A stretch of 64,000 nt of DNA from a virus, in the IMG/VR virus record IMGVR_UViG_3300047496_000382. One strand, given 5' to 3'. Shown piece after piece: positions 1 through 64,000 of this stretch. Under the pieces are notes generated by a model that was given only the letters and a program-made list of their open reading frames with translations, was not told the DNA's origin and made no database searches. Positions within the stretch are counted from its first letter, which is position 1. Every line of letters begins with the position of its first letter. Made by a program: the position numbers and the translations under genes.

Positions 1-997
1 CGAGCTTCAGCGGGTCCTGGACTGCAGCAACCTTCGCCTCTCCTCCGTACTCGAAGGTAGAAGCGAGCAGCTCGTTACTCTCATCGTAGCCGAGCTTCTC
101 GGCAAGCTCTGCACCCGGAAGACTCCACAACTGCCCCGAACCCGCAATCTTCATCATCACCTTGGCAGTCTTGTCGGCGCCGATGAAGACGAAGCTGATG
201 TCGAAGAAGCGCGGATAGTCGTTGTAGACGAACACCTTCCGCCCGTCGGGGAAGATGTGGTTCATCTGCCTGAGCGCGTGGTCGCAATAGTCCTTGCGCG
301 TGATGGAGACGCCACGGATGCCCTTGCCTGTTCGGCGAATGAGCTCCTTGTGAACCTCGAGCACCGCGTCGCCTGGCGTCTTGTGGATGCCAGGCTTGAA
401 CGTCGCCTGCGCTTTTCGGTACGCGTCCCAATCCAAACAGATGGAGCACGTATCGTAGGGTACGCGACACCCCATGCTCACGTCGATGTACTGCCCCGCC
501 TGGAGCTTGTCCCAGACCCCCTCACCGCCGAACTTCTGACACTTGTCCTTGTCGACGCGAGTCACCAACTCAACGCGCCGCATTCGCGGATTCCAAACAG
601 AGAGCTCGACCTCTCCGAAGGCGCGCGCCGCATCCTTGTTGCGATGGTGGGCGTACGGATGCGCGTAGTAGAACGTCGGGTAGCCGTAGCCCCAGTCCTT
701 CGACCGGGCCTTGTCGATGAGCGGGTTGCCCGTCCAATCATCTGGCGCGTGAATCAACGACGCTTCAGGGAAAGCATCACCGTTGATGTTCGAAGACCAC
801 CACTCTGAAGCACCCAGCGCGTTCACCAGAACGTACTGCGACTCTTTGCTGGGGCGCAGCGTCTCGATGTAGCGCACGACGTCGGGCAGCAGCTGCGGAG
901 CCGCCGTTTTCTCGAACGTCGAAGAGGCAGGACCGAACAGGGGCAGCGCGTGGATGCCCGTCTCGTCCTGACCTCGGAAGAAGGAGACCTTATACAT
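1..997 (-). CDS. Putative prohead (capsid maturation) serine protease, 3' end outside the window
   Basis: Missing from the ORF track because it has no stop in the window. Hand translation from ATG at 997: MYKVSFFRGQDETG...YAHHRNKD...DVSMGCRVPYDTCSIC...FFDISFVFIGADKTAK. His and Ser motifs resemble HK97/assemblin-fold phage head proteases; lies in the head gene block. Confidence 0.65.
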   Translation of the reverse strand, partial: MYKVSFFRGQDETGIHALPLFGPASSTFEKTAAPQLLPDVVRYIETLRPSKESQYVLVNALGASEWWSSNINGDAFPEASLIHAPDDWTGNPLIDKARSKDWGYGYPTFYYAHPYAHHRNKDAARAFGEVELSVWNPRMRRVELVTRVDKDKCQKFGGEGVWDKLQAGQYIDVSMGCRVPYDTCSICLDWDAYRKAQATFKPGIHKTPGDAVLEVHKELIRRTGKGIRGVSITRKDYCDHALRQMNHIFPDGRKVFVYNDYPRFFDISFVFIGADKTAKVMMKIAGSGQLWSLPGAELAEKLGYDESNELLASTFEYGGEAKVAAVQDPLKL

Positions 998-1000
998 ACC

Positions 1001-1525
1001 TCACCGGTGCTTGCCGGCTCCAAACGCTGCGCCGGTCACACGGTCCTGCAGTGGGTCATGCATGCGGTCGCGGTGCGTAAGAGCCTCCACCGCCATGCTG
1101 CCCGCGTGCATCGGGTCACCCACCATCGAGCGCATGTAGTGCCCAGCGACGATGGGGTCACGCGTGAAGGAGGGGTTGAAAGTACGCAGCGTGGAGAACA
1201 TCTGGTTGAAGAGCTTCGGATTCTCCGCGTGCATCTCACCCAGGTCAGGATTCGCGTCGAGCATCGACTTGAAATCGTGCGACTTGGTCGCGGCGTCGTA
1301 CGCACCTTGAAGGAGCTTCGCACCGCCATACGCGACCGCCGCGCTACCGACTGCGAGCGCAGTGTGCCCTGCGTGTTCACCGAGCATGTGTGCGACCGGA
1401 CTCGCTGAGCCCTGCGCGGCATTGCTCATCAAGGAACCGGCGCCCTGCATGAAGCTACGCGCAGCATCTCCGAAGCCCGCGGTCTTCTTGCTCTCGAGGT
1501 ACGTGCTGACGGGGTCAGTAGCCAT
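1001..1525 (-). CDS. Hypothetical virion/head protein (Gly/Ala-rich, KKTAG motif)
   Basis: 174-aa ORF tightly coupled to its neighbours, phage-like codon usage, K-x-A motif near the N-terminus. Confidence 0.6.
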   Translation of the reverse strand: MATDPVSTYLESKKTAGFGDAARSFMQGAGSLMSNAAQGSASPVAHMLGEHAGHTALAVGSAAVAYGGAKLLQGAYDAATKSHDFKSMLDANPDLGEMHAENPKLFNQMFSTLRTFNPSFTRDPIVAGHYMRSMVGDPMHAGSMAVEALTHRDRMHDPLQDRVTGAAFGAGKHR

Positions 1526-2585
1526 TGGTCACCTGCCCTTGCTGCGGCGAGAGACGTTCGCCGAGATACCGAGCCACTGTTGCGAGAGTACTCGGACTCT
1601 CGTTGTAGTGCTTGTTTGCGTAGTGCAGCGCGGCGAGTGTGCCCGCCCCGCCGACCATGGCCTTGGTGCCGAGCGAAACGTCTGAGGCCTGCTTGATGAA
1701 GGTCGACAGGTCACTCGCCGCCTTCGCGAGTTCATCACGCGCGAGGCGTGTCTCAGCGAGCTTGTTGAGCGCCTGGCAGAACTCTACGAACTCTCCTACG
1801 AGGGGGTGCGCGGGATTCACCATGCGTGCACCACCCATCTTGTCGATGGAAGCGTGCAGCTCGCCGATGTTCCGGAACACCTCGTCCTTCAAGAGACGCG
1901 GCGCCACGAGCGAGCTGGCAACCTTGATGTGGTCGGCACTCGGCGCCACCGAGTCCCAGGCCTGGACGATGTCACCAAGAGACATGCCACGCAGCGCGGC
2001 CTGCTTCACCTGGAAGTAGAGACGGTCGCCGAGGTCGGAGTAGACGACCTCAAGCCCGCTGAGCTGAGAGAGGAGGTGCTCGCGCGCGGAAGCGACCTTG
2101 GTTTGGAGGTCCAGGGCAGGACCGAGAGGGTTCTCTTGCGGAAGGTCCGGCGCCGGCGAACCGAAGAGCGCGGTGAGCTCCGCCTCTGCGCGCGCGGCGG
2201 CGACCTTGGCGTTCGACGGAGGTGTCTGGTAGTCGAGCGTGCCCCGGTCAAAGACCGAACCCCCGCCTCCATCGTTGAGGTCACGAAGGACATCGGCGAC
2301 AGAGGCAGGACCTCCCTCGAACTCGATGACCCTGTGCGCGCTGCCCTCTTTGCGGAACTCGTTCAAGTACGCGCTCGTGTTCGCAAACTCGACGACGCGC
2401 TTCACCTGTTCCGGCGACAGACCCGCGGTCTTGACGACGTTGGTGACGGCCGCAGTCAGAGAAGAGTACGTTCCGGCACTCCAATCCGCAGAGGCCTTCT
2501 TGCCGAGCACCTCGAGGTGTTCACCTGAGATGGGTCGCGCGTTCCGCTGTTGAAACAGTCCCTGCTCGGGAAGGTCAGACGACAT
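1515..2585 (-). CDS. Hypothetical head-associated protein with many K-x-A motifs
   Basis: 356 aa, RBS AGGAGG upstream; KKAS, KTAG, KVAA, KVAS (x2), KLAE, KAAS, KQAS. Confidence 0.65.
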   Translation of the reverse strand: MSSDLPEQGLFQQRNARPISGEHLEVLGKKASADWSAGTYSSLTAAVTNVVKTAGLSPEQVKRVVEFANTSAYLNEFRKEGSAHRVIEFEGGPASVADVLRDLNDGGGGSVFDRGTLDYQTPPSNAKVAAARAEAELTALFGSPAPDLPQENPLGPALDLQTKVASAREHLLSQLSGLEVVYSDLGDRLYFQVKQAALRGMSLGDIVQAWDSVAPSADHIKVASSLVAPRLLKDEVFRNIGELHASIDKMGGARMVNPAHPLVGEFVEFCQALNKLAETRLARDELAKAASDLSTFIKQASDVSLGTKAMVGGAGTLAALHYANKHYNESPSTLATVARYLGERLSPQQGQVTNGY

Positions 2586-2617
2586 CGAGCACGCCTCCTA
2601 GTTCAGAAAGAAGTAGC

Positions 2618-3334
2618 ATGGAGCGAAAGAGCATGGGAAGTCGAGAAGCGCCTGAATTCGTGGGTGTACTTGAAGCAGCACGCCTGCTGAAGTGCACAAA
2701 GCGCGCGATTCACGTCTATGTTCGCAACGGCACACTACGCCCTCTTCGGGTCGAAGGCGGCATCCGTTTTCGCGCCACAGACCTGCTTGGACTCCAAGAG
2801 GCGCGGTCACGCACAGACCTCACGCTATTGGAGGTGGCATCCATCGCCCTCCAAGCCAGGGCTATTGCGCGTTTCAACGAACAGCGTCTCGAGGAACTAC
2901 ACCTAGCGCTGGGCATCCCCTCCACAACCCTGGACCGCACGCCAGCAGGAGTGGTTGGGCTCCACGCCGAGGCAGTGCGTCCACTTCTGGCAGAAGACCT
3001 GCGACGGCACGACTTCATCTACTTCTGGGCCTCCTCTTTTGTCGCAATGGATGAAGACTACCTTGCGCTGGTGGCTCGGCACGTTGGGAGTCGTGAACCC
3101 TGGCGCATCTTCCTAGACCTTGCCTCTCAGCTACTGGCGCAGAGCCCCGACATGGCAACGACGGCCATCGAGCTGCGGCAGGCTTTCGCGGCGCTCGAGG
3201 CCGCACGCCGCAGTCTCCGACACGTGGCCTACTTCTACTGCACGCGTGCCGAATCACAGGAGACGGCCAACCAGTTGTTTCCAGAGAAGCCCTCTCCGGT
3301 GGACACCCTGCTGGCCATCCTCTCCTCGCGCTAA
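2618..3334 (+). CDS. Helix-turn-helix protein (excisionase/MerR-like N-terminal HTH)
   Basis: VGVLEAARLLKCTKRAIHVYVRNGTLRPLRVEGGIRFRATDL is a typical HTH_17-like winged helix; the C-terminal helical domain is unassigned. Confidence 0.7.
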   Translation: MERKSMGSREAPEFVGVLEAARLLKCTKRAIHVYVRNGTLRPLRVEGGIRFRATDLLGLQEARSRTDLTLLEVASIALQARAIARFNEQRLEELHLALGIPSTTLDRTPAGVVGLHAEAVRPLLAEDLRRHDFIYFWASSFVAMDEDYLALVARHVGSREPWRIFLDLASQLLAQSPDMATTAIELRQAFAALEAARRSLRHVAYFYCTRAESQETANQLFPEKPSPVDTLLAILSSR

Positions 3335-5145
3335 CCCTGGTCCGTGGGGCCGTTGTAGCCGGAACGAATCGGACCGCGTGCCGGGTCTTCTTTCATCGGC
3401 GCGATGATGTCAGGGCGCGGCGTAATCAGCATAGATGCGAGGAAGCAGTACAAGATGGAGTGGAGCGAGTCGTCCGGGCGGTCGGGGCGGTGCGTGTACT
3501 GAATCGCGCGTGTCGTCTTGTTGTATTCGCTGTAGATGTTGAGACAGTCATTGGCAAAAGGGTCTTCGAACTCCTCCCAGCACGGCAGCTCAATCTGCTT
3601 GCGCTTGATAGCGTTGAAGATGTCACTCATCACTTCTGTACGCATCACCTGCCAGCGGCGCAGGGGGCCGTTCAGCAACAGCTTCTTCTTGAGCTTCGTC
3701 ACGTACTGGTAACGCTGCACGCGACGAGGACCGAACGTTCGAATCAGGCGGTCGTTGGGGTAGTGACCACCGCCGTAGTCTGCGCCAATGACCCGCACGC
3801 TGAAGTACTTCAACATCTCTGCGATGCGGGCGAGCTGTACCTCTGGGTCGACCTCTTCCCCTGTGAAACGGTGAATGTAGAAGATGCGAAACTTCGATTG
3901 CACGTAGGTGCCAAGAGACAGCACCGTGTAGCTGTTCTCGCCAGTGCCCCAATCGAGTCCCGCGAACACTGGCGTCCCATGCGCGCGGTTCTTGTACTTC
4001 TCGAGCTCCGCTGTGCGCATCGTCACGGCGGGATTGCAGCACTCACGCACCTGCGCCCGCGTCAGCGGACGAAGACCCGAGTCGTAGGAGATGCCAAGCA
4101 CCTCGTTGTAGAACTTCTCTCGTGGGTAGCGCCCGTAGTCGAGGTAAATTTCCTCCCACTTCCTCCACGGCACCATCAACTGTGGGATGCGGTACGCCTC
4201 GAAGATGCCGTCCTTCTGCATGTGCGCCCACTGGGCGTCTGCGTGCATGGGGTTCATAATTTTGCCACAGCGCTCGCAAGATAGGCCACGGCGCTGGATG
4301 TTCTTCTCCCCCAGGACGTTCCAGTAGCGCCCGCCCTCGCCGCTCTTGCAGTCGCAGGGCACGACCCACTCGCCCATCGTCGACATCGGGCGGCCCTTAG
4401 AAGTGCCGCTCCTGTAGTACTCGATGACGTTGTCGAGGCTCTTAGGCGTGCCTGCGTAGATGAAGCGCTGCCAGGCTTCAGGAGCGTGGCTGGTCGCCTG
4501 CTCTATGACGGGGATGTTGTCGCCGAGGATGTCCTGGAGCTCGTCGATAAAAAGGCCCCACGCTGGGATGCCACGACAGCGGTCAGCGTTGAGAAAGGCG
4601 TAGCGCAGTGTGATTTTCGAGCGGTTGACGAACTGCTTCTCGAAGACGTTCTGCTGTAGCGCCGACGCTGTGAACGCGCGCAGCACCTCACTGGTCTCGA
4701 GCGGCTCCTTGATGCGGTCCGTGCTGAAGGTCTTGGTCTGCGTCGCAGAGGGAGACACGTACAGCGTGCGGTATCCCGTCACCAAGCACGCGTAGCCGAT
4801 GGCGCGGTTGCCCAGGAGCGTCGACTTCTCAACCTGACGGCCGCAGAAAAGCAACACGCGCTTGGCTGGCGTGTCGTAGATGCGGCGCATGTGGCGACGC
4901 GCCCCAAAGGAGAAGCTCTCGTAGCCGAGACCGTCTGCGCCCGGCATCCGAAACGCGAACTCGGTGAATTGCGAAGGGAGAACGGTCGAGAGTCCGGCAA
5001 CCTGCCGACTCGCCTCTTCGAGGTCAGCCCAGTCGACGAAGGGCTCCGGTTCGGGGCACCAAATTTCTCCGTCGGCGAGCTCAGGCTCATCCTCCTCCGT
5101 GTTGTCGAAACTCAACGCGTGTCCGTGCGCATCAACCAACATCAA
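3331..5145 (-). CDS. terL: Terminase large subunit (GpA-like)
   Basis: Walker A-like GRQVEKST, Walker B FIDELQD, coupling motif AGTPKS, CxC/CxxC Zn site, RNase H-like nuclease AGLDWG...ADYG...DDSLH. Confidence 0.85.
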   Translation of the reverse strand: MMLVDAHGHALSFDNTEEDEPELADGEIWCPEPEPFVDWADLEEASRQVAGLSTVLPSQFTEFAFRMPGADGLGYESFSFGARRHMRRIYDTPAKRVLLFCGRQVEKSTLLGNRAIGYACLVTGYRTLYVSPSATQTKTFSTDRIKEPLETSEVLRAFTASALQQNVFEKQFVNRSKITLRYAFLNADRCRGIPAWGLFIDELQDILGDNIPVIEQATSHAPEAWQRFIYAGTPKSLDNVIEYYRSGTSKGRPMSTMGEWVVPCDCKSGEGGRYWNVLGEKNIQRRGLSCERCGKIMNPMHADAQWAHMQKDGIFEAYRIPQLMVPWRKWEEIYLDYGRYPREKFYNEVLGISYDSGLRPLTRAQVRECCNPAVTMRTAELEKYKNRAHGTPVFAGLDWGTGENSYTVLSLGTYVQSKFRIFYIHRFTGEEVDPEVQLARIAEMLKYFSVRVIGADYGGGHYPNDRLIRTFGPRRVQRYQYVTKLKKKLLLNGPLRRWQVMRTEVMSDIFNAIKRKQIELPCWEEFEDPFANDCLNIYSEYNKTTRAIQYTHRPDRPDDSLHSILYCFLASMLITPRPDIIAPMKEDPARGPIRSGYNGPTDQG

Positions 5146-5195
5146 GGGAGTCTCTTCTGCTTGCGGCTCGACGGCAAGTACAACAATATGGCGGA

Positions 5196-5498
5196 GTGTT
5201 CCCTCCGAAACGCGCTGAAGACCCCAACGAGTGGCTGAGCCACATGTGCTTGAGCGTGCAACGTGCGGGAGCGATGTTCACGGGATTTGCACACGTAGAA
5301 CAACGCGAGGACCACTACGAGTGCACCGTGCAGTTGGTGCACCCGTTGGCCCCGAACGTGAAGAAGGCCCTCGAAACATACACGCGCCAGTACGCCCGCG
5401 CGGCCGGGTGGCCCTTGCGCGGCGTGCGCGTGCTCCGTCACGCCGTGGTCTTCAAGACTTCCTCGAGCTCGGTGTCGAGAAGCTCGAAGAAGCGGTAG
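5196..5498 (+). CDS. Hypothetical protein
   Basis: 100-aa GTG-start ORF filling a gap between minus-strand genes; its 3' end overlaps the convergent gene. Confidence 0.4.
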   Translation: MFPPKRAEDPNEWLSHMCLSVQRAGAMFTGFAHVEQREDHYECTVQLVHPLAPNVKKALETYTRQYARAAGWPLRGVRVLRHAVVFKTSSSSVSRSSKKR

Positions 5499-5854
5499 CT
5501 GAACTTGTGCGGGTCGAGCACGAGGCCAAAACCCTCCGCACGCATCCACCAGCTCTTCACCTCTTCCGTGTAGGCCGCCTTCAGGCGCGGGTATGTCGCG
5601 TTGAAGTATCGCTCCGCCACGCGCGAGAGCGCATTCGGAAATAGCTCTTCCCAGTAGCGTGCCCGCGTCGACATCTCGGGCGTCAAGAAGAAGTGGTAGA
5701 CGATGGCGCCATCGACCATCGCGAACTCCGCCTTGAAGGTAGTGTGCGTGTCATCAACAATGAAGCGAACGGGCTGAAGATTGAAGTCAGTCTTCTGCTC
5801 GGCGGTTACCCGCATGTCCACTGCCGACGGGCTCAAGAACGCTGTCTCCGTCAT
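5438..5854 (-). CDS. Hypothetical protein
   Basis: Start moved to the internal ATG (MTETAFLS); globular, aromatic-rich composition. Confidence 0.55.
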   Translation of the reverse strand: MTETAFLSPSAVDMRVTAEQKTDFNLQPVRFIVDDTHTTFKAEFAMVDGAIVYHFFLTPEMSTRARYWEELFPNALSRVAERYFNATYPRLKAAYTEEVKSWWMRAEGFGLVLDPHKFSYRFFELLDTELEEVLKTTA

Positions 5855-6764
5855 GGGTTGGGTCTCTCTGGGGCAAGACGTCGACCGTGTGGTGACCACC
5901 GGAGAGCTCGTGAATGCTCTTGATGGGAGTCGCGTCGGTTCGCAGCGCGATGGTCTGGAGCTCCTTCTGGAGATGCTCCGTTGGCTTCACGACCATCTCT
6001 ATCATCTCGGTGCAGGCACGAGCACCGTTGACGTAGTTCACGAACTTCTCGTTATCGCCCGGCCCGTCCATCTTGACCGCCGTGTTGGCGTTGAGGATGG
6101 CCATGTCGCGTGTCTCTTCCAGCAGACGCGTGAGCTCGAGCTTGTTGGGGGAGTGCCCCATCTTGATTTGGGCAGCAAGCGCCGACAAAGCTGAGTGTGG
6201 CAGCTCTGCGGCAATACGACGAGGGTCTTTGTAGTAAGTAGACTTCAACAGCGAGGCCGTGCCGTCGAATTCCTTACGCTCTGCCGCCCACTTCACGCGC
6301 ATCTGAAGAAGCAGGCGCAGTTGCGTTGAGTCGAGCAGGCTCATGTTCCAGAAGTAGTACGCATACTTCTCGATGACGCCGACCGTGCAGGACATGTGTC
6401 CGGCACGTGTCACGTACGCCGCGATGGCGGCGTGAGGCGCGTAAGTGATGAGCATCGTGTCGACGAACTCGCGCGCGCGCGGAAGCTCGAGGAGCTCGCG
6501 CGCTCCCTCCATCTCTGGCGTCGAACTGAACCAGCTGTTGAGCCCTTCGTGCAGGAGGAAGAAGCGCGAGGCCGAGTGGTTTCTGTCGAATGGATAGAAC
6601 TGCGCCGGCGGCTTGAGCTTCGCCTTCAGCCCCTGCACGTAGGCATCGCTGATGTAGTCGAGCCCCAACTCGAAGCACTCCTCCTTGAGCTGCTCGAGCG
6701 TCGGGGACTCTGGGTGAACGAGCCGCGCCCGGAGCGCGTTCTCTGCCGGACTGCGCAGGCGCAT
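5787..6764 (-). CDS. Hypothetical protein, possible terminase small subunit
   Basis: 325-aa helical ORF upstream of terL; the TerS suggestion rests on position only. Confidence 0.45.
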   Translation of the reverse strand: MRLRSPAENALRARLVHPESPTLEQLKEECFELGLDYISDAYVQGLKAKLKPPAQFYPFDRNHSASRFFLLHEGLNSWFSSTPEMEGARELLELPRAREFVDTMLITYAPHAAIAAYVTRAGHMSCTVGVIEKYAYYFWNMSLLDSTQLRLLLQMRVKWAAERKEFDGTASLLKSTYYKDPRRIAAELPHSALSALAAQIKMGHSPNKLELTRLLEETRDMAILNANTAVKMDGPGDNEKFVNYVNGARACTEMIEMVVKPTEHLQKELQTIALRTDATPIKSIHELSGGHHTVDVLPQRDPTHDGDSVLEPVGSGHAGNRRAED

Positions 6765-6765
6765 G

Positions 6766-8760
6766 TCAGCTCTGCTGGAAGGCGAGGACCTTCAAGCCCT
6801 CGACGGTCTGCTCCACAGAGCGGATGGCCTTCTCGAGCGCCGACGTCGGAATCTCCCGAAGTCCCAGGCGCGCGGCGAGCAAGAGCTCGCACATCTTTGA
6901 CTGCGCCTCATCAATGACCGGCAAGTAGCTGATGAAGACGCCGAGGTTCTCGGGGTTGATGAAGCCCAGGCTGAGTACGGTGTCGACGGCGACCGGGTCC
7001 GGGATGACAGCCGCCTCCTTCACGAGGTTCTGGCGGAAGTTCGGGACCGTCGCGAGGAACGCGGCAGCAGACGTCTTCATCTCGTCCCCGAGCTCCGCAG
7101 CAGTCTTCAGCTCGCGCGCGACGCGCACCTCGACTGGGCGGCTCCAGGCGGCAGCCTCGCCGACCTTCTTCAGCGCGTAGTCGGAGTTGACACCGAGACC
7201 GGCCAGCAAGAACAACGTGTCATCGAGCGACAAGAACTGGCGCTCGTCACTGCCGAGCTTTTCCACTGGGTAGCCACTGACGGCGAACGAGTTCTCACCG
7301 CCGTAGCGCAAGAAGACCTTCGGTGTCGCGTGCCCCTGCTTCTGGAAAGCGGCCGGGTCGCCGACGAGCTCAACGTCGGCAGCGTTCCCGAGCGGCATCC
7401 ACGAGAACGTGTCGGGGATGAGCACAGCGCCGTCTTCGCCTTGCGCGATGGTCGCGAGGTTCGGCTGCACCTTCACGAGCACCTGACGCCCGTCGTAGGT
7501 CTCTCCAACCAGCGAGACCCCTTCGCCTCCCGGCATCTGGAGCGTCGTCTTGATGGTCATCGGGATGGTGGCTTGCGCTTTCCCGTTGAGCACTTGGTAG
7601 AAGACGCCTTCACCGCGTGGATGGCTGGTGAAAAGGCTCGCGCCCTCCGACACCAAGAGGCCTGCGATTTCACCCTGCACGGCTTTCTGGCTGCCGTTGG
7701 TGAAGAGGAAGATGGGCAGTGACGTCCCGTCGAGGTCAAGCAGGTTCGGGAAGACGTACCCGATGAGCTCTTTCCCCTCGTGGTCTTGCACACGATAGAT
7801 GCCGAAGTCTGTGATGAGCTCCGGCTGCTCCTCCACCTCTTCCGGTGCGGGCGCTTCGCCCGTGGCGAGCGTCGTTGAGCCGTGGACATCTGCTGCAAGG
7901 ACGACCTTCGCGCCCAGCTTGTGCATCGCCTCTGCGCGCGAGAGGTGCTTCACCTCGGGAGCCCAGAAGTGGTGCGTCGCGACCTTGAGCGTGTACCCCT
8001 CGGAGGCGCGTACCAGCTGCATCACTGAAGGGATAACCGCGCTGACCAGGGCGCTGCCGAGCTTCGAAACGGGCCGAGGCACGTACTCCGCGAGCTTCGC
8101 GAGCGCGCTCGACGTTGCATGGCCGTTGCTGACGTACATTGCCTGCAGGCCACGGTCGCCATCGAGCTGCGACAAGAACGAGGCGTGGTCCGACGCGTTG
8201 ATGGTTGGCATGATGGCCGAGAGCACCGAACCCTCCTTGCCCATGCCGACACTCATCGTCGCGCCACCGCCACCGAAGCCGTAGTTCTGCCGGTACGGCG
8301 GATAGAGCTGCCCAATCATCGACTGGTCACCAGGACCGCGGCCCGTGATGTCGAAGACCTGCGGGCGGAAGATGGCCTGACGAAGACGCGTCTCCGTGAG
8401 CGGGAGCATCTTCGAGTCGTCGGTGACGAGAATGTCGAGCGGCTGGAGCTTTCGGTCTTTGACGACGATGGGGATGCGTGCGTGCTGGATGCCGGCGGCA
8501 GCGAGCGCATCCGGCGGGGCACCGTGCTGAATCTCGGTCTTGTTCGAGACTTCGATGTGGCCGAACGCGAAGCCGCGCTCACCATCCACACGGTCCATGA
8601 CGACGTCGGGCTCGAAGTCCGCGATGTACGGAATCTGCTTGAAGAGCTCTTGCATGATTTCGTTGGGCCACGCGTTGGGGTCCTCCGGCAGGACGACCTC
8701 CGCAGCGACCTTTTCGAAGTTCACGGAGGGCTCGAAGAAGAGACCGTCATTCGTCGTCAT
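6766..8760 (-). CDS. Large head/structural protein with K-x-A motifs
   Basis: 664 aa; EKVAA, KLAE, KVAT, KLGS, KTAA, KEAA motifs; lies in the structural operon. Confidence 0.65.
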   Translation of the reverse strand: MTTNDGLFFEPSVNFEKVAAEVVLPEDPNAWPNEIMQELFKQIPYIADFEPDVVMDRVDGERGFAFGHIEVSNKTEIQHGAPPDALAAAGIQHARIPIVVKDRKLQPLDILVTDDSKMLPLTETRLRQAIFRPQVFDITGRGPGDQSMIGQLYPPYRQNYGFGGGGATMSVGMGKEGSVLSAIMPTINASDHASFLSQLDGDRGLQAMYVSNGHATSSALAKLAEYVPRPVSKLGSALVSAVIPSVMQLVRASEGYTLKVATHHFWAPEVKHLSRAEAMHKLGAKVVLAADVHGSTTLATGEAPAPEEVEEQPELITDFGIYRVQDHEGKELIGYVFPNLLDLDGTSLPIFLFTNGSQKAVQGEIAGLLVSEGASLFTSHPRGEGVFYQVLNGKAQATIPMTIKTTLQMPGGEGVSLVGETYDGRQVLVKVQPNLATIAQGEDGAVLIPDTFSWMPLGNAADVELVGDPAAFQKQGHATPKVFLRYGGENSFAVSGYPVEKLGSDERQFLSLDDTLFLLAGLGVNSDYALKKVGEAAAWSRPVEVRVARELKTAAELGDEMKTSAAAFLATVPNFRQNLVKEAAVIPDPVAVDTVLSLGFINPENLGVFISYLPVIDEAQSKMCELLLAARLGLREIPTSALEKAIRSVEQTVEGLKVLAFQQS

Positions 8761-8775
8761 GTGTTTCTCCAGCTC

Positions 8776-9420
8776 CTAGACGGTCTTCATGATACTCGCG
8801 AGCGCCGCAGCAGCGGAAGGACTGCTCGTGAGAAGCAACACACCATACACCGTGTCTCCGGGGTGGATACCGCCCACGCCCGCCGAGCACAACGCGTTGA
8901 TTTGGCTGCCTGCGGACGCAAGCGTGTCCACTCCCGTATAGCCGATGGTGATGAGAACCGTACCCCCAACGCCTAGATTTCCAGAGAGGCCCCCGAAGAA
9001 CGACACAGCCTCGAGCTTCTTCGCGAGGGCCTGGTCGAGAAGGTTCTTCAGCGTAGCGAGCTTCGAGGCCAACAGTCCTGCGAGCGCGTTGGCTCCTCCA
9101 ATCTTGGCCGACAGGGAAGCAGAGACCGGCGGAAGACCGAAAGCCAGTGTCGAGGCGATGCCTGCCTGCACCCGCGCGATGCTCAAGAGCTGCTGCTTGA
9201 GCGCAGTGATGGGATTCGTCAGATTGAGACCAAGGGACACGCTCGCCTGCTTCGCCGCAGCGAGCTGGTTGGCGAGGTCCTGCACCAGTGACCCAAGACC
9301 CGTAGGCCCTGTTAGCATCTGGTCGACCAGTCCCACGAGAGGAGAAGCCACAGCCACGGACCCATTGGCCGCAACATGAATAGTTCCCAGAGGGAAGGAG
9401 CCTAGAACGGTGACGCTCAC
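8776..9420 (-). CDS. Hypothetical hydrophobic helical protein, probably baseplate-associated
   Basis: 214 aa, Ala/Leu/Gly-rich; 4-nt overlap with the spike gene. Confidence 0.55.
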   Translation of the reverse strand: MSVTVLGSFPLGTIHVAANGSVAVASPLVGLVDQMLTGPTGLGSLVQDLANQLAAAKQASVSLGLNLTNPITALKQQLLSIARVQAGIASTLAFGLPPVSASLSAKIGGANALAGLLASKLATLKNLLDQALAKKLEAVSFFGGLSGNLGVGGTVLITIGYTGVDTLASAGSQINALCSAGVGGIHPGDTVYGVLLLTSSPSAAAALASIMKTV

Positions 9421-10646
9421 CCAAGCACCTCTTCATTCCCCGTCTCGATGGACCCTACCAACGATGCCACTGTTGTCAGTGTGCAGGGCAGTGGCACGCC
9501 CGAGACTGGCGTACTGCTGAACTGAATGATGATGGGCGCAGAGATGAGGTCCATCGCAATGAGGTCTCCCTTCCGTGCGACGGGCAGTTGGCCGGCACCG
9601 AGACGGATGATTTGTCCCTTGATGTTGACGAAGGTATTGCCGTCGATGTCGAGACCGTTCTGCGCAGTCAGCTGTCCTGCACCCGCTGCTTCGATAGAGA
9701 AGTCGGAGCCGAGCTTGAGGGTCAACGCACCAGTCACCTTACCGACGAAGTTGCCCTCGCAACGTAGGAAGGTATTGCCCGAGCGGTCGAAGATGAAGCG
9801 GAAGACCGAATTCTTCGGCGTCGCAGAGGAAGCGGCATCTCCGCTCTCTGCGATGAAGCCTTGCGGTGAGACTGCTACTTCGAAAATGATGGGGTTGTCG
9901 TCCCCGCCTGTGATGCCTGCCTGCGACTGTAGGGCGCCACCATCGGGTTCTGCCATCGGGTTGAAAATGCGCCCCTGCGCAATGCGAACATCGGCGTATT
10001 TGTCATTCGCGAAGACACGGAAGGTCTCGAGGTGCTGCGCTGGGTACTTCGTGAGAGAAGGGCCGTCCTGCAACCCCCAGGTCTCCGCGCCGCCGGCGTT
10101 GTAGTGCGAATAGTTCTCGCTGATGTCGATGACCTGGTTGCGCAACGGGATGTAGATACGCTGTGCGAGTTCCGTTGCTCCCAGAGATAGGACGCCGCCG
10201 CGGTGGAGGATGACGAAGTTCCCGTCGCGCGTCCGAAACCAGATGTCGCCTGGATTGATGGGTGGCCTGCCTCCCGCGAAGGTCGCGTCGGTGGGCGTCT
10301 TCGGCGGCGTGCCGTGCGTCGTAGTTCCCAGGGGCGCGTCAGCAGAGGAGTCCGAGACTTTCTCGAACGCCATCAGAAACGCGAGCACGAACGGCGCGGA
10401 GCTATCGGAGGGGATGCAAACCATCACCGTCGCACCGACCTCCGGCATCACGTAGATGCCCTCACCGTTAGAGTGGTGGAGGTACGGCGAGCCCACCTGG
10501 ATGTTGAAGTACTTCTTGCGGTCGTACTGCGCGATGACGTCCACGGTCCACTTCACCGTATTCGTGTTCACCACGCTACCCTGCACGATGTGGGCGGCCG
10601 TCAAGCCCTCCCTGTGCGTGAACGATGTTCGGAAGCGGGGAGGCAT
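9417..10646 (-). CDS. Baseplate central spike (gpV/gp5-like OB-fold plus beta-helix)
   Basis: Start moved to MPPRFRT. N-terminal OB-fold pattern (GSVVNTNTVKWTVDV...GEGIYVMPEVGATVMV), beta-strand repeats and C-terminal VARKGD typical of spike proteins. Confidence 0.65.
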   Translation of the reverse strand: MPPRFRTSFTHREGLTAAHIVQGSVVNTNTVKWTVDVIAQYDRKKYFNIQVGSPYLHHSNGEGIYVMPEVGATVMVCIPSDSSAPFVLAFLMAFEKVSDSSADAPLGTTTHGTPPKTPTDATFAGGRPPINPGDIWFRTRDGNFVILHRGGVLSLGATELAQRIYIPLRNQVIDISENYSHYNAGGAETWGLQDGPSLTKYPAQHLETFRVFANDKYADVRIAQGRIFNPMAEPDGGALQSQAGITGGDDNPIIFEVAVSPQGFIAESGDAASSATPKNSVFRFIFDRSGNTFLRCEGNFVGKVTGALTLKLGSDFSIEAAGAGQLTAQNGLDIDGNTFVNIKGQIIRLGAGQLPVARKGDLIAMDLISAPIIIQFSSTPVSGVPLPCTLTTVASLVGSIETGNEEVLG

Positions 10647-10647
10647 C

Positions 10648-11226
10648 TCAGTGAATCTTCCGATAGGCCGCGACCCGGCAACACCAGTCGATGAAGACGT
10701 CTTGCGCCATCGCATGCTTCATGAAGTTCACTGCGGGGTGCACCCACTGGACATTGCCCGGGATGTAACCCTTCTCGCTGTCAATGCGGTCAAGAGAAGC
10801 TACTGTTTCTCCCTCTGCGAGCGTCTTCTTCGTCATGCCGAGTGGTGCTCCGGTTAGAGCGCATCGGCGTCCTTGTTGTTCAAAAATAGACCACAGTGTC
10901 GCGGCCGTTACTGAGAATACAAATCCTCGGTGACGCGCCTGCGTACGAAGACACCCGTAACGATGCCCACTCAGGTGGCCCGCCGACGCGTACTTCGACC
11001 GGTACGTCCGTGTCTGCATTCGCGCGCAACCGCAAGACTGCGGTCCCTGTTCTACGCGTCTTGGCCTACGCCCTATAGTTGATGCGCGCTTGACTAGCTC
11101 CTTGCCGCACACGCAACGCACACGCCACATAACGTCACCGCGCGCGGCAACTTCACCCGTGGGGGCTAGCACCGTCAACAAGCCGATGACTTTTCCGGCC
11201 AAGTCCTTTCGGATGTTCGGCATCAA
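10648..11226 (-). CDS. Free-standing HNH-type homing endonuclease
   Basis: WRVRCVCG...SCGC N-terminus and CALTG...SLDRIDSEKGYIPGNVQWVHPAVNFMK; ATGA overlap with the RNAP stop. Confidence 0.85.
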   Translation of the reverse strand: MMPNIRKDLAGKVIGLLTVLAPTGEVAARGDVMWRVRCVCGKELVKRASTIGRRPRRVEQGPQSCGCARMQTRTYRSKYASAGHLSGHRYGCLRTQARHRGFVFSVTAATLWSIFEQQGRRCALTGAPLGMTKKTLAEGETVASLDRIDSEKGYIPGNVQWVHPAVNFMKHAMAQDVFIDWCCRVAAYRKIH

Positions 11227-14200
11227 TAGAAGTGCTCCGGCACATCCTTGAGGTGCCCGTAACCGGGTTTGCTGGCGTCCCTCTTCGTCAGACCTAGCTC
11301 GCTGCCGAAAGCCATGCCCGGGACAGGGTGCGTCCCGTGGATGTGCGACACGCCGCGCGTTGCCGCCGCCTCCATCAACGTCTCGCGAAGATGCCGGTGC
11401 TGCAACTTCGCCATCCAGTCTTCTTGCATCTCGAGAGGTAGAACTTCAATGCCTTTCAGCGTCGGCTTGTGTTCGATGGGCTTTTTGCTGGCTGCTATGA
11501 GCTCGGCGTTGAGCTTGTAGACCGTCGTCGTCGGGCGATACTCCCCACGAAGAACAGTCGGGTGGTCTCCAGAGTCCGTGACCTCGGTGAGATTCCCCAT
11601 CACGCGCACGATGGTCTCGATGGCGCGGCGCTTGATGCCCTCCTTCGCGTAGAGACCGTGAATCTCGTCGACGAGGTGTCCCTGCACACGCTCCATCGAA
11701 TTCGTCGCCTTGAAGAGCTGGCGCGGGTTCACGACGGTGCGGTTCGGGTCGGAGAGATGCTGACCTGCCTCGACCTGCATGCCGACGACGGGCGGCTGCC
11801 AGGGCATGTAGCCGCTGATGCCCCGCGAGTTGGGCAGCGCCGCGTGCAACGGCATCCCGCGCGCGTCGTTGCTGACGTGGTGACGCTTGCCGCCGACAAA
11901 GATGTCCACACCTGTCGCGGTCGGTTGAATCTTCTCGACCTTGCCGCTGACCATCGACAGCGTCGCCTCGTTCGGTACGTGCTCCGGCAGCATCAGCAAG
12001 TTCGAGAAGTGCTTGAAGGCGTTGACGACCTTCGAGCCGCTCGCCTCACGCACGCCACCCGTGTGGAAGGCCTTCAAGGTCAGCTGCACTGCGCGCTCAC
12101 CAACCGTGTGCGCCGAGAGAACGCCGATGTTGGTCCCGAGCGGATGCAGGTCTCCCGAAGAAGAAACTCCACTGCACTTCTGGCAGATGCCCTGCTCCTC
12201 CTCACACTTCAGCGGCGAACGAACGACGAGCCTGGCGTCCTTCTTGACCGACCGAATCTTACCCACGATGTCCGGTGTGAGCAGCGTGCCCGCCGGTACG
12301 TGCAGACCATCCTGGTCGAAGTCCTTCTGCAGGTAGCGGTCGTGAATGTCCCGCTCCTGCACCGACAGAGCAACGCCCTTATTGGTGCCACAATCGTGCT
12401 TAGTGATGAGCACGTTCATCATGTTCTGCATCAACAGCTTCGACATAACGCCGGGTTTCTCGACACCCTGGACCTTGAGGACTGCGCCCCGCCGCGCACC
12501 GTGCATCTGCGTCCAATAGCTGCCGAGGTCCAGACCCTCAGAGTAGCTCTTGGTGACCGGTGTCGGGATGTCCTGGTCAGCGGAGTCCTGGTAAATCATC
12601 GGGGCCAAGACCATCTGCTTGTACTGCTCCCAGCCCGGCTTCACGCCCGCGCTGTACATCGTGAAGAGATTCGAAGGGTCCTTCTTCATCTTCTCTTCGT
12701 GCAGCGTCTTCATCGTGTTGCCGGCTGTCTTGTAGACGTTGATGGCCTGGCGGTCCTTGTCAGCCTGCGGAATCTTTGTGCTCGCGTAGATGCTCGCGGC
12801 TTCGGCGTGCGCCGCCTTCAAGACCTTGTCGCGCGTCTCATAGTCTGGGGTGAAATCCTTGAGCGACAGCGTGTGCACCCCCGTGGGGACGAAGATGTTC
12901 TTGCTCGGGTCGTGCACGGCAACGTGCGTGTTTTCGAACTTCTGGAACGCGAAGGCATGGCCAGCGGCTGTGGGCAGCGGCAGGCGTACCGAGCCAGAGG
13001 CCGCGCCGTTGCCGATGTCCTTTAGCTTGTTCACGACGTCGCCGTAGAGCTCGTGATGGTTCTTCGCGAGCGTCGTCAGCATCGCGTCAAGCCCCTTGCC
13101 GTCGACCTTCGTGTTGAAGTCATGGAGATAGGTGTCCTGCATCTCCTTCGGCAGCGCAGCCGCGAGCATCACGCGCCCCGGCGTGGTTTTCTTCCCATCC
13201 AGCTCGACGACATCAGTCGACAGCAGATGACCCTTCTGGACGGCCTCGACAACCTGCGCCGGGTTCTTGAAGGTCTTCCCCGTCTCCTTGCCGACGAGCC
13301 CGAGCTTGTAGAGGCCGAGTGCCGACTCGAGCGTCGGCTGGTACATCACGCGCCCCGTCGCCTCGCTGAAGAGGTTGTTCGATGGGAACATCTTGTGGGC
13401 CTCCGCAACGGCCTCACGCGTGATGGGGACATAGGCGCTCATCGAGTCACCGTCGAAGTCGGCGGTGAATCCCCCAGTCACGAGCGGGTGAATCTGCACC
13501 GCGCTACCTTCGACACGACGCGCACGGAAGCCTTGCACCGAGTACTTGTGAAGCGCAGGGTCGCGCTTGAGTAGCACGGGGCGCTCCTCCATCACCCGGT
13601 CGAGCGCACGCCAGACCGAGGGCGTCGGCTTGGCAAGCAGCGCTGGTGCCTGCAGCTCCGTCTGGATGGCGCCCATCTCGCGCAGCTTCCGAATGACAAA
13701 GGGTCGATAGAGGCTGAGCGCTGCGTGACTCGGGAGTCCGACTTCATCGAGACCGAGCGCGGGCTCCGGCACGATGGTCGAGCGCATCGTCAAGTCCTGT
13801 CGCCGGTTGATGAGCACGCGCTGGAAGTAGCCACGCTTCGGCTGGCTTCCGCTGATTTGGTGCAGGATGCCCTTGAGTTTCTGCCCCTCGTACGGGATGC
13901 CGACGCCCATCAGCGCCTTCACGCCGTCGTAGAGACTCTCGCGAAGCTCTTGCTTGTGCGCGTCGTCAAGGTTCTGCGCGATGACCGGGTCCTTCAGCTT
14001 ATCGTTCACCTTCGCGAAGTCCGAGTAGAGCTTCGTGAGTCCCTCGAACTGAAGGTTGCCGTCGGGCAGCCGCGAGACCGCACGCAGCACGGGCGGCATC
14101 ACCGGCAGATTGTGCAGCACGTATGCGTCCGCCGGCTTGAGGTTCGCAGTGTCGAGCGCACGCAAGTACTTCACACGCTTCAAGACACTGTCGACCTTGT

Positions 14201-17200
14201 GCTCACCACGCACCGTTCGCAGTTCTTCTTCGGCCTTCCGCAGGTCCTTCTTCACGTCGATGCGCTCAAGAAGCAGCTTGATGCCAGCACCGCCGGTGAT
14301 GCCTGCATGCGTGTCCGTGAGATGCCCGTTGGGCGTGATGCCGCGTGTTCCTGCGATGACGGCGTCGTAGTCCTTCTGCGAGAGCCCGGTGAGGTGTCGA
14401 ATCGGGGCTTCGAAGACAGGGTTGGGGAGCGGCTCGGCCAGCGAGATGCGCGTCCACTGTCGACCCCCGTGACCGCCCGTGAGCTTCTCGTCGAAGAGGC
14501 CACCCGTGATGGGCTTCGGGTCGCCGTTCCCGTCGACCTTGTTGCGATGCACCAGCTCTGCAGGCTTCGGCAGCTCCTTCGGCGCGAGCGTTCGAATCTG
14601 GTCATCCGTCAACGGCGTGAGGATGAAGTCATGTCCCTTCTTCTCGAGGTTCACACCTGCACCACGCAGGAGGTCTTCGAATTTCTGGAACGCGAAGGTC
14701 GGCTTCGGCGTAGGCAGCGCGCCACCAGTCGCAATGGCTGCCCAAATGCGTCGATGGTCACTGGGCCACTGCTTCGAGGGGCTCGTGTTCGGGTCCGGCC
14801 CTTCAGACTTGTACGACTGCATCTCACGGATGTTCGCCTTCGCGCCGTGCGCGAGGAGCGCGTAGAGCCCGAGGGTTCCCATCGCCTGACCGCCGGTGTG
14901 CCCACCGCTCGCCGGTTGCAGGTTCGAGTCGTAGGTCTCGTGCTCTCCTGACCCAGGAAGCGGGTCCATGCCGCTGCGCACTGAGAGCTTCTTGTCGACC
15001 TGGTGCACGAGCTTGAGCATGTGCATCGGACCCACAAGCGCGTGTCCGAGACTTTGCTTGGTGACCGGGTCGATGAGCTCCTCGGTGTCGGAGAGCCCGT
15101 GCGTCTTCAAGTCACTCTTCACCCGCGCGAGGAAGTCGACGCCCGGCTCAAAGTTCTCGACGAGGTAGGTCTTGCCCGTCTTCTTGGCGACCTTGCCGGC
15201 GGCCGTCTCGAGCACCTGGCTCACGTTCATGCGCCCAGGAACGCCGCTGGGGTTCAGGGCCACTTCGATGTGCTCGCCGTTGGGCGTGTGCGGCATCTCT
15301 GCGTCAGGGAGGATGCGCGTGACGATGCCCTTGTTGCCGGCGCGTCCGGTGAGCTTGTCGCCGACCTGCATCGGCTCCGTGGTCTTCACGTGCACTGAAA
15401 CACCGTCCGGCCCACGGTGCACACTCACTACCTCGCCCGAGGCGTCCGCGTCCCAGCGCAAACTCTTGTCGGTGTGCGCACCGCTCATGCTGCGCCGAAT
15501 CGCGCTGAGGCCAGTACGGTCCTTCAGACGGAACGGCTTCATGGCCGCAACAAGCGGGTCGCCGGGACTGACTCGGCTACCGACGCGCACGATGCCGTCG
15601 TCGTCGAGCTTTGCGAGCTGGTCCTTCTTGAAGACGTTGTGATGCTCGCGCATGAACGCGGCTTTGTTGAGCTTCGTCTCCCCGTCGACCGCGAGCGTGT
15701 GCTTGTGGAGGTGCTCGCTCGAGAGCTTATCCGCCGCAGACTGGCTGATGACGATGCCGTCCTCGAAGTTGTAGCCACGAAAGGGGATGAACGCGACGCG
15801 GAGGTTCGTACCGAGAGCGAGTGTGCCGTTCTTCGAGAAGTTCGTGTCCGCGACCGACTTGCCCTCCTTCACTTCGTCCCCGACCTTCACCGTCGGCGTC
15901 GAGTGCAGCATCCCCTTGGCATCGTTCAACGGGTAGTGCTGGTAGAGCTGGACCTCGTGCTTCTGTCCGCTCTTGTCCGTGATGACGATGGCGTCCTTCT
16001 TCACCGACGTCACGTGCCCATCGACCGGCGCGACGTGCGACGCGAAGTCCCCGACGACCTGCTCGAAGGTGACCGGCCCCGGGACACCCGTAGAGACCTG
16101 CACCAGCGGCGGCTCACGATGCACCAACGAGATGGCCTGCTCCATCTGCCGGCTGGCCATCGAGGCACGACCGCCGCTGGTGTTCCCCATGAAGGGGATG
16201 AGGTTGGCCGTGATGTTGAAGAGCTGCGCCGGCAATCGCATCACGTAGTGCGCATCTTCGAACTTGCCGTTCTCGATGGCGTTGTTCTTCACGCTCATCT
16301 TCACGGTGTCGGAGATGGGCTTGGGCCGCCCGTTCTCCCAGCGCACCTGGTCGGGGAGCACGACGTTCGCATCTAGGAACGTGGCTGCGTTCACGTGCTC
16401 CATCTCGTGAGTGCGCGTGTTGTAGAGCTGGATGCGCGCCTCGTTGCCGACCTTCTTCAGACCGACGGGCAGGCGGAGCGTGACGCCTGTCTTCGCACCC
16501 TCGGGGGTGTTGATGGGGTCGAGGAAGCCGAGATGGCTCGGGTTCACGAACTTCGCCTCGTCGACGATGCCGCGCTCGCTACGGATGCCGCCCGGTCCCA
16601 TGATGGTCGTCTGCATTGCAGAGCCGAGCATCTCGAGAGGGTTGATTTGCGACGGCGTGGACGAGGCTTCGTTCTCCTTGAAGGTGTCGCGGACCGGGCG
16701 GTCGAAGAGGTCCATCTTGATGATGTCGCGCACCTCCTTCGCCGTGTTGATTTTCCTCTCAATGCGCTTGCGAATCCCAGGACCTGCACCGCGCAACTTG
16801 TCGTAGGCGAAGTCTCCGGCCGAGCGCAGGTCCTTGAAGACGAGGCTGTCACGGTCATCTTCTGGATGGCCGGCCTGGACCTTGAGCATCTTCTCCGTCG
16901 CGAGCCGAATGGCTTCCGACGTCACATGCGTGAGCGGCTTTCCGAGTGTAACGCTGGTGGAGTCAGGTCGGAGCTTTGAGCGCTCCATTGCCTGGTAGAA
17001 GTGAGCCGCTGCCTCCTCGTGCGACGACGGCGCCGTTCCTTTGCTAGTACGGTAGAACGCCTCGAGCGCGGCGCCGACATTGCGCGCGTTCTTGTTGGCA
17101 GTGAGGATTTCTTTCCCCCACGCCTTCTCGAGCTCTTCGTCCGTCGCGCCGAGCGTCTTCAGCAACGGGTACAACGGCGGGTGCGCCTTGTTGTAGTCCA

Positions 17201-17669
17201 TCGTGAAAATCTTCGTGTCCGGGTCGAAGGCGAGGTCGAACCGGCGCCCGTCCTTCACGTTGAACTGACTCTCGAGCTCACCGTTCTGCCTGCGGCGCGC
17301 GTACACGCCAGGCTTGAGCTGCCACTGGTTCGAGACCTGGTACTCCCGCCCATCGACCAAGTAGCTGTGGCGACGCGTGGTCTTCGGAATCTCCGCTACC
17401 CGGATGCGCTGACGGTCGATGAGTTGCCCGGCCTTGTCCTTCAGCGCGAATGTTGCGAAGACAGGTACGGCCCAACTCTCGCCGTTCACCTTCGCGGCGT
17501 GCTGCCCACGAATGTCATCTGGGTGCAGGTCATCCTGCACCTCGAGGTTCTCGAGGTGGAGCGATTGCAGCTTCCCTTGAATGCTCCCATTCGGGAAGTG
17601 ACTGCGAATGCCCTCGAGCACGTGGCTCTTGAGGTCGTCGAATGCGTCCGTCGGGGCGAGGTAGGCCAA
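11223..17669 (-). CDS. rpoBC: DNA-directed RNA polymerase, fused beta-beta' single polypeptide (~2,148 aa)
   Basis: Beta motifs: MGPGG, TPEGAKTG, GYNFEDG, GDKLTGRAGNKG, NPSGVPGRMN, MLKLVHQVDKK, GGQAMG. Beta' motifs follow in the same frame: LPVMPP, KRGYFQRVLINRR, KRDPALH, TADFDGD, HGARRG, CEEEQGICQKC, GERAVQLTLKAFHTGG. Start moved to TTG at 17669 behind a GGAG RBS (the track starts at 17804). Confidence 0.96.
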   Translation of the reverse strand: MAYLAPTDAFDDLKSHVLEGIRSHFPNGSIQGKLQSLHLENLEVQDDLHPDDIRGQHAAKVNGESWAVPVFATFALKDKAGQLIDRQRIRVAEIPKTTRRHSYLVDGREYQVSNQWQLKPGVYARRRQNGELESQFNVKDGRRFDLAFDPDTKIFTMDYNKAHPPLYPLLKTLGATDEELEKAWGKEILTANKNARNVGAALEAFYRTSKGTAPSSHEEAAAHFYQAMERSKLRPDSTSVTLGKPLTHVTSEAIRLATEKMLKVQAGHPEDDRDSLVFKDLRSAGDFAYDKLRGAGPGIRKRIERKINTAKEVRDIIKMDLFDRPVRDTFKENEASSTPSQINPLEMLGSAMQTTIMGPGGIRSERGIVDEAKFVNPSHLGFLDPINTPEGAKTGVTLRLPVGLKKVGNEARIQLYNTRTHEMEHVNAATFLDANVVLPDQVRWENGRPKPISDTVKMSVKNNAIENGKFEDAHYVMRLPAQLFNITANLIPFMGNTSGGRASMASRQMEQAISLVHREPPLVQVSTGVPGPVTFEQVVGDFASHVAPVDGHVTSVKKDAIVITDKSGQKHEVQLYQHYPLNDAKGMLHSTPTVKVGDEVKEGKSVADTNFSKNGTLALGTNLRVAFIPFRGYNFEDGIVISQSAADKLSSEHLHKHTLAVDGETKLNKAAFMREHHNVFKKDQLAKLDDDGIVRVGSRVSPGDPLVAAMKPFRLKDRTGLSAIRRSMSGAHTDKSLRWDADASGEVVSVHRGPDGVSVHVKTTEPMQVGDKLTGRAGNKGIVTRILPDAEMPHTPNGEHIEVALNPSGVPGRMNVSQVLETAAGKVAKKTGKTYLVENFEPGVDFLARVKSDLKTHGLSDTEELIDPVTKQSLGHALVGPMHMLKLVHQVDKKLSVRSGMDPLPGSGEHETYDSNLQPASGGHTGGQAMGTLGLYALLAHGAKANIREMQSYKSEGPDPNTSPSKQWPSDHRRIWAAIATGGALPTPKPTFAFQKFEDLLRGAGVNLEKKGHDFILTPLTDDQIRTLAPKELPKPAELVHRNKVDGNGDPKPITGGLFDEKLTGGHGGRQWTRISLAEPLPNPVFEAPIRHLTGLSQKDYDAVIAGTRGITPNGHLTDTHAGITGGAGIKLLLERIDVKKDLRKAEEELRTVRGEHKVDSVLKRVKYLRALDTANLKPADAYVLHNLPVMPPVLRAVSRLPDGNLQFEGLTKLYSDFAKVNDKLKDPVIAQNLDDAHKQELRESLYDGVKALMGVGIPYEGQKLKGILHQISGSQPKRGYFQRVLINRRQDLTMRSTIVPEPALGLDEVGLPSHAALSLYRPFVIRKLREMGAIQTELQAPALLAKPTPSVWRALDRVMEERPVLLKRDPALHKYSVQGFRARRVEGSAVQIHPLVTGGFTADFDGDSMSAYVPITREAVAEAHKMFPSNNLFSEATGRVMYQPTLESALGLYKLGLVGKETGKTFKNPAQVVEAVQKGHLLSTDVVELDGKKTTPGRVMLAAALPKEMQDTYLHDFNTKVDGKGLDAMLTTLAKNHHELYGDVVNKLKDIGNGAASGSVRLPLPTAAGHAFAFQKFENTHVAVHDPSKNIFVPTGVHTLSLKDFTPDYETRDKVLKAAHAEAASIYASTKIPQADKDRQAINVYKTAGNTMKTLHEEKMKKDPSNLFTMYSAGVKPGWEQYKQMVLAPMIYQDSADQDIPTPVTKSYSEGLDLGSYWTQMHGARRGAVLKVQGVEKPGVMSKLLMQNMMNVLITKHDCGTNKGVALSVQERDIHDRYLQKDFDQDGLHVPAGTLLTPDIVGKIRSVKKDARLVVRSPLKCEEEQGICQKCSGVSSSGDLHPLGTNIGVLSAHTVGERAVQLTLKAFHTGGVREASGSKVVNAFKHFSNLLMLPEHVPNEATLSMVSGKVEKIQPTATGVDIFVGGKRHHVSNDARGMPLHAALPNSRGISGYMPWQPPVVGMQVEAGQHLSDPNRTVVNPRQLFKATNSMERVQGHLVDEIHGLYAKEGIKRRAIETIVRVMGNLTEVTDSGDHPTVLRGEYRPTTTVYKLNAELIAASKKPIEHKPTLKGIEVLPLEMQEDWMAKLQHRHLRETLMEAAATRGVSHIHGTHPVPGMAFGSELGLTKRDASKPGYGHLKDVPEHFY

Positions 17670-17697
17670 TGGTTTCTCCGCGGAACTTCTGGGCCGC

Positions 17698-17705
17698 AGG
17701 GTAGC
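17698..17705 (-). promoter_or_regulatory. Candidate -10-like element GCTACCCT upstream of rpoBC
   Basis: TANNNT hexamer in the divergent intergenic region; an identical octamer lies at 62698-62705. Confidence 0.3.
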
Positions 17706-17743
17706 TCGCACGCGAGAACACATGCAAGGCAGAACCAAGCGGT

Positions 17744-17753
17744 GGAATAAGAG
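17744..17753 (+). promoter_or_regulatory. Putative phage promoter motif GGAATAAGAG
   Basis: One of four GGNATAAG copies; 44 nt before the first gene of a plus-strand unit. Confidence 0.55.
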
Positions 17754-17787
17754 CACTGGAGGATGACACGGCACGGAAGGAGCGAAA

Positions 17788-17916
17788 ATGGGGCCCGAAA
17801 GCAAGGACGCTGGCGCGCTGTTTCAGCGACGCATCGAGCAGATGTTCGAACTCGAGGAGCAACAAGATGACGAAGATGAACCAGAAGAAGACCTCGATGA
17901 AGGGAATACAACGTGA
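17788..17916 (+). CDS. Small, very acidic protein (42 aa)
   Basis: Below the ORF-track cutoff. MGPESKDAGALFQRRIEQMFELEEQQDDEDEPEEDLDEGNTT with RBS GGAAGGAG. Confidence 0.55.
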   Translation: MGPESKDAGALFQRRIEQMFELEEQQDDEDEPEEDLDEGNTT

Positions 17917-18006
17917 AGGTGCTGTTTCTTCTGTTCTTTGGCGCCGGTCTGTTCAACGGTGCGATGCTCTGGATTCGCGAACATCTACGCAGGGAAAGTG
18001 AGCGCT

Positions 18007-18600
18007 ATGCTCGTCAATCCGTACAGGGACCGGCTAGCGACCCTGCCCGGCACGCGCATCCTTGAGTCAACTTTCGACATCATCGGCGCGAAGTTGCTCG
18101 ACCCCCACAACCAGAGCCGCCTCTGGGAAGTGCAGTGCTTGTATGCCCCCCTTCCCGGCCGCGCGCTAGGTGGTTTTCGCGCGCGGCTCACAGACCAACT
18201 CGGATTCATCACCTTCTGCAACCAACGCGACCTCGAGGTGCTCATCGACAACGCCTGCCCTGGTGACTACTGCGGCTGGAACGACACTTACTACGTCGGG
18301 CCGACACACCGCGACTGGTATGGCCTCTGCTGTGACGAGGATGACCTACGCGACGACCTGTTCGAGTACGAGCTCCTGCTGCGCGCACAGTTCGCCGGCG
18401 GCGCGTTGATACCAGCCTTCCAGGGGCAGCTCGACTACGTGCGTCTGCTGCATCTCGGCAACAACAACGACGTCGAGGAGGAGCGTCTCTTCATAATGGA
18501 CTACGACCCAGACACGGGCGCTTTCCCCGACACGACCTTCGAGAACGTCGAGCGTCGATGGATGCGCAACGGCACTTCGAAAGTTCGATGGCATACATAG
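18007..18600 (+). CDS. Hypothetical acidic protein
   Basis: Start moved to MLVNPY (GTG at 17998 also possible); Asp/Glu-rich and globular. Confidence 0.6.
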   Translation: MLVNPYRDRLATLPGTRILESTFDIIGAKLLDPHNQSRLWEVQCLYAPLPGRALGGFRARLTDQLGFITFCNQRDLEVLIDNACPGDYCGWNDTYYVGPTHRDWYGLCCDEDDLRDDLFEYELLLRAQFAGGALIPAFQGQLDYVRLLHLGNNNDVEEERLFIMDYDPDTGAFPDTTFENVERRWMRNGTSKVRWHT

Positions 18601-19208
18601 CCGCGTCCGCTGGCCTACTAGAGAAGACGGGCTGGACATGCACAAGCTGCGACGAGCACATCGAGTACGTCGAAGAAGTCTTCCAGTTGCAGGTTGTGGA
18701 GATGCGCCTCATCGAAGGACACCTCCGCTACTTGCCCATCATGGCGACGAACGGGGACTACCTGTTCGACCCGCAATTCATCTGCTTTCGCTGCTGGGAA
18801 GACGCCTACGAAGACCTGAAGGAGCACGTCGATGACATGCCGTCCCTGGACGACATGGGAAGCATGTTCGCCTGCTCAACTTGCGGTAGCGGCATTCGCG
18901 AAGGGGAGTACACCATCATCGCGACGCTCGGAGAGATGCATCGCTCTCGCCGCGCACCACAAGGACACCACGACCCGACGTTCGTGCCTTCAGGAGCGCC
19001 GACAGTCCTCTGCCTCTACTGCGCGAAGTGTGTCGATGAGCAGTCCATCGATATGTGGATAGGACTGGGACACAACAACGACTGCCTCGAGTGCGCGCAC
19101 GTTCGCTGCTGGCGCAACGACGTGACGTGCGAGTGCCACTGCCACACAGACGACCCCTACGAAGAAGAAGACGTCGAAGACGACACTGAGGAGGACACCG
19201 ATGGCTGA
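18588..19208 (+). CDS. Cys-rich multi-zinc-finger protein
   Basis: CTSC, CFRC, CSTC, CLYC, CLEC and CECHCH motifs with an acidic tail. Confidence 0.65.
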   Translation: MAYIAASAGLLEKTGWTCTSCDEHIEYVEEVFQLQVVEMRLIEGHLRYLPIMATNGDYLFDPQFICFRCWEDAYEDLKEHVDDMPSLDDMGSMFACSTCGSGIREGEYTIIATLGEMHRSRRAPQGHHDPTFVPSGAPTVLCLYCAKCVDEQSIDMWIGLGHNNDCLECAHVRCWRNDVTCECHCHTDDPYEEEDVEDDTEEDTDG

Positions 19209-20430
19209 GAAGACCGAGAAGAAAGTGGGCGATGACCAAATCGTGGTGCACAACCTGGAGGACATCCTCCAGATGGCGCTGCTGGTCCCGAAGGATGACC
19301 CGCGAGACCCAGAGTGCCGCTGGGGGGCACCCATCTGCCTCTGGGGCTCGCCAGGCATTGGCAAGTCGGGCCGTGTCGAGGTTGCCGGCACGCGACTCCA
19401 GTTGCCTGTGGAGACGGTCTACCTCGCTACGAGGCAGCCCGAGGACATCTCCGGCGCACCGTTCCAGGACGTCAAGAACGGCGGCATCACTATCGAGACG
19501 ATTCTCGGGGCCGTCCGCACACTCGTCGCCGCGAAGAAGGGCGTGCTGTTCCTCGACGAGCTGTCGTGCGCACGACCCGCCATCCAGGGCGCCGCGCTCG
19601 GTGTCGTCTACGAACGCAAGGTCGGCGACACCGTGCTGCCGCCGCGCGTGCGCGTAGTTGCCGCGGCCAACCCCCCGGAAGAAGCCGCCGGCGGCTGGAT
19701 GCTTTCTCCCCCGATGGCCAACCGCTTCATGCACTTCACGGTGCCTGTGCCTTCTCGCGCGGAGTGGAGCGAGTGGCTCATGGGGAACGACGCGAGAGAA
19801 GACGTCAACCTCGCAGCGAACGAAGCGATGGTTGCCCAGAACTGGGACGTGGTCTGGGCACGCGTGAAGGGCGCCGGCGCGGGCTTCATGCTGAAGAGCC
19901 CGGACGACACGCTCTACGCGCTGCCGCGCGAAGGCAGCAAGGACCGCACGCGCGCATGGCGCTCCCCGCGGTCGTGGGAGCTCGGACTGCGCGCAGTCGC
20001 CACGTGCCGAGCCCTGGGACGTCCGGAGCTCGAGCTCGAGCTGCTCACTGGCTGCGTGGGTCACGCAGGCGCTGAGATGTGGGCGACGTACAACAAGAAC
20101 CTCGACCTCCCGGACCCGAAGGAGATGCTCGAGAAAGGCTGGACGCCGGACAAGATGCGCCTCGACGTCTGCCACGCCGCGTACTCCTCGGCCATCAGCT
20201 ACGCGCTCGACCCAAAGGACAAGAAGGAGCAGCGCGCGCGTGCAATTCTCGCGTGGAAGCTTCTGCAGGGCGGCCTCAACGCGAACATCCCCGACATCAT
20301 CGCGCACCCGGCGAAGACGCTCATGAAAGCGGGCTACCGCGCGTCCGTCGATGCGGAGCTCAAGGCTGTGGCGGGTGAAATCACCCTTCGCTTCGGCCAC
20401 AACAAAATCGCGAACATGGTCTCGCGATGA
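19201..20430 (+). CDS. MoxR-type AAA+ ATPase
   Basis: Walker A GSPGIGKS, Walker B LFLDELS, sensor AAANPP, Arg finger ANRFMHF. Confidence 0.88.
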   Translation: MAEKTEKKVGDDQIVVHNLEDILQMALLVPKDDPRDPECRWGAPICLWGSPGIGKSGRVEVAGTRLQLPVETVYLATRQPEDISGAPFQDVKNGGITIETILGAVRTLVAAKKGVLFLDELSCARPAIQGAALGVVYERKVGDTVLPPRVRVVAAANPPEEAAGGWMLSPPMANRFMHFTVPVPSRAEWSEWLMGNDAREDVNLAANEAMVAQNWDVVWARVKGAGAGFMLKSPDDTLYALPREGSKDRTRAWRSPRSWELGLRAVATCRALGRPELELELLTGCVGHAGAEMWATYNKNLDLPDPKEMLEKGWTPDKMRLDVCHAAYSSAISYALDPKDKKEQRARAILAWKLLQGGLNANIPDIIAHPAKTLMKAGYRASVDAELKAVAGEITLRFGHNKIANMVSR

Positions 20431-21929
20431 GCAACCACGAAGAGCGCATCGCAGTCGCGCGCGCCTTCGCCATCTTGACAGCGCCCTACTACATCGCCGC
20501 GATTCACGGGTTCGTGTTCGTGGCGGTGCCCGGGTGTCGCACGATGTTCCTCACGCGGAATCTCATCTGCGGGTACGACCCTGAGTGGGCCGTGCGCGCA
20601 ACGGACGAGGAACTGGCCGCGGACATCATCCACGAGGTGAACCACTTCCTGCGTCGGCACTTCGAGCGGTCCGACACCGTGGCGTACCCAGACCTCTTCG
20701 CTCTCGCCGGCGACCTACCCATCAACTCGGACATGCGAACTGCGGGATGGACGCTCGAAGAAGGCTCCATCTACCCCGAGAGCTTCGACCTGCCCGCCGG
20801 GCTGAGCACAGAGGAGTACTACGAACTCCTGCTCAAGAAGAAGAATGAAGAGGAAGAAGAGGAGAAGAAAAAAGAGAAGGACGAACAGGAGGGCGGCGAC
20901 GAAGAGGGCGAAGGAAAAGGCGGTGCTCCCGGCGGACAGAACAACAAGACCGACGGCGACCAGAAAGGCGCCAGCGGGAAGAAGCCGCAACCGGACCCGA
21001 ATGCCAAGAACGCTGGAGCGGGCAGCGGCAAGCCAGGCAAGGGGCAAAGCACACCCAGCAAAGGCGGTGGCGCGGGTGGCAAGGGCACACCGGTAGATAA
21101 GAAGTGCGCCGCAGGCAACTGCGGGTCCATCGCCGGTCCCTCCCACCCGCTCGAGCAAGCGACGTTGGAGCAGCTCGCTGCAAGTGTTGGCCGCAACGAG
21201 GTCGAACAGAGGGTCATCGAGAAGCAGGTCTCGCAAGCCATCAAGACACACGCAGCGACGAACGGTCGGGGGTCCGTGCCCGCCGACCTTCTCTCCAAAG
21301 CCGAGATGGACGACGAGCCCTCGACCATTCCCTGGCAACAGGAGCTGGCATCGGTGCTGCGCAACACCTCTGGACGCATCCAGTCCGGTGGTGACGACTA
21401 CTCCATCTCGCGGCCATCAAAGCGTTCTGGACTGCGCCGCGGTCTCATCAGACCTGGCCTGGTCGAGCACCTTCCCGAGGTCGGCATCGTCATCGACACC
21501 TCGGGCTCGATGGGTCCGCAGCAGCTCACTGCGGCCGCGCGCGAGGCCTACGCCGTTTGCCAGGCGCTCGGCATCGACGAGGTCTGGTTCTGCGAAGCAG
21601 ACGCCGCCATCTCACAAGACTGGAAGCGCGTCGGTCCTTCCTTCTTCCGCGACCTCGAGATTCGTGGCGGAGGCGGTACTGACTTCGCGCCCGCCATCGC
21701 CAGCGTGGACCGGTTGAACCCCCGACCGGACCTCCTCGTGTACTGCACCGACGGCGACGGCCACGCTCCTAAGCAGCCGCCACCAAATCTCGAAGTCGTA
21801 TGGGCAGTAGTTCCTTCGTACTTCAACCGCGCTCCCGCTCAATGGGGTCACACGGTCATCATCTCCGATGACCTGGGTCGTCGTCGACGCGAGCTCATCC
21901 TCCCAGACGATACAAAGGACACGCCATGA
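20427..21929 (+). CDS. Metallopeptidase-like (HEXXH) plus VWA domain protein (DUF2201-like)
   Basis: IIHEVNH, charged low-complexity linker, MIDAS DTSGS, GGGTDF and TDG; ATGA-coupled to the AAA gene. Confidence 0.85.
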   Translation: MSNHEERIAVARAFAILTAPYYIAAIHGFVFVAVPGCRTMFLTRNLICGYDPEWAVRATDEELAADIIHEVNHFLRRHFERSDTVAYPDLFALAGDLPINSDMRTAGWTLEEGSIYPESFDLPAGLSTEEYYELLLKKKNEEEEEEKKKEKDEQEGGDEEGEGKGGAPGGQNNKTDGDQKGASGKKPQPDPNAKNAGAGSGKPGKGQSTPSKGGGAGGKGTPVDKKCAAGNCGSIAGPSHPLEQATLEQLAASVGRNEVEQRVIEKQVSQAIKTHAATNGRGSVPADLLSKAEMDDEPSTIPWQQELASVLRNTSGRIQSGGDDYSISRPSKRSGLRRGLIRPGLVEHLPEVGIVIDTSGSMGPQQLTAAAREAYAVCQALGIDEVWFCEADAAISQDWKRVGPSFFRDLEIRGGGGTDFAPAIASVDRLNPRPDLLVYCTDGDGHAPKQPPPNLEVVWAVVPSYFNRAPAQWGHTVIISDDLGRRRRELILPDDTKDTP

Positions 21930-22231
21930 TGGTCGAGAAGAAGAACGACGACATCCCAACGGCCGCGATTCTGCGCCAGCAGGTCCAGAGCTACTACGCG
22001 ACCATCGCGGAGAAGAACGCGAGCGAAGGCCGAAGCCAGGCTGCGGCCGTCGGGAAAGAGGCACTGGACGCCGCGCGCAGCGGGCGCACGTTCATCATGT
22101 GGTCGAAGCCGCTCAACGCGCAGGCACTGGAACTCCTCCAAGCGGCGAAACTCAAGGTCGAAGACCTCGGCGAGCGTGTCGCCACCAGCTGGCGCATCAG
22201 CTGGGACGAGTCTCCGGTCAAGGCGAAGTAG
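21926..22231 (+). CDS. Hypothetical protein
   Basis: 101 aa, coupled to the VWA gene and followed by a terminator. Confidence 0.55.
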   Translation: MMVEKKNDDIPTAAILRQQVQSYYATIAEKNASEGRSQAAAVGKEALDAARSGRTFIMWSKPLNAQALELLQAAKLKVEDLGERVATSWRISWDESPVKAK

Positions 22232-22234
22232 CAG

Positions 22235-22279
22235 GAACAGCGGGGTGCCTTCGGGCGCTCCGCTGTTCTTCTAGCTACT
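22235..22279 (+). terminator. Intrinsic terminator hairpin (TTCG loop) with CTAGCTACT tail, probably bidirectional
   Basis: GAACAGCGGGGTGCC-TTCG-GGCGCTCCGCTGTTC between convergent genes. Confidence 0.75.
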
Positions 22280-24357
22280 CAGACTGCTGCTCCCGCGCGG
22301 CGCGGCGCGCGCTGCTCTGGAAGCGGTCGTGTGTCCACACCGGGGTTCCCCTGTCCAGGCTCCCGCATCGACGCCAGCATCTGCTTGACGAGGTCGGCGA
22401 GCTCGGGGCTCTGCAGCCGCAAGTTGCCGAGCGCGACCTCTTGCTGCTTCGGTGGCATCGCCGAAATCTGCTGCGCCTGCATCATTGCGAACGACGGCAA
22501 GTCGACGTTGAGGCGCGCGCCCTCGTTCTGGTTCTCCGGCTGCATCCGCTGCGCACCAGTGAGCTGGCTTGCGACGCCGGCGAGGAAGGTGGCCGGCGGC
22601 ACACCCATCGCCGTCGAAGGCGGCAGCGCCGGCTGTCCCTGCACCACCTGGCCATCGGGACCGACGACCTGGAGCTCAGGAGGCAGCTGCACGCCGCCCT
22701 GCACCAGCTCCGACCCCGGACCGCCGCCAGCGCCCTGCTGCTCCGGACCACCAGGCTCCCCTGGCGCGAGTGGCGCGGCGGCCGCCTGCTGCAGGACCTG
22801 CTGTCCCTTCGCCTGCATCTTCATCATCACGACCTGCGCCTCGCCTTGAATCTGCGCCATGGCGAGCTGCTGCTTCTTCATCGCAGCGAGCTTCAGGTCC
22901 GACTCCTCCATCATCGTGTTCGTCTCGTCGGTCTGCGAAAGGTCACTGTCGGCGAGGAGAGCCGTGTCGGAGATTTTACCAGCGGCGTTGAGCTGAAAGA
23001 AGAAGGCCTTGCGCTGCAGGTCGTCAGCCATCTTGAACGGCTTGAAACGCACACTCGCCTCGGGCCAGCCCATGTACGCAGCGACGTTCTTCATCACGAA
23101 GCGCGCAAGCGCCTTGTGGCGCAACGTGTAGCCGATGAACGCGTTCTCGAGCATGCGCATCGAGACGTTCGTACCGGCGTAGCTCATGCCGCCGAGCAAG
23201 AACTCACGCGGCACGCCCATGCCGACCATGATGTGCTCGGACCACTGTTGAATCTCGCCGGTGAGAAGCAGGGCTCGCCCGTCTCCACCGACGGTCTGTT
23301 GCCCGACGGGCAGCGGGAGGATGGGGATGTAGTTGTTGTCGTAGCGCCAGCGCGCAATCTCGGCAGCAATCTGGTCTCGCCAGTCGACGAGGTTCGTCGT
23401 GGTGTACGGGTCACTCGTCCCGCTGCCTGCCTGCGGGAAGAGGATGCGCAACGGCACGATGTGCTCGAGGAGGATGGCTTCCTGCGCCTTCTTCATCGTC
23501 TGCAGGTAGAAGGCGTCCTTCAGCACGGGCAGCAGCAGCGGCGTGCCCCAGCCACGGTCCTGCGTCGCAAGCGTTGGCCGGCGCAGATGGAAGAAGTTGT
23601 CTTTCGAGAAGATGACGCCCTTCGACTCGCGCATCGCCTGGATGAACACCTGCGGCGTCGACTCGACGACGTCCTTCCGACCCAGCACCACGTCGTTCCT
23701 GATGAGCGCCGGGATGTTGTAGAAGTAGGTGTACTCACCTGTGATGTCGTTGTACGTGATTTCTATGTCTTCGGGATTCCACCGGATGAGCCGAATGCCG
23801 CTCGCGTTCTTGAAGTAGTAGTCCTTCGGGATAGCGTCGCCGAGGAACCCACACTCCGGACACGTCATACGGAACTGGTAGTTGGTGCAAATCCAGAAGG
23901 CTCGAATCTTCGAGGCCTCATCGCGGAAGTTGCAGCGGGTGCACTGCAAGTATTTCTTGAAGGGATAGCTCAGCGAGATGCAGGCGTTGCCGTACGCGTG
24001 GTAGTCGAGCCCCGATTCGACTTGGAACGCGCGGTAGCGGAGGTGGTCCTGGAAGTACTCCGTGTACTGCTTCTTCACCGCCTCATTCTGGTGGTCGACG
24101 ATGATGTCTGTGACCGGGTACTCGCTCAGCTTGAACACCGTCGCGTTGATGAGCGGGTTCGTCATGAAGTAGTAGCGGCACCACTTGAACAGTCCCTTGA
24201 CGGTGACCGGCAAGTACGTGTGCGCGACGTCGAAGAAGGGACTCGGATAGTTGACCCCCTGGACGTTGCCACCACCCTGTGTGCGCCCGCGCGTCTGCGC
24301 GAAGCGCATGCCGCTGGCGGGCCCCGATGCGACTCCGAATCCGCCCATGAACGACAT
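22279..24357 (-). CDS. Probable portal protein
   Basis: 692 aa; N-terminal helical region (YFMTNPLINATVFKLSEYP), central domain with GWGTPLLLPVLK...AQEAI, Gln/Pro-rich C-terminal tail; lies in the head block. Carries CTRC/CPEC motifs. Confidence 0.6.
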   Translation of the reverse strand: MSFMGGFGVASGPASGMRFAQTRGRTQGGGNVQGVNYPSPFFDVAHTYLPVTVKGLFKWCRYYFMTNPLINATVFKLSEYPVTDIIVDHQNEAVKKQYTEYFQDHLRYRAFQVESGLDYHAYGNACISLSYPFKKYLQCTRCNFRDEASKIRAFWICTNYQFRMTCPECGFLGDAIPKDYYFKNASGIRLIRWNPEDIEITYNDITGEYTYFYNIPALIRNDVVLGRKDVVESTPQVFIQAMRESKGVIFSKDNFFHLRRPTLATQDRGWGTPLLLPVLKDAFYLQTMKKAQEAILLEHIVPLRILFPQAGSGTSDPYTTTNLVDWRDQIAAEIARWRYDNNYIPILPLPVGQQTVGGDGRALLLTGEIQQWSEHIMVGMGVPREFLLGGMSYAGTNVSMRMLENAFIGYTLRHKALARFVMKNVAAYMGWPEASVRFKPFKMADDLQRKAFFFQLNAAGKISDTALLADSDLSQTDETNTMMEESDLKLAAMKKQQLAMAQIQGEAQVVMMKMQAKGQQVLQQAAAAPLAPGEPGGPEQQGAGGGPGSELVQGGVQLPPELQVVGPDGQVVQGQPALPPSTAMGVPPATFLAGVASQLTGAQRMQPENQNEGARLNVDLPSFAMMQAQQISAMPPKQQEVALGNLRLQSPELADLVKQMLASMREPGQGNPGVDTRPLPEQRAPRRAGAAV

Positions 24358-25931
24358 CAGATGAACTCCGGTGCTCGACCGGCCGCCGCCGGAGTTGTGA
24401 TTCGCTCAGTAGGGGTCGTCTGCCCCTGCTCGGGAGGGTCTCGCTCCGGAGGTCCCGGAGAGAAGATGGGAGGAGCCTGCCGCTTCACTCCACGCAGACG
24501 GTCGATGCCTCGACCCAGAAGAGCACCCGCTTCACTCGTGGCCTTGCCGGCGATGAGATTGCCTGCAAGCGGCATCATTCCGCCAGCGATATTTCCAACC
24601 ACCGAGCCGATGTGTCTTCCGACCGCAGCCCCGCGTCCCTCCCCGCGGTCATCGTACTCTTCACCAGAGACCGCGCGCCGAGCAGCCAGCGCAGCCGGAA
24701 GACCCACCATCGCCAACGACACAGAGCGCGGCTGTCCGTAACGCTGTTCGTCCCAGCTGGTGCGCAGTGTTCCTGCAGGGTCCTCGCGCAACGCCTTCAA
24801 ATAGCCGGGGATGCTGGTGAGACGCTTGTCTTCGGCTTTCTCCGCCGCCTGCAGACGCTGCTGCACGTCCCCAAGGTGCGCGGTCGCGCGTGCCGCTTGC
24901 CCACGATTCAAGCCAACGACCGCTTTCTCTGCCTTGTCGCGCGCGCGGTGCATCGCCTGTCGCGCATTCCAAGACCCACCGCGCACGCCACGCAGCTCCT
25001 CCGGCGTGAGCATCCCCGTGAGCGAGTGAACTTGCCGCTGCCCGAAGCGCGCGCCGGCGGCGAGAGCTCCCTCGTTCTTGCCGAACTGTGTGAGGTCGAT
25101 GCCGGTGCGCGCACCGAATGCACCGCCCAGCCCCGCGCCGAGGAGGCCACCCGTTGCCGCTCCGCGCATGCCCGCCGACAGGCCACTACCGAGCGCGCCA
25201 AGACCATCACTGCCTTCACTCTTCGCTTGCTGGTACGCCGTACGTCCCGTAGCGACACCACCAAGCCCTGCTCCGAGAAGACTGCCCATCCCGAGGCCAG
25301 CTCCCGTGTTGCGGAGCCGCTGCGCCATCGCGCCAGACCAGCCGGCCTGCTTCGCGTGCGACCACGAGGGGGCGAGACTGTTGAGCCGACTCTTCAGCTC
25401 CTCGCTCTCCTCCGAGAGCACCCGCTGCGCGGTAGACGCGTGCCCCTGCAGACGGCCCTTCACGTAGTAGTAGAGGCCGGGGATGCCCTCCTCGTTCACA
25501 TGAGGGATTCCCTGGACCAACGCCTTCGTCTTCTGACCAAGGCCCTTCGCCTTCGCTGCGAGCATCGTCGACGCCGCGTGCTGGTCCTCATGCATCGTCC
25601 ATCCCTCGGGGTGCGAGTGGATGTGGTAGTTCATGTCTGGGTGCCGGAAGGACTGGAAGCGGTCCTGGCCCGCCTCTGGAATCGCGATGGTCACCGGCCG
25701 GAAGCCGAGACTGTGCACGTCCGTCTCAGTGAGCTTGTCCTTCGGGATGACGATGCGCTTGTGGCCCGTACCTGCGTAGACGCCCTGTTCCTTGAGCAGA
25801 TTCGTGAGCTCGCCGAAGCGCCCATGGAGCTGCGCCATCTGCTCCGGCGCGTAGGGCGTCATCTCCCCGGCAGCGAGCTTGCGGAGCTCGTCGCGGAAGG
25901 CGCCCATCACGTCTTCGTTGAGGTCAGGCAT
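24357..25931 (-). CDS. Hypothetical virion-internal protein with AFxDEL motif and glycine zippers
   Basis: Start moved to MPDLNED; AFRDELRKLA near the N-terminus and GxxxG-rich segments. Confidence 0.6.
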   Translation of the reverse strand: MPDLNEDVMGAFRDELRKLAAGEMTPYAPEQMAQLHGRFGELTNLLKEQGVYAGTGHKRIVIPKDKLTETDVHSLGFRPVTIAIPEAGQDRFQSFRHPDMNYHIHSHPEGWTMHEDQHAASTMLAAKAKGLGQKTKALVQGIPHVNEEGIPGLYYYVKGRLQGHASTAQRVLSEESEELKSRLNSLAPSWSHAKQAGWSGAMAQRLRNTGAGLGMGSLLGAGLGGVATGRTAYQQAKSEGSDGLGALGSGLSAGMRGAATGGLLGAGLGGAFGARTGIDLTQFGKNEGALAAGARFGQRQVHSLTGMLTPEELRGVRGGSWNARQAMHRARDKAEKAVVGLNRGQAARATAHLGDVQQRLQAAEKAEDKRLTSIPGYLKALREDPAGTLRTSWDEQRYGQPRSVSLAMVGLPAALAARRAVSGEEYDDRGEGRGAAVGRHIGSVVGNIAGGMMPLAGNLIAGKATSEAGALLGRGIDRLRGVKRQAPPIFSPGPPERDPPEQGQTTPTERITTPAAAGRAPEFI

Positions 25932-26730
25932 TCGCGAGGAGGGGGAGCTGAAGGTTGAGTCTTGCACGGCTTTCCTCGAGGTACCCGTTGGCGATGGTCA
26001 AACGGCGCAGCTGCTCATCGACGAGCGACGGGCCCGTGGGCGGCGTGCCTGCCGCGCGCACCGCAGGCCAGCGTTTTCGCAGCTCCTCGGTGTCGATGCC
26101 CTCGGCGGGCACGGTGACGAAGTCCGCGGGCGGCAGCGGCAAGAAGATGCCGTCGTGCTCGTACACGACCGCGATGTACGCCTTCATCTCGCTCGACCAC
26201 GCCGTGTCGTCGCGAATGCGGCCAGCGATGTCGCAGCTCACCAAGACCTGGGCGACTGTCGGGACCTGCATCACGTCGAAGTCCGGGAACTCATTGTTGA
26301 ACGCCATCGTGCAGGGGAGAAAGACTTCCCAGCGCTCCCAGTACGAGTCGACGAGGTGCAGGACCTTCAACGCCTGCACCTTCGAGAGGTTCAAGTCGCT
26401 GACCGACGCCGTCTTGAACGAGTCAGGGATGCCCACCTGCAGCGTCTCCGGCTCCCAGGTGAGCCACTCCGGCCCATATTTTTGCAGCAGAAGCATATCG
26501 AGAACGAGCGGGTGCGCGTCGGGGTGCCGCCAGATGTTGTCCAGCGTCACGCGTTTCGGTACCGCCGGCAGCTTTGTCTCCTTGGTCGGAGACTCGTCGT
26601 GGCTCGTCGTCTCGCCCGGAGATGGGTCCGGCACGTCGATGTTCTCCAGCTTCTTCGGTGCTGGCTTTTGCCCCACCGTGCTGAGCGCCGCGAGGAGCTC
26701 ATCCTCGTGCGTGGGACCTTGAGCTGCCAC
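25924..26730 (-). CDS. Hypothetical protein (head block)
   Basis: 268 aa; Trp-rich core HPDAHPLVLD...KYGPEWLTWEPET. Confidence 0.6.
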   Translation of the reverse strand: MAAQGPTHEDELLAALSTVGQKPAPKKLENIDVPDPSPGETTSHDESPTKETKLPAVPKRVTLDNIWRHPDAHPLVLDMLLLQKYGPEWLTWEPETLQVGIPDSFKTASVSDLNLSKVQALKVLHLVDSYWERWEVFLPCTMAFNNEFPDFDVMQVPTVAQVLVSCDIAGRIRDDTAWSSEMKAYIAVVYEHDGIFLPLPPADFVTVPAEGIDTEELRKRWPAVRAAGTPPTGPSLVDEQLRRLTIANGYLEESRARLNLQLPLLANA

Positions 26731-26741
26731 GAAGAAACCTC

Positions 26742-28211
26742 CTAGTACGTGCGCTCGAGGCCGGGCGATGTGTCGTTCGCCATCCGCATCATCATCCGCT
26801 TCTGGTCCAACGGAAGTGCCTTGAAGATGCCCACGGGGTCCTTCTGGAATTCCTTCAGGAAGTCCTCATTAAAGGAGTGCTTCACTGACCACGCGCCGAT
26901 GCGCGCCAGACGCCGAAGGTCTTCCTCGGTGACGACGTCGTTGCCGATGACCTCGCTGAACTCTGGCTGCGCCGTCTTCTGACCGCCGAGCACCGAGAAG
27001 AACGGGTCCGGGATGGTGCGGTCGTAGAGGTGGTCCAGCCCGGCCACCTTGTCGAACTCCCAGAGCGCGAGTGCGACGACTTCGGGGTCGGGTGCAGGCT
27101 CCGCGCTCGCTTCCTTCCACATCTTCTGGCGCGTCTGGTGTTCGATGCCGTTGAGAAGCAGGAGAGCGCCGGTATTTCCGTGGTCGAGCTCGAGGCGTCG
27201 GGCATCGAACGCGACTTTGATTTCATCTTCGGGAGCGAACGTGGAGGAGCCGTACTTCTCGACGATGGGCGCGACGGCGACACTGAGTGCTGCCGCGCGC
27301 TTGAAGAGGTTGTGCGCGAATTCGCGACGCTCCTCGACAGGCATCATCGGGGCGTAGTCGACGAAATACGAGCTGGCTGCCTTGACCTGCGCGTAGCTAT
27401 CGAGTGGGTAGCGCCCCGTCGAAGGAAGCGCGTAGTGCCCGACCTTCTTCGCCGTTTCGTACTTGGGTGGGTTCTTGTCTGTGACATCGACGTGCCGCGC
27501 CTGCGGCAGCGCATCAGGCTGCTCGGCAGTCGGGGGGTTCACCACGTCCGGAAGCACTTCCTTGTCGCCGCGCGAACCAGCGACGAGATGTCCGAGCGCG
27601 GCCGTCTTGGTCACAACTGTCTTCGAGGCGGTACCCGTCGAAGGCGTTGGTACCGAGAGCGGTGCAGTGGTGGTGCCGTTGATTTCACCGAGCTTCGCCT
27701 GTGCGAGAAGACTGGCGCGCTCGTGCGGAGTGACGATGCCCCCGTGCTCTCCCTCCAGCGCGCGTGATGCGGCCAGATTGCCCTGAATCGCCTGGTGCGT
27801 GTTCTGCGCGATGGGAACCGCGAGGCCGGCGCGCATCAGCGCCTCGACACCGAATGCGACCTTCTCGAGGACCTCGGGGACACCGACACGAAACATTGCG
27901 CAGGCCTCCTTGAGGTTCTGCGCTGCAACCTTCTGCGCTTCCGTCGGGAGCTTGTGGCCCGTCTTGAGGAAGAAGTCGAGGGCGAGCTGGGTATTGCCCT
28001 CATCGACGCAAGCGAACTTCCGAATGGTCTCTGTTCCATTCACCAGAACCACTGCGAAAGCCTCGTCCGGAAGACGACTGAGCTCTTCCGTCGTCAGGCG
28101 GTGCGCCGTCTTCACGGAGCCAGGGATGGCGTCGAACGTCGGGTAGACCGACCGGAGAACCGCCCCGTCGAAGTCATCGTGGACATCCAACACAAGCCCG
28201 CTCGTGTGCAT
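26742..28211 (-). CDS. Head-associated protein with K-x-A motifs
   Basis: 489 aa, RBS AAGGAG; KTAH, KVAA, KVAF, KTAA, KAAS, KEAS, KVAG, KTAQ. Two loosely related modules (LPDEAFA..RKFACVD and HYAL..RYPLDS). Confidence 0.6.
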   Translation of the reverse strand: MHTSGLVLDVHDDFDGAVLRSVYPTFDAIPGSVKTAHRLTTEELSRLPDEAFAVVLVNGTETIRKFACVDEGNTQLALDFFLKTGHKLPTEAQKVAAQNLKEACAMFRVGVPEVLEKVAFGVEALMRAGLAVPIAQNTHQAIQGNLAASRALEGEHGGIVTPHERASLLAQAKLGEINGTTTAPLSVPTPSTGTASKTVVTKTAALGHLVAGSRGDKEVLPDVVNPPTAEQPDALPQARHVDVTDKNPPKYETAKKVGHYALPSTGRYPLDSYAQVKAASSYFVDYAPMMPVEERREFAHNLFKRAAALSVAVAPIVEKYGSSTFAPEDEIKVAFDARRLELDHGNTGALLLLNGIEHQTRQKMWKEASAEPAPDPEVVALALWEFDKVAGLDHLYDRTIPDPFFSVLGGQKTAQPEFSEVIGNDVVTEEDLRRLARIGAWSVKHSFNEDFLKEFQKDPVGIFKALPLDQKRMMMRMANDTSPGLERTY

Positions 28212-28276
28212 TCAAGACTCCTTCTGCGCGACAGTACCCGGCGTTTCAGCTCACGCGCAACAGTAACGGCACTGCT

Positions 28277-28286
28277 GGCATAAGAG
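28277..28286 (+). promoter_or_regulatory. Putative phage promoter motif GGCATAAGAG
   Basis: 44 nt before the ATG at 28321, the first gene of the replication block. Confidence 0.55.
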
Positions 28287-28320
28287 AATCGGACAGCGAC
28301 GGCTAGTCCTGGAGGATAAC

Positions 28321-28938
28321 ATGAGCGCAGGCAGCATTCCTGCTTGTTTCGGCAAAGAGCACGACCCTGCCGTACCGCACTGCGCGGGCGGCCCTGACCC
28401 CACGTACCTGCATCCCGTCACGCAGTTGCGTGTGCGTCAACGCTGCGACTTCTACGACGCGTGCGGAGCAAGAACAGCCGCCGCGACGGCAGCGAACCGT
28501 CTGATAGCGCCACAAGCACTACTTCGCCCTCCGGAGCAGCAGCCGCAGGCGCAGCAGGGCCAACCACAACTGGCACCCGGGATGTCCATCCCGTTCAACG
28601 CGTATCTCCGAGCGAGTGCGCTACAAGCAGAACAAACGCGCCAAGCCGCGATGGCTCAGCCACAGCAACAACGCCCGTTCTTTCAGCCACAACAGCAACA
28701 ACAACCCCACTACGCACAGCCGCCCATACCCGGGGCGCTGTACCCAGCGCAGCAGTTCCAGCTCAACTACATGATGCCGGGCTACTTGACCGCGCCCGAG
28801 CAACGCGCACCTGGCGAGTCCGTCTGGTCAGTGGTACTTCGCGAGGTCTTGCGCGCCATCTTCAAGTCCGTCGGTCACACCATCGCGCATCACTTCGACG
28901 CGAATACGCTCAAAGGACCGCCTCCGCCGAACCGGTGA
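28321..28938 (+). CDS. Hypothetical protein with N-terminal Cys cluster and Gln/Pro-rich middle
   Basis: RBS GGAGG; CFG...C...CDFYDAC, a low-complexity Q/P region and a C-terminal amphipathic helix. Confidence 0.65.
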   Translation: MSAGSIPACFGKEHDPAVPHCAGGPDPTYLHPVTQLRVRQRCDFYDACGARTAAATAANRLIAPQALLRPPEQQPQAQQGQPQLAPGMSIPFNAYLRASALQAEQTRQAAMAQPQQQRPFFQPQQQQQPHYAQPPIPGALYPAQQFQLNYMMPGYLTAPEQRAPGESVWSVVLREVLRAIFKSVGHTIAHHFDANTLKGPPPPNR

Positions 28939-28975
28939 CACAGGAGCCCCGGCTAGTCCGGGGCTCGTCACTCAC
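28936..28975 (+). promoter_or_regulatory. Conserved stem-loop element TGACACAG-[stem]-TCACTCAC (copy 1)
   Basis: GAGCCCCGG-CTAGT-CCGGGGCTC; its flanks match the element at 36907. Confidence 0.5.
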
Positions 28976-28987
28976 TCTAGGACCTGC

Positions 28988-30730
28988 ATGAACGTTCTGA
29001 TTCGCAAGCCGGACATCGGGTATCTCGACAGCGTCCTCTATGTACCGAAGTCGAAGGTGAACGCCGAAGGATTGAAGAGAGCCCTCACTTTTCAGACGAA
29101 CGACCAGCAGAATCCGCTCCCGTTCACGCTCTACAAGGAGACAGAGCACCACCTGCTCTTGCCCCGCGAGTTCTGGCTTCCTGAGGACTTCCTCTTCCCC
29201 GTCGTGGACTGCCGCCCCCAGACATTCCCGGAAGTGGAAATCAACAGCCGCATCCAGCTCGACCACGAGATGCGCGGGGGCAAGCTCGTACCGACGGGCA
29301 AGTCTGTACAGCAAGACGCGATGCGCGCACTCCTTCAGGGTCGCGGCGGCGTTCTCCAGCTGGCGTGCGGCTCGGGCAAGACAGTCGTTGCGCTCGACTT
29401 CATTGCTCGCCGGCGAACACCGGCACTCATCCTCCTCGACACTGAGGAGCTGATTCGCCAGTGGAGCGAAGAAATCGCGATGTTCCTGGACGTGCCTGGC
29501 GGCATCGGCTTGATGAAGGGCAAGGTCTTCGACTGGAAGAAGTCTGTCGTCATCGCGACGTACCACTCGCTGGCTGCGCACGCGAAGACGATGCCGGAGG
29601 AGGTCCGCCGCTGGTTTGGCACCATCGTCTGGGACGAGGCTCACCACGTCGCAGCTCCGACGTTCTCTCGCAGCGCCGACCTCTTCTATGGTTACCGCCT
29701 CGGCCTGACTGCAACGCCTGACCGTGAAGATGGCCGACACGTCATCTACAACTTCCACATCGGTCCGACGCTCTACAAGAACCTCAAGCAGGACCTCAAG
29801 CCGCGCATCTACTTCATCTGGACAGGACTCGCACTCGACCCGACAGACACGAGGGTCCAAGAGGAGACACGCGACGTCAACGGTGAGCTCCACATCGGCA
29901 AGGTGGCCGCCTTTCTCGGGAAGTGGCCGCCACGCATCCAGTTCGTACTCGACCAAATCACGCTGGCCACCGCGCAGAATCGAAAGGTGTTGGTCCTCTC
30001 GAAGTCTGTTGACGCGCTGGTGAATCTGCTTGGTGCGTGGAACAAGCAGAGTTCGCTCTACAGCGACATCCCCTTCCCCACTGCGCAGGACGTGGGTGAA
30101 ACAGAACCACCGGTAGAGCTCGAAGCGAAAGACTACGAGCGCACGGTGAAGCAGCTGCACGTCACCATCGGAAAGCTCGCGGCGCTCGCGGACAAGACGT
30201 CGGTCAAGGCACAAAGTCTCCAGAGCCAGAAGAACGCCATCGAGCTCATGCTGACGCGCCACGAAGTCTGGAAGAAGTGCGCAGCTATCTGGAACAAGAA
30301 GCGTAGTGAATTCCTAAAGCAGCTCTTGACGGTGCCCAGCACCGCAGGCTTGATGATTCACAAGGTGCCCGCCAAGAAACGCGGTGCGATGTTGCGCGCC
30401 AAGCAGGTCACCTTCGCCATCTCAAAGTACGGGCGTGAGGGCCTCAACGAGAAGAGCCTCGACACGGTGTTGGTACTCGAACCCATCCGTAGCAGGGGCA
30501 GTTTGCAGCAGCTGATGGGCCGCGTACTGCGCGCGCTCGAGGGCAAGAAGGAGCCGGTCGTCGTGTTCTTCGAAGACGACATCGGACCCTTCATAGGGAT
30601 GTGCACACGTCTCCGTCAGCATCTGCGCGAATGGTCGCCAGAAGACGGCGGCCCGTTTCACTACGAGCTGCTCGGACACCCAACCAGTAAAGGCAAAGGA
30701 AACACATGGACAACAACGGCGCGTCCCTGA
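28988..30730 (+). CDS. Superfamily 2 DExH helicase (UvsW/XPB-like)
   Basis: LACGSGKT, DEAHH, LTATPDREDG, GREGLN and QLMGRVLR. Confidence 0.9.
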   Translation: MNVLIRKPDIGYLDSVLYVPKSKVNAEGLKRALTFQTNDQQNPLPFTLYKETEHHLLLPREFWLPEDFLFPVVDCRPQTFPEVEINSRIQLDHEMRGGKLVPTGKSVQQDAMRALLQGRGGVLQLACGSGKTVVALDFIARRRTPALILLDTEELIRQWSEEIAMFLDVPGGIGLMKGKVFDWKKSVVIATYHSLAAHAKTMPEEVRRWFGTIVWDEAHHVAAPTFSRSADLFYGYRLGLTATPDREDGRHVIYNFHIGPTLYKNLKQDLKPRIYFIWTGLALDPTDTRVQEETRDVNGELHIGKVAAFLGKWPPRIQFVLDQITLATAQNRKVLVLSKSVDALVNLLGAWNKQSSLYSDIPFPTAQDVGETEPPVELEAKDYERTVKQLHVTIGKLAALADKTSVKAQSLQSQKNAIELMLTRHEVWKKCAAIWNKKRSEFLKQLLTVPSTAGLMIHKVPAKKRGAMLRAKQVTFAISKYGREGLNEKSLDTVLVLEPIRSRGSLQQLMGRVLRALEGKKEPVVVFFEDDIGPFIGMCTRLRQHLREWSPEDGGPFHYELLGHPTSKGKGNTWTTTARP

Positions 30731-31200
30731 GCGAAGTCAGACACAACGTCAAAGAGAAGTGGGCTGTGTTCGTCTGCGGCAACCGCTGCATCATCGGCCG
30801 ACTTCTGCAGTTCGAAGAAGGGGACCGCGCAGAGCTGAGCAACGGCGAGCTCGCCGACGCCGTAGAAGCGACGCCAGTTCTTCGTCTCGGCAGCGCCATC
30901 GACCTCTTCTCGCCGCTCCGCCCTGTTCAAGTGCAAGGCGCAGACGGCAAGCCGGCAATGGCCTTCGCACGCGACCCGGTAGTCACGGCGCTCGACTTCA
31001 CGGTGCACCCCGTCACCGTGAACATGCGGAGCTACGACTTCTTCTACGTCATCGACGAGATGCACGAAGACGACAAGAAGACCTACCTCGGCTTCATCAA
31101 GAACGTCCAGGAGATGTCCCAACGCTCACGCGCAGCGAAGCTCGACATCGTGCTTCCCGGCAACGGTCCATTGCCCCAGCCACCGCAGCGGCGAGGCTGA
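30706..31200 (+). CDS. Hypothetical protein
   Basis: 164 aa in the operon, RBS present, phage-like codon usage. Confidence 0.6.
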   Translation: MDNNGASLSEVRHNVKEKWAVFVCGNRCIIGRLLQFEEGDRAELSNGELADAVEATPVLRLGSAIDLFSPLRPVQVQGADGKPAMAFARDPVVTALDFTVHPVTVNMRSYDFFYVIDEMHEDDKKTYLGFIKNVQEMSQRSRAAKLDIVLPGNGPLPQPPQRRG

Positions 31201-32054
31201 TGGTCCCCTCGTACAAGAAGTCGTTACAGGTCCTCTACGACGAGTGGAAGGACTGCAGCGCCTGCGCTCTGGGTGAACAGCGCATCGCGCGCAACGGCCA
31301 CTTTGTCTTCGGGACGGGGACGCTCCGCAGCATCATGTTCATCGGCGAGGGTCCAGGAGACAACGAGGAGCAGGCCGGACAGCCCTTCTGTGGAAAGTCC
31401 GGCACGCTCTTGCGTTCTGTGCTCAAGGCGCTCCAGGTGGAGGACTTCTACCTGACCAATCTGGTGGCGTGCCGGTCCTGCTCTCCACAGGTCGACGCCG
31501 CAGGACAACCAGTCTTCTTCCAACGTCGGCGCGGCCCGCCACGTCAGATGTTCCGCGATGAACCGCCGACCACATCACAAGTGAAGGCATGTCTCCCCCG
31601 CCTCCAGCAGGAAATCTACCTCGTCGACCCCGTCGTCATCGTGGGCCTGGGCGCAGAGTCTACGCGCGCGCTCGCCGGTAGCGGCATCAGCATCACCAAG
31701 GAGCGCGGTGACGACTACCGCATCTCCATCCCGGGCGCTCACTTCAAGCCCGTACTGACAGGCAAGAAGGAATGGGCGCACGGACGCAAGGACGCGCTGA
31801 CCTATCCCGTCGAGCAAGGCGAGGTCGACTACTTGTTCATCCCCACGTTGCACCCCGCATACGTGCTGCGGAAGAAGGACGACAAGGACATCGACAGCCC
31901 CTACCGCCAGTTCGTGACGGACGTGCGAAAGGCCGCGCGCGTCTACGAGGAGTACCTCAAAGAGACACACGGCATTCGCCTGAAGGCACGAGAAACGCCG
32001 TACACCATCGACGACATCGTCAACATCTCGGAACAAGCACTCGACGACGAGTGA
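31200..32054 (+). CDS. udg: Uracil-DNA glycosylase family 4 (Fe-S type)
   Basis: True start MVPSYKK (TGATG overlap); CSAC, MFIGEGPG, YLTNLVACR, CLPRL and LHPAYVLR. Confidence 0.88.
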   Translation: MVPSYKKSLQVLYDEWKDCSACALGEQRIARNGHFVFGTGTLRSIMFIGEGPGDNEEQAGQPFCGKSGTLLRSVLKALQVEDFYLTNLVACRSCSPQVDAAGQPVFFQRRRGPPRQMFRDEPPTTSQVKACLPRLQQEIYLVDPVVIVGLGAESTRALAGSGISITKERGDDYRISIPGAHFKPVLTGKKEWAHGRKDALTYPVEQGEVDYLFIPTLHPAYVLRKKDDKDIDSPYRQFVTDVRKAARVYEEYLKETHGIRLKARETPYTIDDIVNISEQALDDE

Positions 32055-32062
32055 GGAGCCCC

Positions 32063-32506
32063 ATGGCTGCGAAGAAGCGAGACATCAAGAAGGTCGACAT
32101 CACGGCGGTGCCTGAAGTCGTCGAGTTCGAGAACGCGAAGGCCGAGCTGCAGGGCTTCAAGGAGATGCACGCAGACGTCTTCGCCGAGTACGCCGAGTAC
32201 GTCGAGAGGTACAACACGACGCTCGAGGCGGCCGAGCGCGCGTGCCGTGAAAAAGAGGCGAGCTGCGGTGACTTCGACCTCTACCAGTACACGACCAAGT
32301 ACGACGCCGAAGCTCTCTACAACGCCGTCGGGCGCGACGAATTCATGAAGCTCGGTGGGAAAATCGACACTGTCGCCAAGTACAGCGTCGAGAAGGCCCG
32401 CATCGAAGCTGCCATCGCGCAGGGACTCGTCACACCCGCCGTCGCAGCGGTCGTCCGCAAAGAGGTGCCGAGCTACCACGTTCCAGACAAAGTGGTCCTG
32501 GCGTGA
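32063..32506 (+). CDS. Hypothetical coiled protein, weakly Gam/Gp157-like
   Basis: Start moved to MAAKKRD behind RBS GAGGAG; C-terminal VEKARIEAAI pattern. The function call is weak. Confidence 0.5.
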   Translation: MAAKKRDIKKVDITAVPEVVEFENAKAELQGFKEMHADVFAEYAEYVERYNTTLEAAERACREKEASCGDFDLYQYTTKYDAEALYNAVGRDEFMKLGGKIDTVAKYSVEKARIEAAIAQGLVTPAVAAVVRKEVPSYHVPDKVVLA

Positions 32507-32811
32507 GGGCCGTGGTGACCGCAGAGAAGAAGGGCGAGAAGCCCGTGGTCTTGCGCGACCAGCAATTCGACCCACTCACCGCGCTCTACACGCCGGGGCC
32601 TGGACCGCACGCCAACATCGGGTTCAACATCGGACGACAGGTCAACTTCGGCGAGCTGTCCATCAAGGCCATCGTCACGGTGCAGTGTGACCAGAACGAG
32701 CAGACTGTTCGTCGCGCTGCGGAAATGGCCTTCGGCATCGCACTCGACTTCATGAACGAGGGCTTCGAGACCTTGATGCCCGTCGCCAGGACGCCCAAGG
32801 AGGGAGCATGA
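32503..32811 (+). CDS. Hypothetical protein
   Basis: 102 aa with a 4-nt overlap to the upstream gene. Confidence 0.55.
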   Translation: MRAVVTAEKKGEKPVVLRDQQFDPLTALYTPGPGPHANIGFNIGRQVNFGELSIKAIVTVQCDQNEQTVRRAAEMAFGIALDFMNEGFETLMPVARTPKEGA

Positions 32812-33146
32812 TTCGAGGCACACCGATGTTCGACGCGCTGGTCGTCGGAGACTTCACCTGCGACCTAACAGGCGCCACCGTGGCGCTCGTCGCGAAGGCG
32901 GCGTTCGTCAACCGTGAAACGGGGCACACGCACGGCTGGACACGTCAGACGTCGTGGTCTCCGGCAACGCTGTCGAAGCTCGCAGAGCTCCGCACGCTGA
33001 TGGAAATAGACCTTGGGCGTACGCACCTCATCGACGGAGGTGAGGATGTCTCCGGTAGTCAGTTCGTTCGTCCGCAGCCATCGCAGGGTGACGCAGACGG
33101 CGATGGCGAAGGCGGACTCGGCGCACATCTCGCGACGCCGGCGTAG
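32808..33146 (+). CDS. Hypothetical protein
   Basis: 112 aa with a 4-nt overlap and RBS GGAGG. Confidence 0.55.
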   Translation: MIRGTPMFDALVVGDFTCDLTGATVALVAKAAFVNRETGHTHGWTRQTSWSPATLSKLAELRTLMEIDLGRTHLIDGGEDVSGSQFVRPQPSQGDADGDGEGGLGAHLATPA

Positions 33147-33156
33147 CCGCAATGGA

Positions 33157-33253
33157 TTGTGGTGCCTGTAAGAAACACCACAACAGGTAGTAGCGCAGAG
33201 CGGACAGTTGACCTTTGGCCCTTCACCGGCCAAGTTGACCGCCCGCTCTGCGC
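33157..33253. other. Tandem inverted repeats (two hairpins) upstream of dnaB
   Basis: TTGTGGTG...CACCACAA at 33157-33183 and GCGCAGAGCGG...CCGCTCTGCGC at 33193-33253, with an internal AGTTGACC direct repeat. Confidence 0.6.
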
Positions 33254-33279
33254 GTCTCCGCAAACAGTTTCTAGCCACC

Positions 33280-33289
33280 GGGATAAGAC
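33280..33289 (+). promoter_or_regulatory. Putative phage promoter motif GGGATAAGAC
   Basis: 46 nt before the dnaB ATG. Confidence 0.55.
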
Positions 33290-33325
33290 CAGTGCCCCGC
33301 CACCTGAACCTCGAAAGGGAGATGG

Positions 33326-34726
33326 ATGTCCGCTGAGTTTTCGCTCATCACGCGTATCTTGACCACCGGCGACATCGAGCCGGTGCTGAAGTTCGGCATC
33401 ACGAAGGACGACTTCGTGCAAGGCGCAGCTCGCACGTACTGGGACTACATCCTCAACTACTACTCGAACCCCGGCACACATGGGTCAGTCATCAACATCC
33501 CCGCGACTGAACGCCACTTCGGCCAGTTCACCGGGGTCGATGCCCATCCGTCGTACACCACAGAAGCACTCTGTTCTGAAGTTCGACGCGCACGCATCTA
33601 CACGCAAGCCTCCGAAGCACTGGTGGCCTGCTCGAACCGCATCAGCTCTCCGCTAGAGGCGCCAGAAGCCGCGCTTGCAGAGCTGCAGGCGAAGCTGCAA
33701 GGCCTCATCGCACTGGGTAGCCGCGGCAACACCGACGTCTTCATGGCCCCCGCCCTGAGCCGTCTCGTCAACCGCCTGCGCATGATGAAAGACGGGCACG
33801 ACTTCTCCACGATGAAGTGGCCCTGGGAGGTTCTCAACCGCGCCACACAGGGCATCCAGCCCGACGACTACGTGGTGTTCTACGGCCGTCCGAAGAACAT
33901 GAAGACGTGGGTCCTGTGCGCCCTCATCGCATGGGCCTTCGAGAACGGGAAGCGCTTCCTCGTCTACACGAAGGAGATGACACCCGACAATCTCTACCAG
34001 CGCGTTGCCGCCTGCATCTGTCGCCTGGACTACTCCGGCATCACCACTGGCACGCTCAGCGATGCGGAGCTGCACGAGCTGGAGATGCTGACCGCGGCGG
34101 TCGAACAGGACTTGCTGATGAGTCAGCAGATGACTGTACTTGCTGGCGCCGACGTTGCGCCCGGCGCAGACACCGTTGCGTGGCTCGAGGGCAAGGTCAA
34201 GCAGTACAAGCCCGACATCCTGTTCGTCGACGGCATGTACCTCCTGTCCGATGAGCAAGCGAAGAAGGGCACTGCTGACCACGTGCGCGTGATGAACATC
34301 TCGCGCGGACTCCGCGCCATGATTCTGCGTACGAAGGTGCCTGTCATCTGCACCCTGCAGGCGAACCGAAAGGCAGCGGGGCATAGCGCCGCGAACCTCG
34401 AGGAAATCGCCTACTCGGACGCCATCGGTCAGGACGCCACACTCGCTGCACGCGTCATCGCCGACAAGAACAGCCCGACGGTGTCCATCTTGGTTGGCGG
34501 CTCGCGCGAGTTCAAACTCCACGGTTTTCGCATCAACGGCGTGCCCGCGCGTGATTTTAGCTACCACTCTGAGCTGACCGAGAGTGACATCCAGAAGGCC
34601 CTTGAAGCGGAAGCCGAAGAGGCCGAGGAGCAAGCAAAGCAGGCGAAGCAAGCGAGGAAGAAGGGGGGCCTCCGTGCACCCGCAGCGGTGCCGAACGCGA
34701 ACATGCGCGAGGTTGGACCACAGTGA
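33326..34726 (+). CDS. dnaB: Replicative DNA helicase, DnaB-like
   Basis: YGRPKNMKTW (Walker A variant), FVDGMYLL, LQANR and IAYSDAIGQDA. Confidence 0.88.
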   Translation: MSAEFSLITRILTTGDIEPVLKFGITKDDFVQGAARTYWDYILNYYSNPGTHGSVINIPATERHFGQFTGVDAHPSYTTEALCSEVRRARIYTQASEALVACSNRISSPLEAPEAALAELQAKLQGLIALGSRGNTDVFMAPALSRLVNRLRMMKDGHDFSTMKWPWEVLNRATQGIQPDDYVVFYGRPKNMKTWVLCALIAWAFENGKRFLVYTKEMTPDNLYQRVAACICRLDYSGITTGTLSDAELHELEMLTAAVEQDLLMSQQMTVLAGADVAPGADTVAWLEGKVKQYKPDILFVDGMYLLSDEQAKKGTADHVRVMNISRGLRAMILRTKVPVICTLQANRKAAGHSAANLEEIAYSDAIGQDATLAARVIADKNSPTVSILVGGSREFKLHGFRINGVPARDFSYHSELTESDIQKALEAEAEEAEEQAKQAKQARKKGGLRAPAAVPNANMREVGPQ

Positions 34727-35745
34727 GCGCAGAAGAAGTCCTGCGCGTCGTCGCGCCGTATCTCTCGAAGTACCGCAGGACGAGCAACGCCGAGCTGAAC
34801 GCGGTCTGTCCGTTCCACCGAAAGGCGGACGGCCGCGAAGAGAAGGGCCCGTCTTTCTACCTCAACCTGATGACTGGCCTCTGGTGGTGCCACTCGTGCC
34901 ATCTCGGCGGCGGTCTTCGCAAGTTCCTCCGTGAAGCAGGGGCACCCACCACTGAGTTCACGAGGAATGCGTACTTGCTGGAGGAGGTCGCAAAGAACGC
35001 ACCGCCTCGTCCAGACCCCGCGCGCCCGCGGTCGCCCTCAAGCGATGCGCCTCTCGAAGAGCAGTTCCTCGGTCTCTTCGACACCATTCCGCAGCAACTC
35101 CTCGAGCCGGAGATTGACGACGACGGACGCATCGACGCCCCGTACAGCGCCGAGGTGATACGGCACTTGGACATCGGTCTCGACCGCGTGCACCAGCGCA
35201 TCACCTTCCCGCTGCGTGACATGGACTGCAGGCTTATCGGCATCAGCGGACGCGCCATCGAGAAAGGAGTGAAACCCCGCTACAAAGTCTACGACAAGGA
35301 GTACCTGCGCTGGGGTCTTCCGGAGAGGAAGCTGGAGAAGAGCGCGATGCTCTGGAACTACCAGAACGTGCTGCCGCAGGTTCTGTTCACCGAACCGAAG
35401 GACCGATACGTTGTCCTCGTCGAGGGCTTCAAGGCCTGCATGCGCCTCGTCGATTCGGGCATAAGGAGCACGGTGGCCCTGCTAGGCTCCTACCTCGCAC
35501 CAGAGCAACTGTGGTTGCTCGAACGTCTCGGAGCAACAGTCTTCGTGATGCTCGACAATGACGAAGCCGGATATAACGCCATCCTCCCTACCTGCCTACT
35601 GCTGTCGAAAAGCCTCCCAGTCCGTCTGGTGGGCTACGAAGCAGACCAGCCAAACTACCTGACCGCCGAGGAGATACACACCGCTCTGGACAACGCGCCG
35701 TTCTTCCTGCCCTGGTACATCAGCCAAAAACTTCAACAGAACTGA
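34723..35745 (+). CDS. dnaG: DNA primase (CHC2 Zn finger plus TOPRIM)
   Basis: CPFH...CHSC, ITFPLRD...SGR, VEGFKA and MLDNDEAG. Confidence 0.88.
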   Translation: MSAEEVLRVVAPYLSKYRRTSNAELNAVCPFHRKADGREEKGPSFYLNLMTGLWWCHSCHLGGGLRKFLREAGAPTTEFTRNAYLLEEVAKNAPPRPDPARPRSPSSDAPLEEQFLGLFDTIPQQLLEPEIDDDGRIDAPYSAEVIRHLDIGLDRVHQRITFPLRDMDCRLIGISGRAIEKGVKPRYKVYDKEYLRWGLPERKLEKSAMLWNYQNVLPQVLFTEPKDRYVVLVEGFKACMRLVDSGIRSTVALLGSYLAPEQLWLLERLGATVFVMLDNDEAGYNAILPTCLLLSKSLPVRLVGYEADQPNYLTAEEIHTALDNAPFFLPWYISQKLQQN

Positions 35746-35754
35746 CGAGGACAC

Positions 35755-36906
35755 ATGGCCTTCGGAAAAGACTCTCGTGGGAAAAGTGCAGTCGGCAACT
35801 TCCGCCAGATGAGTGAGAAGTTCGCGACCAACGGCCGCCCGCAGCGCAGCGGCAAGGGCGGAGTGCCCTACTTCATCAACCAGTACAAGCCGCCTGTCGC
35901 AGAGACGGACCGCATCCGCCTGCGTCCTGGACAGTACCTGCAGCCCGACGTGCGTATTGGCGACGACGGTAAGCCTCTCGTCGTAGACGTCGAGATGCCC
36001 TACATCAAGTTCATCGAGCACTTCGACGGCGGACGCAACAAGAGTTGCATCTGCAGCGCGGGCGCTCTCGCTGGCTACAAGGACCTTCGGCGGCCGTGCC
36101 GTGGCTGCGACATCTTCTGGGCGACCTGCGCGCGCAACAGCGAAGGCCGTCTCGAGTCGCAGCGCATGAGCAAACAGAACAAGTTCGCGCTCAGCATCTT
36201 CGACTTCGGCAAGTACCACAAGGTCGAGCAACGCGACCCAACCACCGGACAAGTCAAGGTCAGCAGCAGCACCAAGGAGCCGTACTTCAACTGGCTCAAG
36301 TGCGTCGGCCAGGGCTGCCAGTGGTGCCGCGAGAACAAGGAGACCAAGGTCGGTGACGCGCGTCACTGGCCGATGAGCTTCTCCGACTTCCAGGTCATCC
36401 GCAGCATCGACCCGAACGTCGGACGGAGCTGCGCACGCTGCGGCACCGTCGACTGCATCCAGAGCCTCGCGTGGCTGTGCACGAACTGCGGCGAGGCGGT
36501 CATCGACATGTCATCGACCACGATGACGAACAAGGAGATTCTCGACACAACGGACAAGGACGTCACGTGCGCCCTCTGCCAGAATGTCGGTCTCCTCACG
36601 GAAATCTACGAGTGCCTTCCCTGCTCGCAACGCGGACAAGAGGGCATCCGCGCCTCGGTCTTCGATGTCGACCTCTACGTCACGCTCGTCGACGTGGGGA
36701 ACAACAAGAAGATTCTCCAGGTCTCGCGGTGGTCAGCGCCGTACCTGCTCGGACCGGAGTACAACGACATCGCGAAGCCTGTCGACCTCGTGACGTTGTT
36801 CAAGCCGACGCCGATGGCGACACAGGAGGAGCTCTTCGGTCCGGTGCCGAACACGCAGCCGACTGGGCCTGTCGCTGACCCGGGTACCGGGAAGCAGTAC
36901 GCCTGA
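35755..36906 (+). CDS. Probable single-stranded DNA-binding protein with multiple Zn ribbons
   Basis: Between primase and PolA; EHFD..CIC...CRGC pattern reminiscent of gp32-type phage SSBs, plus further CxxC pairs. Confidence 0.5.
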   Translation: MAFGKDSRGKSAVGNFRQMSEKFATNGRPQRSGKGGVPYFINQYKPPVAETDRIRLRPGQYLQPDVRIGDDGKPLVVDVEMPYIKFIEHFDGGRNKSCICSAGALAGYKDLRRPCRGCDIFWATCARNSEGRLESQRMSKQNKFALSIFDFGKYHKVEQRDPTTGQVKVSSSTKEPYFNWLKCVGQGCQWCRENKETKVGDARHWPMSFSDFQVIRSIDPNVGRSCARCGTVDCIQSLAWLCTNCGEAVIDMSSTTMTNKEILDTTDKDVTCALCQNVGLLTEIYECLPCSQRGQEGIRASVFDVDLYVTLVDVGNNKKILQVSRWSAPYLLGPEYNDIAKPVDLVTLFKPTPMATQEELFGPVPNTQPTGPVADPGTGKQYA

Positions 36907-36945
36907 TGACACAGGGGCCCACCTTCGGGTGGGCCCTCACTTCAC
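36907..36945 (+). promoter_or_regulatory. Conserved stem-loop element TGACACAG-[stem]-TCACTTCAC (copy 2)
   Basis: GGGCCCACC-TTCG-GGTGGGCCC directly before the polA RBS. Confidence 0.5.
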
Positions 36946-36954
36946 GAGGTTTAT

Positions 36955-39018
36955 ATGGCTTGGAACATAGAGCTACCATCTGCCCACTGGTTCGACCTGG
37001 GCAGCGAAGGCCTCGATGGTCTCATTCGTGAGGTGATGGACCAGCCCGTAGTGGCCATCGACACCGAGACTACAGGTCTGTCGATTCACGCGGATGAGCC
37101 CCTCTTCTGGTCACTCTCCTGGGACGAGACGCGCGTGTGCATGCCGGTGTCCACGATGCCGCTCTTTCGTCGTGCCTTCGCCGACACCAACAAGGCCTGG
37201 GTCCTGGCAAACGCGAAGTTCGACATGCACATGCTGGCGAACAACCGCGCCGAGAGCATGGAGCTCGCAGGGCACGTCTACGACATCTCCGTGATGCACG
37301 CGCTGCTGTACGAAGAGGACTCGCACGCGCTCAAGGACATGGCCAAGCAGGTGCTGGGTTGGCGGTGGTCCGACTTCTTCGACACCTTCAAGCCTCAGAT
37401 GGTCGTCGACTCTTCCAAGCACAACCGCGTGGTGTCGCGTCCCGGCAAGCCGGATGAAATCATCATCCCGCAACGGCGCGAGTCCGTCGGCGAGATGCTC
37501 CATCGCGCACACCAGACCAACTTGCCCCTCCTGGTCGAGTACGCCTCGAACGACGCGTACGGCACGATGAAGCTCTTCGAAGCGCTCAAGAAGAAGCTCG
37601 AGGCGACGAACGTCTACAGCCTGTATCCGCAGTGGCTGGCGACGATGTCCGACGTCTTCTTCAAGACAGAGGCGCCCTTCACGCGCGTCCTGTGGGAGTG
37701 CGAGCGCAACGGCGTGTACGTCAATCGGGCGTATATGGAGAGCCTGCGCGGTCCGATGGGCGCAGAGGTAAATGACCTCAACCGTGAGATGGTATTTCTC
37801 TCGGGCAACCCCCTCTTCAACTCGAACTCCAGACAGCACCTCTGTGATTACTTCATCACGAAGAAGGGGCTGCGCCCGCTGACGTCCACGAAGGGCGGCG
37901 CGACCGGCATCAAGCAACCCTCCATCGACAAGGGCTTCCTCGAACACTACGAGCACGAAGAGCCGATGGCAGCGTTGATGCTGCGCCACCGCAAGCTCTC
38001 GAAGCTCATCGGCACGTACATCGACGGAGCGAACAAGCACTACGACTCCCGCGGTCGAATCCACACGCGCTTCAACCAAGACGTCGCACGCACTGGACGC
38101 CTCTCGAGCTCCGACCCGAACCTCCAGAACATCCCGCAGCCGGACAAGGACAAGTTCAAGCTGCGCGGGGGCTTCCAGGCAGAAGACGGGAACATGCTCA
38201 TCGTCGGCGACTACGAGCAGCTCGAGATGCGACTGCTGGCCTGCGCGACGGTGACAGACAAGAACCCCGAGGGTGCTCGGGACATGATTCAGCTCTTCTT
38301 GGACGGCAAAGACATCCACATAGGCAACGCCGCGATGGTGTTCGGCCCGCTCTACAAGAAGCAGTACGACTTCGACTTGACCTACGAATTCATCAAAGAG
38401 GCGAAGAAAATCGATGGGCAGGTCAAGGACGGCAAGCTCTCGAAGGAGGCCAAGACGCGGCTGCACGAGCTCGCGCTCGAAGCACGCAATCGCATCAAGT
38501 CTGTCGCCTTCGGCATGAACTACGGCCTGAAGGAGAACAAGCTCGCGCGGCAGCTGGGCATCACGAAGGACGAAGCGCTCGCCATCATGAGTGCCTACCT
38601 CGAGACCTACCCGGCAGTGCAGCAGTTCTACGACGACGCCATCGGGGAGACGCGCGAGACCGGCTACTCCTTCACGCTCCTCGGCCGCCGACGCTTCCAC
38701 CCAGCCATCAACTCGCACAACAACATGGACCGCTGGAGCGAAGAGCGAAAGGCGGTGAACAACCAGATTCAAGGGACTGCCGCTGACGCCGTTCGCCTGG
38801 CGATGCTCGCCTGCCACAGCGCCAAGCTCGACTACCTCTACGGCTGCAAGATGCTCATGCAGGTGCACGACGAGCTCATGTTCGAGTGCCCGGAGGAGAC
38901 TGCCCAGGAGGCGCGCGCGCACATCAAGCACATCATGGAGCACCCCTTCCCGACGGAGCTCGCCGTGCCGCTCGACGTCTCCATCGGTATCGGCAAGTCC
39001 TGGAACACGGCCAAATGA
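36955..39018 (+). CDS. polA: DNA polymerase family A (3'-5' exonuclease plus polymerase, no 5'-3' nuclease domain)
   Basis: DTETTG, NAKFD, RTGRLSSSDPNLQNIP, DYEQLEMR, KSVAFGMNYG, NQIQGTAAD and QVHDEL. Confidence 0.96.
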   Translation: MAWNIELPSAHWFDLGSEGLDGLIREVMDQPVVAIDTETTGLSIHADEPLFWSLSWDETRVCMPVSTMPLFRRAFADTNKAWVLANAKFDMHMLANNRAESMELAGHVYDISVMHALLYEEDSHALKDMAKQVLGWRWSDFFDTFKPQMVVDSSKHNRVVSRPGKPDEIIIPQRRESVGEMLHRAHQTNLPLLVEYASNDAYGTMKLFEALKKKLEATNVYSLYPQWLATMSDVFFKTEAPFTRVLWECERNGVYVNRAYMESLRGPMGAEVNDLNREMVFLSGNPLFNSNSRQHLCDYFITKKGLRPLTSTKGGATGIKQPSIDKGFLEHYEHEEPMAALMLRHRKLSKLIGTYIDGANKHYDSRGRIHTRFNQDVARTGRLSSSDPNLQNIPQPDKDKFKLRGGFQAEDGNMLIVGDYEQLEMRLLACATVTDKNPEGARDMIQLFLDGKDIHIGNAAMVFGPLYKKQYDFDLTYEFIKEAKKIDGQVKDGKLSKEAKTRLHELALEARNRIKSVAFGMNYGLKENKLARQLGITKDEALAIMSAYLETYPAVQQFYDDAIGETRETGYSFTLLGRRRFHPAINSHNNMDRWSEERKAVNNQIQGTAADAVRLAMLACHSAKLDYLYGCKMLMQVHDELMFECPEETAQEARAHIKHIMEHPFPTELAVPLDVSIGIGKSWNTAK

Positions 39019-39377
39019 ACAAGAAGACGGTGGCTCGTCTCAAGAGCGACCTCGACGCGCGCACCGCAAGCCAGCTCGGCTTCAGCGCCAAGCATGTTGG
39101 TGCCATCACGCACGCGTTTCTCTACGAAGTGATTCGGGCCTTGGCCGAGGGAGACGCAGTTCATCTCCGCGGCCTCGGCACGGTCTACGCGACCATCCGA
39201 ACGAAGAAGACGTACGAGGCGAACTTGCTACGCGGAGCGAACGCACCGCCGCCGGCAACTCCAACGCGCCTCCGTACGCAGGTCTACCTCACGATGAAGA
39301 AGGGACCCGCCCTGACCGCGGCCATCAGGCAACGGTACGGGCTCAACAAGAAGAAGGGAGTGCGCGATGTCGATTGA
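39015..39377 (+). CDS. HU/IHF-like DNA-binding protein
   Basis: Start moved to MNKKTV; IRALAEGDAVHLRGLGTV...KGPALTAAI matches the HU fold pattern. Confidence 0.7.
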   Translation: MNKKTVARLKSDLDARTASQLGFSAKHVGAITHAFLYEVIRALAEGDAVHLRGLGTVYATIRTKKTYEANLLRGANAPPPATPTRLRTQVYLTMKKGPALTAAIRQRYGLNKKKGVRDVD

Positions 39378-39540
39378 CAAGTTCGCAGTAGACGAGGGCA
39401 CGGACGACGAACAGCTTGCAAAGCTGGCGTCACAGGGCTGCCCGAAGTGCGGCAAGCCGCCGGTGAGGCAGGGCCGCGTGCTGCTCTGTCCGGTGCACGG
39501 CTCGGAGCCCTTCGAGCAAGCAACGAAGTCCACCAAGTAG
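39367..39540 (+). CDS. Small Zn-ribbon protein (57 aa)
   Basis: Below the track cutoff. MSIDKFAVDEGTDDEQLAKLASQGCPKCGKPPVRQGRVLLCPVHGSEPFEQATKSTK. Confidence 0.65.
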   Translation: MSIDKFAVDEGTDDEQLAKLASQGCPKCGKPPVRQGRVLLCPVHGSEPFEQATKSTK

Positions 39541-39574
39541 CTCAACCACCCTCTACGCCAGCCACAGGAACACC

Positions 39575-40855
39575 ATGTCCAAGCCGACACTCGCAGAAAT
39601 CAACAAGAAGGTCGCCGCGCTCGAGACGAAGATGAACCGCAACCCCGAGGTGAAGGGCGCGCAGGTGATGGTAGACATCCACGAGGCGCCCAACACCTAC
39701 TTCCTCCGGCGTCCGTCAGGCGTGATGTCGCTGGACATCGACACCGGCGGAGGTCTCCCGAGCGGAGGCCTCACGTACCTCTCCGGTCCTGATGGCGCCG
39801 GCAAGACGTTCCTCCTCTACAAGTACATGGCGCTAAACCAGAAGCTCTACGGCAACGCGTCCGTGGTCGCTCTGGGTGTCAGCGAGGCGGCACCAGACCA
39901 CTTCTTCATGCGCAAATGCGGGATGCAGATTGCAATCCCCGAGGACATGATTGAGGAGCGCGTCACCGAGCGGAAACTGCGGGGGTGGCCGCCGTTCTCG
40001 AAGGACGAGCTGAAGAGCTTCCGCGCCAAGACCGTAGGGCGCGTGATGCTGCTTCGTGGTGCCAACGGCGAAGAGCTGCTCGGCGCACTGCTCGACTGCT
40101 TCGAAAGCAAGGCGTTCGACATCTGCGGACTCGACTCCGTCTCCGCCGTTCTTCCCGAGGCCGACGCAGGCAAGGACCTGGACGAAGGCGCCAAGCGTGC
40201 CGCGGCGGCGAGCATGCTCACGCGTTTCTTCCAGCACTACCTCAACGGCACGACCGGGTACTACGGCGTCAACCCGACGACCGTGATTTTCACCTCGCAG
40301 GTGCGCGCCAACGCCAAGAAGGCCGAGGCCCTACCGCACATCCAGAAGTACCTCCCCGACTACGCTCCCGTCGGCGCGTGGGCCGCGAAGCACGGCAAGC
40401 TCATCGACATCCTCATCAAGCCGGGGAGCAAGGAGAAGGAGTCGGTCAACGTCACCGGCGGCGCGCTCAGCGAGGAGAAGCGCACGCGCAGGGTCCAGGT
40501 CGGCAAGAGCGTCGTCTACGAGGTGCTGAAGGGGAAGGCCGGGCTCCACGAGGGCATCACCGGCGAATTCGACTTCCACTTCCCTGCCAACCCTGCCGAA
40601 CGCAACGACCCGAACATCCCGCTCACGTTCGACCAACGCGGTGTCATCGTCGCTGGCATCCAATCCGGCGTCATCCGCGAAGACAGCGCGGGCGTGACCG
40701 TCCTCCACCCCTTCTCTGGAGAGCCGTACCCCGAGCTGGCGAACCTCGCCGGCACCGAGATGCTCGCCGGGATGATGCTGCAAGATTTCGAGCTCGAGCT
40801 GCTAGTCCGCCGTGCGGTGCTGAGCGCGCGGGGTATCGAGTGCGCCTATCGCTGA
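39575..40855 (+). CDS. recA: RecA/UvsX-like recombinase
   Basis: PSGVMSLDIDTGGGLP, SGPDGAGKT, LDSVSAVLP, FTSQVR and GAWAAKH. Confidence 0.85.
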   Translation: MSKPTLAEINKKVAALETKMNRNPEVKGAQVMVDIHEAPNTYFLRRPSGVMSLDIDTGGGLPSGGLTYLSGPDGAGKTFLLYKYMALNQKLYGNASVVALGVSEAAPDHFFMRKCGMQIAIPEDMIEERVTERKLRGWPPFSKDELKSFRAKTVGRVMLLRGANGEELLGALLDCFESKAFDICGLDSVSAVLPEADAGKDLDEGAKRAAAASMLTRFFQHYLNGTTGYYGVNPTTVIFTSQVRANAKKAEALPHIQKYLPDYAPVGAWAAKHGKLIDILIKPGSKEKESVNVTGGALSEEKRTRRVQVGKSVVYEVLKGKAGLHEGITGEFDFHFPANPAERNDPNIPLTFDQRGVIVAGIQSGVIREDSAGVTVLHPFSGEPYPELANLAGTEMLAGMMLQDFELELLVRRAVLSARGIECAYR

Positions 40856-41397
40856 CGGTTGAACAGACCCAGGAGCCCTGCGCCGTGTGCGGGACTCCTG
40901 GGGGTCTCTTGTTCGCTTTCGTCGTCGGGGGGCACGCTGGACAGGCTGAGCGCCTATGCGCGCGCTGTCTCTCACGACCCGGAGGCAACGCTCTCGACGT
41001 CGAGCTCGAGCCCCTCGTAACCGGACCCTTGCCGCGTCGCAAAGCTCTCCGAAAGAACCAACGCCTGTCACTAAAGCAGGAGCTGGAACTGGCAGAAGAG
41101 CTTGGGATGCAAAGGCAACCTGGGTCAGGCAACCAGGACAGCGCGAAGAGCGACCTCCGCCTCAAGAACGTCGCCCGCTACGAAGCCAAGTTCACGTACG
41201 CCAACTCGTTCTCCTTGCAGCTCGACGAGCTCTACAAGCTGAACGGCGAACTCCAAGGAGCCGAGCGTCCCGCCTTCATCATCGACTTCCGTGAACGTGG
41301 GTCGAAGTCCCTGCGCGACCGATTTGTGGTCGTACCGTTCGAAGACTTCAAGGAGCTACATGCCGCTCGCGTCAATCGCAGACCTCAACGGGCCTGA
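40840..41397 (+). CDS. Hjc-like PD-(D/E)XK Holliday junction resolvase with N-terminal Zn finger
   Basis: GTG start at 40840; CAVC..CARC, then QELELAEELG...PGSG...SDL...YEAK. Confidence 0.65.
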   Translation: MRLSLTVEQTQEPCAVCGTPGGLLFAFVVGGHAGQAERLCARCLSRPGGNALDVELEPLVTGPLPRRKALRKNQRLSLKQELELAEELGMQRQPGSGNQDSAKSDLRLKNVARYEAKFTYANSFSLQLDELYKLNGELQGAERPAFIIDFRERGSKSLRDRFVVVPFEDFKELHAARVNRRPQRA

Positions 41398-42226
41398 AGA
41401 CGAAATCATCCGAAGAGTGAACCAGGCCAAGCGTCTCTCCGCGATGTACGACGAGTTCGTCGTCGAGGACACCGACGACAAGTACCGGCCCCCGGGCATC
41501 CACGCCTCTGAGCTCTACCCCTGCATGCGCAAGTCGGTGTACTCGCTGCTTGACTACCCGAAGAACGGGCGCGTTCCGAAGTTCTGGAAGCAGAAGTTCA
41601 AGGTCGGGCACGCCCTGCACAAGATGATGCAGGACGACTTCCACAAGATGGCCAAGCACATGGCCAAGCAGGATGCCCTCGGTCTCGCGCGAGAGTTCGC
41701 GGAGAAAGAGGGACTCGTCATGGAATTCCAAGACGAGGTCCCCTGCGGCCCGGAGCACCAGGCACTCGCAGCACACTACAACATCCAGTCCTCCGCAGAC
41801 GGTGTGTTCACCTTCCGCGAGCGCACAACCGGACTGGTGGTGCTGCGCATTGGTCTTGAAATCAAGAGCGAGGCGCCTGACGGCTTCAAGGACCTGAAGG
41901 CCCCGAAGTCCGAGCACGTACGGCAGGTCCACCTCTACATGGCCTGTCTCGACCTGCCGTTGATGTGGTTCTTCTACTTGAACAAGGGGAACAACAACAA
42001 CACGAACTCGGAGGCACCCTGGCTCATACACTTCCAACCTGCTGTCTGGCGCGAAGTGGAAGCGCGTATCCAAGAAGTGCACGGCTTCGCTGCCCGCAAC
42101 GAGCTGCCGGAGCGTGTAGAAACCATCATCTGCGAGTTCTGCCCGTGGGCGCACGTCTGCCAGCCGCGCGCGCTGCTCAACGCGCAGAAGGCACAAAAAC
42201 CACTGACCCTTCGCGTAAACAGGTGA
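41360..42226 (+). CDS. Cas4-like PD-(D/E)XK exonuclease (Fe-S)
   Basis: Start MPLAS behind RBS AAGGAG; IHASELYPC, GHALH, ADG..LEIKS, QVHLY and CEFCPWAHVC. Confidence 0.82.
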   Translation: MPLASIADLNGPEDEIIRRVNQAKRLSAMYDEFVVEDTDDKYRPPGIHASELYPCMRKSVYSLLDYPKNGRVPKFWKQKFKVGHALHKMMQDDFHKMAKHMAKQDALGLAREFAEKEGLVMEFQDEVPCGPEHQALAAHYNIQSSADGVFTFRERTTGLVVLRIGLEIKSEAPDGFKDLKAPKSEHVRQVHLYMACLDLPLMWFFYLNKGNNNNTNSEAPWLIHFQPAVWREVEARIQEVHGFAARNELPERVETIICEFCPWAHVCQPRALLNAQKAQKPLTLRVNR

Positions 42227-42229
42227 CCC

Positions 42230-42865
42230 ATGCGTGAACCCCAAGTTGGCGGTCTCGCTCTACCCAAAGACGTCGGCATCGGCGAAGCAGACACGACCGC
42301 CATCCAAAACCACTGGCACACCATCGACCGCGTCAACGCATGGCTGGCGTCCAAGGGAATGAAGCCCGCCGTCGAGCCGGATGTCGCGTGTCCAGAGGTC
42401 ACGACGGAGGCGTTGCTCGCGCCCGACATCAAGACGTACACGACCGTCTTCGCGGCGCAGCTGCGCTGGTACAACTACTCTGTTCGCCTTCTGGCCGACA
42501 TTCGCTCGATACTGCTCCAGGTTCGCAACGAGATGGAAGACATCGCCATCAAGAAGCGAACCGGCTTTCGCGAGTACAACAAGACCGCAGCGAAGAACGA
42601 GAAGATGACGGCCTCCGAGATGGAGGACGACATTGGCATGGACCCGCGCTACCGCGCGCTGCGCCTGGAAGAGCAAGAGTACGAACAGAACCGCATCAAG
42701 CTCGATGCGTGGGTCGAGAGCCTGGACCGCAACCTGAAGACCGTCTCGCGCCAAATCGAGAACCGCAAAGCCGAGAGTGAGGGCGGCAACCGAGAAGGCA
42801 ACATGGGACGCGGTGGTGGTCAGGGAGGCCAGAATGACGGGCGCTGGCGAGGGGGAGGTCGCTGA
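42230..42865 (+). CDS. Hypothetical coiled-coil protein, possibly a UvsY-like mediator
   Basis: 211 aa, helical with a Gly/Arg tail, inside the recombination cluster. The function is inferred from context. Confidence 0.5.
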   Translation: MREPQVGGLALPKDVGIGEADTTAIQNHWHTIDRVNAWLASKGMKPAVEPDVACPEVTTEALLAPDIKTYTTVFAAQLRWYNYSVRLLADIRSILLQVRNEMEDIAIKKRTGFREYNKTAAKNEKMTASEMEDDIGMDPRYRALRLEEQEYEQNRIKLDAWVESLDRNLKTVSRQIENRKAESEGGNREGNMGRGGGQGGQNDGRWRGGGR

Positions 42866-43338
42866 TGATTCGGCTCGAGCTTCCGTACTTGCCACCCACC
42901 TCGAACAACGCCTACGAGAACGTCCCGAAGAAGCGACTGCGCAGCGGTCAAATGGTCGGTGGCGGTCGGCGCTTGACCACCGAGGGCACCAAGTTCTTGA
43001 CGGAAACGAAGACACTCATCGCGAGCAAGTTCACTCGGGAGATGCTGTTCTTCAAGCCCAACGTCCCGTACCTGGTTGTCATCCGCTTCTTCTGCCCCGA
43101 CATCGAGAACAAGGGGTGGGCGCAGGGAAAGGCGGAAAACAGGTACAAGAAGTTTGATGGAGGCAATCTGACAAAACTCCTAGAGGACGCGCTCAAGGAC
43201 GTGGGTGGCATCGACGACTCACAAACCTTGCGGTCCTTCTGGGAGAAAGTACAAGGGGCTCCACGAACAGTCCTCTGGGTTTTCAACCTCGAGGAGGAAG
43301 CGACGCCTTTCGATGAACCTCTCCGAGCTCTTAGCTGA
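42865..43338 (+). CDS. rusA: RusA-family Holliday junction resolvase
   Basis: LPYLPPTSNNAY and DGGNLTKLLEDALKDVGGIDDSQ. Confidence 0.8.
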   Translation: MIRLELPYLPPTSNNAYENVPKKRLRSGQMVGGGRRLTTEGTKFLTETKTLIASKFTREMLFFKPNVPYLVVIRFFCPDIENKGWAQGKAENRYKKFDGGNLTKLLEDALKDVGGIDDSQTLRSFWEKVQGAPRTVLWVFNLEEEATPFDEPLRALS

Positions 43339-43657
43339 ATACAACCACACGGAGCTCTACCAGCTAGCGCGCCGCAGTGACTTGCCCGTCAAGCCGAACA
43401 TGAGCCGCGAGGCGCTCATCCAGGCAGTCCTGGGAGAGATTGAGCTCTCAAACACCCCGCATCCGCTCGATGACTGGCGCCTCGCCATCATGCGGTTTCT
43501 CATCGACCACCGCCGCGTCGTCGAGAGCCAGCTGACCTGCCCCGCCAAGTCGATGGACCCGCGAGCTTGCTTCAACTGCGTCGACCCGCAGGTCATCAGT
43601 TGTCTCGTTGGACAGGAGAAACACGTACATCTCATCGAACTCCGCAAGAAGAAGTGA
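43313..43657 (+). CDS. Small protein with N-terminal SAP/Rho_N-like helices and C-terminal Cys cluster
   Basis: Start moved to MNLSELL; ELYQLARR...SREALIQAV and CPAK..CFNC..C. Confidence 0.55.
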   Translation: MNLSELLAEYNHTELYQLARRSDLPVKPNMSREALIQAVLGEIELSNTPHPLDDWRLAIMRFLIDHRRVVESQLTCPAKSMDPRACFNCVDPQVISCLVGQEKHVHLIELRKKK

Positions 43658-43683
43658 ACGAAGGACCACAGGAGAAATTGGAC

Positions 43684-44457
43684 ATGGCTGACTCGGTAGT
43701 GACCCCGCAATCTGCACCGCGTGACCTCGACGCCCTCGCCGCACTGACGCCGTTCGTGCAGCGCATGCTGATGCAGAAGCTCGGCGCGATGGCGACGCCG
43801 GAAGAGAACAAGGCCTGGCTCGAGATGACGGGCAACGACGAGCCCAAGCGACGGGTGCGCGCCCAACGCGTGCTTCAGGCGCTCCAGAAGTTCGACGCGG
43901 AGAACGGCGTCGTTCCCAATGCAACGGCGCCCGCGATGGTGCAGACACAACAACCCGTCGGAGCTGCCCCCGGTTCGCCGCCAGCGGTCTCCTCGGAAGG
44001 TCTTGCTGCAGCAGCCGCCGGCGCTACCGGCACCAAGATGCAGACCGCGCGCACGCCACGTACACCTGCGGCGCCGGCCAGCGCAGAAACCAAAGCGCCA
44101 GGCGACCTGGGTGTCGAGGTCATCAACCTCCTCACGCGTCTCCTTGGAGACGTCGGCACCATCACTCCGCAAGTGAATGCGCAGGCCGACAAGCTCTTCG
44201 CACTGGTCGGCAACCACGAGAAGCAGCAAGGCGCCGTTCTCGACAAGCAGCACGCCGAGCTCATCGTCGCGCTCAAGGACGTCTCGGCTGCGCTCCAGTC
44301 GAACACCCAAATCAGCATGTGGCTTCTCTGCATGCTGCAGCAGTCCATCGCCACGACAAACGGCGTCACCCCGCGCGACGTGCTCGAGATGGCCATCGCC
44401 GATGCGGCGGCCTTCCAAGGCCAGGTGCGCGAGCTCACCGGCGCGGGAAAAGGCTAG
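43684..44457 (+). CDS. Hypothetical protein (Ala/Pro linker plus coiled coil)
   Basis: Start moved to MADSVV behind RBS AGGAG. Confidence 0.6.
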   Translation: MADSVVTPQSAPRDLDALAALTPFVQRMLMQKLGAMATPEENKAWLEMTGNDEPKRRVRAQRVLQALQKFDAENGVVPNATAPAMVQTQQPVGAAPGSPPAVSSEGLAAAAAGATGTKMQTARTPRTPAAPASAETKAPGDLGVEVINLLTRLLGDVGTITPQVNAQADKLFALVGNHEKQQGAVLDKQHAELIVALKDVSAALQSNTQISMWLLCMLQQSIATTNGVTPRDVLEMAIADAAAFQGQVRELTGAGKG

Positions 44458-44513
44458 GCGGCGTCTCCGCGGGTCAGTGGCCGTGCACCACGCTGCCAAC
44501 CCCGGCTGACCTG

Positions 44514-44660
44514 ATGGACATCAAGGAAGAGTGGCTGATATCTGCGAGCAACGGGTCCATCCTGTCGCTCGCAGAACAGGCTGGTCTCCTGGTGCTCGAG
44601 GAGGCACACGACCCGCAGCTCGTTCGCGAGCGACTTCGACGCAGCGTCTACACGGGATGA
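44514..44660 (+). CDS. Small hypothetical protein (48 aa)
   Basis: MDIKEEWLIS...; last ORF before the terminator; start uncertain. Confidence 0.35.
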   Translation: MDIKEEWLISASNGSILSLAEQAGLLVLEEAHDPQLVRERLRRSVYTG

Positions 44661-44705
44661 AGAAGGCCCTCGCCGCAAGGCGGGGGCTCTTCTTTTCTAG
44701 CTACT
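44659..44705 (+). terminator. Intrinsic terminator (GCAA loop) with CTAGCTACT tail
   Basis: GAAGAAGGCCCTCGCC-GCAA-GGCGGGGGCTCTTC then TTTTCTAGCTACT. Confidence 0.8.
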
Positions 44706-45024
44706 TGCTCATTGTGCAGAGCTGCGTGAACGCGCTGGCATCCTCCGCCGCGAGGAAAGTTGTCACCGCTGCTGTCGCGCCAAAGACGAGGGCAGTGAGA
44801 CCGAGACCGAGCTGGACGCTGCGGTTGTCTCCGAAGGCTGCCGACAGCCCACCGACACCACTGAGGGCACCGCTGCCGGCTCCAAGCGCTCCGTAGGTCA
44901 TGTGCGCATCGGAGAGGTGCTGGCACTCCGGGTCTACCGGCGTGCTGCGTGAAGCCATCGACGATGCCGGCATGAGAGGGGTGCACGCAGACAGGAGCAG
45001 CACGAGCGGCAGCAGCTTCTTCAT
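44701..45024 (-). CDS. Lipoprotein with C-terminal hydrophobic helix (possible unimolecular spanin or exclusion protein)
   Basis: MKKLLPLVLLLSA-C lipobox, Gly-rich hydrophobic segment and C-terminal LGLGLTALVFGATAAVTTFLA. Confidence 0.65.
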   Translation of the reverse strand: MKKLLPLVLLLSACTPLMPASSMASRSTPVDPECQHLSDAHMTYGALGAGSGALSGVGGLSAAFGDNRSVQLGLGLTALVFGATAAVTTFLAAEDASAFTQLCTMSK

Positions 45025-45032
45025 CGGAGCAG

Positions 45033-45075
45033 AGTAGCTAGAAAAACAAGAGAGGGGACCTCTCGGCCCCCTCCC
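45033..45075 (-). terminator. Intrinsic terminator (GAGA loop) with CTAGCTACT tail
   Basis: On the minus strand: GGGAGGGGGCC-GAGA-GGTCCCCTCTC then TTGTTTTTCTAGCTACT. Confidence 0.8.
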
Positions 45076-45080
45076 TGGTG

Positions 45081-45281
45081 TCAGTGCGTGTCGATGGCGT
45101 GCTGGAGAGCGTCAAGTCCGTCTCCGAGCACCACCTTCCCTGCATGGTCGAGCTTCTGGAGATGCGGAGAGAGCACGATGACCGCGAGCTTCAGTCCCGC
45201 GCGCACTCCCTCCGCGTACTTCTCCTTGAGCACGTCCGCGGCCGTCGATGCCAGGTCCTTCTTCATCTCTTCTTCGGGCAT
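45081..45281 (-). CDS. Hypothetical protein (66 aa)
   Basis: RBS GGAG and followed by a terminator. Confidence 0.55.
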   Translation of the reverse strand: MPEEEMKKDLASTAADVLKEKYAEGVRAGLKLAVIVLSPHLQKLDHAGKVVLGDGLDALQHAIDTH

Positions 45282-45832
45282 GGACTCTCCTTGGTCATAC
45301 GGTCCATCCAGTCCGCGATGTGTCGATGCTCTTCTGCCGTACCGGAGTTCTTGAGCGTGTTCGCGCGCAGCGAGATGACGGCCACATTGCCGGGCACGTA
45401 CCCGCGCTCTGGAACGAGGCGGTCAAGAGAGGGACTGTTATCGTGCCGCTTCCGGGTCCCCTTCGCAAGACGGATTCCCAGTACAGGGCAGTGCGTTGGA
45501 ACCACGAGGTCTTCGAACACTAGAGTAAACGCAAGTCCTTTTCGTACGGCCCTGCGGCGTGCGGCCGTAAACGAGTACTTCAGTGCATTTTTCGCGTAGT
45601 AGGCTGCAGACCGTGCCTTCTCCGTCGAAGCGTTTTGTCGGTAGTATCGACGTTTACGGGCCTTTGCCTGCGCAGGCTTGTCCGCCTCATAGCGCTTCTG
45701 TTTCGCGCGTACCGCCTCTGGATGGGTAGCTGCGTAGTGCTTGTCATACGCACGCCGACAGGCACGGCACCAGTTCTTTCCCGGTGCCGTGCCTGTCGGC
45801 GTTCCTGCCGGCGCTTCTGACAGGTACGACAC
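45263..45832 (-). CDS. HNH-type homing endonuclease
   Basis: CRAC N-terminal helix; CPVLG...SPSLDRLVPERGYVPGNVAVISLRANTLKN. Confidence 0.85.
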   Translation of the reverse strand: MSYLSEAPAGTPTGTAPGKNWCRACRRAYDKHYAATHPEAVRAKQKRYEADKPAQAKARKRRYYRQNASTEKARSAAYYAKNALKYSFTAARRRAVRKGLAFTLVFEDLVVPTHCPVLGIRLAKGTRKRHDNSPSLDRLVPERGYVPGNVAVISLRANTLKNSGTAEEHRHIADWMDRMTKESPCPKKR

Positions 45833-45839
45833 ACGAACA

Positions 45840-54436: not shown

Positions 54437-57400
54437 TCAAAGGCTCCTGTACGCGCAGTACGTGCCTGCGGGAAGTGCGGTGTCGTACGCCCAAGAGACG
54501 GCCTGCCCGAGCGAGACCAGAACGCTGTTGAAGAAGACATCGAGCGCGTTGCCGGTGCTGGACCGGATGAACGCCGTGAGGATGTCGCCACCAAGGACTG
54601 GGATGGCAGCTCCGACTGCCGTGGTGAAGCCGCCCGTGTTCAGCGTGAAGGGCGTCGTCGAGACCAACACGTCGTTCTGGTAGATGTCGAGGAAGTACGT
54701 GTTCGGAGTACCTTCATCATCCGCGTTGAGCGCGAGCTGGATGGTGTTGATGGTACCAGGAGCACCGACAGTCACCGGGTCACCGACTTGAAGACCGGGT
54801 GCTGCCGGAACACTCAACACATCCCCCACGGAGAACTCCGCGTCATCGCCCGTGAAGACAGGCTCATCGAACTGGAAGATGGAGTCCATCGTCGGCAGGG
54901 TTGGTGCGATGAAGGTCGTGCAGAGCGTGGCGTAGGCGTCCTCCTCGGGACAGAGGAGCTCCTTGTCGTAGGCCCAGATGATGGGATTCTGCGGCGTCGG
55001 GTAGACCGGCACGATGTCGGGGGCTGCTCCGCCGTCGAAGCGGTTCCACCATCCACCGCCACCGGCGCGCGGCTGGTCGAACATCGTCGACGTGCCCCCG
55101 AGGCACGGCGTGTCGTTGAGGAGCAGCGTGCCGCCGAGGTCAACTTCATCACTCACAGAAACGTCAGAAGGGTCGACCTGCGCGCGCACGACGAAGAGCG
55201 GGTACGTGTACGTCGGCTTGATGCGCAGCACGAAGCTCTGGGCGAAGAGCAGCGCATTGAGGTTGAAGGCAGCGCTGTCGACACGCACCAGGAACTTGAA
55301 GAACTTCTCGACCTCGAGCATCGCACCCTGCTCGAGATAGCCCTGAAACCACGTCGGGTTCTTGATGTAGTCAAGCACCTCGACACCTGTGACCAACGGA
55401 GCGAACTGCTCCACCGTATCGCCCACGACGTAGGGCAACGAGGTCGTCGGATTCACCTCGAGCGACAGCGACGCGGGATACATGTACGAACGTACGATTT
55501 CTGGACGTGCGATGTCGCGTACGAGAATGCGCCCGTTGGTTGTCGAGAAGTCATCACGTAGCTCAATGATGGTGCCACGCTCCTCCGCGAAGGGCAGCCC
55601 AAGAAGAATCTGCGTTCCGGCACGCAAGTTGAAGACAGTCGGACCGTTGAAGTAGGCGTACCAGAGTCCTTGGACTGACGAGAGGTAGTCGATGTTCGAC
55701 GGAAGCTGCGCAAGGTCGTCGAGAGTGAAGCTCGCCGGAATGCCGAAATTCCCCTCAATGCTCGGACGGTTGTCCAGGTACGAGAACTCAGCCCAGAGCA
55801 TCGGCGGTGGCTTCAAACCTTCCCAAACATCAGGACCGCCAGTCGAGCTCACGACAAGGCGCAGACACGGCAAAGAGCGGAACGTTTCGATGAAATAGTC
55901 AACATTTCGTCGAAGCGTGCGCGTGTCATCCGTCTGGTCGATGAGCTCCTGCAACAACGGAACATCAAGGATGAGTGGGTCGATGGGGATATACTTCCTA
56001 CGCGTGACACTCTGGAGGTAGACCCCGTAGCGCGTCGGCTGCGTTAGGTAGAGCGCGACGAGTGTGGTGTCCGCCAGCAGTGTTCCCGGACTCGAAGGCG
56101 CGGCACCGTAGGTCTGGGCGTCGAAGGTGACTACTGCCTGCGACTGCAGGTCAATGACCTCGTACGTTGTGACATCGTTGATGGAGACCAGGCCGTTGTA
56201 GAAGTCGAGGTCTGGGGACGTGACCTGCCCCGGAATCACCCAGTTCGGGCTCGCAGGGACCGGGAGGTCATCGAGCAGCGTGACGCGCGTCGAGAGCAAC
56301 GTGTCTGTCGGGTCCGTGACGATGTTCGCGATGCGGTACGCGACGCCGTCGACGCAGAGGAAATCGCCCGTGCCGAGGTCGTACTGCGCGAGGCTTCGGT
56401 CGACACGATACGTGCGCACACCCAGAGCGACGCCACCGGCGCCCGCAAGAGGCCCGTTCGCCGTGCCAGCTACCCATGCCGACGTCGCCGTTGTCGTCGA
56501 AAGCACGGTGATTGAGAAGGGCGCGTCGATGCGCACCTGCGCCTGTCCTGTGCTGTCCGGAAGCAAGCGAACAACGATGCGCGGGTCGATGGCCGCGAGT
56601 GCCGAGACGAGCACGCCCTGCATCTCCGTCGGCGTGTAGAGCCCCGCGGGCGGACCTGAGAAGTTGATGACCGTAGGCGCGCCGCGCGTTCCGAGCTGCA
56701 AGTCGAGATGCTGGCCGCCAATGCCGTAGGTCACAGCGCGTCGCGACTCGAGCCCGCCGTAGACAGAATAGACCGTCGTCAGCTCGACCTGTGTGGTGTC
56801 CTCTACGAGCAGGGGGTCGTAGTGCAGCCACTTGCGCTGGAAGGTGCGCTGGATGTCGCGGAGGCTCTTCGAGTACTCGACCTGCCACAGCCGCAGCAGC
56901 TCGGCAGCAGTCACCTGCGCAAGGCTGCCCCAGAAGACCTCGATGCGCTCTGGGTCCTCGAGAAGGCGCCAGAAGTCGGAGAGGTAGTTCCAGATGAACG
57001 AGAGGTCTGGCGTGCAGCCGCGCGAGACTGCAGAGTCAACAACATTGGCAATGACGAAGGCAGGTTCCGAGAAGAGTCCGCCAGCCTGCACGATGAGCTG
57101 GAAACGAAAGATGCCCAGCACATCCGGATAGAACGTGGGCTTCGCCGTCGTCGGAGCATCCAGACCGTTCTGTCTCAAATAGATGAAGGACCCGTTTGTG
57201 ACGTCGTCGGGGAGGTCGTAGCCGTTCACCCGTACGAAGAAGCCGTTTCCATCCGTGCCCGTGCCTGTGATGACGAAGGGGGCACCAAGCAATGTGAGCA
57301 CATCGCCGGCGGCAATCGGCTCCACAGCATTCAACGTTTGCAGGCTCGCGGAGTAGAGGCGGTCGGTGAAGCCTGTGGGAAGGGGCAGTGGGTAGGTGTA

Positions 57401-58336
57401 CCCGTCAGACTCTTCGAAGACGAACTGACTCGTGCTAGGCCCGCCGATGAGTAACCACTGGTAGAGCAGCGCGCCCCCTTGCGGGTCGAAGCTCTTGGAG
57501 CCATCGAGCTCGAGGATGCTGCAGAATTGAAGTGCCTGGTCGTTGCCTGCGTCCGCGCGCGGTGGATACGCAGGGATGATGGCCCCTGTGCCGAGACAAA
57601 TGCTGCTGATGGATGCAAGCACTGGCGCGTGAACACCGCGCGCAAGAATCTGCGTCTCATTCGGCGGCACCTGCGCGGCGCTTGAAGAAGGAATCGAGGG
57701 CAGGACGTAGCGAAGCTGGTGGCCGACGCTCAGCAAGTCCGCCGTCTTGGTGACGTAGACGTAGACGACGCCGGTGGCGAAGCTGACCGCGATACGGACC
57801 GTCCAGAAGTCAGTTTCGCTGACCAGCAGCTGACTGTTCGGCAACGCCTGCAGAGGCGTATCGAGAACAAGATTCCCGCCCTCAACGTGCACCGAGCCTG
57901 TGTACGCCAGCCCTGCTTTCGAGAAGAACAAGCCGGCGCAGGCACCTGCGGAACTTGAAGCACCGAAGTAGATATGGTCGGTGATGATGTTGCTGAAGTT
58001 CGCAGGCAGCTCTGACGTCTGCACCGTGAACTCGAGCGTGAAAGAGTCGGGGACATCAACGCTGATGACCACCTGCGCCTGCGTCGATGGGAGAGACCCG
58101 CCACTACCCACGTCCTGATTCATCGTCAGGCCGTCAATGGGGTAGTGCAGTGGGTCGCCCACGGCGTCCACTTCTGGATGAGTCAACAGCTGTGCGATGG
58201 GTCCACAAGGACCGACGCAGTACACGTCGAAGGGAGGAACGGCGGGAAGGGGACCGCCACCTGCAGGAAGCACAACGCCTCCCCACGGCAGCAGTCCCCA
58301 GCTCCCCGACCCCCAACCCGCGAGAGTGCAGTCCAT
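54437..58336 (-). CDS. Large baseplate/structural protein (lectin-like, PKD/Ig-like and wedge-like regions)
   Basis: 1299 aa; PRADAGNDQ...LDGSKSFDPQG..LYQW (PKD-like); C-terminal GLWYAYFNGPT..LRAG..ILLGLP region resembles wedge proteins. Confidence 0.6.
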   Translation of the reverse strand: MDCTLAGWGSGSWGLLPWGGVVLPAGGGPLPAVPPFDVYCVGPCGPIAQLLTHPEVDAVGDPLHYPIDGLTMNQDVGSGGSLPSTQAQVVISVDVPDSFTLEFTVQTSELPANFSNIITDHIYFGASSSAGACAGLFFSKAGLAYTGSVHVEGGNLVLDTPLQALPNSQLLVSETDFWTVRIAVSFATGVVYVYVTKTADLLSVGHQLRYVLPSIPSSSAAQVPPNETQILARGVHAPVLASISSICLGTGAIIPAYPPRADAGNDQALQFCSILELDGSKSFDPQGGALLYQWLLIGGPSTSQFVFEESDGYTYPLPLPTGFTDRLYSASLQTLNAVEPIAAGDVLTLLGAPFVITGTGTDGNGFFVRVNGYDLPDDVTNGSFIYLRQNGLDAPTTAKPTFYPDVLGIFRFQLIVQAGGLFSEPAFVIANVVDSAVSRGCTPDLSFIWNYLSDFWRLLEDPERIEVFWGSLAQVTAAELLRLWQVEYSKSLRDIQRTFQRKWLHYDPLLVEDTTQVELTTVYSVYGGLESRRAVTYGIGGQHLDLQLGTRGAPTVINFSGPPAGLYTPTEMQGVLVSALAAIDPRIVVRLLPDSTGQAQVRIDAPFSITVLSTTTATSAWVAGTANGPLAGAGGVALGVRTYRVDRSLAQYDLGTGDFLCVDGVAYRIANIVTDPTDTLLSTRVTLLDDLPVPASPNWVIPGQVTSPDLDFYNGLVSINDVTTYEVIDLQSQAVVTFDAQTYGAAPSSPGTLLADTTLVALYLTQPTRYGVYLQSVTRRKYIPIDPLILDVPLLQELIDQTDDTRTLRRNVDYFIETFRSLPCLRLVVSSTGGPDVWEGLKPPPMLWAEFSYLDNRPSIEGNFGIPASFTLDDLAQLPSNIDYLSSVQGLWYAYFNGPTVFNLRAGTQILLGLPFAEERGTIIELRDDFSTTNGRILVRDIARPEIVRSYMYPASLSLEVNPTTSLPYVVGDTVEQFAPLVTGVEVLDYIKNPTWFQGYLEQGAMLEVEKFFKFLVRVDSAAFNLNALLFAQSFVLRIKPTYTYPLFVVRAQVDPSDVSVSDEVDLGGTLLLNDTPCLGGTSTMFDQPRAGGGGWWNRFDGGAAPDIVPVYPTPQNPIIWAYDKELLCPEEDAYATLCTTFIAPTLPTMDSIFQFDEPVFTGDDAEFSVGDVLSVPAAPGLQVGDPVTVGAPGTINTIQLALNADDEGTPNTYFLDIYQNDVLVSTTPFTLNTGGFTTAVGAAIPVLGGDILTAFIRSSTGNALDVFFNSVLVSLGQAVSWAYDTALPAGTYCAYRSL

Positions 58337-58355
58337 CAGCTGCGACTATCGCACA

Positions 58356-58718
58356 TCAAGCACGGGCGTTCAGGAAAGTCTGAATCCCCATCAATCGCGC
58401 GAGAACAAGCGCGAGGTCCGCAGGGACTGCTGCACCTGTCACGCCGTAGGCGTCGAGAGAAACCGCCTGCGAGAGTTGCGCGGAGGTCAACTTGGCGACA
58501 CCGAACGTCGTCGCGAGGTCTGCGTTCGACAGCTGCTTTGCAAGCGCGTACACGGCGGTCGCCTTGCTGACGATGAGCGCGCGCGCCGATGCCTTGTCGG
58601 CGTCAGACGTGCACGAGGTGTAGAGCGCCTGCGCTTGTGCAAGCTGATTGCGCAGGGCGCCGAGCGATGCTTGAGAGGAAGGTTGCGAGGGCGTTGCGAA
58701 GTTCGGGGGTGCAGACAT
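58356..58718 (-). CDS. Hypothetical Ala-rich helical protein
   Basis: 120 aa with RBS AAGGAG. Confidence 0.55.
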   Translation of the reverse strand: MSAPPNFATPSQPSSQASLGALRNQLAQAQALYTSCTSDADKASARALIVSKATAVYALAKQLSNADLATTFGVAKLTSAQLSQAVSLDAYGVTGAAVPADLALVLARLMGIQTFLNARA

Positions 58719-58733
58719 GGCGTTCTCCTTGTA

Positions 58734-61700
58734 TCAACCGAGGTCACGAAGGATGGGAAATGTGCCGGGGCCGGCGGGGTCGGTGTGTTGAATCAACGCT
58801 AGACCAACATGCCCCGGCGGCACAGTGAGCGGGTTTGCAGGAAAGTCGACGAAGGTGAGGGTCACGGGCAGGGCCGTTGTGTTGATGTAGTACGCGTGCC
58901 ACCCGGGAAGAACACCACCTGTCTGGTGCGGTACTTCAATGCTTGTTGCGCCGACAAGAAGAGCCGGGTCGACATCAATGGTCAGCGTGCCGACTTCAAT
59001 GCTGGCGTACGGCAACACCCATGCAGCGCCAACAAGCGCGCCACCGGCTCCACGAGAGCCGTAGTAGGAATCATCAAGACTTGAGGCTTGCACCTGCCCA
59101 GCGATGATGCGCGTAGAGCCCAACTGGGCGATGACTGCCTGGTCAGAGACCAGCTGATTTCTGCCAGGACCGAACTGGATAGCCAGAACAAAGTTCGCTG
59201 CGCCAACGCTGACACCTGGATAGCTCCCTGCGTCTGCGCCTGAGAGAAGAAGTAGGCCGTCACCCGGCAAGATGTCTGCTGCGAGGTCCTGACGGAGACC
59301 GGAGAAGTACAGCGGCGTGTCGATGCCTGCGAGCGTAGCGGACGGCCAACCCCCAGGTGCCTGGTACTGCAGCACGCGCAGGCCGTGCGCGTCGAGTCCT
59401 CCTGTGTTGAAGTCCATGACGATGCTGACGGCAGGAGGCGCGGGCCCATCACCGACGGCGATTTTCAGCGGGGCTGCGGTGACAAACGTGAAGATGGCAT
59501 TCCCGCTGAGGTCGTAAGTGGGCGCCACTACCTCGATGTCCGAACCACTTGGCTGCGCAACCGGAGCTAACACATTGGCGATGTTTTGGGGGCCTTCGCC
59601 GTAAACCAACGTCTTTGTTCCCGGCTGGACCGTGAACCACGTCCCCCCGTCAAAATCGCGAAACACCGTGATGGGCGGGTATGTCGCCGGCAGGTTCGAG
59701 GTGTCGATGACACGCAGCGACGCTGCGCCGGTGCCGAGCGGAACATACGCAGCAGTGGCACCAGTCGGGTCACTGTCTGTCAGCACCAGCACCAGCTGGT
59801 CCTGTGGAGTGGCGGAAATACCGTAGAACACGCGCGCACCGACACCCGTTGTGACACCTGCCGGGATGCCAAAGACCGGCGGCGTTACGGTCGGGAAAAC
59901 CGTGAAGAGACCGTCGCTCTCGCGATGAACCTCCGTCGCAAACACGGTGCCGACGTACAACACAGGCATCGGCGTGACGTCCCCGAACGTGGGCGGATTG
60001 TGCGGGTCAATGCCCGTATTGAACACGTACGCGAGCTCGCTACTGGCAGTGACGCCGTCGAAACCACCCAGGTCCCAGCGGTGGTGTCGAAAGCCGTTGA
60101 GCGGTGCGACGCTATTGTTCACGCCCAGCCAGATGCCGTCCTTGTACAGCGGCCAAGTAGTGTCCGGGTTGGTGAGAATACCGATGGGAGAAACCCACGA
60201 TTCACTCAGCGGTAGCCACACCATTCCGAAGAAGGTGTCGTTTGCATCCGCCACAGCGAGCACGCCGCCGTTGTAGAGAAACTGCCCATCTGCTGCACCG
60301 GAGGTGACGCAGAAGGCGCCTGCAGGCCCCCAGTAGATGCGCCCCGGCGTAAAGCCTCCAGGAAGCGCAAAGTCAAGCACCGGCGGGTTCCAGTCCACGG
60401 CCGAGTACACGTTCAAGGTCGTCAGAAATGCAGAAGGCCCCGTAAAGCCGGGACTCACGCTCTGCGAAACTTCGACATCGAGCCCATTCTCACCAGGCGA
60501 AAGAATCGTATCCTGCTGCAGGGTCAGAGGGCCGAAGCTGTACGTGGAAAGGTGCGTGGAGGAAACCGCGTAGACCGCCGTGAGGTCCTGCCCACCGAAC
60601 GCGCAAGCAGTGACGAACTCCGGAGTAGAAATCGTGTCTACGGTGGTCGTGTTGGGAACGGGGTAGTCACTCATCGTCGTGCGCATCGAATACTGCTGGA
60701 GCTCGTACGAGCCGGCGCCATTGTCGTATCCGACATAGATGGCATCCCCGTTGTTGAGATTGAACTCGGAGATGCTGGCAGGCAGACCGAACACACCGCC
60801 ACCCGAAGACACAATGCCCACCACAGCCGCCGAATTCGGGAGGTCCAGCCCCTGCGATGTGTAGTTGAACAACTGCGGCAGTGTGCGGTCTTCGATGATG
60901 AAAATCTCAGTGCCATCTGCCGACAAGGCCAGAACGCGAACTGAAAAGCTGTGGGCGATGGCCACATCCGGGGAGTACGCCGGACAGGTACGCAGTGCCT
61001 GAATCGCCGGCAAGCCGGACATCACCGTTTTGCTGATGACGCGCGGCGCACGCGTCTGGTTCGAGAAGAAGAACTTGTAGAGCGTCGGCGACGCACCCTG
61101 TGTGATGGCGTAGAAGATGCCGGATACAGACGAATCCAGCGTACGGCACATCGACGCAAAAGGCGGAAAAGGCGTCACGCTCAACGTGAGTGCTTCACCA
61201 TTCGAGGCCGTCGTGGGGTCAGGAAGTGGAACGTTCTGAAGACTCCGAACCACCGTGGCATCGGGCGAGCCTCCAGTGACATCGCCGTACGCCAGAAAGT
61301 TGAAGTACGCCGGCCGCCACTGCTTGTTGCTGAAGACGTTCTGGTCCCCAATGCGCTGCATGGGAATACCCTGCCGCGGCAGCTGCGGGTCATCTGCCAC
61401 CACGTACGTCGTGGAGTAAGCGTCACCCTCTCCTGTGACGTAGTCGTACTGGAGGTAGAAGCCGTCAGGAAGAAGTGGGTTGAACGCCGCGAATTGAATA
61501 CCGCCAGCCACGCGTGCGGGCTGCAAGCCGAAGGCAGTGTTCGTGTAGATGAGCTCGGTGTCCTCGGTAAGAACAGCCATACCCACTTCACGGTGATTGG
61601 GCCCGACCTCTGTACTAAACGCAGCGAGGGTAGAAATCGAATGCCAACCACCGACGCCATCAGCTGCGAAGAAGGTCGGAACGTCGATGGCGTCCGGAAA

Positions 61701-61736
61701 CGTCTCAATCGGCCCAGGAAGCGGGATGTTCGGCAT
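58734..61736 (-). CDS. Tail fibre/receptor-binding protein-like
   Basis: 1000 aa, beta-rich with possible propeller-like repeats; RBS GAGG; lies in the tail operon. Confidence 0.6.
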   Translation of the reverse strand: MPNIPLPGPIETFPDAIDVPTFFAADGVGGWHSISTLAAFSTEVGPNHREVGMAVLTEDTELIYTNTAFGLQPARVAGGIQFAAFNPLLPDGFYLQYDYVTGEGDAYSTTYVVADDPQLPRQGIPMQRIGDQNVFSNKQWRPAYFNFLAYGDVTGGSPDATVVRSLQNVPLPDPTTASNGEALTLSVTPFPPFASMCRTLDSSVSGIFYAITQGASPTLYKFFFSNQTRAPRVISKTVMSGLPAIQALRTCPAYSPDVAIAHSFSVRVLALSADGTEIFIIEDRTLPQLFNYTSQGLDLPNSAAVVGIVSSGGGVFGLPASISEFNLNNGDAIYVGYDNGAGSYELQQYSMRTTMSDYPVPNTTTVDTISTPEFVTACAFGGQDLTAVYAVSSTHLSTYSFGPLTLQQDTILSPGENGLDVEVSQSVSPGFTGPSAFLTTLNVYSAVDWNPPVLDFALPGGFTPGRIYWGPAGAFCVTSGAADGQFLYNGGVLAVADANDTFFGMVWLPLSESWVSPIGILTNPDTTWPLYKDGIWLGVNNSVAPLNGFRHHRWDLGGFDGVTASSELAYVFNTGIDPHNPPTFGDVTPMPVLYVGTVFATEVHRESDGLFTVFPTVTPPVFGIPAGVTTGVGARVFYGISATPQDQLVLVLTDSDPTGATAAYVPLGTGAASLRVIDTSNLPATYPPITVFRDFDGGTWFTVQPGTKTLVYGEGPQNIANVLAPVAQPSGSDIEVVAPTYDLSGNAIFTFVTAAPLKIAVGDGPAPPAVSIVMDFNTGGLDAHGLRVLQYQAPGGWPSATLAGIDTPLYFSGLRQDLAADILPGDGLLLLSGADAGSYPGVSVGAANFVLAIQFGPGRNQLVSDQAVIAQLGSTRIIAGQVQASSLDDSYYGSRGAGGALVGAAWVLPYASIEVGTLTIDVDPALLVGATSIEVPHQTGGVLPGWHAYYINTTALPVTLTFVDFPANPLTVPPGHVGLALIQHTDPAGPGTFPILRDLG

Positions 61737-61745
61737 GGTTGTTCC

Positions 61746-62690
61746 TCACGCGCTCACAAGACGTGTCGTACCGATACTGGCGTAGCTGGTGCGCCACACA
61801 TTGCAGGGCACCGGAGTGGTGATGGGCCCGACCACGATGTTGCGCGTGACGTTAGAGGCCACCTTCGTCATGCCACCCGGAAGAATTCCAGGGCTTCCAC
61901 TGGGCGACAGAACGAACGTCGGGTCGCCCAGCGATGCGGCCAGTACGAAGAAGATGTACGCGCCTGGAGCAGTGCACACGAGCGGGTCAATCTGGATGCC
62001 GCGTCCGAGCTGGAGAGCACTTCCACCGCTCGGCTGCGCCGGGAGCGCGTCGATGAACGCCTGGTCGTAGAAGCCAGGGTCCGCCTGTACCCCCCACACT
62101 ATGTCGGCGGCGAATGAGACGCTGGTTGTTCTGCTTGCACTCGCAGCACCCTTAGTAGCCGCGAGCGTCCAGATGATGCTCGGCGTCGTCGGCGGCCACG
62201 TGCCATCAGGTGTGTACGTGTTGGGGTCTACCGCGCTGTTGTACGGAGACGCGAGCGTAGCGACGAGACCGTGCACCGAGCTAGAGAGCGTCGCTGCCGT
62301 CGGGAGGGCCGAGTAGGACGCGGAGAACGCCGGCGTGGCGATGACTGTTCCTACGCGCGCAACGAGCGGTCGCGACGGCGAAAAGCCGAAGGTGTTCACG
62401 ACGAAAGGCACAGGGAGAGCAAAGGGAGCCATCACGTGCTTCGTTCCGTCGAACTGCCAAACGTCCCCAACGTCCGGAGCGCTGAAGGATGTGGGGTCGA
62501 CCACGAGGCCACGCACTGCACGCAAACGGTTGTTCGGTCCCGACCCAACGAGCTCGACATCACCTTGGAAGGACGCGGCGCCACCGGGGCCAGGAACGAA
62601 CTCAATGACCACCGTCGACTGCGCCGGTCCGGGCCCAGGAAGACTAGGTTCGACAACGAAGACTGACCCGTCCGCGAGGTGAATCGGCAT
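61746..62690 (-). CDS. Virion structural protein (Ig-like/beta-rich)
   Basis: 314 aa rich in Pro/Thr/Gly, in the tail operon. Confidence 0.55.
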   Translation of the reverse strand: MPIHLADGSVFVVEPSLPGPGPAQSTVVIEFVPGPGGAASFQGDVELVGSGPNNRLRAVRGLVVDPTSFSAPDVGDVWQFDGTKHVMAPFALPVPFVVNTFGFSPSRPLVARVGTVIATPAFSASYSALPTAATLSSSVHGLVATLASPYNSAVDPNTYTPDGTWPPTTPSIIWTLAATKGAASASRTTSVSFAADIVWGVQADPGFYDQAFIDALPAQPSGGSALQLGRGIQIDPLVCTAPGAYIFFVLAASLGDPTFVLSPSGSPGILPGGMTKVASNVTRNIVVGPITTPVPCNVWRTSYASIGTTRLVSA

Positions 62691-62697
62691 GGCGGTC

Positions 62698-62705
62698 AGG
62701 GTAGC
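62698..62705 (-). promoter_or_regulatory. Candidate extended -10 (TG-C-TACCCT) 7 nt before an ATG (leaderless)
   Basis: TTGCTACCCT-GACCGCC-ATG with no Shine-Dalgarno sequence. Confidence 0.35.
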
Positions 62706-62733
62706 AACTTCACGGCAAGCACTCTAGGCGCCG

Positions 62734-63492
62734 TCAGAGCGGCGTACGCCACTCCGTGCCGTTGAAGCGGAACTCCGTCTTCGTCCAGGGCGTTGTGAGA
62801 ACCGTAGGCGCCGGCGCACCGTTGGTGTTGAGCGGGGCCACTCCATTCGGTCCGACCGTGACACTGTTGAGCAGCGCATCGGACCATGTCCACACGTTGA
62901 TGCCATCACCCGGCGCGGGATTCTGCGACTGTAGGATTGTGAAGGGACCGCCTCCTGGGGCGAAGACATCGACCGTGCCGAGCCCCGAAGGCACTGTGAA
63001 CGGTGAGTCTCCCAGCGCCGGCGTAAGGCAACGATTCGATATGCCGCCCGCAAGTAGGTCGTCGATGATGGCTTCGAAGTCAGGCGCATAGCCGCGCGTA
63101 TTGCCGGCGAAGTTGTCCTCGTTCGACTGCTCACCAAAAGCAGGCAAGAGCCATCCGCGCCGGATGAGGTTGCCGAACGTGTCGTAGCGCACAGCAGCCA
63201 CGAGAATTTGGATGTTCCCCGGTCCACCGCCATTGGTGACGAGCTGGAGGCGGTACGTGCCGGGCAGGTCTGGCACCCAGTCCGTCTGTGCGAGTGTGGG
63301 AGTAAGGAGTGTCGTTGCTGAGCCCGGCGGCGCGGCCAAGAGGGTCCACGCAAACGAGGCGTTGCCCGCTGTCGTACACCGCGCTGTAGCTGTCTGCGCC
63401 AGCCACAAGTCTTTTCGTGCAACGCCGGGGCTGCCGTACGAGGGACCGCCCGGCGGCTGCACTTGGTCGATGGCGATGATGGCACCAGGCAT
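62734..63492 (-). CDS. Virion structural protein with PKD/Ig-like domain
   Basis: FAWTLLAAPPGS...WVPDLPGTYRLQLVTN; RBS GAGGAG. Confidence 0.6.
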   Translation of the reverse strand: MPGAIIAIDQVQPPGGPSYGSPGVARKDLWLAQTATARCTTAGNASFAWTLLAAPPGSATTLLTPTLAQTDWVPDLPGTYRLQLVTNGGGPGNIQILVAAVRYDTFGNLIRRGWLLPAFGEQSNEDNFAGNTRGYAPDFEAIIDDLLAGGISNRCLTPALGDSPFTVPSGLGTVDVFAPGGGPFTILQSQNPAPGDGINVWTWSDALLNSVTVGPNGVAPLNTNGAPAPTVLTTPWTKTEFRFNGTEWRTPL

Positions 63493-63531
63493 CTTCTTGT
63501 TCTCCTCTACACGCCGCCGTACTGTTTGCCC

Positions 63532-63822
63532 ATGAAGTTCATCCCGATGGACCCAGAACTCGCACGAAAGGCCATCGAAGGCTACTCAAACGTACTGCGC
63601 CCCGAGATAGAGCAGCTCGAAGCCTTCTACCGTCAGTTTCGCTGCTTGCGCTGCCGAAGCGCGTGTCAGAAGGAGCAAGCTGCAGGACACGTCTTCGACC
63701 CGACAGGAGGCATCCTGGTGCCTCGAAGTCTCCTCCGCTGCACCGTGTGTCGCTTCTTGTTTGACCCGCATACCGGCCTCGTTGTGGAAGTTGGTGAGAA
63801 GCGCGAGCCGCCTCCGCTCTAG
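63532..63822 (+). CDS. Small Zn-finger protein
   Basis: Start moved to MKFIPMD; CLRC...CTVC. Confidence 0.6.
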   Translation: MKFIPMDPELARKAIEGYSNVLRPEIEQLEAFYRQFRCLRCRSACQKEQAAGHVFDPTGGILVPRSLLRCTVCRFLFDPHTGLVVEVGEKREPPPL

Positions 63823-64000
63823 GAGATGCGTCGTGCGATGTTCAGCACGTCCGGCACAAAGGCAGCCAAGCGACCGGTATTGAGCTGGTTCTGGCTGCTC
63901 TCGATGGAGATGCTGCGGTCAGGGTTGTGAACGACGGCTACCAGCGTGATGGGGTTGTCGACCGACCGTGCGTTGTTGTTCAAGAAGATTTGCTCGAGGT
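63819..64000 (-). CDS. C-terminal end of a structural protein (5' part outside the window), possibly baseplate J-like
   Basis: Hand translation ...LEQIFLNNNARSVDNPITLVAVVHNPDRSISIESSQNQLNTGRLAAFVPDVLNIARRIS*, co-directional with the tail operon. The family call is weak. Confidence 0.4.
   Translation of the reverse strand, partial: LEQIFLNNNARSVDNPITLVAVVHNPDRSISIESSQNQLNTGRLAAFVPDVLNIARRIS

Follow-up and report, generated by a model that had tools for sequence, protein, structure and literature searches.

The window analysed here (64,000 nt) corresponds to positions 32000-95999 of a 177,425-bp virus record with an estimated completeness of 95% and a G+C content of 62.5%. On its minus strand, a single-chain β-β′ RNA polymerase (RNAP) is encoded at 11223..17669. 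The stop-free frame starts with a TTG codon at 17669, 6 nt 3′ of a GGAG Shine-Dalgarno sequence, and ends with a TGA at 11223, yielding a chain of 2148 residues, the length of the database copy. The longest possible frame begins at 17804; homologues begin at the position of 17669. Pfam domains follow in the order Rpb2_3, Rpb2_6, Rpb1_1, Rpb1_2, Rpb1_5, and NCBIfam and PDB searches likewise return β domains followed by β′ domains. The RNAP is a single gene present in one copy in the genome. A previous interpretation of the same DNA without database searches (the sequence-only reading) had described a bacterial-type β-β′ RNAP in one uninterrupted ORF with its junction near 14600-14660, which agrees with a β end at 14657-14643 and a β′ start at 14627.

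The gene was also correctly placed inside a morphogenesis block. Its neighbours include the portal gene (22279-24357) and the terminase gene (3331-5145, matching PF05876), with the capsid and protease genes just beyond the window edge, and the RNAP gene stands at the head of a structural operon. Immediately downstream, a free-standing HNH-type homing endonuclease is encoded at 10648-11223 (minus strand), its ATG overlapping the RNAP stop codon (TGATG); such a gene follows the RNAP in just one other of 34 related loci (L023, 44% identical). A MoxR-like AAA ATPase and a DUF2201 metallopeptidase-VWA protein are encoded as a pair at 19201-21929 (plus strand), divergently from the RNAP gene, and the same arrangement occurs in the chromosomal island of Pendulispora rubella described below.

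The fused frame is confirmed to be real and not an assembly artefact. All 34 related IMG/VR loci (39-66% identity) maintain a single frame across the β/β′ junction, and the same junction is found in more than 100 independent homologues. Clustering of the homologues at 90% identity gives a median length of 2145 residues over the 120 highest-ranking clusters; at 50% identity, 136 of the 150 highest-ranking ones contain β, the N-terminal half of β′ (β′-N) and its C-terminal half (β′-C) in one chain. Two of these 150 stop at the point where the enzyme of Salmonella myovirus Arash is split; the remainder are mostly fragment-like. Arash (OQ632216) and the Vibrio phages D69, D148 and D181 are the closest cultured relatives. 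Many of the 34 loci carry intein-sized in-frame insertions of about 300-500 residues (L011, L013, L014, L016-L021, L023, L025, L027-L031). The insertion sites are few and fixed, lying beside catalytic motifs (query residues about 392, 774-786, 1410 and 1870), and the insertions are probably inteins, some with LAGLIDADG domains.

Architecture of the polymerase chain

Alignment to the E. coli enzyme assigns residues 1-1010 (14640..17669, minus strand) to β and residues 1015-2148 (11223..14627, minus strand) to β′. The β part keeps the K1065/K1073 lysines, E813/D814, R1106 and H1237 (E. coli numbering) and is devoid of the lineage insertions i4, i9 and i11. Five residues (1010-1014; 14628..14642, minus strand) connect the end of β (residues 1005-1009) to the first β′ strand (residue 1015) and are predicted to form a tight β-hairpin with pLDDT of about 91-93. 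Retained in the β′ part are the second zinc site (C814/C888/C895/C898), the clamp, the catalytic barrel, the bridge helix and the histidine of the trigger loop. It has no large jaw/i6 insertion, and the N-terminal zinc ribbon (C70/C72/C85/C88 in E. coli, about 32 residues) is deleted at 14430..14504 (minus strand). This deletion is common to Arash and D69; the ribbon is present in Carin-5 and YerA41. In total, the chain is about 600 residues shorter than E. coli β plus β′, in keeping with the streamlined enzyme proposed in the sequence-only reading.

The catalytic Mg-binding motif TADFDGD (residues 1402-1408; 13446..13466, minus strand) appears as NADFDGD in most relatives. The family preserves 234 of the 515 columns that are conserved at ≥95% in 37 bacteria, all active-site columns included; the preserved residues comprise the Mg-binding aspartates, both β lysines, E813/D814, R1106, H1237, the histidine of the trigger loop and the cysteines of the second zinc site. 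With DxDGD in the β′ barrel, two lysines in the β barrel, a bridge helix and a trigger loop, the chain has the defining features of two-barrel RNAPs. The AlphaFold model of residues 589-1600 (pLDDT 84.8, pTM 0.79) presents the junction as a confident β-hairpin, and bacterial β′ is its best structural match. Alignment and prediction together show an apparently intact fused catalytic core, with both double-psi barrels on one polypeptide.

The σ-binding elements, namely the flap tip and the clamp helices, have diverged but are still present. The rifampicin pocket of β carries the substitutions Q513S, D516S, H526S, R529Q and S531T, hence the enzyme is expected to be rifampicin-resistant. The AFxDEL tag noted on other head proteins is absent from the RNAP, a point against the role proposed below.

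Possible assembly without α and ω subunits

The sequence-only reading recognised no α, ω or σ gene in the window, and suggested that the enzyme might be independent of both α and σ. Whole-genome profile searches for α (PF01000, PF01193, TIGR02027) and ω (PF01192) return no match, with a very diverged substitute for either being possible, and profile searches reveal no α gene in five relatives, of which three have complete genomes. The surfaces facing α are modified as well. Within 15066..15299 (minus strand), D1084 is replaced by Glu (residue 791) and G1215 by Pro (residue 868), and just upstream R1058 is replaced by Glu; D1084 and R1058 are α-contact positions. All three residues are invariant in the 37 bacteria and changed in the phage family, where position 1215 is mostly Pro, and bacterial motifs at the α-contact positions survive in only 2-3 of 150 cluster representatives. 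In the E. coli enzyme β G1215 hydrogen-bonds α R45, a bond without which B. subtilis RNAP works (PMC13202282). The enzymes of phiKZ and AR9 provide a precedent for α loss (PMC8287921, PMC7598289). Because no α or ω gene is detected here, no α gene is found in the five relatives and the contact residues are altered, α-independent assembly is plausible and, in our estimate, somewhat favoured; the fusion would then replace the α dimer as the assembly platform.

The most serious competitor, which we nevertheless consider unlikely, is that the fused chain serves as a replacement core that works with the phage σ factor and borrows α, perhaps also ω, from the host. Bacterial β-β′ fusions still use α. 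The α-facing β segments and the β′ 515-545 helix are altered rather than deleted and remain partly conserved, and the enzyme is far nearer to bacterial RNAP than the phiKZ enzymes are. The proteome of Arash particles would not have revealed host α, since the search covered phage proteins only (PMC10585845). Against such borrowing stand the changes at D1084, G1215 and R1058 and the near disappearance of the bacterial motifs. Moreover, a packaged enzyme would need to find free α after injection, and related enzymes operate in phages of Salmonella, Vibrio and probably myxobacteria.

A phage σ factor and promoter-like motifs

A σ70-family gene encoding 262 residues is located about 60 kb beyond the window end, at genome positions 156060-156848 (L042:6060-6848, minus strand). 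The product matches Pfam Sigma70_r3 (E = 8e-10) and PHROG 351 (E = 6e-8), its model aligns to σ factors over about 250 columns, and it is 32% identical to its orthologue, Arash Gp10. The gene lies inside a structural block, in Arash order. Both the P. rubella island and four of five related genomes contain orthologues, the fifth genome being 91% complete. Screening viral contigs with a σ pattern gave nothing, but searches of genomes and proteins did find σ. Arash and D69 possess a second σ factor, whereas no Gp196-type σ is detected in this genome, with the caveat that the family σ profile matches Gp196 weakly. Arash has only two GGnATAAG sites on its plus strand; one of them (L044:11588) is situated just upstream of gp9-gp10, and the Arash σ gene may therefore drive its own expression.

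A word search of upstream regions yields GG[CG]A[CT]AAG, with 20 of 27 copies intergenic against 10% expected (p = 7e-15). Of the 27 sites, 17 have a CAA or CAT element, for which there was no selection, at a distance of exactly 19 nt on their upstream side (p = 8e-25); in four relatives this element accompanies 40 of 141 sites, compared with 8 of 273 genic matches. Together the two elements form a bipartite promoter-like motif, CAA-N16-GGnAYAAG, located before non-structural genes in this phage and in the four relatives; in four related genomes the core ranks with the leading upstream words. Replication genes, the ThyX gene and small genes have the motif in front of them, and structural genes do not. 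The top upstream word of Arash is GGTATAA, with 21 of 23 sites on the non-structural strand; the Arash phage-type sites, predicted to be early, read GGTATAAG, and the CAA element is weak there. A σ54 reading of the motif was rejected, as GC at -12 is absent.

Four phage-type candidates, which like all promoters discussed here are sequence patterns and not mapped transcript starts, are found in the window. CAA-N16-GGAATAAG at 17725..17751 (plus strand) faces the AAA+VWA cassette and stands back to back with a σ70-like promoter candidate of the RNAP gene at 17698..17727 (minus strand; TTGCAT, 18-nt spacer, TACCCT), the CAA/TTG bases being common to both. The others precede a helicase/UDG unit (28258..28284, plus strand), the replication operon, 46 nt before its DnaB-like gene (33261..33287, plus strand), and the ThyX gene by 41 nt (46779..46805, minus strand). 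In 17 of 23 loci the RNAP gene is preceded by the σ70-like pattern; the loci are related to one another, and the pattern was defined after inspection. Of 47 structural operon heads, 13 likewise have such a pattern in front of them, compared with 2.9 in shuffles and 6% for all genes. We infer from these arrangements that the phage polymerase and σ factor would read CAA-N16-GGnAYAAG.

Terminator-like hairpins followed by a T run and a conserved CTAGC (TTTAGCC in G001) often lie just ahead of a phage-type promoter. They are found at 44685-44702 and 45035-45052 of the window and at 100557-100570, 133038-133050 and 141171-141183 of the genome.

Proposed role in infection

Our best explanation, to which we assign a probability of roughly 65%, is that the fused chain is the phage's own core transcription enzyme, most likely carried in the particle and paired with the phage σ factor. 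The RNAP and σ would be made late, from structural operons whose σ70-like promoters are probably read by host RNAP, packaged into the particle and injected to start the next infection. The injected pair would transcribe replication, metabolic and small early genes, leaving the late genes to host RNAP. Coliphage N4 packages an early enzyme, which is T7-like, and relies on host σ70 for its late genes.

Packaging of core and σ appears quite probable from gene position and from Arash proteomics, which also suggest their injection and early transcription by them. In Arash particles, the RNAP proteins Gp206 and Gp216 and the σ factor Gp10 are all detected, Gp206 with the most spectra of any protein, above the major capsid protein; the second σ factor, Gp196, is not in the particle list (PMC10585845). 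The alternative of a non-virion enzyme for middle or late genes, present in Arash particles by carry-over, is improbable. The particles were sucrose-gradient purified and gave 116 proteins, primase and like enzymes among them, and the authors themselves allow for carry-over (PMC10585845). In phiKZ-like phages, furthermore, it is the non-virion enzyme that has the σ-like subunit (PMC8287921). Against this alternative, Gp206 exceeded the major capsid protein in spectra. The RNAP gene here heads a structural operon with a σ70-like promoter, while the phage-type motif points in the opposite direction and is missing before structural genes. The σ gene too sits in a structural block.

As a side observation, a SNF2-like helicase encoded at 47198-48664 (minus strand) is 39% identical to Arash Gp217. 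The latter is abundant in particles (PMC10585845), and in Arash its gene directly follows the β′-C gene, making the helicase a candidate RNAP partner.

The suggestion of σ-independence fails, since the phage encodes its own σ70-family factor and a matching promoter-like motif. A self-sufficient polymerase resembling the virion enzymes of crAss-like phages or P23-45 would fit the loss of the β′ zinc ribbon and the divergence of the clamp helices and flap tip, but it is very hard to reconcile with a conserved, co-occurring σ gene and a bipartite promoter of fixed spacing.

Phylogenetic position and host

In trees of the concatenated subunits, of β and of β′, the family and Arash/D69 are sister groups with SH-aLRT support of 99-100. 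The separate β and β′ phylogenies that the sequence-only reading had called for thus place both halves with Arash/D69 and in no sampled bacterial clade. The family branches outside the 37 bacteria, Myxococcota included, and apart from Carin-5, YerA41, TM30 and RP13. The trees were computed under LG+G4 with a quick search and no mixture model, are unrooted, and contain neither an archaeal outgroup nor phiKZ rows. As long branches meet in these unrooted trees, the description of the family as deep-branching is provisional. Derivation from the bacterial lineage is accordingly sustained only in a loose sense: the enzyme is most similar to bacterial RNAP, yet in an unrooted tree it falls outside all sampled bacteria. 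A chimeric assembly or a recent capture of host rpoBC, which the classification of the record as a provirus might suggest, is already refuted by the shared junction of the independent homologues, the uninterrupted frame of every viral locus, the agreement of the two trees, an identity of only 25-30% to bacterial enzymes and the missing rplJ/rplL context. Despite the provirus label, no tyrosine integrase was found in the genome.

The chromosome of P. rubella contains a 47-kb syntenic island (G006:C1:9195200-9241600), a defective prophage with an open 2147-codon RNAP gene (59% identical) and a σ gene (51%). The island keeps tail/baseplate-like genes and is devoid of capsid, portal, terminase and replication genes, and may represent an element in decay or one that has been domesticated. 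It suggests that close relatives have a myxobacterium as host, and the phage itself probably infects myxobacteria.

Comparison with known polymerases

The enzyme shares with those of Arash (Gp206 and Gp216) and D69 the β/β′ junction, the zinc-ribbon deletion and the D1084E/G1215P changes, and the phages share orthologous σ, portal, capsid, terminase and SNF2 helicase proteins and the same promoter core. They differ in that Arash, D148, D181 and D69 have β and β′-N in one protein and β′-C in another, in place of the one chain seen here. In Arash the break falls behind the catalytic barrel (1525 + 606 residues), near the cyanobacterial/phiKZ split site, and identities to the present chain are only 32% and 23%. 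As the Arash enzyme is split after the β′ barrel, full fusion is not required. Of the features of the Arash/D69 type, the fusion of β to the β′ N-half, the deleted ribbon, the Gp10-type σ and GGnATAAG are all found here, the separate β′-C gene is not. Judged by sequence, the enzyme belongs to the Arash lineage, of which full fusion is the common form. The Arash paper lists the RNAP proteins; it does not remark on the fusion and did not test function (PMC10585845).

More distant systems were considered and rejected. The mReC enzymes (PMC7481178), as well as those of Carin-5 and YerA41, align readily to cellular β/β′ and fall outside bacteria. The mReC rows listed, however, have separate β and β′ of about 900-1500 residues (the criterion being at least 800), a PF07068 capsid and a PF03237 terminase, none with PF05876 (PMC7481178), whereas the capsid here has no Pfam match and PF05876 is the best match of the terminase. 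Architecture, capsid and terminase therefore all speak against mReC membership. Six sample identifiers of related loci are absent from the mReC supplements (PMC7481178). Carin-5 (Cobetia) and YerA41 (Yersinia), which we infer to be mReC, have not lost the zinc ribbon and lie apart on a long branch of their own. The phiKZ/AR9 systems are also phage-encoded two-barrel enzymes without an α or ω gene, and a virion-carried form exists. They consist of at least four highly divergent chains, with two enzymes per phage and a σ-like subunit unrecognisable by sequence; one single-copy gene and a recognisable σ70 homologue exclude this type here.

Bacterial RpoBC fusions (Helicobacter PRK09603, Wolbachia PRK14844, and some Patescibacteria such as L081) similarly join the β C-terminus to the β′ N-terminus, but are housekeeping enzymes, longer, and keep the zinc ribbon and α. 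Scores of 473 and 457 bits against PRK09603 and PRK14844 (cut-offs 5372 and 4632), the tree placement and the lack of ribosomal-protein context rule out a bacterial RpoB/RpoC or RpoBC fusion, and the phage fusion is independent in origin. Finally, crAss-like phi14:2 gp66, Thermus P23-45 and YonO are single-chain two-barrel phage RNAPs as well, some virion-delivered, but have no recognisable similarity to cellular subunits (PMC7481178) and no σ70 partner.

Implications

Our literature search, which left most subscription journals outside, returned no paper in which the fusion, the family or the function of the enzyme is described. This locus adds to the family a CAA element whose spacing is fixed, two promoters arranged back to back, and a prophage remnant in a myxobacterium that retains RNAP and σ. 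We put at about even odds the full proposition of a very large undescribed phage lineage with a two-component holoenzyme (a 2,100-residue chain and a 260-residue σ) that has no α or ω, is particle-injected and rifampicin-resistant, and uses its own bipartite promoter. Because Arash is in culture, the main predictions can be tested in a relative. Encoded by two genes, equipped with a promoter of its own and altered in the rifampicin pocket, such a polymerase would provide a compact orthogonal transcription system and a marker gene for a large group of phages.

To our knowledge, all cellular RNAPs use an α-like assembly platform, phiKZ and AR9 being the known exceptions, and these two have diverged to a degree that makes its replacement difficult to discern. 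The present enzyme still aligns residue by residue with that of E. coli, and could thus show which changes remove the need for α, ω and the zinc ribbon. If the proposition is true, no simpler cellular-like RNAP holoenzyme would be known, and its lineage would have parted from the cellular one close to the bacterial root.
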